NCBI GenBank assembly: GCA_904063045.1 | Contig: CAJFCJ010000028.1 | Location: 873,230 to 937,229 of the forward strand | Direction: 5' to 3' | DNA length: 64,000 nucleotides | From: Dimorphilus gyrociliatus | Lineage: Eukaryota; Animalia; Annelida | Shown: positions 1 to 64,000 of the stretch, one piece after another | Layout of the letters: each line of letters starts with the position of its first letter | Numbering within the stretch: position 1 is the stretch's first letter | Translations under genes and position numbers: made by a program | The notes under the pieces: generated by a model | What the model was told of the DNA's origin: nothing | Seen by the model: the letters and a program-made list of their open reading frames with translations, nothing else | Database searches by the model: none

Positions 1-1967
1 GTTATATTAAGTTTGGTTATTGAATAAAATTCGTTCAAAATATAATAATGCTGCTTTGTTGATTTTATAATTTATAAACTCTACTTTTCTATAAATAAAT
101 GTAAAAATTTAAATATAAACATAAATAATGAAACTGTTTGTTGGATGATGATGTGCGGTAGTGCCCTCTGTTGGAGTATCAAAATATAATAAACGTATAG
201 TTCTTATATTATTGTTTCAAAATGTATTGTTAATTTTGTTAAAAAAGGGACAGGAACGTTAAAAATTCAAAACTGCTTAGAATTAATAAGCATCTGCAAA
301 AATAACTTCTTTTTAGGTACTATTCATACTTTCTCTTTGGCTTAGATTAAGATGAGTAAGACACAGAAGGTCTGTAACTTTACAATAGATTTCATAGAAT
401 TATTATAAATTAATCAAAAATACATTAATTAACTCTTTGTCCTTTATTACAATTAGAGGAAAGTGCTAAAGATTGTTTAAGGAAGACACAGGAAAAGTAA
501 AGAAAGAGCTCTTTTTTTTCTATATTAATCAACTCTAATGAAGAAAGTAATTGTAAAGCAAATAAAACCCAATAAGTTGATCAGTCTATCTTTATGTCTA
601 TCTCTTTCTCTTCTCCTTCCAAGTTCGATAAAGCGATTCAGTAACCAGGGTAAATTTTGTAAATAAAAAAGATTAACAATAAGAGATCTTACTGCTTTTG
701 TATATTTTTTTCATTACGAAAGTATATTCTATCCTTCAGTAAATTGAAAGTAAATAAGATTTCTTTTGTTCAAAAGGTTAGAAAATCATAAAATAATTCA
801 TTATTTATTAGATAATCATTTAGGATAAAAATTTATGAGTTCCTCGAACTCTTAGAGAGATAAGGCACAACACATTCTTTATCCAAGCTAAATATAAATT
901 ACTATTACATCTAATTATGAATTTCTTCTGTATGATAAATTTCATCTGGCTGGTTGATGTCTTTCACGAAATGTTGTCATCTGGATTAATAGCTTATTAT
1001 TACTCTTTAAATCTATTTATTGCTTACTAAGAATGAAATTGAAGTGATACAATTATGAAATTCAAAACGATCTTCGTTTTTTTTATTTAATTATTGAATT
1101 AAATACATAAATAGTTTGTTATAGTAAACCAAGATGAGACCTTTACTATATTTATTCTTATTTTCTTTGTAGAAAAGCTTCTACAGATTATGCAGTATAT
1201 GATTCTTGTTCTTTTGGCTTATAACTCTTGTAGAAGACAATCGCATATAGAAACAGTTTTATCTCTTCCACATTGATTATATCTTATCGTAGACATCTTT
1301 ACGAGGCCTATTACTAACGAAATGGTCGAGAGCAAATCAACGGATGCCCATCTTAGAGTAGGCAATGACAGAAAGGTAATATCGTACTTGGAATATCATA
1401 TTAACAAACCAACTTACTGATAAAGTAGTCGTAAGGAAATTGAAATGGTGACTTAAAGCGAATATTTCTTGTCTGTTAAACATAAACCTTCCTTTAGTCC
1501 ATACACTAATATATTTGCCTATTTTCTCTTGGTAATATCTACATATACTCTGTACATATTGTTAATGCACTATGCAAAAGAAACATTTCTACAGTATATA
1601 CAATATAGGAGTTGTATATAATGTTTACACTTGAAAGAGATGCATATCTTTGGAGATAATATGGGATGAAATCTTGAAAAAATAATAAAAAATATAAAAT
1701 GTAAAGAAAAGAAAGAATAAAAAATATAAAACAGCAAAAAAATAATAAACGAAAGAGGTATTATCACACCTCAAGTAAGATATATATTTAATTAATGTAT
1801 ACCGTGTTAGAGAGACAAGGCTAAAAGGTAAAAAAAGATTTAAAATAGACATTGTAAATTATAAAATACAAAATCCTTGACAATATTTCAGAGTTATTAT
1901 CTTTTTCTTCATTTGATTGTATATGGTTGACGATGTAATAATAAAAATAGAGAAACTTTTCAGAAGT

Positions 1968-2912
1968 ATGAATATATTATATTCAAAGAATACCTCTTGT
2001 TCACTTTGTTTGGTAGTGAATGTTACTTCTTCTGGATATGAATTAATAGATGGTGTTTCTAATCTTCATAGATCCGTTTATCTGATCTCATTTATTGTTG
2101 CATTATTTAGTTTTATTACATTTTATATTGTTTTATCTACGAAGTCATTGCGGACTCCGAATGGAATATTAATGCTTCATTTGTCAATTATCGATATTTT
2201 ATTGGTTGTATTTTCAGTATCAGGAATGATAAATGCTGAAATAACTGGCATCGTTTCGAAAGAAGTGTGCTTTGGTCAAGCAGCGGTTTTACCCCAAATA
2301 GGTGCTCTATCTTTAATTTCAATATTTCTTCTAAATTTGGATAGGTATATTGCTATTGTAAAACCATTTAAATATAATACATATGTTAATTTTAAGACGT
2401 TATGCGTGAGTGTTTCGCTTTGTTGGTGTAGCATATATCTATCAAAGTTCAATTATAATAAGCAACGTATTGCTTTTAACGTAGTTACTCTTCAATGTAT
2501 TGTGGCTCCTTACAATGAAACAGAGCTATGGCTTGTCTATTTAGGTGTATTCTTCTTTTTGATCTCGATTTTACTATGTTTTATGTATGTTCATTTGTAT
2601 ATAATTCTGAGAAAGCTAACAAGAGTGATGAATAGCGAAATTTCTACACCACATAGAAAGGACAAAATAAGAAATAAAGGTTTGAAAACAACAAGTTTAA
2701 TCCTTATATCCTTCTATCTCTTTTATGCACCGAAGGCCACTGACATAGTTTTAAAAGCTTTTGGATACACAAATAATCCGTACTTCGACTTTTTTGGCTA
2801 CTTAATAGCTTTAAAATATGGCATTGTTAATAATCTATTATATGGAGGAACAAATAGAACATTTATAACAGTTTTCGTATCAAAATTCAGAAAATTTATA
2901 AAAATGTGCTGA
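1968..2912 (+). CDS. Single-exon class A (rhodopsin-like) GPCR, orphan/chemoreceptor-like paralog 1
   Basis: Seven hydrophobic segments; LRTPNGILMLHLSIID (TM2), TM3 Cys (EVCFGQ), LNLDRYIAIVKPFKY, ECL2 Cys (LQCIV), TM7 VNNLLYG. The ORF track starts at TTG 1917. In-frame ATGs lie at 1923 and 1968; 1968 was chosen because it aligns with the paralog starts. Confidence 0.9.
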   Translation: MNILYSKNTSCSLCLVVNVTSSGYELIDGVSNLHRSVYLISFIVALFSFITFYIVLSTKSLRTPNGILMLHLSIIDILLVVFSVSGMINAEITGIVSKEVCFGQAAVLPQIGALSLISIFLLNLDRYIAIVKPFKYNTYVNFKTLCVSVSLCWCSIYLSKFNYNKQRIAFNVVTLQCIVAPYNETELWLVYLGVFFFLISILLCFMYVHLYIILRKLTRVMNSEISTPHRKDKIRNKGLKTTSLILISFYLFYAPKATDIVLKAFGYTNNPYFDFFGYLIALKYGIVNNLLYGGTNRTFITVFVSKFRKFIKMC

Positions 2913-3137
2913 GGTTCACAACTCTTACGAAATTTCACTTACAACAATTACTTAGCGAATGTAAAAATATGTAAAATTTTTAAGACACTTCCAATCCATT
3001 CAAGAAATGATAACTACAAGTAACAACTATTTTCTTCACAGCATAATCTTTGATGGGAAATATTGAGAGAGAATTTTTGAAAGTCAATTGAAATACTAAT
3101 ATGTCAATGTTTTAATCTTTGAAAAACTTTAAACTTT

Positions 3138-4052
3138 TTATTTCCTTAGAGATTTAAAAACAGCTTTACATTCATTTCTAAATCTTATACTTAATATCCA
3201 ATAAACAGCAAAATTAACGACGTTATTTGTGAAAAAAAAAAATTCTATGACATCTTTAAATGACTTTGGCATTACTCCTTTTATGATGAAAGGAATATAT
3301 GCCAGAGAGAAGAGAGTTGTTAAAATCATTAAAATTTTTGCCGTTTTAGCTGCTTCCTTTCCCTTACGACTTTCAGTCTTTTTTGATTTGTCTTTCGTAG
3401 GTTTACCGGTCGTACTATGACCTCCAGTGCTTAAACTAACAGTTGTTAATGATTCAATATCTTTTTGAGTAGATGGAGTGTGGCTAACTTTGTTTTTTTC
3501 CCTCTTTCGAAGAGCTTTAAAGGCCAAAGTATACATTGTTATAACTATAATCAATAGGATCATGAAACAAGCTAGTATGTAAATCCTAAAAGCCATCAAG
3601 ATGTATCTTTGCAAAAACATCATTACCATGACTTGAAAAAATGTAATGGTACCATCCAACATAACAATCCTAATAGCTTTTCTTTCATTAAGAGCGAATA
3701 AAAGAGGTTTTGCAAGAGCAAAGTATCGATCAACAGAAATTGAAGTAAATACAATTCCCATTAAAACAAAAAGATACTGCATAACAGCAGTGTAAATTAT
3801 GTGCGGGACCTCTGTTAGTAATCCAAATATGTATGTGATACTGTAAGGTATCATAAAAGTACAGGTGAATAAATCTATTCCAGCTAATGTCATAATGAAT
3901 ACTCTTGAACTATTTTTCTCTCTCTTCTTATAGACTAACAGAATCAGAATATTTCCAAATATTCCCAGAAAAAATAGTATCGAAATGAAAGAAACAGTTA
4001 TGTAAACTGCAAGTGGGGCTGATATCCAGCCATTTGAATTAGTAGTATTCAT
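3138..4052 (-). CDS. Single-exon class A GPCR of a different subfamily (orphan)
   Basis: MNTT N-glycosylation start, GIFGN (TM1), LAGID (TM2), SVDRYFALAKP, AYIP (TM6), NNVVNFAVY (TM7); 304 aa. Confidence 0.88.
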   Translation of the reverse strand: MNTTNSNGWISAPLAVYITVSFISILFFLGIFGNILILLVYKKREKNSSRVFIMTLAGIDLFTCTFMIPYSITYIFGLLTEVPHIIYTAVMQYLFVLMGIVFTSISVDRYFALAKPLLFALNERKAIRIVMLDGTITFFQVMVMMFLQRYILMAFRIYILACFMILLIIVITMYTLAFKALRKREKNKVSHTPSTQKDIESLTTVSLSTGGHSTTGKPTKDKSKKTESRKGKEAAKTAKILMILTTLFSLAYIPFIIKGVMPKSFKDVIEFFFFTNNVVNFAVYWILSIRFRNECKAVFKSLRK

Positions 4053-4979
4053 CCTAGCCGATTGAAAAAAGATTAAATAGATTTTACTTGTTTTACATAC
4101 TGCCTAGACTCTATGAAGTTATAAGTGAAATACTAACAATTTTGTATATATCTTAATAAATTTACTTAAAAATGAAGATAGAAATACCTGCTTTAACACA
4201 AAAGAAAAGCCTGATTTAGTCTTTGATTGAATTCTTCTTGAAGTTTCCCTAATTTTCTTTTAAGAAATGTTGTATATAATCTGTAAGTCTATGAAAATTA
4301 TCTAGAATAACAGCTTTCTATGATTTTCTCTAATAAGCACACTGATATCACATAGAGCTTCTCTGTCATGTGAAATAATAATGTAATTATAATAGTGAAA
4401 GGAAAAAAAAGTATATTGATTGCAAAAACTGGTAGGAAAATTTACGTACAGAGTAGAGATAATACACTAATAGTTTAGTAAACAATAAATAGACTCTGTA
4501 TATACAGTAAATATATCTATATGACAGTATAATTTATTACTTCATCAGCAACTATTAAATTATACTAATTATTGAAAAAGATCCATTTAATTTTCTGTTG
4601 GACAAATTTGAATGAAAATGATATACGGCAGATTAGTTTGTTATTTCAAAAGATTTATCAAAATATCAAACAAGAGCGAATATTTTAAAAGTTTAAGGAT
4701 AGGTAGTATTTTACATGCATATCGGATTTTTGTATTTAATCTTATCATTCTATTTTTTTGAAACACCTTACTTTTTTATATTATTTCATAAGAATATTAT
4801 GAAAAGCCTCTTAATAATCTGGTTTAACCAGAAGAGAAAGACTACAAAGAAAATTTCCGTAATGTAAAGCGATTATTTAAAAAGTTTGTTTGTGTCTATG
4901 TCTATACCATATAAATATATTTCAGTGCGCGTCGAAAAGGCACAACCTTTTCATTTTCGATGTGGAATCGCATGTAAAT

Positions 4980-5996
4980 ATGGATGTATTAAATCTCGGA
5001 AATTTTTCCTGTTCTTACTGCGCTGAAATAACTTTTGATGGAAAATATTTTAATTTTGAAGGAAGTATTCACTTTCTCTATCGAATAATCTATTTCTTGT
5101 TCTTTTTTATATTATTTGTTAACTTAACAATAATTATTACTGTTTTATCAACAAAATCGTTAATTAATTCCAATGGAATAATTATGCTGAATTTATGTAT
5201 TAATAACATAATATTTGGATTTATCGTTTTCTTACCAATTTTCATCTCCGATATATCGAATAGTCTGCCTATGCATGTTTGCAGTGCACAAGCGATTATA
5301 TTTCCACTTACAATTGGTATTTCGTCAATTACGTTATTGCTTTTAAATGCGGATAGATATATTCTAATTTTGAAACCTTTTCGGCATGAGAGAATCATGA
5401 AAAAGAAGATTGTTATGAGCGTCATATTGTTTATTTGGATACTTCGATTATTTCTATGCCTGACATCAATTTTCAATAACAAAAAAATGCAAATAAACGC
5501 AATTCTCTTTCTTTGTATTTATCCTGTAAGAGGTAATCGTGTGTATTGGCTAAGTACAGTTATAATTGATTTTCTATTAACTCCCTTATCTTTAATTTTT
5601 ATCTATACTCACCTCTTTTTAATTTCAAGAAAATTGAGGAAAATAGAACATTCTAATCTAACTACTAGGCTATCAACTGTAAAATCAAACTGGAAAGGAC
5701 TAAAATCATTAATTATAATAATTTTATCATATTACGTATCATGGTCACCGATGGGTTTAACTATACTTATTACTATAATAAACACGAAATATATTCCCAA
5801 ATTTCTTCCAATAATATCATTTCATATTTATGTTCTAAATAGTGTGTTGAGTGGGTTGATATATGGAAGTAACAACAAAGCTTTTAAAACGGGTATTAAT
5901 AGGAATATACAAAAAATAAAGAAGAAATTTGGATGTAACTATAATAATGTCGGCGATAGTTTCGTTTTCTCTGTTCACTCCTCTCTAAACAATTGA
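4980..5996 (+). CDS. Single-exon class A GPCR, paralog 2
   Basis: ATG at 4980 (MDVLNLGNFSCSYC); NGIIMLNL, HVCSAQ, LNADRYILILKPFRH, SWSP, LIYGSNN. The upstream TTG start in the ORF track is unlikely in a eukaryote. Confidence 0.9.
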   Translation: MDVLNLGNFSCSYCAEITFDGKYFNFEGSIHFLYRIIYFLFFFILFVNLTIIITVLSTKSLINSNGIIMLNLCINNIIFGFIVFLPIFISDISNSLPMHVCSAQAIIFPLTIGISSITLLLLNADRYILILKPFRHERIMKKKIVMSVILFIWILRLFLCLTSIFNNKKMQINAILFLCIYPVRGNRVYWLSTVIIDFLLTPLSLIFIYTHLFLISRKLRKIEHSNLTTRLSTVKSNWKGLKSLIIIILSYYVSWSPMGLTILITIINTKYIPKFLPIISFHIYVLNSVLSGLIYGSNNKAFKTGINRNIQKIKKKFGCNYNNVGDSFVFSVHSSLNN

Positions 5997-6797
5997 AATT
6001 AATTTCTTTTTGATTAAATCAACATAAAATGGTGAAAAATATCTTCAACTATAGTTAACCGTTTACAAACTTATCATTTGAGAAAGTATAATCATAAATA
6101 ACATTAAAGAAGAAAAGTCTTGTCTTATGTTTCTCATACTTTCAATATTATGTCGAAAAGGAGAAAAATAGTTATATGAGAAAGATTTTTTTGATAAATA
6201 ACAATCAAGTATACTGTTTTCATGCTGATCTTGCAAACTCCCATACTTTTAATTAATAAAATGTTAAATCTATCAATTGGATGTAAGAACATCTTTAGCT
6301 CTTTGATCATTCTGTTTTTTATGTAATCTCTCACTCTCTCCGTCTTCCTACTTCTCTGTTTGTCAGTCGTATCTCTCTCATTCTCGTTTCTTTGTATCTC
6401 TTAACAATACTCTCCTTATTTACTCTGACTGTTGTACTTCAATAAACGTTCTTCTTACTACCTTGGGAGAGCACTGAATTGAATGAATTTATTAAGGTGG
6501 GTCAGAAGAAACATTTACATACTCATTTTCCCACGTTAAACTAACACTACTAATGGAATTAGCTTCAAGGTCGTGAATGATGAGAATGATAATAATTCTT
6601 GTTTTGTAACATTGTAAAATATACTGTATAATTAAAAAAGATGGCTGTAAAAGTCTTTGTTACAAAAGTAATAATAAGATTACTTAGACGGCATATACAT
6701 CCATTAATTAATTAATTAATTAATACAGAGGAGGATCAGCAGAACAGTGAAATTCTGAAGAAAATACGCAGTCTGTTTTGAATCTCAGCAAAAAACG

Positions 6798-7814
6798 ATG
6801 CAAATTCTTAATGCTAGCTTGTGTAGTCTATGTCCTAAAGTTTTTGAAGAAGGTAATAATCTAGCTTTTCCTTTTGGAACTCATCCTGTTCAAAAAATAT
6901 CATATGTTATATGTGCTTTGCTAATTTTGACGAATACCGCTACAATTTTGATAATAGCATCAAATAAATCATTGATGAATGTCAATGGTATTTTAATGTT
7001 GAATTTATGTTTTATGGATATTTGCTTTGGTTTATTCAATATTATTAATATGATGTCGGCTGATATATACTTTAAAGTTTTTGAAAAGGTTTGTCAAGTC
7101 CAGTCTATTCTTTTACCATGTTCAGGAGGAATTTCTGTTTGTACATTATTGCTCTTGAATTTGAATCGCTACATTTCTATAATTAAACCTCTGAGATATC
7201 ATCATATCGTAACACATAAGAGAACTATATTGGTCTTAATTATGCTCTATTTATTTCATATTTCAATAACTTGTTGTCTACATATAAGGAAAAATGAAGT
7301 GATACTAGCTGAAGCTATAATGGTCTGTCTGGTAAGATTGAAAGATGAACCAATCATTTGGATATTGATAGTTTTTGTGGATAACGTATTGGTTTCAGTT
7401 ACATTATTTATTATTTATTTACACATTTATTGTATTTTAAAGAAATTTTCAAAGGTTTTAAATTATGATACAAATCAAACAACCAACAAATCGCCAACAA
7501 ACAAAAAAGGGATGGCATCTTTGCTAGCTATTGTTCTCATATACTACTTTTCAACGAGCCCCTTGAGCTTTTTTCTATTTGCAACGATGTCCAGTAAAGA
7601 ACCTCTAAATCAAAGTTATTTACTATTTTTCCTGTATCTTTCAAATGTGAACGGAGTACTAAACAGCTTCGTCTACGGAAGTACAAATAAATTATTTAAA
7701 AGAGTTCTTAAACTGAATTGGATAAAATTTCGAACCTTCATTAATCCAGCTTATGTTAATACCTCAGGAGATTTATTTACAATTCAAAATGCTTATTCCA
7801 ACAAAACAGCATAA
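6798..7814 (+). CDS. Single-exon class A GPCR, paralog 3 (NRY variant)
   Basis: NGILMLNLCFMD, KVCQVQ, LNLNRYISIIKPLRY, STSP, LNSFVYGSTN; 338 aa. Confidence 0.9.
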   Translation: MQILNASLCSLCPKVFEEGNNLAFPFGTHPVQKISYVICALLILTNTATILIIASNKSLMNVNGILMLNLCFMDICFGLFNIINMMSADIYFKVFEKVCQVQSILLPCSGGISVCTLLLLNLNRYISIIKPLRYHHIVTHKRTILVLIMLYLFHISITCCLHIRKNEVILAEAIMVCLVRLKDEPIIWILIVFVDNVLVSVTLFIIYLHIYCILKKFSKVLNYDTNQTTNKSPTNKKGMASLLAIVLIYYFSTSPLSFFLFATMSSKEPLNQSYLLFFLYLSNVNGVLNSFVYGSTNKLFKRVLKLNWIKFRTFINPAYVNTSGDLFTIQNAYSNKTA

Positions 7815-8286
7815 AGAAAAAAATCCTGAGCATAATTATACGCTATCTATTATATTAAAAGTTGAATGCAATATTTGTATAGTATTGTAGCAACGTATAG
7901 AAAGTTTCTCTGTATAATCCTATATGTACATACATATATATATATATATGTACTTTATATATACCCGATAAAATAATGTATAGGATATATAATTTTACAA
8001 ATTGCTTTAAAGAAAACGGATTGTCTTTAAAGAACAGTTTATTAAGTAAACTACTCAAGTTATTTCTCATTCCTTAAAATTACAGTATATAAGGAAAAAT
8101 TACTTGTTTGTTGTTACTTTAGAGCATCTCTGATTAAACGTTTGCAAACAAGATACGGTGGAGAAGTATATACAGTATATTGTGTGTTCTATTTATTTAC
8201 ATCTATTCTATTTAGATACGAGGGTGTTTATATGATATATAACGTGTATACTGTACTTTTTTGTTGTATTACTAGAAATAAACTAA

Positions 8287-9285
8287 ATGTTGTTGACAAA
8301 TGTTTCTTGTTATTTCTGCATTGAAATCACTAAATGTAAAACTTATTTTTCAATTAATGATAGTTTAACGATAGTACATCGTCTTATGTATTTTATATTT
8401 ATCCTTACTTTAATTGCTAATGTATTTACTATTTATATCATACTTTCATCAAAAGTTTTAAGAAACGTCAATGGTATTTTAATGTTGAACTTATCCATTG
8501 TTGATATCATCTTGACTTTCATAAACACTATTGGTAACATTTCACTTGATATCACATCAAAATTGCCTTATTTACTATGTCAATTTCAATCAGTTCTCAT
8601 ACCGGCTTTAGCAGGGACATCTTCACTTACCATGATCCTTTTGAATATTGATAGATATATCTCTATAATTAAACCTCTGAAATATAAGCTATACGCTACG
8701 AAGAAGGTTGCTGCTATAAGTATAATAATAGCCTGGTGTTTTCAATTTATTTCTTCTTCAAGCCTGCTATGGAGCAATGGTGAAGCGGAAATGAACAATT
8801 GGAGTTTGGTTTGTCTTGTTCCTCTAACATCTAAAAAGGTTATTTGGGGCTTTTTGGCTTTTGTTGATTACGTACTAATGGCAATTGTTCTGTTATATAT
8901 ATACACACATATATACATAATAACTAAAAGATTGAAAAAAATTTGTCAAATATCAAATAATCATACAATTGAACATCGATTTTCAAAGCAGAATAGTAAA
9001 GGTATGAGAACAGTGTTTTTAATTGTGGTATTTTATTATATATCATGGAGTCCGAGTGGTCTATACGTTATACTTAAGACAACTAAATTGTACGATACCG
9101 AACCAAATTTTTCAACTGTAACACTTTACGCACTATGTGTAAACAGTTTTTGTAATTGCATTATATACGGTAGCACGAATACTTGTTTTAAAAAGGCAAT
9201 ATTTCGAAAATGGAAGTTTCTAAGGATGAAATTTTCTAAAGCAGCTATAAGTGATATATCTATTACAAGAAACAGTACGATTTGA
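8287..9285 (+). CDS. Single-exon class A GPCR, paralog 4
   Basis: MLLTNVSCYFC, NGILMLNLSIVD, LLCQFQ, LNIDRYISIIKPLKY, SWSP, IIYGSTN; 332 aa. Confidence 0.9.
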   Translation: MLLTNVSCYFCIEITKCKTYFSINDSLTIVHRLMYFIFILTLIANVFTIYIILSSKVLRNVNGILMLNLSIVDIILTFINTIGNISLDITSKLPYLLCQFQSVLIPALAGTSSLTMILLNIDRYISIIKPLKYKLYATKKVAAISIIIAWCFQFISSSSLLWSNGEAEMNNWSLVCLVPLTSKKVIWGFLAFVDYVLMAIVLLYIYTHIYIITKRLKKICQISNNHTIEHRFSKQNSKGMRTVFLIVVFYYISWSPSGLYVILKTTKLYDTEPNFSTVTLYALCVNSFCNCIIYGSTNTCFKKAIFRKWKFLRMKFSKAAISDISITRNSTI

Positions 9286-12200
9286 AAGAAGTATATATGT
9301 AGTATCGTGTTCCTTTTTTGTATTCATTATATTTGGAATCACTTTACTTAATAGATGTAATCTGCAAATCCTTACAGTTCTCTAAAGGAAAATGTAAGAT
9401 ACGTTAATTTTATTAGCTAAGCAAATGCATTTATTCGGCTTATATACTCAGCCAAACAACACAATTGCAGATCATTGAACTTCAATAGCAGAATCAAACA
9501 ATTCGTTTATGAATTAGTTCAAATATATCGTAGGATATTAATGACATTATCTATGTCAAAATTATCTTTACTTGTCAATACACTTGGAGTAAAATGATAA
9601 CATATTGTACCATCTTTTTCTCTTGAGAATCTAATAGATTTTATACCTATATTCATGTTCCCTAGATGCTTTTATTAATATTTTAATATTGACAATGTTA
9701 TTATAATTATACTATTAAGACATTCACAAAAATCCATCAGGATAGTGGCTCCATCTCTCACCAAATAGAATCCTATTTTCCACATATATTAAACTGTATA
9801 ATATTATATATGGAAATATACTAAGCCGCCTTCTCCCTCCCTCTCCACTCGATCTATATTTAAGTATTAAAAACATTAATAAAGGAAAGAAAATCAATTT
9901 TCCGTTTTAAAAAATTTCATTTACATATTAGTGATCTTTTCTTTTTTTATAGTGAAACTTATATCTATTTATAAAATTTTTACTTTGAAGCGAATTAAGC
10001 AATGATTTCCCCAATTCTTCCTTTTTCTCTTACGCAACTGTTAAAGTCATTTATTTAATAATATGTATTATTAATAAATCTTGTAATTTTTATTATTGAA
10101 TACAAAACAGGAGTAGAATTGAGTAAATGGGAAAAAGAAGAGTAAAAGGTAAAAAGAGAGAGAGAGAGAGAAAGAAAAAAAGAGTGAATGAGTGAGTGAC
10201 TGAGTAAGTTAGCGAGTGCAATGTAAGAGAATAAGAACAGAAGAGAGAGAGAGAGAGAAAGAGAGAAAGAATGGGAAAGAACAAAGAAAACTATTTAATA
10301 ATACCACTATACTATAGATATATACAGTTATGTATTCCATTTAAAGTATTTAATATTTAATGTATGATTATAATAACGATTTCTAATAGTAAAGATAATA
10401 TTATTGGCTGTATGAGTTATGTTAAAAACGTTCAATTTGAAATGGTATTTGAACAGAATTTTCTTTTTATATGAGGTTTTTTATTATGTAAATATTACAT
10501 GTCTCTATTTAGATACAGTTTATTAAAATCTAACAAGCTGTTATAAGTGACGTCTTGAAAAAATCATTTTTAATCATAATCTTAACAAATCATAAAAAAG
10601 CTAATTTTTTCAAATATAAAGGATTCGATTTCCTGTTATTACTCCTCTTCGAAATATTTGTCAAAAAGATCAATAACCCATTTACCTCCATATACTGTTT
10701 TTTATATATTCAGTGTTGTTGTTTATATCTTTGACTTTATTGAGAAATGTTTACATTTTTATTGGAAAACGAACAATTTATTGGTTCATTGAAATTAATA
10801 ATCAATACTTCTTTCTTTCAAAATCTCTTTCTTTTTTACGCTTTTCGAGTGTTTAGCCTGTTTGTTGGACAGAATTTTTCTATTATAAAATGATCTCGCT
10901 AAAGGGAAACCATTCGCTATTGTCTAATTAACCGCATTACAAAAATTACTCAAGATTGAATACAGTATGGCAAGAGCTAATCTTTTTAAGAGGAAAAGTA
11001 AAGATCATATATCTCCTGTAGTTGGTTCCAACCTCTCCCTTAGGGCAGGGAATTCCCCATAAATTTCTCATTTTACGGACAAATTCAGGGAAAAAATGGG
11101 TGAATTACTGTATTTTCGAAAAGGAAAACGACAAGGGCAAATATAAGAAACTAAATGAAGTCACGAACTAAAATGGGAGCTATTTTATTTACTTTATCTA
11201 CAATTCCCACTTTCATTCAAAAAAAACAAAATCAATCAACCAATTTATGTCTATGAAATATGAATATTATCCCTTAATCTCTAAGAAATCTATTTTTTAT
11301 GAATATTCATAAAGTATTCGAATTACATTATTAAACTCTTTATTCAAAATCCATTAAAGTTGCGAAGGGAGAGGGGAAACTAAATTGAAAATCTAAAAGT
11401 ATGTAAAAAAAAAGGCTGTAAGCATCCCCATCCCCATTCCCTCGCCTTCTTTTTCTCTATTTTGTTGAATTAATAGAATGTTGAATTTTTTTGGAAATAG
11501 ATTAAACGATAAAAATGTGATCGGTTATAGGCAAAATATTAATATAAAAGAATAAATAAAGTTTTCATAGCCAAATTGATTTTTTTTCTTCTTTTTCTTT
11601 TTTTCCTTTTTTTCACTTTAGCAGTTAATTGAATTGGAATCAAAAACCGCTTATTCTCAAGAGAGTCAACTCTGAGGAAAATTTGATTTTTCATTCTATA
11701 TCCTTTGGGAAGAAATACAATCGTAAGGAAACGAAGGACGTCAACTCGAAGTGGGATAAAATTAACCAACTGTATTCCCATATAGTTTCTTAATGAGAGA
11801 AAAATTCTACTCATTCTCTACATATTTGAATGCAGTTGGAATTGACAAAACTATTAGCTTCCTTGACCTAAAAGCCGAAATCAAGCCATGAAAATATTTT
11901 TCGTATATACTTTTATAGGAAAAAGAACTATAGATTAGACTTTGAAGGATAATTGCTTTTATCAAATATGTATACAGTTACAAAAATTAAAGAAAAGTAA
12001 TAAATTAACAAGACTAGTTTCTACTTTATCATATCACCTTCTGACTCTTTAGTTGATGATATTAGATTTGGTTTTCTTTTCTTTCATTTCCACCTTAATC
12101 GAGATTTAAAAGTTTTTGAAGAGAGAGATCAATAATTCATAATTCTTAGCTCTACCCTTTTCTGTTTCTCTTCTTTAAATTCTAAATTATTTTTATTAGA

Positions 12201-12659
12201 AATTCTTTCCTATCTTCCTCTCGCCCTTTCCCTCCTCTTTCATTAGCTAAGAGCGAGAAATGGTTCAATCGAACGGAAAACTAGACAATCTAAAAAAAGA
12301 GAGACCTTTCTTCATTTTTATTGGCGTCGAATTTACTACTTTTCGATTTATCTTCAGATTACTTCATTACCTCGAAATGTTATTAGCCGTTTTGCAGCAA
12401 GCAAATATTTTATTTCATCACATATCCAATAGATGTCCCTACAAATGCCAAGAGTTTTTTCATTATATAATAAACTTTGCAAGGCCGTCAAGATTTCAAT
12501 TTATATTCATGGGAGAAGTAACTGCATATAGATTATTAAGGAGCGAATAGAGTGAAAGAGTAAAAAAAATCAAATGAAAAAGAGGCACAAGAAAAAACCG
12601 TAGTAAAAGAAGCTTAAAGAGGAGAAAATGGAAAAAAGATGAGCGTCTAAAATTCCCTA

Positions 12660-13166
12660 TTTCATCAGCGCCACCATTGTCCGAACGGGCGTCAAACGCC
12701 CGGGCGTTTTTTCAATTAGACGGCTTGATTGACAATTTCGACGCTTTACGGCCGCTAACGTTCCTTTATCAATCCACTTATAAAGCTTTTGAACTGAAAA
12801 TAAATTCTATTATTGTGAAAGAATGAAACTTTTTAGCATGCACGGTAAACATTTGCGAGCGCTCTCTCTCAATTTCCTGTTTCTGGGTAAAATAATATTC
12901 CCTTCGTCCATCTGTTATTGCGTAAGCAAGAACGAAAGGCAAAATATACAGAAAAAGGGAAGAGATCGAAGGGCAAGAAGGGTATAGATTAAGGGGAGGA
13001 GGAGACGACTGTTGGTTTTCGTTAATTGGTAAAAGGGAAGAGTGCGGCGCTCAGTCCGGGCCGCCATTTTGTTCGCATTGGGCGCAGTGCGCGTCTAGAG
13101 AGGAAAGAGAAAGAATATTTTGTTTTTTTTGCATTAGACAATATAAAAGATAGGATACGTCCAGGA
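12660..13166 (+). promoter_or_regulatory. GC/CpG-rich putative promoter and 5' UTR of iGluR gene 1
   Basis: GC/CpG-rich patches (12660-12760, 13040-13100) in otherwise AT-rich DNA just upstream of the signal-peptide exon; TSS not located. Confidence 0.4.
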
Positions 13167-34518
<21,352 letters not shown>

Positions 34519-36054
34519 CGGTACGTGCGCGGCGTTTAGTGACGCTTCGGGACGTTTTGCGCCGCTTCCTTTTTACCAATCATTCTTTTTTTTAACAATT
34601 CATTTTTCTGGCGCTCTGGCGAGACTATCCTACCAAAATATTATTAAAAGTAATCCTATATTGAGTTTTTACCTCCTTATTTTGTATTCACTATTCCTTA
34701 TGATAAATCGAATCTTCCGTTACCAAATTCCAAAATTCCAGTTTGTTTTCTTCGTTTTAAAACCTTTATAATTAAAATAAAAGAGAAAATACCAAATTTT
34801 TATATTATATTGTTTCTGAGCCGCGCAAAACGCTATGCGAAGAAAGTAGTGCTCTTGCTATTGGTCTGGTTTCTGCATGATAATTTCTCTACAATCTTTC
34901 TGGTTTGTCATTATAGTTGTGTCTGTTGTTTCTTATCTATTTTCTTATTTCTTCTTTTTCTTTTACTGTTTCACAAAGCTTCCCTAATCAAAGACTGTCG
35001 GCTTATATAAAAACGAAATTATTCATTTATAATCTAAATCAACTAGAAAAGTCCTTGAAGATGAGTATATATTGTATATGAACCCTAATAATACTTTCTT
35101 TACATCTACTGACAAGCCAGAGGCATTTTTTGAGCATCTTATAAATTATTTGGCAAGTCTCTTAAGAAGGAGAATAAATCTAAGAATAAAAAAGAAATTT
35201 CTATAAATGTCATTTAATTCTTAAATAAAGTATAAATAATTTATGAACGTCTTATCAAAAGATAAAGGATAGAAAGAAATGAAAGCGGTAGCAATTCATA
35301 AAACACTTTATGTATAGATTTCTTATTTGTTTTTAATTGGCATTTTATTCTTTGTCATAGATTTTATTATTAATTTCAATTTTCTTTTATCTATTATCAG
35401 TCATCTGCCTTTTATTTATCTTAATTAACTACAAGTTATTATTATTTTCGACTTTTTCCCATTGTCTTCGTAAATAATCTTTTAATTAAATAATGAAAAA
35501 GTAAGACAAATCTCCCTTTATCATTTTTAAATATACAATAAATACTCGGATATAAGGCAACGTATAAATGGTAAATGATATCATTAAAAACAAAGGATAT
35601 CATTTTCTTTTTCCCATCTAAATTTCATTCATGTTTTTTATATTAAAATATTAATTAAATACTGAGAAGATAGAAGGAAAGAAATCCGAAAGTCTTTGAT
35701 GAATAATCATTTTAAAAGAAAACTGACTATCAAAATTTTTTGTAACAGTATTCCTACACACCTCCAAATCAAGTAAGCGTTGGAACGGCAAAAAGGAAAA
35801 GAAATGACTTACATACACAGGTGTAACTTTTCAAGATGTAATTTGAACTATATATTATTATTATTCACGTCCCAAGTCTTATTATACTATGCATAATATT
35901 ACAATTTTTGGTTTTTCCTCCAGGATATACTGTATATATATATACAATATATATATATGTATATATATTTCTAACTTTTCTTTACATAACATACAGTCTA
36001 CCTGTAAATACTGTATAAATATACACATAAGTATATATATATTATATACTTATG

Positions 36055-36094
36055 TGCGTGTGTGAGTGTATGTGTGTGTATGCGTGTATGTGTT

Positions 36095-36152
<58 letters not shown>

Positions 36153-36180
36153 TGTGTGTGTGTGTGAGTGTGCGTGCGTT
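36055..36180. repeat. (GT)n compound microsatellite
   Basis: Long GT run with interruptions; it explains the spurious CVCV ORFs. Confidence 0.95.
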
Positions 36181-36434
36181 TATGTATTCTTTAACAAATT
36201 TCTACATGTATGTATGTATATGTATACACTGTAAACAATCAATTAACATTTAAAAAAATAACTAACACAAAGAAAACAAAACAAAAATACATTTAAATCT
36301 AAAATTTCTTACAAAAAATATTATTTAACAGTCTTAAATACTTTAGTTGTATGTAACATAAACACATACTCTCCATTTCTCTCAATCCCCACCTATCTTC
36401 TATCTTTACCAAATAATTTAGAAATCTTTATGTT

Positions 36435-36435
<1 letters not shown>

Positions 36436-36478
<43 letters not shown>

Positions 36479-36552
36479 CCCTCCCCCCGATCTCGTACTT
36501 TCTACCTTTCACTCATGTTCCCTCTCTCTCTCTCTCTCTCGCTCACTCTCTC
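36436..36552. repeat. (CT)n microsatellites
   Basis: Two CT runs separated by a pyrimidine-rich spacer. Confidence 0.9.
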
Positions 36553-38246
36553 CTTCTTCCCATTCTTGTCAATCTAGTCATCTACCAATCTATGTTTTAT
36601 ACTCTACCTATATAAATATTTTTACTGTATTGTATACTGTTTACAATATTTCATTAATATGATTTAAAAGATAAACAGTGTATTAATATACATATATATA
36701 TTTCACTTTCTTATTTTATACTCAGCATCATTGGTGCACATTTTCTTATAAGAAAACTCTATACATTATAAATATATATATATACATGTATAAATGTACG
36801 GTTAAACAATTTCTATACGTTTACTTGCTTTTATAGACCTACCGTTGTTTTTACATGTTCCTGTCTAAATTATTCAATATAAGTTAGGCTATATCATGTT
36901 TTGTTTATTCTAGTATACAAAATTTTGATAATTATTAATAAAAAATAAGAGAGAAAAACTATTAAAGTCTTTGTTTTTCTATATTCAGAATGAAGATTTT
37001 AAATATTCTGTGGGGGAAGAAGGTGAAGGGGGAGCAAGGGGGTTTATCTCGAGTAGGCCGTTTCTCTTTTTATTCAAAATAAACGTTTTTATTCCATAAC
37101 TTTCATCTCCTGGGTTGTGTAGTTTATTATTTTACACAAATTGGATTCAGATAGGCCTAATAAAGTAGTGTAATTTTTCAAATAGATTCTTCAGAATGCA
37201 ATTTAGTGAATTAATTGCATTTTGAAGTAATATGACACGATTAACGAAAACAATTACCGCAAGGGTAAGATACATATGCCCTCATTAGCTTAAGAATGTA
37301 GCTTTAAAAATCTTAAACAAAGCAAAATATACGTAAAAGTTTAAAGAAAATAAAGAGGAAATCATTTACAATCACTAGGATATAATGGGATAAAATAAAG
37401 AAGAAAAAATTGGAAAAAAGGATTTTAGTAGGAGGATTCTTGAAGGCAGTTTCCATTACTAATGCGACAAACATATGCATAGTCATACAAGGCAAACTGT
37501 CACTCGTTATGAGTTATAGATAGCCAAATTTTATATTTTACCACGAGCCAACAAGGATATTTACATAAAAAGAAGTATTTTTAATGATTTTGGACTTGTA
37601 CGTAACTTGATTTAGTTGAATTCATCAAGGAATAAGTATATAAAGATGAATATCAAATGACGAGCGAACAGTTTACATTTAAAGCTATACTTTCGTACTA
37701 TACTAATAAAGTGCCCTAGGCAGCTTCAATAAAAATATTATGCATATTTCTATATAATTTTATTTTAAACTTTACCGCAAAAAGTATATATTCTATATAG
37801 TAAACATAAAAATATATATACGATTATTACAGTACAAAGTGTAAATCATACAGAATTTTGCTCTGTAAACTTAGAATATACTAATAATATATAGTATACT
37901 GTATTTAGTATATACAGTATATATATATATATATATATATGTGATAAAGCTGAAAAAATTTGCAAATTACTGCTAAAAAGAAACCTATAACTCAGCGAAA
38001 TTGCTCGAATCGACAACAACTTTAGATCGTAGTTAATGCGTCTCCTCTCCATTATTAATGTATTCCAGCTATATACAGTTTATGTTTATTATTTTAGTAA
38101 TACATTTAAATAAATAAATTTTATTCTTCATAATATTTCAAAATAAACTTAAAAAAATACAATTAAATGATGAGACTATAAAAATAATAGACGGGGAAGA
38201 TATTTTGAGAGAGTATATGTGTGTGTGTATATATGTGAGACACAGC

Positions 38247-38249
<3 letters not shown>

Positions 38250-38291
<42 letters not shown>
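38250..38291. repeat. (GA)n microsatellite
   Basis: About 20 AG units. Confidence 0.95.
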
Positions 38292-38292
<1 letters not shown>

Positions 38293-38619
38293 AGTATGGA
38301 AATGAGAGGAAGGGAGTTGGATAGAGAGAATGAGAGGGGAAAATGATAAGAAAATGACCAATTTTTTATTGGTCTTTTACGTTTTGACTATGAGTAAATG
38401 GGGACCAATAGAATATGGAGATGTAAGAAATAAAAATTATAGAAATTTATAGAGGAAGCGGGAGAGGAGAGAGAGTAACATGGTACGAGTAGGTGGGAAA
38501 TCATAGTTGAAGGCAGGGAAACAGAGAGAGAAATACGGAAAGTAAACTAGGGATACTTGGTGATAGTAAGAACGAGGAAAAAAACATTTCTAATATAAAT
38601 ACATATATAAGCTGTATGG

Positions 38620-39788
38620 AAAATTCGACTGGCTTTCACGAGAGTAAAGCCTCGGCGTATAATTGAAGTGCTCTAGTTAGCCGAGTGCACTGCCAAACGG
38701 TATTTATCTCAATTTCTGAACGCTTTACTTACGGACGAATCTCGAGAGACGGCCTCGGTCGTTCGCCGAAGCTTTTATCTTATAAATATTATCTTTCCTC
38801 GCCGCACAAAATGTCAGACGCCTCTTCTCTTTAATTATTGAAGAAGCGACCGCGTTACGGACCGTCCAGTAGTCTTTTTCGGACAAAACGAATAAATAAA
38901 AAGTTTATATTTAGAAAGAAACTGTCTTTATTAAAGCTTGAAATAAATCACACTCTAACTCCCTAAAATAATCTGTAAGAAGCGAACGACTCGGACGTTC
39001 CCCTTCCAAATATCTACTTTTTTTATTGACATACAACGGCCAGAAGGCGTCCAACATCTGATATGCGACTTTATAAAGCATAATGAGTACAAAATTTGCA
39101 TTTCTCTTGTTTATCTCGCTCTCTTGTCAAAATTCATTTCTTCTCATACTCAGATTTAACGCCATCTGTAGTTTGAAGATAAACGAGTTATCGGGTCGAG
39201 GTGAAAGAAAGAATGAAAAAATTCCCTAAATGCTTAAATAATTATCTCTTGTAGTTATTTACGTAAATTCCTAGTAGGTCCGATAAAGAGAAATAAAAGC
39301 AATAAAAAGAAAAACAGGCGTTAAGAAAATATCAAGAGAGATCTTTGAAAATCTTCTTGTAAATGGAATAGAAGAAAGTAGAAAAAAAGAAGAGAAGGGG
39401 AAGAGAGTGTCTAAAAGGCGATTTCATTCTATAAATAGCAGTTATCTCAGATGTTTCTTAAATTAATGACTATTGAAAAGCTACCAGCCGTAAAATAAAG
39501 CATTTAACACTGTATCTTCTGAACGACAAACAAATTTACAAAAAAAAAAATAAAAAAAAAAACTACTGCTACGTTCTTCGAAGCGTATCACGACCCTCTT
39601 TCACTCATCGTTGCCTTATCTCAAGTCTTTTGCAGTCTTATAACAGTCGGGTCACGACCGTCGTATGTAAATTAGTCCGCAACCTGCCCGCGTCCCGGCC
39701 TTCGGGACCTGCAGCGCGCCAATCTTATTATGCGCCCAAACCAGGGCGCATGCGCATCTCTATCGTTTCCGTTGCTGCAGTTTTCGAT
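38620..39788 (+). promoter_or_regulatory. CpG-rich putative promoter/5' UTR of iGluR gene 2
   Basis: CpG-rich patches at 38620-38880 and 39640-39790 upstream of exon 1. Confidence 0.35.
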
Positions 39789-41902
39789 ATGGCTACGGCA
39801 GCGGTGACTGCAACCGGCCTTTTCCAGATTATAATATGCTTCTTTTTAATATCAAAAGCTTCAAACTATCGTTATCCTAAAAATGATGTTCAGTTAGGTA
39901 AGTAATTTTTAAAATATGTCCCAAATGTTAATGTTTTCTCAACATTTTCTTATATTTCAACAGGAGTTATTGTTGATGCTAACAAGGAATCTGCAAATAT
40001 TCTCAAAGCTATGCGTTTTGTTATGAACGCAAAAAAAGATCTGTCAATTGGTCATTCAGATATAAAATTCAATGCAAACACTCAAACCCCCATGATAAAC
40101 AACAGCTTCGATTTGATGGCCGCTAGTAAGTAGATGTTCTTACTTTTCCCTTTTTTCGAACGAAAAAATGGTTGAGTGGCACCATCTACCGTCTACTGTT
40201 TTATAGCATATCTAATTTAAGGAAACCGTAAAACTATAAAATCGTTGTCTTTTCCTCGTCCTACCTTTTATTCAATCTCCGTCCATCTCTCTTTCTTTTC
40301 CCCTTCCTTCCACTCAACTTCCTGTTTTATTTACTTTTCTTAAATTGATTATTTCTCTTAAAAAGAAACACTGAACATTAATTAAACACATATTTTATAT
40401 TTAATGTGGATATTCCTGTTTTTTATTCACAGTGTGCAAGCATATGTCTGAAAAAGTTTATACAATTTTTGGAATGAGTACACCATGTTCAATGGACACG
40501 CTACGCTCATTTTCTCGCCAATTTCAAATGCCATATGTTTCTATTGGTACTCCTTTAAAGTCAAATCATCCAAATTCAAATATGGAACCCCCTTTCGAAT
40601 TATTCATCCGACCCCGATACTCAGAAGCAATTGTTGAACTAATAAGACATTATGGTTGGAAAAACGTCTATTACATTCACGATACGAGAGTAGACGGAAT
40701 TTTGCGGGCTGAACAGTTGATTGAGAGTCTTTCCGAGGAAATGGTAACGGTTCATTTCGATATGATCTACGCTAGAGACGGAAGTGACGCTCACGATCAG
40801 ATATCGACAATAGATACAACTAAATCGGAAGACCAAAGAGTCATTATGCTTGATATGAGTAAAGATAACGCCAACGAACTATTCAATAATTTATATACAG
40901 ATGCGAAAAGATTAAAGTTTCACTTTCTAGTTGTTGAATTAGGAATAGTTGAGTTGAACTTTACGGAAAAAGCTGCTGGAGGTCTGAAAGTAACTGGTTT
41001 CCAAATGCTCGGTGCTCCATCTGTAGTTTCTCTTTACGGAGATGGAAAATTCACATCCTCTAATGATATTAATACAACAATTAACAAGTAAATATTTAAG
41101 ATTTATAAACAAACAAACAAACCAGCGGAAGAGTTTGTCACAAGTATTTTTATTTTCTTTTCAGATACCTAAGATTTATCGACGAAGAAGTTGCTGACTT
41201 TAAAAACTATCATCAGTACTTTACACACGACGTCGCTTTAACAATAGACGCCTTAATGGTAATGAAAAAAGCTTGGAAGGCTCTATTAAGTAGAAAAGCT
41301 GATATTGACGATTATAAAGATAGTCAAAATATTCAATGCGATAAGAGCAATAGAAAATGGAAAAAGGGTCCGGAAGTAATGAATGCATTAAAAAGGGTTA
41401 GAATAAAAAATGGCCTTACAGGAAATATTGCTTTTGACGACAATGGTTATAGGAAAGATTTCGTTCTTTTACTATTCGAAGTTGCCTTTAGTAAGGGCCT
41501 TACTCAATTTGGTTACTGGACACCTAAAGTAAAGACAAAAAATGGCAAGACAAGAGGTGGTTTAGGCATAAGGCAACCGGATGAAAAAGAGAGAAATTTA
41601 TATCAATCGGCAATTAAGGATACAAGAATTCGTTCAAATAAGAAGATAAGAAAAGTTACATCAATATTGGTAAGTGTTTCAATTATATTTATTCTTTGAA
41701 ATTTTTCTTATTAATTAATTAAATATAGGATTTCTAAATTATTACTTTTCTAATTATAACTATCTACACTTTATACTTTTTTCTATTTAAATACATTTTA
41801 TACGAAATTGTATCTACACAACAAAATTTCCTTTTAATAAAAAATCAGTACCAATAAACTATTAAACACAGTAAGGGCTGTATGTAATGTATATATACTG
41901 TT

Positions 41903-41939
<37 letters not shown>

Positions 41940-44900
41940 CAATGTATTATGTAGACTGTAAGATTCTTGACTATTTCAAATGAAATTTTTCAAATATTTT
42001 ATAGTCATGTAATAAACTTGGTGTTTTAATTCAAGTCTTATTCTATGAATACTATACTTTATACTGTGTTTATGGTTTATAAATATATATATACTTACAT
42101 ATATATATATATGTATATGTATTTACATATAATATTATTTTGCATCTTTTATAATACTATTCATTACTATATATTGTTTTAATTTTTTACCTTTTTTTAC
42201 TCTTTCTTTACACATTTTTTTAAAAGTAATTCTCTGTTTTCTTATACATTTGTTTAGAATTTTTTACTATCAATTTTCTATTACACAGCACTTTGCCTAT
42301 TTCATTTTACATTCATTCCATTCAAAACAAAAAATAGCTTTTTAAGTAAATTATACAATAAAAAAAATGATAATAAGATTACCAGTTTAACTCTTATCTC
42401 TCTCTCTTTTTTTGTTTATTCTATCAAGTTTACTTATTTTAGCAAATTTCTTTTTGTTTTATTTTGTTATATTTATTTGATTATCCAAAATATAATTAAA
42501 ATTTTCCTCTGTTTATTTTCTGGTTTTTTTATTTTTTTTAAAAAAACAAAAAGAAACCAAAATAAAATATTTAGGATTGAAAGAAATCAACATTTTCTTT
42601 TAGTTTATTCTTTGTTTATAATAGTTCTTTAATGATAAAAGAAAGAGAAAACAAAGATAAATATATTACATTATTTAAAAAGATATTGGTACTGATGTAT
42701 ATTGCACTCAGTTAATCTTTTAGTACTTGATGAAATATGTTTATTTTCACAAGATTAGGTAATATTTATTATTTAAATAAAATAAAAATATATACATATA
42801 TATATAGTATATATATATATATAAAGTATATACATATATATACATATATATATATATATATATTTATACAATTTATATCATACATTCTCTTCTAATCACA
42901 CTTTTTTCGCATGTTTGCGCTTTTGAGCATCTTGTGCATGTATTTCAAATTTTCTTGTACATTTATCAATTTCTCAAGAGCAACTCTTAAAAGCCTATAA
43001 ATATTTTATGAATACTTAAGCTAATAATCAAATCTTTTGCTATATAAAAAAGAAACATTTAAATAATTAAACAGAATTATCTTCTTCTTTTCTTTTCATT
43101 ATTATAAAAACTGCAAATTTTTTTTCAAATACTTCTTTTATTGAAAGTTAAAACTAAACAAGTTGCTCTAAAAAAATCCTTCTCTTCTTCTACGCACCAT
43201 CAATTTCTTCTTCGCAGTTTCTTCTTTTCTCAAACTCTCTCTCTCTCCCTCTCTCTTTGTCTTTCTCTATCACTTTTTCTCTAGCTCTCTTCTTTACATC
43301 TTTTCTCTTTTCTTTAAAAATATTTTTCTATTTAAAAATGAAATTTTAAACAGAAAAATTTTCTGTATCAAAAGCACAACTTGCGAGTGAAAGTGTGATT
43401 GGTGGCCAGAGTGCTTCAAGCCAAAAATATAAAGCAAACATCCACGCAAAATTACTATAACAAACTAAAGAAAAGTAATGTTTTTTGATTTATTCAGAAA
43501 TATTTCACTAACAGTAATAATAGTATTAAAAAAAGACATTTTATGTAACATTTTTCTATAAGATAATTAATTCAAAATTCGGTCACTTATTACTCAGACC
43601 GCTCCATACCTGATGGAAAATAAAAGTACAAACGCAACAGGAAATGATCGTTTTGAAGGTTATTGCAAAGATTTAGCAGATAAAGTGTCTGAAATTCTTA
43701 AATTTGAGTATGAAATTGTACCTGTTCCGGATGGTCAATACGGTAAACTACTAGACAATGGAACTTGGACAGGAATGATGGGGGAACTCGTTAGTAACGT
43801 ACGTAGCACATATTGTTAATTCAAAATAACCAAAAAAATAGAATATTAACAAAACTACACGATATGAAATATTTAAATAGCTTAAGTGAAATAAGAATCT
43901 AATTTTATTCTTGAATTATGTATAAATCATTAGAGATCATTCATTTCCTTCAACTTCTAGTTACTTGACCAAATTACTAACCAAATCTTCTCTTTCTAAA
44001 CATTCCATGAATTTGTTAATTTAAAGGATTTAAAACAAAAAACAAAACTATTAAAGAAACCCTTTTATAACGAGCACCATTGCCACGAATCTCTCGCTGG
44101 AAGCGCGCAAGTTGTGTTCAAGAATACAAAAAAAAAACAAAACGCTTAAACGACTAAATCCTATCATTTTATTTTCAATAAAAATAAAATGCAGACTGCT
44201 CCGTATCTTTTCCGACGAAATACTACTAGTGATGGTCAATCGTTAACGGGAAATAATATGTACGATGGATATTGCGCCGAGTTAGCAAGAATGATTGCAA
44301 ATATTGTTGGATTTGAATACGAAATTGTTCCAGTTCCAGATGGAAATTACGGTAGTCGAAACGAAGACGGTACTTGGAACGGAATGGTTGGAGAGTTAGT
44401 CAGAAATGTAGGCCTATAATTAAATAAAAGTATATTTTATGAGATAAGGAAGCAATCGACCACAAAGGAAAGAAAAAAAAATATCATTATATATAACTCA
44501 GTTTTGTATTTCTTTTTAAATCCACTAGAGAGAAAAAAAAACAGCAAATAAACAATCAAGTAAATAAGCATGCACGCAAACAAACAAACAAACAAACTAA
44601 CTAACCAACAAAAAAGACAAATAAACTCCTTAACTTATTTTCAATAACATGTTTAAACTAGGAACGAACGAGAAAGAAAGCCAACTAAAATAAGAATTTT
44701 AATACGAAAATGAATGCTCTATTAAATAAGTTGTTCATTTCTTCTTTTTTTTTTAAATTTCGTACAGAGAGCAGATTTGGCTATTGCACCTTTAACAATA
44801 ACTGCAGTTAGAGAAGAGGTCGTTGATTTTTCCAAGCCATTTCAGTCTCTTGGAATATCAATCATGATTAAGAAACCTTCAAACGAGAAACCTGGAGTGT

Positions 44901-46155
44901 TTTCTTTTATGTACCCTCTATCTTCGGAGATATGGATGTGTGTTATATTCGCTTATATTGGAGTATCTGTCGTTCTGTTCCTAGTCTCAAGATTTAGCCC
45001 TTTCGAATGGAAAGTGGAAGATTCTAATGAAGGACCAACAGTCACAAACAACTTTACAATATTTAATTCTCTATGGTTCTCTCTAGGGGCCTTTATGCAG
45101 CAAGGATGCGACATTGAACCTAGATCAATATCTGGTAGAATTGTTGGATCTGTTTGGTGGTTTTTCACCCTCATTATAATCTCTAGCTATACGGCTAATT
45201 TAGCTGCATTTCTCACGGTTCAGAGAATGAAAGCACCAATAGAGAGCGCAGATGATTTGGCTAAGCAAACTGAGATAAAATATGGTACAATCGATTCTGG
45301 AACCACTAAGGAATTTTTTAGGACGAGCACCATACCCACTTATGAGAGAATGTGGTCATTTATGTCCTCCCAAAAGCCTTCTGTTTTTGTTAAAGGCAAT
45401 GAGGAAGGTATCAGAAGAGTAAGAAACGAGAATGGCAGATACGCTTTCCTTATTGAATCGACTATTAACGATTATATCAACCAGAGGGAGCCTTGCGATA
45501 CAATGAAGGTAATCAAAAAGTCATGTGACTATTCACTATTGATTATTAAATTATTAAATTTGTTATAGGTTGGGGAAAGTTTAGATTCTAAGGGGTACGG
45601 AATAGCAACTCCTCTGGGATCCGACATGAGAGATCAAATAACGCTGGCTGTTTTACAATTAAGGGAAAATAATGAGCTTCCTGCTTTACAAAAGAGGTGG
45701 TGGTATGAAAAGGGCGACAATTGCGATAAGGAATCGTCTAAGACCAAGCAGGACACAACAAACGCTCTTAAATTACTCAACGTAGCCGGCATATTCTATA
45801 TATTGATAGGAGGACTAATCTTAGCTATTACTATGGCTGTTTTGGAATTCTTCTACAGAGCGAAGGTTGAATCGAAAAAACGAAAGGTTAATCATCACCT
45901 CTATTTAATTAATTGTTTTCATTAAAACAATTGTTTTAAACTTTCCTAAAAGATTTCGTTCAGTGATGCTATCCGACTGAAAGTTCGTATGTCAATGAAG
46001 GGTGGAAGTGAAATAGAAGCTCATACAGTTCAGGAAGTTCCGTCTTCTTCAACGGTATCGTATCATATAAATTTCCTTTAATTATTCAGTTTTCAAATAT
46101 TAATCATAACGTTTAATTCTATTTACAGAAGTACAGAACATATTCGTTTGAATGA
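39789..46155 (+). CDS. AMPA-type ionotropic glutamate receptor subunit, gene 2 (with duplicated exon 5)
   Basis: Exons: 39789-39897 (alternative ATG at 39750), 39964-40125, 40433-41087, 41165-41669, [43598-43798 or 44195-44407], 44768-45508, 45569-45886, 45953-46054, 46129-46155. All junctions are GT-AG and in phase. Motifs: [51 protein letters not shown]. Confidence 0.93.
43598..43798 (+). CDS. iGluR gene 2 exon 5a (alternative S1 N-terminal segment)
   Basis: tactcag|ACC...AAC|gtacgt; 201 nt, phase 0-0; [67 protein letters not shown]. Confidence 0.9.
44195..44407 (+). CDS. iGluR gene 2 exon 5b (alternative S1 N-terminal segment)
   Basis: aaatgcag|ACT...AAT|gtaggc; 213 nt, phase 0-0; [71 protein letters not shown]. 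Confidence 0.9.
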
Positions 46156-48050
46156 AAAGTAAAAATCCCTGCATTTGTACATATAGAAGTAGCATTCAAG
46201 ACAGTAATTCATCAACTAAACATAACTAAAACATAACGTCAATATCTCTCTCTCTCTCTCTCTCTCTGTCTGTCTGTCTCTTATTTCATTTCTTTGTTTA
46301 AAAGAGAAAAAACAAGCACTTTACTCTTTTATACTCCGTCTTGTAGAGACTGTATACAAAAAAAAATCCATAAAAACTTGTAATATTCAATTAATATTGA
46401 TTGATTATTAACGAATTAATATTCAAAAAAATAGTGAATAGTCTATTATTAACTATATTAACTTACAGTGAACACTTATATTAATGTAATCATTACAAGA
46501 TAATGCACTTTATGTTTATGTTATCTTTTGCTATATTATTTTTCTTTTTCTGCTGAAATCTTTAAGAGAGCAAAGCATTCTTAAATCGTATTGAAGCTGT
46601 TTAAATTCAATCTTTACCCCAGTTTTTTTAATATCTTTTTACTCGTATAAAAAGTGCATCGTACAGTATACACAGTATATATATAAATACAAATGTATTA
46701 ATAATAAAGCAGAGAAAATATTGTCTTTCTTAGAAATCATCTTTTAATATACAGTTTATTCATATTCTATTCTCAGTTTTGTTGTTTCTCTCTCTCTCTC
46801 TCTCTTTCCTTCTATAACTCACAAAAAACGGCTAATATTCATGAATTAATTTAATAAAATTTCATACGAAACAAATGTCCCTATCAATAAGATTAACAAG
46901 AAACGTTGCTAGATAATTCTAAACTACCACTCTAAATAAAAGATCTTATGTATAAAAATAAAGAGTTTTCCTATAATAAAGATTATAGCAGGCTGATAGT
47001 TTTCTTTTCATCAATTCTATTATGATGGGGAGGAGTGGAATAGATAGAAAAAGTACAAACGGGAAAATGAGTAGGAAAAGAATAAAGAGGAGGGAGGGAG
47101 GGGGAAGAAAGAGTAGTAAGATAAGAGCGATTGTTTCTGTCAATTGTTAAAGGCCTAATATAACTTTTTTTGCTTAATTTTACTTTGAATACTGAATGCA
47201 AATATATTCTCTGGAGAAAAGTTAGGCATAGTTAATTTAATATTTCATTCCCCGAAATTTAACAATTTATATTGTAAATAATGGTAATTTTTTGATTTTT
47301 TTCTTTAGACAACATAAAATTGTTTAGTTTGTTTTTTTTTAAAAGACAATTCTTCTAAATTGTTCCACTTTTTCCATCTAATTTATTTATTTACTAAATT
47401 ATTCTATTTTATTCTCTCTCCCTTCTCTCTTTGACTCTCTCTCTCTCTCCCTTCACTTTATCTTTCCCTTTGCGACCGTTCTCTAGCTCTTTTAATGAAA
47501 AATTACTTAGGGAACGAACGTTTATTGTTTATTCCTTCTCTTTTTCTTCCTTCCTCATCTTCTTTCTATTAAGATTGAATTTAGTCCAGTCTCAAATCTC
47601 TTTTTTACGTTCTATCCACACAAATCTGAATTGAATAAATGAAAGTATCGAAAGAAAATTCTTCTTTTCCATTATCATGAAATACTTCAATGATGAAATC
47701 TAGTGGTATTTTATCGAGAACAAATATAACATTTCCCAATCAGGGGTCCAATTGACCTGGTTTTTGACCATAAAACTATTTTGGCTCGAACGTTAGCTTT
47801 CTTCTTGAATAAAATTTCCATATAAAGCTAAAAATATATTGTATTTATAGTTAATGTTATTTAAAGCTCTAAAATTATGGGATAGTAGTGCCATCTATCG
47901 CTTTTCTTGAAAATTAAAAAATGATGAGAGACAGAAAATAGAGATTATCTTTTATTTTTAAGACCTATTTCCTCTACCTTTACAATATACAATTCTATTA
48001 AAAACCAATTTAAGAAAATCTATAAAAAAAACCATGAAAAAAAAAAAAGT

Positions 48051-48057
48051 AAAAAAA
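48051..48057 (-). terminator. RNA polymerase III oligo-T terminator of tRNA-Tyr
   Basis: T7 run on the minus strand, 7 nt downstream of the discriminator base. Confidence 0.8.
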
Positions 48058-48064
48058 GGAAACT

Positions 48065-48159
48065 TCCCGCGAGACGGATTCGAACCATCGACCTAAGGAT
48101 TGCTACATCCTCGTATTGACTACTACAGTCCTCCGCTCTACCAACTGAGCTATCGCGGG
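48065..48159 (-). tRNA. tRNA-Tyr(GTA): tRNA-Tyr (anticodon GTA) with 22-nt intron at canonical 37/38 position
   Basis: Minus strand CCCGCGA TAGCTCAGTTGGTAGAGC GGAGGA CT GTA G [intron 48101-48122] A TCCTT AGGTC GATGG TTCGAAT CCGTC TCGCGGG A; 73 nt mature; intact A and B boxes and acceptor stem. Confidence 0.97.
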
Positions 48160-48517
48160 CTGATATACAACTGGAAAATTGATCACTATATACCAACATT
48201 CCGTCATTTTTTATTAGCCTAAATATACTTTATTTAATTTTATGTATGTATTTCTAGTGTTTAAAAAAACCGGTGTTATAGCTGATAATACAGAAATTCG
48301 GTGTATTTTATTAAAAGTAAATAGTCTTTAAAGCATTTATTATTGTTTATAATAATGTATTGATTATACTTTTATCAAGCATCTATATAGTAGAATACAG
48401 TGAAAGAAAAGAAATATCTAAAAAACATATAAGATAAAGAATGTTTCGTTTTAGTAAGATAATATAAACCGGTATAAGAGTATTCAAATTCTTTTTCGTT
48501 CAAGTGTATTAAAGCAG

Positions 48518-51500
48518 TTATCTATTGATTTCCTGATGAATCTCTTGAATGATTTTACCAAGATCTTTTACCTCTTTAGTAAGTTCGGTTTGGAATAGAA
48601 AATCTAATCTTCTATGATGTTCAAATTTTCTTATTAGATCTCTAATATTGTTTTTGAATTCGTTTTTACATTCAATTAAATTCAATTCCAATTGGGATAA
48701 TCGTTCTTCAAGATCATCCAACTTGTTCATAGATGTAACGTTAATTTCTTTATGAGTACAATTAAATGCAATCTTCAAGTTTTCTCTTTCCTTATCATTC
48801 GTATTATAATTGCCATTTTCAGCAAACTTCTTCTGAACTATTGATCTCAATCCAAAGAATAGACAATGATTCCACCAAGGATTTGTATTAATATTTTTAC
48901 AATCTATCGCCCAAGAAGTGTATAGATAGACAGTTGGAATTCCTATTCTATCGTACTTGAGCAATTTTCTATCTTTATCCTTAGTTTCTGCTTCTTTTAT
49001 CGAAGGTAATTCTAAATGTTTTTCACGTTGTCTCTCTACACGATTATGGTTATCGTTAGCACTAATCTGTCCATAGGAATCGGTCCTTTTCTTCTTTGCT
49101 TGATGAGCTCTAGTCCTTCTTCTACAACAGCTACTATTGCATCTTATTATAAGTATCACAGTCCTTATTATTCCTCGAAATACGAGTCTGATGAATGAAA
49201 GTATGCCAAATACTACTATTTTCAAATTAAAAGCATCTAAATCCAGTATTAATTCAATTCTTAATCGTTGAACCTCTAAGTGAGCTCGCTCCCTTAATTT
49301 ATTGACATCATCAACAGCTAAGCCAGTCAACAAATTCATAACAATGATAGGCATAAATACTAGAAAAATTGTAAAGACGATATAAGTCGATTCTGGGAAG
49401 TTGACAAGATATTCCTTCCCCGAATCTTGTTTGTAGGCAAAGAACATATCATTAAAATCGAATTCGCCAGTCATCATTACAAATGTTTTAACAATAGATA
49501 TTCCAAAAGATTCAAAGTAGTACTAAAAATAAGAAAAATCATAGAATATTCATTAATATATTTAATAATATAACCATATTTCTTCGAATTTTTACCTGAT
49601 TTTTTAGTAAAATATGAAAACTGAATCCAAAAGCAAAGATAAATAGGAGCAGTACTGAAAAAAATTGAGAAAAAGTCCTCAAAATAGTTGTAACCATAGA
49701 AACGTAAATGCCAATTAAAGGGAATCGTCTTAATTGAAGTATAAGATTAATCCATATAAATAGTAATGTAACTGATCCAACTTCCCATTGCCATGTTTTC
49801 ATCTAAGCAGAATTTAATCGTGACAATTAAAACTAATACAAATAGAGTGAAAAGTGTAAACTTACATAATTACCAGAGCAGGTAGTGTCATAATTAATTA
49901 TTATGAGTAAAGGACAAAGGTATGTAAACCAATCAAGACCATTCTTAATATGTAAATATCTCCATTTTAGTATAATTATTTGAAATATCTTTATAGGCAG
50001 AAAGGAATCTTATAGAAATGTTATATATTAAGAAAATTACGAGCATCTTTCTTACTTCTAGGAAAATTCCTCCCGCTATAAATATATGTAAGAGTATCAA
50101 AACAATTCGAGTTTCATAGGTTTTTTCACAAAATACATTATCTTTTAAAGGTAGACTCTCGTTCTTTCCATCACTTGCATTATTTCTATAAGATGATAAC
50201 AGAATTATACAGTACTATTGTATATACTGTATAAATTATATAGTGAAATTTTTGTGGAGATAAGCCTCATAACTTACTCTTGTGGTTGTGATGAAGATAC
50301 CAATAAAAACTTGGTAAATAATATAGCATAAACAACATAGCATAGTAAAAAAGCAAGAAAGTAATTTAAAGAATATTTCCAAATACATTCCAGATACTTT
50401 TCGGTTACTATATGTCTCATTAGATCTCCTCTTTCATTTTCGGCCTTTGTAGACGAGTATTATTTAAAAAAAACCAGATATACAGTATATTACAGGAATT
50501 TTTATCAACTTACCATTAAATGTAAAGGGTGAGTCAGTCGTTTTGTAGTTTTACCTTTCCTTTCTTGATCATAGAATGAATCAGCAACAAATTCAAAATT
50601 ATATATTTCGTGATGATGATTATTTTTGCATTTACAATCCCTGACGAATATTGGTTCAGTTTTGTAACTCAATTGATCATCAGCGGAATTAACAATGATA
50701 TTATCTCCGTCATTGAATTTATTATATAGAAATCTAATTTCTCTTGTTGGTTCAGAAAATTCAACCTTTCCAAAATCTGAATATTTATGAATCTCTCTTA
50801 ATTCGTTATCTTTCTCCGATGGTTTAATAACGCATTTATCCAAAGCTAAAAGTGCCATTTCTAGACGAAAACAGTTTGGTTATAAATAATTAAATTTCAT
50901 AGATTTTCATTGCTAAATAATAAACCTGGCATTTTTCTAATCAAATTCTTAAAAGGACTATCAATATATGTCTTTTTCATGAATTTAAAGTAAACTGCTT
51001 CCCTGTTATAGCAATGCCTCAGTAAGTTTGACCATTTATTAGATTCTAATAGCAGCAGTACATCAGCTCTTTAAATCATTGGAAAAGAAGTTATTTAAAA
51101 TAAATAGACAAAGTAATTTTAAAAGCTAAACATACCTCATTCCCATATCTATTGCGTAATCTAAAACGTTTCTTTTATCATCTCTACTTATCATACCATC
51201 AATATGTATATCGTAGTTCAAAAGAGTTTCAAGGACTTTTCTATGTCCTCTCGTTATGGCCTCGTAAGCAGCTTTTGTGCCCCATCCTTGCTGGAAAACC
51301 CAATATTCTTTGATGATCAAATTACTTTTAAAATCAACTTAAATAAAAAAATTATTACACTTTTGATTTCCTTAAATAATTCTCTCTCGCTGTCACCTAT
51401 TTGGAAAAATCATTTGATCACTTACAGAGAAATTTATGAGAATATAGTACAGTATATAAAACCTACATAATCTTTCTTCGTCACTCCTATCCTTCTTTTG

Positions 51501-54020
51501 ATGAAAATTTTTCTCCTCAGATTTGATTGAGAATATTATTTCAAGTAGATAATCCAATATATCATGATTACCTTCCAAAATAGCCCGATCGATGGGCAAA
51601 ACTCTTTTACTATCGGGAATTAGAAGTAACGAACATATCTTGCTGGCGTCCAATTTGCAAAATAGTTCTTTACATGCACTGCAAAAAATAAACTATATTG
51701 TAATAGTTTTATATTTTAGATAACTTACTTAACGTTGTTATTGCATACAGCAATATATAAAGGTGTTTCACCCTTATTATTCCTCACCAAATACCTGGCA
51801 TTGCAGTTCAACAACAACTAAAGTGAGAAAATTTTACAGAGTATTTTATATATGTATTTTCTTATATTAAATATTTACCTTTGTATATAAATGATTATGA
51901 TTTCTGGCCGCAATATGAATAGGTTTCTCTTCCTTACTATCACTATAATTTAAAATATCGTCAAAATTTTCAATAGTATCATAATATTCTTTGGAGAGCA
52001 ATATCTAATCGGAAAAGTCGAGTTTCATTAGATTTCTTTTTATGGGTTTACTTGTTATTGCAATAAATATTATGTTGATCGTATGGTAAGCTAACCTGGG
52101 CTATGTCGATTAAATTATCATCAATGGCTCTAAAAACTACAAAAGGTTCTGGGAACTTTCTAAATTTCTTTAAATAGAATGGTAAAATCTTCTTAAGGAT
52201 AGTTGGTTCGTCGTTAATTACGCAGTAATTAACGGGACTTTTATAACCTTTTGGTAAATATTCTAACAATGGTATTTTATTTTCTCGAATGTAGACTAGC
52301 GTATCTTTTTTGAGTGCATCATTCATTAGCGTAAGAAAAATATCTGATCTAAGAAAAGAAAAAAAAGTCCAATAGAGCATTGATTATATTCAATTATCGC
52401 TTACTCATTTTCAGCAAGAAATTCAATCAAAATCGAATTTTTGTTACAAATTGCCAAGTGAATAATATTTTGATCGTTTTCATCATAAACCTTTACTTTT
52501 TCAAATATTTCTGTGTATTTTTTAAAAGGGGTAATGTAAAGCTAATAAAAGAATAAGATCACGAATGATAAGTTTCCTTACTAAATGAATATTTTTCTTT
52601 ATAAGCTCTAAAAAACGTTTTAATTGCAGCAAGATTTTTTACTTCCACTAAAGACAGTAGTAAAGGATATTTATCCCTGGGAATAAATTGATTTTCTATA
52701 ATGAATAAATGAATAGATATGTTATAGACAAACATAAAGTCTCGTTTAGTATTCAGGCTTACCTTCTTTAAGTAAAAACTTTAAAAGATCTTTATCAAAC
52801 AAATTATAATGAATTATTCTCTTTCCTTCTTGATTTTGTATCTTATACAACTGGAAACAAGATAAAATAGATAAAAGATATTACAAGGTATTATACAGTT
52901 GAAGAAAAACCTGAATACTCTCTTTCTCTGATAGCATCTTCATTAAATACTTCATTTTATGGATTTCTCTTTTGCTAATACTCTCATTTTTATAATGAAA
53001 AGGTGTTGAATGAGTTTCATCCGTTATCACTTTTAATATATACTCTGTATCATTATCTTTAATCTGTTCAAACAGATATTTTGAAACTTGTATTTGTAAG
53101 TTGCTTAATGCTTGAGATAAGTATGTTCTTCCTGAAGAATTTCGGCTCTATAATGAAAGTCAAAATATTCCAAAGTAAGGAACATTATTTCGTAGATTAT
53201 TGATGAAGAGCACTTACTAGCCAACTAAAATTATCATAATGTTCAGATTTCTTAATAAATGAAACTAAATTTTTAATTACACGCCAATGACATCTGCTAT
53301 CAATAGCCGCAAAGAGTATTCTTTCCTTAGACTTTCCAGTCCCATCTATTTTGAACATGTGATCTAGAAAGAATTCTAGAAACTCCATTGAATCGTCTTT
53401 ATTGTGGTTTTCATCTGAAATATTTTAATATAGTATTTAAAAGTTTTATTTAAAACATAACCTTCTCCTACCTTCCGTTGTTATTGTACTAGTCAAATCA
53501 GGATAGCCTTCAAGATCAATCTATTCAGTTGAACACGTTATAAATCTATACACAAGAAACAAACAAAAGTAAAACAAACATTATTTTGCCCTAAACTTCT
53601 AAAATAATAGGAAACTGGTAAGTTATTTTGAGAATCCCTTTCATAGATACCTGAAAATCGTAAGTAAGGTAACGTAGAGTAACGTTGATTTATAAATGAA
53701 ATATTATACGAACGAGCTCCATATGAAAATAGAATTTTTAATAATGAAAGACTATTTTTTGTTGCGGCATAATGCAGTAAACAACGTCCGTAATCGTCTC
53801 GTTTTGTAAGCAAATTATCTAAATCCCATGAATTAATATTTTCCAATTCTTTAATAAGAGAACCTTCTTGATCTTTATCATCTTTAGACCATAGATGAAC
53901 CAACTGGTTATTTTTTAAAAAAAAAATCATGCATTCCACACTAAAATTTAATTAGTTAATTTATCGAACCTCAAAAACTCTATGCTCTATATCTGTAAAT
54001 TCGACAAGAGAAGAGTTCAT
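48518..54020 (-). CDS. TRPA-like ankyrin-repeat cation channel, copy A (~22 exons, roughly 1,350-1,400 aa)
   Basis: First exon 54020-53970 ([17 protein letters not shown]), last exon 49522-48518. Ankyrin motifs ([24 protein letters not shown]), [47 protein letters not shown], pore MMTGEFDF, S6/TRP-like [18 protein letters not shown]-terminal coiled coil. All junctions I traced are GT-AG and in phase. Confidence 0.9.
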
Positions 54021-54482
54021 CCTTTGATAAAGATAGTGTTTTGACTTAATGTAGCAAAATGCTTAAGTCAATGCTTTTACCTGTTGACATTTAAAGTACG
54101 AAAAGAATTTTGCGTATATATTGACTACCTAGTAAATATACATGACAAATTCTTTTGTGATTGGCTTACAAGGTCAATTTTACGATAGCAATTTAAATAA
54201 CAACACTTTCCATTTCCCAGTAAAACCACGGAGATAATAGATATTCAAGCGTTATAGCTATTCAATATAAAGTTAGGTATGACTAACTTCTGATTTCGAT
54301 ATTGTTTCAAAGAAGTTGGTCTTAAAGGGTAGACCTTTTATTTTTCTGTGTAATTAGTCATTGGTGGCAGAATCATAATTAATTAAATATTTAAATATGA
54401 TCAAATCGATTTAAATGAAAATTTAATTATTTATTAATAATAATAAAGCGCTCTATGCAATTTACAAACACTATATTTGACA

Positions 54483-57400
54483 TTATTTTGGCAATTTTTG
54501 TTGATCAATTTTTACCTCAAGATCTTTCAAATTTTGTCCCAGATTCTGTACTTCTCTAAGTAGATTCTCTTGAAAGCCGCTTTGATATTTAACTAAGTTA
54601 GATTCTAGTAGGGAAAATCGTTCTCTAAGATTATTAAACTCTTGCTTTGTTACAATTTCATTTTGTCTTTGATTCTCTAAGAAAGTTTTCTCCAGGGTTT
54701 CTCTATTCTTATCATTCAGAATATTTTCATCATCTTCATTAATTTTCTTTTGAACTATCGATCTTAGTCCAAAAAGGAGAAAATGATTCCACCAAGGATC
54801 CGAATTTCTATGTTTACATTCCAGTGCCCAAGATGTGTAGAGATAGACTGTGGGAATACTTATCCTGTCGTAGACTTTTCTATTGGAATTGAATTTCATT
54901 ACTACTGATTGATCAATTGAAAATAATGCGTTGCATCTTTCCACAGCTTCTCTGGGAACCATTTGAAAATTCGCTTTTTGATTGTCCCGGTTATTAGTAG
55001 TGTTTCGCCTTTGCGCGCATAGGGTACAGTAGCACACACATCTACGTCCTGTAATGTGTTTGAAAAATGTAAGTACTTTATAAAACAATCTTTTTTTATC
55101 ATAAACGTTCAAGTCCAGAGTTAATTCGATTCTCAGTCGTTGAACTTCTAAATGGGCTTTCTCTCTTAGCTTATTAACGTCATCCACAGCCAGAGCGGTT
55201 AATAAGTTCATAATGATGATAGGCATAAATATTAAAAATATAACGAAAATAATATAAGATGATGTTGGAAAATTAACGAGATGTTCACTTCCCGCATCAT
55301 CTTTATGAGCATAGAATAGACTTGTAAATTCAATTTCTCCAATCATCATAACTGTAATCTTAACAAGAGACTCTCCTATACTTGAAAAATAGTACTAAAA
55401 TACGAAAAATACAAACAAATAGTTGTATAATTAACATAAAAGGAATAACAAACCTGATTTTTAAATAATGCATGAAAACTTAAAGCAAAAGCCGTAATGA
55501 AAAGTAAAAATACAAGAAAGAATTGAGTGAATGTTTTCAAAATAGTTGTAACCATCGAAACGTAAATACCAATTAAAGGAAAACGTCTAAATTCGAGTAT
55601 TAAGCTTATCCATAATAAAAATAGAATGATCGTACCAAATTCCCATTGCCATACTTCTATCTATAAAATATAAGTAATAGTAGTTAGCATATAGTAATTA
55701 GTTTTATTCACCTCAATTTCAGAGCAAGTTTCATGAACATTAATTATAACCATTAAAGGTGAAATATACGTAAACCAATCCAAGAAATTCTTAAAATTTA
55801 TGTATCTCCATTTAAGAATTATAATTTGGCAAATCTAACATTAAATTAATCAAATAATTAATGCCTTAGATTAATTAATTAATAGTTAACCTCTAGAAAT
55901 ACTCCAATACATATTAGAATAATAAAGGCAAACCATAAGTAATTAAATGGCTTGTTGGTTGGACAATCTCTTTCGAAATTTTCACTAAACGTAAAATTCA
56001 TTAATCGTTCTCTTGAAAATTTTGTTGATAACATGAATAGTATTTCAGTAAATAATCCAACGTAAACGCAATAGTATAATAGAAAGAACAGAAAATAAGA
56101 AAATGAATATTTCCATATATAATTAAGGTATTTTTCGGTAACTTTATGTCTCATTAGATCTCCTCTTTCATTTTCAACCTATTATTTACATTATGTATGT
56201 CTTAATAACATGTATATAAATATTATTTCTATTCAATAAATACCATTAATTGTAGAGGATGCTCTAATCGTCTTGTAACATTGCCAACTAATTCTTTATC
56301 GTAGAATGAATCGGCTACAAATTCAAAATTATACATTTCGTGATGACGATCACTTGTACAATCGCAGTTATCGATATATTCTGGTTTGCTGTGGAATTGA
56401 TTCTCCTCTTTCCCATTTAAATTAACGACAAAATTTCCTCCTTCATCTAATTTACTATGAACAAATTTAATCTCCCTTATTGGTTCAGAAAGTTCATTGC
56501 TTTCCTCAAAGCTCTTGTATTTAAGTTCCTCTTGAATTTTATTATCTTGTCCCGACGGTTCAATAATGCATTTGTCTAAAGTTAGCAATGCCAATTCTGC
56601 ATATGGAGAAAAGTTCAAAAGTGTTTCTCTCTATTGAAACCCTATTCTTTATAATTTATATTAACCTGGCATCTTTCTGATTAACTTTTTAAAAGGGCTG
56701 TCAATATAATATTTCTTAAGACATTTTAATACGGTTTTCTTCTCTTTATAGCAATGTCGTAACAGATTTGACCATTTATTAGATTCCAACAGTATTTTAA
56801 CCTCTTCTCTACGAAAATTGATGAAACATTATTACATAGTCAAAGAGAATATCGGAAATATGAACAATTAATGTTCAATAACTATTATCTTACTTCATTC
56901 CACTATCGATTGCGAAATCTAAAATATTTCTTTTATCAGTCTCACTCAGGACACCGTACGGGTAAATATCATATTTTAATAAGATTTCAAGCACTTCCCT
57001 ATGACCTTTTGTTATGGCTGTGAAAGTTGCATTTGTACTCCATCCTTGCTGTTACGTTAATACAAAATATAACATTCATCGTGTTTGGCAATACTATTAA
57101 TAAGAAATATAAGTAATTACACTTTGTATTATATTTAATAGATTCTCTTTTGCTTTGCCTATAAGAAAAGAAACGGTAAAGATATTTATACATAGTGTAT
57201 ATTCGAACAATTAAGGAGACAATGGACTTACTTAAATTCTCTTCAGAGAGATTTACACAAGTACTTTCTTCAAAGCAAATTAAGAATATCTTATTCATAA
57301 AATAAGCCAGTACTGTACTATATCCATTCGAAATAGCTACATCAATGGGAAGAATATTTCTGTTGTCAGTTTTCAACATTAATGAAGAGAATTCTATTGT

Positions 57401-59832
57401 GTTCAAACTATTTAATAATTCCTTGCAGACCCTAATAGAAAAAACATAAATTGTTCTTAGCTAGTATAAAAAATCTTTGTGATAAAATGATAATATCTTA
57501 CATAATATTATTATTTTTCACAGCTAGAAATAGAGGAGTTTCACCATCGTTATTTTGAAGTGAAATATTTACACGTTTAGATAGTAATAACTGGAAAAAA
57601 TGATATAAAGAAACTTGTCAAAAATGTCTTTATCTTATAAGAAAGATGTAAAAAATTTCAATTATAAAATATTGAAAATACTTTTGTAAAGAAATGATTC
57701 TCGTTTTTAGCTGCTAAGTGAATAGGCCTATCCCCATTATCATCTCTAAAATTCATCAATTCATCAAAATTTTCAACATTCTTATAATTCTCCTCCGATA
57801 GTAAAACCTTAAGATAGATAGATACTTTATTTACAAGTAAACGTATTAAGACACATTTCTTACCTTTAATAAATCAAGTAAATTATCTTTAATAGCTTGA
57901 AATACTATAGAAGATTCGGCAAATTTTCGAAATTTATCCAAGTAAGAAGGTAAAAGTCTTTCTAAAATTTTCGATTCTTTTTGAATAACGCAATAATAAA
58001 TTAGACTACAATAATTATTCGGTAAAGTTGTCTTTGATCTATTCCAGTTGTATCTTTGATATAGAATTTCATCTCTTTCGCATATATCATCTAATAATTT
58101 TTCAACAATACTTCGCCTGCAAAAACATTGAGCAATTAATTAATTGAATGATGGTTGTAAATTTTTAACTATTACGCCTACTCATTATATAAAAGATAAT
58201 CTATTAGTGTCAGATTTTTATGCTCAATTGCTTTATATATAATATTTTGCTTATTATCATCGCATTCAATGACTTTTCCGACATGTCCTGTTGAAAAATA
58301 GAAGACTAAGTTTTCTTATAAACTTTATACTGTATAATAAAAAAACATGAATTTCTTTTACCATTGTTGGGAAATGTTTGTTTTAAGATTTCAAACAATT
58401 TCTTTATTGCTTGAATACTCTGAACTTCGGCAAATTGTATAACTAAAGGATAATCATCTTCAGCTTGAAATTGATTGTCTAAAAGTTGAAATATTACATT
58501 TTGTTTGATTAGTTATTAACAATTGAATTACCTTCTTGCATTAAAAAGTCCAATGAATCTTTATCAAAGATATTATAATGAATTATTCTCTTTCCAGCAT
58601 TATTCTTTATTGTGAATAACTGTCAAAAGTATGAGAATCGAATCAATTTCAAGTTATCTTCTTTAAAATTGTATATTTAAAAACAATAGAATATACTTGA
58701 ATATCTTTATTTTCTGAGAGAATTTTTATTGATTCCTTCAATTTTTCAATACCGTGTTTACTGAGATTTTCAAATTTATAATGAAATGGTGTTGAATTAA
58801 ATTCATCAGTAATCATATCCATAATATATTCAGTTGATTTTTTCTTTACAAGACTGAATAGATATTTTGCAACTGATAATTGAAGAGTATTTAGAGACAG
58901 GAATAATGCTGTTTTTCCAGAATCTTTTCGGCTCTATTTAATAGAATATACACATTCAAGTTATTATATATAGTATATTAACAAAGAAAGAAGTTATACT
59001 AACCAGCCAGTTGAAAAATCCCTCTTCAGTTTTTGAACTTTGAATTAGAATGACTATACTCTTAACGATTTCTTCATTACATCTGTTTTGAACCGCAGTT
59101 AACAATATTGTATCTTTATTAATATCCTTCCAATCTTTCTTGAATAAATCAGCCAAATGATATTCAAGGTATTCAAACTTTTCATTTGAATCTTTAAAAT
59201 CTATTTTTAAATAATAATGATATAAGAAACTTGTTAGCAAAAATCGATATAAACATATTTAAGTCTATAAATTCTTCTCTATTTTACCTGTCTCTATTGT
59301 CGTTTTCGGATCAGTTTTATCTTCATTCTATAAATGAAATTTGATAGGCTGATCTACAAATGTATAAACAATAAAAAAGATATATCGTTACTTACATTAT
59401 TTCGCTTTAACTTGTGAAATACGTATGTTAAAGGAAAATTATTGTATGAATCTCTCTCTCGGAAGCCTATTAAATAGATTAATACTTATAAATATTATTG
59501 TTTTCAGACGATATAAAAAAACTTACTTGCTCCATGTGTTTTAAGAATTTTACATAATTTCCAACATCGTTTACTAGCAGCGTAATGAACTAGACAATAA
59601 CCCAAGTTATCTTGTATTTTAAATAACACTCTTTTTTCTATATCTGATAAACTGTTCAAGTGATTTTCGAGATCGATTAAGGTTTCTTCGCTTTCATTAT
59701 TCCAATTTTCAGTTAACTATATACGTAATAGTTATTTATTTATATCCATTTATATTTCTAATCTAAAAATATTACACAAACCTTGAAGACTTCTTTCTGT
59801 TTCTCTGTTAAATCGTCGTTAAAAACCTCCAT
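54483..59832 (-). CDS. TRPA-like channel, copy B (~21 exons)
   Basis: First exon 59832-59782 ([17 protein letters not shown]), last exon 55394-54483. Exon-by-exon homology to copy A; pore MMIGEIEF; [17 protein letters not shown]. Confidence 0.9.
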
Positions 59833-60217
59833 TTAACATTAGTAAATCAATTATAGTAAAATATAATTAGTTTATTTATCATTAAGTAAATAGGAAAACG
59901 TGTGAAGGTGGGACGACGTTGAAAACATAAAACAGCAGGAATTTTTTATGATTTTGTTCGTCTTCAACGAGAAAAGGTCTATTCACTAGACTGTAGGATA
60001 TTTGAATAACAACGTACTTCCTTTGTTAAACAAATGTCTCAAGCAATATTGCTGAAGAGTATGAAAAAATAGTACAAAATTTCATATCTAAAAATAGATA
60101 TTTAATTTGTGCAAAAATGCTTTATTTAGAATTAAAAACAATAGTTTACAAGGTAAAAAAAAACCATAAAAAACAAAACAAAACAAGATAAACTTGAATT
60201 CATTATGATTTACACCT

Positions 60218-63200
60218 TTAACCTATCTTTTTACCCAACTCTCTTATATCTCTTTTGAGTTCAGTTTGAAATAAAAAATCCGATTTTCTACTGGATTCAA
60301 CCCTATCATATAAAGCTTGAATACTATCTCTATTTTCCTTTTGATTTTGATTTATAATTAATTCTAATTGAGCTAATCTATCTTTAATACTTTCAAATTC
60401 ATTTTTAGTTACAATTTCAGTTTTTCTATAATCTGAAGAGATTTTTTCAAAAGTTTCCAAACTCTTTTTGTCTGTACAATTATCATTTCCTTCTCCTTGG
60501 TCTCTTTGAACAATTGATTTTAATCCGTAAAGAAACAAACGACTTCGCCGTGACTCTGATTTGAAATCATAACATTCGACCGCCCAACATGTAAAAAGAT
60601 AAACTGCAGGAATGCCTACTTTCCCATATCTTTCAGTATCCGGATTTAATGTCATTGTTGTAGCTTGATTAATAAAGGGTAATTTCTCTTCTTGCTGTTC
60701 GATTGAGCTATAGGAACCCCTACTCTTGGAATCAGAACTGCCAAATCTTCTTCGTCGGCTAGGAATACAAGAACAAAGTGCCACAAAAGAAATAGCTTGC
60801 CATAAACGGTAAATTTTGTCTCTAACAAATGATAGAATGTTTACTAGTAGACGCCTTTTATCATAAATATTCAGATCTAATGATAATTCGATTCTTAAGC
60901 GTTGAACTTCTAGATGAGCCTTTTCCCTGAGTTTGTTAACATCATCTACCGCCAGAGCAGTTAGTAAATTCATGACAATAATCGGCATTACAATCAAAAA
61001 TATTACAAAAATAACATTTGTTGCACGCGGAAAATTAACAAGATGCTCCTTTCCTAAGTCATATTTATATGCAAAAAACATATCTGTGTAATCGAATTCA
61101 CCAAACATCATTACAGTTGTCTTTATAAAAGATTTTGGAAGTGATGCAAAAAAGTACTGTAAAATTAAAAAAAGAGATAGTAAACATTGGCATACTGATT
61201 AAACAAGTTCAACTAATATTTACCTGATTTTTGAGCAAACAATAAAAACTAAATCCAAAAGCCATGATAAAAAGGAAAAATACAAGAAAGAATTGAGAAA
61301 ATGTCTTTAAAATCGTTGTAACCATAGATACATATATACCAAATACAGGGAATCGTCTTAATTCAAGAATAAGATTTATCCAAATGCTTAAAAGAGAAAC
61401 TGATCCAAGTTCCCATTGCCAAGTTGTCATCTTAACAAAAAGAGTTTATTGTGATATTAACGCTGTTTTTATTTTCGGTATATTAATAAACTTTACTCTG
61501 TTTTCATAGCATTGACGATCAAAATTGAATAGAATGATCAAAGGACTTAAATAAGTAAACCAATCAAGATAATTTTTTATCTCTGTAAAATATCTCCATT
61601 TGAGAATAGCTATCTGCTTTAACTTCAAAGCGAAAAAGATGAGAAAAAGAAACATTTTAAATTACTTATAATATACTGTATAAGTACATACTTCTAAGAA
61701 AATTCCAAGCAATATCAATAGATATAGAAAAATCATAATTACAAGAAATGATTTGCTTGAATCGCATACCTTTAATTGTCCAATAAACGTATCATTCTCC
61801 TTGTCATCTTTAGATCTTTTTTTTAAAAAAAAAACTAGCCATTTATTCAATATTCAATAAATTAAACTTTAATTTACTCTAATAGTGGTGTACTTGAATC
61901 TATTAATAATGTCGTAAAAAGCGAAACATATAGAGCGTAAAAGGCTAAATAGAAGAGAAAGTAAATGAAAGAATATTGCCAAGTATAATCCAAATATTTC
62001 TCAGTAACTTTATGTCTCATAAGACTTCCCCTTTCATTTTCAACCTATATATATATTTAATATAATATATTTTTATTAATATATGCAGTATATAGTATAT
62101 ACTAATATTTTAAAACATACCATTAATTGTAGAGGATGCTCTAATCGTCTTGTTGTATTTCCCATTAATCCTTTATCGTAGAATGAATCTGCTACAAATT
62201 CGAAATTGTACATTTCGTGATGACGATCATTTTCGCACTTGCAAGGTTTGTTATATTCTGGTTCGCTGTTATATTTATATCGATAACCAACTAAATGAAC
62301 TGAAATATTCTTCTCTTTCATTGATCTTTGATAAACAAATTTGATTTTCTTGGTTGGTTCTGTAAATCCGTCCCTCTCGTCAAAGTCTTTATATAAAAGT
62401 GTTTCTGTTAGTTTGCTATCTTTGGGAGTAGGCTTAATGATACATTTATCCAAAGCAATTAGTGCCATATCTAAATAAAAAGAAGACGTTAAGCTTTTAT
62501 TACTTTATTTTAAATGAAATAAATATTTACCTGGCATTTTTTTAATTAACTTCTTAAATGGACTATCAACGTATTTCTTACTAAAGCAACAATGATATAT
62601 CTTTTCCTTTTGATAACAATGTCTTAGTAGATTTGACCATTTATCAGACTCTAACAATATTCTCACTTGTTCCCTATGAGAGAGAGAGAGAGAGAGAGAA
62701 AGAGAGGTAAATTGTAAGTCTCAATTTGAAGAAGTAAACAGTCAAAATAAAGAATTTATTACGTCATTCCATAATCTATTGCATAATCGAGCACATTTCT
62801 TTTATCACTTTCGCTAAGTACACCGTAAGGATGAATATCATACTTTAGTAGAGTTTGCAATATTTGTAAGTTTCCCCTAGTAATTGCTTCGTACACAGCT
62901 TTTGTACCCCATCCTTGCTGTTGGAAAAATCTATATTGGTCATAAACCTATGGAAATGCTATTCTTACACTTTCAACTTTATTGAACAGAGTCCTCATTT
63001 CCACGTCTAAGAAGGATCAACAAAAAAGAAAACGTTCATTATACTTTATGCTTATCGTAAAATGTTTCATTGAGTAAGTGAAAACGACTTACGTAGATTA
63101 TTCTCCCAAGTAATACCGACATTTGGTGAAAACTTCATTTGAGTTGATTTTAGAGAGAATATCATTTCAAGAAGATAATCTAGTACATCATTATTTCCTT

Positions 63201-63951
63201 TTATAATTGCTAAATCCATTGGTAAAATATTCTTTTTATTCGATTTTAATAGAAGTGAGCATTTTTCTCTTGTCTTTTCTTTAAGATTCTCAAATAATTC
63301 TTTACAAACGCTTGAAAAGGGTTTTAGAAGACGGATTAATGAATTTACTCTCTTCTTTTACAAATTTAACTCACTCAACATTATTATACTTTACGGCTAA
63401 AAATAATGGACTTTCCCCTTTTCGGTTTTCTGTCATAAAACTTGCGTTGTATTGTAGTAAAAGCTAAATATAAAGTAAGATAATGTGAATTAAACAATTT
63501 GTTAATTTAGATATCTTACTCTTATAAATAGACGATTGTTCTCTTTAGCTGCCAGATGAATTGGAGTATTTTGATCATTGTCTCCATAGTTGATAACTTC
63601 TTCAAAATTTTCAATACTTTCAAATGTTTCTTTTGATACTAAAAGCTGATGTTTGAGGTTTTTTTAGTTTTAATTTCTTCAACAACGGAGACAATTGAAA
63701 AAGAACCTTTAATATTTCTATTGAATGATTCGATACAGCTTTAGAAATCATCCTTGACTCTGGGAACTTTTTAAAATCATTTAGATAAATTGGTAATATC
63801 TTCTCTAATATTTTATGCTGCTTATATACAACACAATAATAGATTGGACTTTTATATCCATATAAATCTGATATATTTGTTTTTATATAGTTTTCTTTCT
63901 TATAGATATAATCATCTTTTCGAAAGATTTCTCTCATTAATTTATCAAAGG
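60218..63951 (-). CDS. TRPA-like channel, copy C (5' part outside window)
   Basis: Last exon 61156-60218; pore MMFGEFDY. Upstream exons are homologous to A and B through an exon starting near 63951 ([12 protein letters not shown]); the gene continues past 64000. Confidence 0.88.
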
Positions 63952-64000
63952 CCTCTTTCCTAATTTAAAAATAAAATAAACTATTTATTGAAAAAGCTTT

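Follow-up and report, generated by a model that had tools for sequence, protein, structure and literature searches.

Tandem exons and competing RNA pairings in other systems

Flip and flop, the alternative exons of vertebrate GRIA1-4, are the textbook doubling of the vertebrate AMPA receptor repertoire and are regarded as a vertebrate invention. They are tandem homologous exons that arose by intragenic duplication, are included one at a time, and encode the last part of S2, on the rear side of the receptor's ligand-binding domain (LBD), before M4; the pocket stays the same and the domain surface differs. PMC13520880, citing Chen et al. 2006, places their origin in early vertebrates, and this 2026 survey of invertebrate AMPA receptors states that alternative splicing in the latter "remains to be studied". 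Tandem alternative exons also diversify the extracellular LBD of other transmitter-gated channels, insect GluCl (exon 3) and nAChR alpha6, as described in excerpts of PMC13512814 and PMC1919356; these are Cys-loop receptors, with a fold unrelated to that of ionotropic glutamate receptors (iGluRs), to which the gene described here belongs.

In docking-site/selector systems (insect Dscam exon 6, 14-3-3zeta, srp and MRP1), conserved intronic elements compete for one shared element, which lies at an end of the cluster. In one of the pairings the unwanted exon is looped out and the weak acceptor of the chosen exon is drawn close, and the splice sites of the alternative exons are weaker than those of the constitutive exons beside them (PMC6071210). 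The same source sets out the Ivanov-Pervouchine model, in which two elements compete for a shared third and one of the pairings loops out the first exon; such competing arms are predicted to arise when an exon is duplicated together with one arm of an intronic stem-loop. In human ATE1, according to an excerpt of PMC7797038, two intronic elements (R1 and R4) compete for one partner (R3) and set the ratio of the exon 7a and 7b isoforms; ultra-long-range pairing is involved as well, and the pairings were validated by mutagenesis.

The locus described here lies in a stretch of 64,000 nt (the window) from Dimorphilus gyrociliatus, a miniature marine annelid with a 74 Mb genome. It shares with flip/flop an AMPA-type gene and two tandem homologous LBD exons, designated 5a and 5b, derived from an intragenic duplication, and we infer that here too one exon is included at a time. 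Judged by sequence, the worm pair is flip/flop-like, but at a different site of the LBD, namely S1 (GluA2 402-470), in lobe D1. Its members have drifted much further apart than flip and flop, to an identity of 54% in protein (tblastn E 1e-22), and its origin is independent of theirs, flip/flop being placed in early vertebrates by PMC13520880. Our main reading, to which we give a probability of about two in three, is that 5a and 5b are both functional and used one at a time, the choice being made at least partly by an intronic three-element RNA switch.

The receptor gene and its exons 5a and 5b

The 952-aa protein annotated for the gene (DgyrCDS13979) mapped exactly onto the window, with the domain order ATD - S1 - M1-M3 - S2 - M4. 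Pfam families ANF_receptor, Lig_chan-Glu_bd and Lig_chan were found on successive exons, and the same families are recorded for the full-length protein. The best 60 solved-structure matches to this protein were all GluA1-4 (E 1e-214 to 1e-202), and exon 6 shared 72-75% identity with vertebrate GluA2-4 versus only 50-58% with kainate-type matches; exon 5a on its own scored slightly better against GluK1. The glutamate-binding residues, GluA2 Y450, P478, T480, R485 and E705 by the usual numbering and a count along mammalian GluA2, were all present, and the pore Q/R site was Q, in FMQQGC. By these comparisons the product is an AMPA-type subunit, nearer to GluA than to the kainate, NMDA and delta classes.

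Table 1. Features of the receptor gene, numbered from the first letter of the window
Feature	Position	Strand	Remarks
Whole gene, AMPA-type iGluR DgyrCDS13979 (CAD5125768.1, 952 aa)	39750..46155	+	9 annotated coding exons
Exon 4, constitutive (end of amino-terminal domain and linker)	41166..41669	+	ends KVTSIL; donor GTAAGT
Block A	42859..42957	+	91% identical to relative; 51-nt invariant core; complementary to B
Block B, shared partner and candidate docking site	43341..43417	+	89% identical to relative; single occurrence in the window
Exon 5a	43598..43798	+	67 codons, phase 0-0; copy in the published model; donor GTACGT
Block C, candidate selector	44071..44132	+	lies 62 nt upstream of the acceptor of 5b; three stems with B kept in relative
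Exon 5b	44195..44407	+	71 codons, phase 0-0; unannotated; weak polypyrimidine tract, donor GTAGGC
Exon 6, constitutive (end of S1, M1-M3, start of S2)	44768..45508	+	starts RADLAIAP; strong polypyrimidine tract

A reading of the window made from the sequence alone (the sequence-only reading) had proposed the tandem pair, and its account of the anatomy held throughout. Translation confirmed that both exons are stop-free, have intact AG/GT and phase 0-0, start with TAPYL and end with GELVxN, and that they lie between unique exons with the ends given in Table 1; the sequons it had listed (NKS, NAT and NGT in 5a, NTT in 5b) are present. The only other homologue in the window is one exon of neighbouring gene 1 (27329-27538), a gene for which the same reading had noted a single copy. 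Both 5a and 5b matched PF10613 at positions 11-76, and the next exon resumed at 78. Exon 5b is absent from the public annotation of the genome, the sole gene model of which uses 5a.

The introns around the cluster measured 1928, 396 (the spacer between 5a and 5b, of the length previously reported) and 360 nt, and the remaining introns of the gene 60-310 nt. The median intron of this genome is 66 nt (PMC7854359). The pyrimidine content of the acceptor tract was 0.40-0.50 for 5b versus 0.75-0.80 for exon 6, and the donors of 5a and 5b were both weaker than that of exon 4.

Selection on both copies and the segment they encode

For comparison, a genomic contig of a close relative (L001; dS ~1) was used. 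When the two exons were sought there, they were found in tandem, with AG/GT intact and no frameshifts; 5b had no indel relative to the relative, and 5a had one in-frame single-codon indel. At a between-species dS of about 0.6-1.2 for these exons, 5a had a dN/dS (Nei-Gojobori) of 0.23 (Fisher p 4e-5) and 5b one of 0.13 (Fisher p 4e-9), both well below 1, and neither copy is evolving neutrally. Identity was 78-80% between orthologues versus 54-60% between paralogues, and in the tree the 5a clade had a support of 100/99 and the 5b clade 95/84. The orthologues being this similar, the duplication is, on the sequence comparison, old and both copies are under purifying selection; as to its age, the tree of 70 residues resolves only the two orthologue pairs. 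Metagenome contigs were scanned for further close relatives: an exact-pattern search using the core sequence of block B gave no match, and a protein-guided one gave 80 iGluR loci with no close relative among them, which served solely as a control set.

That the duplication might be an artefact of assembly, such as a collapsed or duplicated haplotype, was considered, and such an artefact does occur elsewhere: the only adjacent tandem case among the other iGluR loci and proteins compared was a bat GluA2 gene model carrying two identical copies of the exon. The worm copies, on the other hand, are only 54% identical in protein and saturated at synonymous sites, and a second species, assembled independently, has the same tandem layout. 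This explanation is effectively refuted by the divergence and by the tandem pair of the relative.

Searches for products covered a collection of 5.8 billion proteins. With both exons as query (fragments of 39-124 aa), no fragment containing 5b was found; with exon 6 as query (141-450 aa), no spliced fragment was found, nor with a profile of full-length size (318-1011 aa), although there vertebrate GluA2 swamped the matches and the outcome carries no weight. The members of the cluster, and the places encoding the annotated protein, likewise gave no spliced fragment and consisted only of ORFs in genomic sequence from one relative plus the gene model at NCBI. A disused relic of the duplication would account for a copy of 5b that is unannotated, has a weak polypyrimidine tract and donor, and yielded no product in the databases searched. 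However, this exon keeps 71 codons, AG/GT and an open frame, with dN/dS of 0.13 between introns that are 38-54% identical and rich in indels, and a random 71-codon stretch of this AT-rich composition would be free of stops in only about 0.2% of cases, as estimated from base counts. We therefore regard a relic as very unlikely, and both exons as functional.

Counted along mammalian GluA2, the duplicated segment corresponds to E402-G470, and it includes, as the sequence-only reading had stated, the equivalents of E402, Y405 and Y450, residue numbers that we take from the usual GluA2 numbering. These three residues are identical between 5a and 5b. The 13 fixed differences between the exons lie on the surface of the upper lobe, and an N-glycosylation site is swapped in position between them; among the sequons, the relative keeps only NGT in 5a and the N-x-S/T of loop 1 in 5b. 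Since the pocket residues are the same, the exon swap as judged from the sequence would alter the upper-lobe surface (loops 1 and 2, the helix ends and the glycans) and leave the direct contacts with glutamate as they are. Of the earlier claim that one gene makes two receptors with different upper lobes, the existence of two functional alternative exons is favoured by selection and by the tandem pair of the relative, with the difference confined to the surface and the pocket contacts unchanged. The first cluster of differences adjoins GluA2 Y424, which we take to line the modulator pocket of the dimer interface; a literature search for this role of Y424 returned no confirmation, and no conclusion here depends on it.

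Inclusion of both exons in one mRNA, constitutively or often, would put the S1 segment into the receptor twice. The length of each exon is divisible by three, which would keep the frame, and purifying selection fits co-inclusion as well as alternation. The two exons encode the same structural segment, so that joint inclusion would duplicate half of lobe D1: each copy is the same D1 core (PF10613 11-76), and a second would add about 70 residues without a place in the fold. In addition, 5b is omitted from the published model, and two diverged copies were found in 0 of 44 other iGluR loci and in no fetched iGluR protein carrying the segment. Co-inclusion is very improbable, and the gene can very probably make two receptor versions, one exon at a time, as far as the sequence allows this to be read.

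Intronic blocks and the choice of exon

Three blocks in the introns around 5a (A, B and C, Table 1) were 81-91% identical to the relative, versus 38-54% with many indels for the remaining intron. Both A and C are similar to B in reverse complement (p<0.001 for each), and they would pair with overlapping bases of it (approximately 43368-43416) in both species; a direct similarity between A and C was not significant (p 0.14), and a common origin of these two blocks is not supported. For the B-C duplex the predicted energies were -52.8 (window) and -45.8 kcal/mol (relative), compared with -26.5 +/- 3.8 for shuffled sequences, and that of A-B was -48.0 and -40.7 kcal/mol, respectively; the Z for pairing versus shuffles was about -7. 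With B as probe over 12 kb, C and A were the two best partners, likewise in the relative, against a background of -18.9 +/- 5.6 and a next-best partner of -34.9. When 1.36 kb of the pre-mRNA was folded, the minimum-energy structure contained B-C, the blocking of C gave A-B, and the predicted ensemble contained both pairings in both species. The B-C pairing places 5a in a predicted loop of about 650 nt, and the A-B pairing encloses no exon. For a further pairing, one that would enclose 5b in a loop, no conserved partner was found for the block beside the 5b donor, nor any in the intron downstream of 5b. Scanned against Rfam, the introns gave TA-repeat noise only, with no match of A, B or C to a known RNA family. 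Predicted long-range duplexes of this kind may not form in vivo.

As modelled, the layout of the three blocks is that of a docking-site/selector switch, and it supplies a concrete candidate, with competing duplexes, for the active mechanism that the sequence-only reading had predicted. As in the insect systems, splice sites are weaker in the alternative exons than in the constitutive ones on either side, and the B-C pairing would loop out one exon and draw the weak acceptor of the other close. The worm arrangement differs in that B sits between its partners, in that A-B encloses no exon, in its annelid host, and in that pairing is predicted. With ATE1 the worm case shares a cluster of two exons and two intronic elements that would compete for one partner; it concerns a different gene and phylum, and the ATE1 pairing was validated by mutagenesis. 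For the Ivanov-Pervouchine model, the order A-B-exon-C-exon would require the loss of a second copy of B.

The same exons could be mutually exclusive with tissue-specific splicing proteins and the strength of the splice sites deciding between them on their own, in which case A, B and C would be conserved for another reason, for instance as a transcriptional enhancer, a platform for proteins or an unrecognised ncRNA. In the paired arms the two species compared, the only ones available, do not differ, and hence the arms hold no compensatory changes that would show selection on pairing; the sole change in a stem is a shift by one base of the third, 6-bp stem, with matched changes in the size of the internal loops (judged by eye). 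Block A is also conserved in its 3' half, which had no conserved RNA partner and holds two conserved GCAUG motifs (at 42909 and 42936) of a kind typical of protein binding. Large introns in this genome, moreover, often hold open-chromatin regulatory regions (PMC7854359). Set against this are the facts that the three best-conserved blocks are mutual best partners among about 1,200 windows in both species, and that the two pairings overlap on B, a coincidence that is hard to explain without RNA pairing. Choice by proteins and splice sites alone is therefore considered unlikely, though it deserves more weight than a relic or co-inclusion, and we prefer the RNA switch.

On the main reading, 5a and 5b arose when the exon for GluA2 E402-G470, a portion of lobe D1 (the upper one), was duplicated in tandem long ago. 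The A-B hairpin would leave 5a exposed, leading to the 5a isoform, and would probably be the default state because A and B are transcribed first. Pairing of B with C would loop out 5a and bring the donor of exon 4 near the weak 5b acceptor, leading to the 5b isoform. B-C could be favoured by a protein occupying block A; the two conserved pentamers resemble Rbfox-type sites, and they are the only basis of the Rbfox suggestion. As for the skipping of 5b when 5a is used, the weak 5b acceptor was the only explanation found. The fullest version, in which the annelid has its own two-isoform LBD switch independent of flip/flop, with A-B giving 5a, B-C giving 5b and a neuronal Rbfox-type GCAUG-binding protein masking A, is put forward tentatively and is rather doubtful as a whole. 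We know of no earlier docking/selector system in any lophotrochozoan or in any glutamate receptor gene.

The single gene would thus encode two AMPA-type subunits that share their glutamate contacts and differ at 13 surface positions and in an N-glycan site. If the fullest version is true, the D1 surface and the relocated glycan would make the isoforms differ in their gating, assembly or binding of partners. The pair is a natural experiment on the S1 face of lobe D1, with the contacts held constant while the surface positions and the glycan site vary. The candidate RNA switch is small and clearly bounded, three blocks within 1.3 kb, and lies outside insects and mammals. The locus suggests that a miniature annelid reached the end served by flip/flop via a different exon of the same domain.

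Exon pair and host gene

Based on the closest 90% cluster members, the exon pair was assigned to DgyrCDS13979 (protein CAD5125768.1, 952 aa, Dimorphilus gyrociliatus, contig CAJFCJ010000028.1). The best relatives of its conserved core exon were AMPA-type receptors from many phyla, with at most 75% identity, and the full protein's 60 best matches among solved structures were GluA1-4 without exception. The published protein mapped onto the window as nine coding exons, with annotated introns of, in order, 66, 310, 77, 1928, 969, 60, 66 and 74 nt. It runs from KVTSIL (end of exon 4) through exon 5a to RADLAIAP (start of exon 6); the annotation thus uses 5a and leaves out 5b, which lies inside the 969-nt intron. 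Compared with the genome's median intron of 66 nt (PMC7854359), those flanking 5a and 5b are unusually long.

The coordinates, translation and splice dinucleotides of the two stop-free exons, which encode part of S1 in the ligand-binding domain, were all as the sequence-only reading had described them. They are separated by a 396-nt spacer and shared 54% identity (E 1e-22) when either peptide was compared with the whole window by tblastn; the sole further match was one exon of the neighbouring paralogous gene (gene 1), in agreement with the single copy claimed for it. Positions 11-76 of Pfam PF10613 were matched by 5a and 5b alike, and exon 6 picked up the family at position 78. Because they cover the same part of the domain and the next exon resumes behind it, 5a and 5b are, as judged from sequence, alternative versions of a single structural segment, not consecutive pieces. 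Their splice signals were weaker than those of the neighbouring exons: the acceptor tract was 40-50% pyrimidine for 5b versus 75-80% for exon 6, and the donors were GTACGT (5a), GTAGGC (5b) and GTAAGT (exon 4).

Features of the exon pair, its introns and its surroundings
Feature	Position	Strand	Description
Exon 5a	43598-43798	+	67 residues, open frame, starts TAPYL, ends GELVxN, AG before, GT after
Exon 5b	44195-44407	+	71 residues, open frame, starts TAPYL, ends GELVxN, AG before, GT after
Block A	42859-42957	+	Conserved vs L001 (contig of a close relative), 51-nt invariant core
Block A, 3' half	42922-42957		Invariant between two species, contains UGCAUG
Block B	43341-43417	+	Conserved vs L001, between A and exon 5a
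Block C	44071-44132	+	Conserved vs L001, 62 nt upstream of 5b
First 23 nt after 5b	44408-44430		87% conserved
Gene 1	24230-33315	+	Second AMPA-type iGluR, head-to-tail upstream of DgyrCDS13979 (gene 2)
Gene 1 S1 exon	27329-27538		Single
Gene 1 M1-S2 region	28088-28486, 29785-30012, 32815-33315		Three exons; one fused exon in gene 2
Microsatellites	36052-36615, 38176-38361		Long (TG)n and (GA/CT)n tracts in the intergenic stretch separating the receptor genes
Downstream gene	48518-52000	-	Ion_trans C-terminal pore segment, then long coiled tail; frames further upstream ankyrin-like by eye; would suggest a TRP-type channel

Conservation of both exons in a relative

In L001, a 3.9 kb Logan contig (run SRR23372229), two short ORFs matched the exon peptides; the contig is genomic and represents the same gene with introns. 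The orthologues of 5a (68 codons) and 5b (71 codons) lay in tandem in the same order, with AG and GT intact at each. An assembly artefact was ruled out, both copies being kept in L001 in frame and with intact splice sites. Between the window and L001, dN/dS, proposed earlier as a check, was 0.23 for 5a (dS 0.61, Fisher p 4e-5) and 0.13 for 5b (dS 1.04, Fisher p 4e-9), and exon 6 gave 0.02 (dS 1.24). The dS of 5a (L001 nt 1063-1266) was thus about half that of 5b and exon 6, which could reflect extra synonymous-site constraint (from splicing enhancers, for example, or an RNA structure) or, with 67 codons, may simply be sampling noise. Protein identity was 78% to 80% between orthologous copies and 54% to 60% between paralogous ones; in the tree, the 5a pair (100/99) and the 5b pair (95/84) each formed a clade, and the deeper placement of the duplication was not resolved.

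No spliced product containing 5b, containing either 5a junction or showing exclusivity was found in the public collections searched. That 5b is a dead relic of the duplication is very unlikely, since the surrounding introns shared 38% to 54% identity with many indels, a divergence at which an unused 213-nt exon would lose frame, length and splice sites, whereas in L001 5b is still in frame, of the same length and flanked by intact splice sites. Retention of both copies in the relative supports the alternative-exon interpretation of the sequence-only reading.

Predicted competing intronic pairings and a candidate switch

Against the poorly conserved introns, three stretches (blocks A, B and C) stood out. 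Block B occurs once in the window, and its reverse complement was resembled by A and by C (p<0.001 each). The predicted B-C duplex comprised three stems totalling about 40 bp, with energies of -52.8 kcal/mol (window) and -45.8 kcal/mol (L001), versus -26.5 +/- 3.8 kcal/mol in a dinucleotide-shuffle control; the predicted A-B duplex had -48.0 and -40.7 kcal/mol, respectively. In a scan of B against 12 kb of the window, C and A took the top two ranks, far ahead of the rest (background -18.9 +/- 5.6, next-best partner -34.9), as they were in L001. Since A and C pair with overlapping bases of B, the A-B and B-C pairings are mutually exclusive. Folding of the whole 1.36 kb segment gave a minimum-energy structure with B-C, and with A-B once C was blocked; the predicted ensemble held both, in the window and in L001. 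With B-C formed, a loop of about 650 nt would contain 5a, splice sites included; A-B would enclose no exon. The stems were invariant between the two species compared, with no covariation, and no Rfam family matched the introns around 5a and 5b. Conservation downstream of 5b extended well past the usual donor consensus; this stretch had no clear pairing partner, with block B pairing only weakly (about -12 kcal/mol).

The active mechanism predicted earlier thus has a candidate in these modelled duplexes. In docking-site/selector control, two elements compete for a shared element and one pairing loops out the first exon, a competition predicted to arise when an exon is duplicated in tandem along with a single intronic-stem arm (PMC6071210); similarly, A and C would compete for B, and B-C would loop out 5a. 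By default A and B, transcribed first, would pair, 5a would be included and 5b, with its weak acceptor, skipped, giving the annotated isoform; the weak acceptor is the only explanation at hand for this skipping. Were A kept unavailable, B would pair with C once C is made, looping out 5a and bringing the exon 4 donor to 5b. GCAUG occurs just twice in the introns of L001, both times within block A, versus 0.7 expected from composition in the 3.1 kb region, and both motifs are conserved in the window; the 3' half of block A had no conserved RNA partner and may be a protein-binding site. Given these features, an Rbfox-type, GCAUG-binding protein on block A could, speculatively, be the trigger.

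Isoform differences and occurrence among iGluRs

Counted along GluA2, the segment corresponds to E402-G470. It had been said to carry the equivalents of E402, Y405 and Y450 of the glutamate pocket; the positions do lie within it and are identical between 5a and 5b, the E402 equivalent being a threonine in both. Thirteen positions were fixed within each orthologue pair yet different between pairs, and clustered at GluA2 419-422 (DRFE in 5a, NMYD in 5b), 436-437, 452-456 (the loop just after Y450), 461 and 469; loop 1 was variable in both exons. The sequon sites differ between the exons, as noted earlier, and one sequon per isoform is conserved in L001: for 5a this is the loop-2 NGT, for 5b the N-x-S/T of loop 1. 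With the pocket equivalents the same and the differences elsewhere, the switch is therefore predicted to change the surface of the upper lobe (D1) and the glycan pattern, not direct glutamate contacts.

One copy each was observed in 44 other iGluR loci with this exon region (metagenome contigs, some short). In a set of about 450 fetched iGluR proteins, S1 copies stood side by side in just one, a bat GluA2 model with two identical copies (P0339, Pteropus alecto 'Glutamate receptor 2', 948 aa, residues 373-507), which almost certainly reflects an error of assembly or annotation; read from this model, mammalian S1 exon boundaries are the same as here (ESPYV to ELVYG). Two distant S1 segments were observed in proteins P0334 (Amblyomma), P0335 (Camelus), P0336 (Tegillarca) and P0138, which look like fused tandem genes. 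The literature search returned no paper on alternative S1 exons in any iGluR, and work from 2026 on the AMPA receptors of invertebrates describes their splicing as unstudied (PMC13520880). Like vertebrate flip/flop, the DgyrCDS13979 pair is an AMPA-receptor exon pair, although at a different site in the receptor; on present sequence evidence, it is a flip/flop-like pair of an invertebrate receptor, accompanied by a well-defined candidate for an RNA switch.

Follow-up and report, generated by a model that had tools for sequence, protein, structure and literature searches.

How might one of two tandem homologous exons be chosen in an annelid AMPA-type glutamate receptor gene? The window (the whole 64-kb stretch of DNA analysed here) comes from Dimorphilus gyrociliatus, a tiny marine worm with a genome of 74 Mb, and the gene concerned, DgyrCDS13979, contains an annotated exon, 5a, and an unannotated homologue, 5b. 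The answer favoured here, with a probability of roughly 0.6 and on the basis of modelled RNA pairing and sequence conservation, is that the sense pre-mRNA carries three functional elements, the islands E0, E1 and E2 in the introns around 5a, which form two mutually exclusive long-range duplexes that would act as a competing-structure switch between 5a and 5b.

Tandem homologous exons

Exon 4, which is constitutive, was placed at 41163-41669 by a tblastn search of the window with the annotated protein (P0122); like every feature described below, it lies on the forward strand. Its donor is TTG/GTAAGT at 41670, and intron 4 extends over 1928 nt (41670-43597). Exon 5a (43598-43798; 201 nt, 67 aa) is matched exactly in P0122 and is the version of the public protein model. 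It is followed by exon 5b (44195-44407; 213 nt, 71 aa). The two are tandem homologues of like size that show 53.5% amino acid identity, are in the same phase and have canonical AG/GT sites; both match positions 11-76 of Pfam family PF10613. In front of the 5b acceptor AG (44193-94) lies the A-rich tract described in the first-pass annotation, and the 5b donor is AAT/GTAGGC. Constitutive exon 6 (44768-45540, the end being approximate), whose acceptor comes after a U10 tract, starts the region that comprises the end of S1, M1-M3 and S2. The gene's introns here measure 1928 and 969 nt; the median intron of the D. gyrociliatus genome is 66 bp (PMC7854359).

The annotated DgyrCDS13979 protein is of the 5a form only, without 5b, and no 5b-containing protein was found in the protein collections searched. 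The upstream paralogous receptor gene has a single S1 exon (27329-27538), and no elements resembling E0, E1 or E2 were found in that gene.

Relatives were sought by word searches with exon 6, 5a and 5b, and only one related species matched, to which the sequences L001, L002 and L004 all belong; the comparisons below are between two species in all. A protein scan for relatives returned only distant animals, a word search of sequencing runs returned only a marine metatranscriptome (9% of words) and one run (65%), and an exact-pattern scan of metagenome contigs gave no match to the E1 core. One animal in a metagenome has three tandem copies of the same exon and a candidate downstream docking site. 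In L001, exon 5b is intact, with conserved splice sites and a dN/dS of 0.13, and the corresponding value for exon 5a is 0.23. Judged from the sequence comparison, both exons are maintained as coding sequence.

A long-range duplex enclosing exon 5a

The first-pass annotation described two complementary islands, E1 upstream of 5a and E2 between 5a and 5b. The sequences given for them (43374-43415 and 44073-44117) agree with the window, and all four helices listed (43374-85 with 44106-17, 43397-400 with 44088-91, 43402-06 with 44082-86 and 43411-15 with 44073-77) were reproduced by RNAduplex, which added two short helices specific to the window. E1 is taken here as 43370-43415, a putative shared docking element whose full length pairs with either E0 or E2. 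E2, the candidate selector, is taken as 44072-44118 on the basis of its RNAduplex pairing with E1 and its conservation in L001. The duplex is imperfect, with about 34 bp, and has an energy of -46.7 kcal/mol, compared with -24.5 +/- 3.7 kcal/mol for dinucleotide shuffles of both arms, none of which was as low (0 of 2000). With one or more flanking nucleotides, the energy lies between -47.2 and -48.0 kcal/mol. When 43340-44150 is folded, the MFE and centroid structures both close on E1:E2, and in the context 42600-44800 the pair probabilities are 0.87-1.0.

A duplex scan of the window compared 3097 anchors of 42 nt each with the stretch 300-1100 nt downstream; 42512-42562 was left out of local window scans. 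E1, entered as a separate extra anchor in its exact register, reached -47.2, lower than all 3097 grid anchors (best -43.9), a rank somewhat favoured by the exact register, the nearest grid anchor (43381) reaching only -35.3. The inspected anchors ranking above 43381 were low-complexity sequences of the (CT)n/(GA)n type, and the sole remaining anchor of complex sequence was E0, pairing with E1. Inspected low-complexity tracts aside, the strongest long-range duplexes of the 64-kb scan involve E1. The 11-mer core occurs at only two places in the window, E1 and E2.

The stated distance of 77 nt from the end of E2 to the 5b acceptor AG is also correct. A duplex that encloses 5a and ends 77 nt 5' of a weak 5b acceptor is, by analogy, the known docking/selector loop-out geometry. 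That part of the original docking/selector reading stands, since the duplex is real, exceptional and conserved; the single duplex it envisaged has given way to an arrangement of three elements.

A competing partner of E1

The third element takes the place of the earlier statement that no convincing competing selector for 5a could be found. Alignment with L001 identified a conserved block in intron 4 (the E0 island, 42868-42990), which is near-identical from about 42870 to 42960 and has indels further 3'. Its core (42882-42925), about 450 nt upstream of E1 in the same intron, is conserved and offers E1 a second complement for the same bases, pairing with 43370-43414 through 38 bp, five of them G-U. 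In the shuffle test, 42882-42919 against E1 gave -39.2 kcal/mol, compared with -18.1 +/- 3.3 kcal/mol (0 of 2000 shuffles as low). E0 and E2 show no comparable pairing (-15.5 kcal/mol). Because E0 and E2 use the same E1 bases, E0:E1 and E1:E2 exclude each other, so that E1 is one intronic element with at least two mutually excluding partners (E0 at -42.0 kcal/mol in the window and E2 at -47 to -48 kcal/mol). E2 adjoins 5b at the distance given above; from E0 to 5a the distance is about 670 nt, and E1 falls within that stretch.

Two GCAUG motifs of the Rbfox-binding type occur within 42909-42940, one (GCAUG, at 42909) within the E0:E1 duplex and the other (UGCAUG, at 42935) ten nucleotides past its end. 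They are the only GCATG sequences common to these introns and L001; the background frequency of GCATG in the window is 0.31 per kb.

The 3' half of E1 has a candidate further partner at 42286-42321 (-27.9 kcal/mol), a place that lies beyond the related contig, and a weak possible third partner in the 5a acceptor region (43576-43596), the duplex energy of which is marginal (-18.5 kcal/mol in the window, with 17 of 2000 shuffles as low, and -14.6 kcal/mol in L001, with 119 of 2000). E2 forms long gapped duplexes with exon 5b (-38 kcal/mol) and 5a (-30 kcal/mol), weakening to -26 kcal/mol in L001. The idea that E1 is a decayed exon copy was rejected, since it aligns to 5a and 5b with a score equal to the shuffle mean. 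Also rejected were pairing between a 3' extension of E0 and the block just 5' of E1, for which no duplex went below -11 kcal/mol, pairing of the same extension with the 5a donor (-16.6 kcal/mol, the complementary bases not being kept in L001) and a hairpin at 43350-43366 (not kept in L001). An Rfam search of 42600-44800 returned nothing relevant.

Conservation of the elements

Synonymous sites differ between the window and L001 by 42-58%, fourfold sites differ at 66 of 151, and bulk intron sequence is unalignable, at about 35-52% identity. In this one related species the elements, by contrast, are about 95% identical. The E0 core is identical in 43 of 46 columns and E1 in about 43 of 46, the differences in E1 being, by eye, a substitution at 43389, one other and a 1-nt indel in an inter-helix loop. 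The arms of E2 (44073-44091 and 44106-44123) are identical in 19 of 20 and 17 of 18 columns; the unpaired middle between them (44092-44105) is replaced in L001, with 4 of 29 columns identical and a 15-column indel. Under the divergence of the fourfold sites, the binomial chance of such conservation of the elements is 1e-7 to 1e-10.

Both duplexes are retained in L001, with energies of -34.7 kcal/mol for E0:E1 and -44.3 kcal/mol for E1:E2, and the few changes within the elements shorten or lengthen helices at their ends. Of conservation and covariation, named in the first-pass annotation as checks on E1 and E2, the first has been borne out: the paired arms are about 95% identical, but between the two species the paired bases are invariant, with no compensatory double substitution. 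Sense-strand duplex energies are better than antisense energies in both species, as would be expected if G-U pairs matter.

Pairing does not account for all of the conservation. An AU-rich block directly 5' of E1 (43318-43369) is identical to L001 in 46 of 52 columns, and no convincing pairing partner was found for it; it may be a protein-binding site. This block and 42926-42990 are conserved and unexplained by pairing, which counts against a reading of the locus as a switch.

A proposed switch in exon choice

In the proposed switch, E0 and E1, which are transcribed first, would pair with each other. With E0:E1 formed, E1 would be occupied and 5a would lie outside the loop, where the strong exon 4 donor could join it; the 5a donor would then skip the weak, A-rich 5b acceptor and join exon 6, giving the annotated 5a form. 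If E1:E2 formed instead, 5a would be held within a 656-nt loop and left out, and the exon 4 donor would be brought beside the 5b acceptor, giving the 5b form. Since both exons are multiples of 3 nt, double inclusion cannot be removed by nonsense-mediated decay, and exclusive pairing would provide fidelity against transcripts containing 5a and 5b together. The balance between 5a and 5b may be set by transcription speed, by helicases or by proteins at E0, with its two conserved GCAUG motifs.

Folding of successively longer prefixes is consistent with this order of events. E0:E1 has a probability of 0.79-0.88 as long as the prefix does not extend beyond E2; once such sequence is included, E1:E2 rises to 0.97. 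The trend is the same in L001, although equilibria predicted for RNAs of 1-2 kb are not reliable and reverse with the choice of context. Counted against the switch is that E0, unlike a classical selector, adjoins no exon.

Alternative explanations

It may be that the duplexes are real and selected but have another job, either the back-splicing of 5a into a 201-nt circular RNA or the shortening of long introns for a spliceosome tuned to 66-nt introns. This is unlikely, yet the evidence for duplex structure fits it equally well. For circularisation, the classic geometry is a pair of reverse-complementary elements, one in each intron beside the exon, and E1 and E2 are placed in this way around 5a. 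For intron shortening, splicing in D. gyrociliatus is reportedly most efficient on short introns (PMC7854359). However, neither job needs a selected homologous exon with a weak acceptor 77 nt after E2, and two exclusive partners for E1 point to a switch and not to a fixed scaffold. Skipping and circularisation of 5a could both be outputs of one loop.

A second and rather improbable explanation is that E0:E1 mainly forms an RNA bridge, which would bring the GCAUG motifs of E0 close to the 5a acceptor (within about 200 nt), and that E1:E2 is secondary. RBFOX-site bridges are documented (Lovci 2013, cited in PMC8052449), and the locus resembles them as described there: a distal conserved GCAUG lies beside a long-range stem, the other arm of which is near an exon, E1 being 183 nt before 5a. 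The motifs at 42909 and 42935 are moreover the only ones shared with L001. Their finding was post hoc, however, and concerns two 5-mers; factor binding is predicted from motifs; and, unlike the stem of the described bridges, E0:E1 has a stronger competitor, E1:E2, which is equally conserved. This explanation overlaps with the switch, in that a factor bound at E0 could free E1.

A role for the islands in regulation at the DNA level, for instance as intronic enhancers whose complementarity is incidental, has little likelihood. ATAC-seq peaks are frequent in long D. gyrociliatus introns (PMC7854359), and a DNA-level role would suit the blocks at 42926-42990 and 43318-43369, which are conserved and lack a pairing partner. 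However, there are two independent complementarities to E1, each about 6 sd beyond shuffles, the conservation of E2 tracks pairing and not position, and it is the sense strand that gains from G-U pairs.

A chance inverted repeat or decayed transposon remnant without function is very improbable. AT-rich introns commonly contain inverted repeats (115 pairs in 1.9 kb), but the shuffle and window-wide controls speak against this origin, as does identity of about 95% across a divergence that saturates neutral sites; no other copies of the elements, dispersed as transposon terminal inverted repeats would be, were found in the 64-kb window. Editing by ADAR is hardly credible either: exon-intron duplexes direct editing in vertebrate glutamate receptor pre-mRNAs, and the imperfect E1:E2 duplex, with its 34 or so base pairs in a pre-mRNA of this kind, recalls them, but all arms here are intronic, so that the duplex includes no edited exonic adenosine and no codon could be recoded.

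Comparison with known systems

The closest parallels to the proposed switch are found in systems of competing RNA structures. In human and other vertebrate ATE1, with exons 7a and 7b, R1 and R4 compete for R3, as validated by mutagenesis (PMC7797038). The D. gyrociliatus locus shares with it two homologous exons (mutually exclusive in ATE1) and one central intronic element complementary to two similar ones; in both, the elements are conserved, one pairing encloses the first exon and the other forms a hairpin confined to one intron. Dependence on co-transcriptional folding was shown for ATE1 and is predicted for E0, E1 and E2. The layouts differ, however: ATE1 has its shared element between the two exons and R1 and R4 immediately in front of exons, whereas in D. 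gyrociliatus the shared element, E1, precedes the first exon and E0 is separated by 670 nt from the nearest exon. Nothing corresponding to the 30-kb R2:R5 module was seen, another gene in another phylum is involved, and, in contrast to ATE1 with its mutagenesis, the D. gyrociliatus switch is predicted from sequence.

In the arthropod docking-site/selector systems, such as Dscam1 exon 6 and 14-3-3zeta (reviewed in PMC6071210 and PMC4691838), there is likewise one docking element with alternative complementary selectors, and pairing loops out the preceding variant. E2 has the position of a selector, a short distance 5' of a variant exon whose splice signals are weak. Unlike those systems, this locus has two variants only, and E0 would select no exon but merely compete; no counterpart of an hrp36-type repressor is in evidence here. 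Drosophila srp, in which two docking-selector pairs conflict through a pseudoknot (PMC4691838), is also a two-exon cluster with conserved intronic elements, and the balance of its two pairings sets the exon ratio. At the present locus, by contrast, a single shared element makes the conflict direct, and no conserved element was found downstream of 5b.

The duplication model of Ivanov and Pervouchine (elements a, a' and a'') follows an include-or-loop-out logic (PMC6071210). The resemblance is that pairing within the upstream intron would include the first exon and pairing across the exon would loop it out, and inclusion is lower for exons that conserved complementary regions loop out (PMC8052449). 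In the model, however, the most upstream element is shared and the selectors are direct repeats beside each exon. Here E1 and E2 are mutually inverted and the middle element, E1, is the shared one; a simple tandem duplication of an arm plus exon therefore does not give this layout.

Implications for receptor diversity and exon duplication

In the literature searched, no earlier report was found of a docking/selector-type switch outside arthropods and vertebrates, nor of one in an ionotropic glutamate receptor. The kind of switch is already known, but not from an AMPA-type receptor gene or from annelids. To our knowledge, the insect genes in which RNA pairing has been demonstrated to control mutually exclusive exons amount to a handful, and among vertebrates there is one such gene. 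From a clear and compact annelid case it would seem that this mechanism evolves easily wherever exon duplication occurs. In a genome of 74 Mb whose median intron is 66 nt, a set of three short elements spanning 1.3 kb would moreover be compact enough for a tractable minigene system.

A more elaborate and quite tentative model treats the locus as a three-element, co-transcriptionally timed device, a docking/selector-type switch outside arthropods and vertebrates and in an ionotropic glutamate receptor. E0:E1 would form first and E2 would invade later, a neuronal splicing factor bound to the GCAUG motifs of E0 might free E1, and the upper lobe of the ligand-binding domain would change from 5a to 5b. 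Given the three-copy exon array of the metagenome animal, exon arrays with RNA-pairing control may be old and widespread in spiralians.

A 5b isoform, if made, would be one that is missing from public annotation. If the switch proposed here is true, exon choice diversifies the ligand-binding domain of an AMPA-type receptor in its S1 upper lobe, and not at the site where the vertebrate flip/flop exons lie.

Twin exons in an AMPA-type receptor gene

DgyrCDS13979 (952 aa) is an AMPA-type ionotropic glutamate receptor, with a transmembrane part 74% identical to that of vertebrate GRIA proteins. Its gene lies on the + strand of the window, which matches Dimorphilus gyrociliatus assembly GCA_904063045.1, contig CAJFCJ010000028.1, exactly. 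Exon 4 closes at 41669 on a consensus donor, and exon 6 opens at 44768, after a strong acceptor with a U10 tract in front of it. Between them are two exons, 5a (43598-43798) and 5b (44195-44407), which share 53.5% protein identity and correspond to one and the same part of the S1 ligand-binding segment (Pfam PF10613 positions 11-76). The public protein model includes 5a and skips 5b, which is absent from the public annotation and has a poor, A-rich acceptor tract. Both lengths are multiples of three, so double inclusion or double skipping stays in frame. The introns at this locus measure 1928 and 969 nt; the genome's median intron is 66 bp, and its short introns are reportedly spliced most efficiently (PMC7854359).

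Both exons, with their splice sites, are conserved in the one related species sampled, represented by three Logan contigs (L001, L002 and L004) from three runs that are mutually identical or 99.9% identical; sequence searches found no further relatives. Synonymous sites differ by 42-58% between the two species (66/151 at 4-fold degenerate sites), and bulk intron sequence, at 35-52% identity, is effectively unalignable. With dN/dS values of 0.23 for 5a and 0.13 for 5b, exon 5b is intact and evidently a maintained coding exon despite its missing annotation. The first 25 nt past the 5b donor (44408-44432) are also mostly kept (about 24 nt with two differences, aligned by eye), which exceeds the needs of a donor site.

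Directly upstream, at a distance of 15 kb, lies a paralogue that also encodes an AMPA-type receptor (25500-33500, + strand). It has only one S1 exon (27329-27538), and its channel region contains more introns than that of the gene studied here, in which exon 6 is fused. On the minus strand at 48500-64000 are three tandem ankyrin-repeat TRP-like channel genes, whose open reading frames recur about every 5.7 kb. In the public annotation they appear to be merged as a single product of 3636 residues with three Ion_trans matches, probably a fused gene model.

A conserved duplex around exon 5a

The first-pass annotation had proposed that two GC-rich intronic islands, E1 (43374-43415) upstream of 5a and E2 (44073-44117) between 5a and 5b, form a duplex that sequesters 5a and activates the weak 5b. 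Both islands lie where it placed them and pair as claimed, and RNAduplex recovers all four of the helices it listed. The duplex reaches -46.7 kcal/mol, as against -24.5 +/- 3.7 for dinucleotide shuffles of both arms (0/2000 reach the observed value). When 43340-44150 is folded, it closes the MFE structure and the centroid structure alike, and its pair probabilities are 0.87-1.0 in a 2.2-kb context. In a window-wide scan of 3097 anchors of 42 nt, each compared with the sequence 300-1100 nt downstream, E1 was added as one extra anchor at its exact register and, at -47.2, fell below all grid anchors (the best of which gave -43.9); its closest neighbour on the grid, 43381, gave only -35.3, so the comparison is somewhat in E1's favour. 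The inspected anchors that scored higher than 43381 are polypyrimidine/polypurine low-complexity tracts, and the sole remaining complex-sequence anchor above it also involves E1. No dispersed repeat copies of the elements occur within the window.

Apart from two substitutions and a 1-nt internal-loop indel, E1 is identical in the relative. Conservation of E2 is limited to its E1-pairing arms (19/20 and 17/18 columns identical), whereas its unpaired middle retains 4/29 columns and carries a 15-column indel. At the 4-fold-site divergence, the binomial probability of such conservation is 1e-7 to 1e-10. The relative's duplex is also stable, at -42.6 to -44.3 kcal/mol. The comparison of these two species shows conservation, one of the checks suggested beforehand, and, with the paired bases invariant, yields no covariation.

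A competing element in intron 4

The first-pass annotation had found no convincing competing selector for 5a, but a second conserved island in intron 4 (42868-42990, + strand) supplies a competitor for the same E1 bases. Its core, E0 (42882-42925), can form a 38-bp duplex of -42.0 kcal/mol with 43370-43414 (-34.7 in the relative); in a shuffle test of 42882-42919 against E1, the observed -39.2 was reached by 0/2000 shuffles (-18.1 +/- 3.3). E0 pairs best with the E1 centre, which is mostly unpaired in E1:E2, and E2 pairs best with both E1 ends, so that conservation of every part of E1 is explained. The likeness between E0 and E2 is limited to their common complementarity to E1, and they have no comparable pairing with each other (-15.5). 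In both species the sense-strand form of each duplex is more stable than its antisense counterpart, as expected if pre-mRNA G-U pairs count. Two further, weak candidate partners of E1 are 43576-43596, around the 5a acceptor (shuffle p ~0.01 for the window sequence, 0.06 for the relative's), and, judged from the window alone, 42286-42321.

E0 contains two conserved GCAUG motifs, one within the duplex. Post hoc, these motifs hint at a factor that might bind there and tilt the balance, or at a second role of E0:E1 as an RNA bridge. Two conserved AU-rich intronic blocks (42926-42990 and 43318-43369) lie next to E0 and E1, inside the stem that these two form; they have a common motif, AAAUUUUCU(U)GUA, do not pair with each other, and may be protein-binding sites.

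When growing transcript prefixes are folded, the mean pair probability of E0:E1 stays at 0.79-0.88 for prefixes that end no further than just beyond E2, and E1:E2 (0.97) displaces it once the prefix takes in exon 5b and more. The relative drifts in the same way, with E0:E1 at 0.84, then a mixture, then 0.09 as against 0.83 for E1:E2. Because fold prediction is fragile for RNAs of 1-2 kb, no more is drawn from these results than a small energy difference between the two states and the ability of the upstream one to form first.

A possible splice switch and its precedents

The logic would be that of competing-structure control of mutually exclusive exons. Pairing of E1 with E2 would enclose 5a in a 656-nt loop and bring the donor of exon 4 close to the acceptor of 5b; in human data, looped-out exons are less included, more so with stabler stems (PMC8052449). 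Pairing of E0 with E1 would instead occupy E1 and leave 5a available, and the 5a donor would then favour the strong exon 6 acceptor over that of 5b.

The nearest precedent is ATE1, with R1 and R4 as rivals for pairing with a central R3 (PMC7797038), and the Ivanov-Pervouchine model gives the same include-or-loop-out outcome (PMC6071210). Unlike in either, the shared element here is upstream of the first exon, and E0 adjoins no exon. Additionally, E1 and E2 are mutually inverted, so plain duplication of an arm plus exon fails to explain their origin. In the literature searched, the validated docking/selector systems come from arthropods (Dscam1, 14-3-3zeta, srp and others) or vertebrates (ATE1), and for invertebrate AMPA receptors neither tandem S1 exons nor control by RNA pairing was found reported.

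An animal metagenome contig (JAAUYG010051591.1, 1-2700) carries at least three tandem S1 exon copies, at 2-193 (cut by the contig end), 1118-1327 and 2063-2272, followed by the next receptor exons. The copies have one common frame; both full-length copies have canonical splice sites, and the cut one has a GT donor. The intron that follows the last copy contains a segment (~2348-2395) that ranks as best duplex partner for both 255-294 after copy 1 (-36.6) and 1850-1889 after copy 2 (-37.5), each only ~3 sd from its own scan mean and in one species; the segment looks like a candidate downstream docking site.

As conserved RNA structure, the elements around exon 5a are well supported. As a splice switch they are plausible but unproven, and it is at that strength that the locus would add to the already known class of docking/selector and competing-structure systems.
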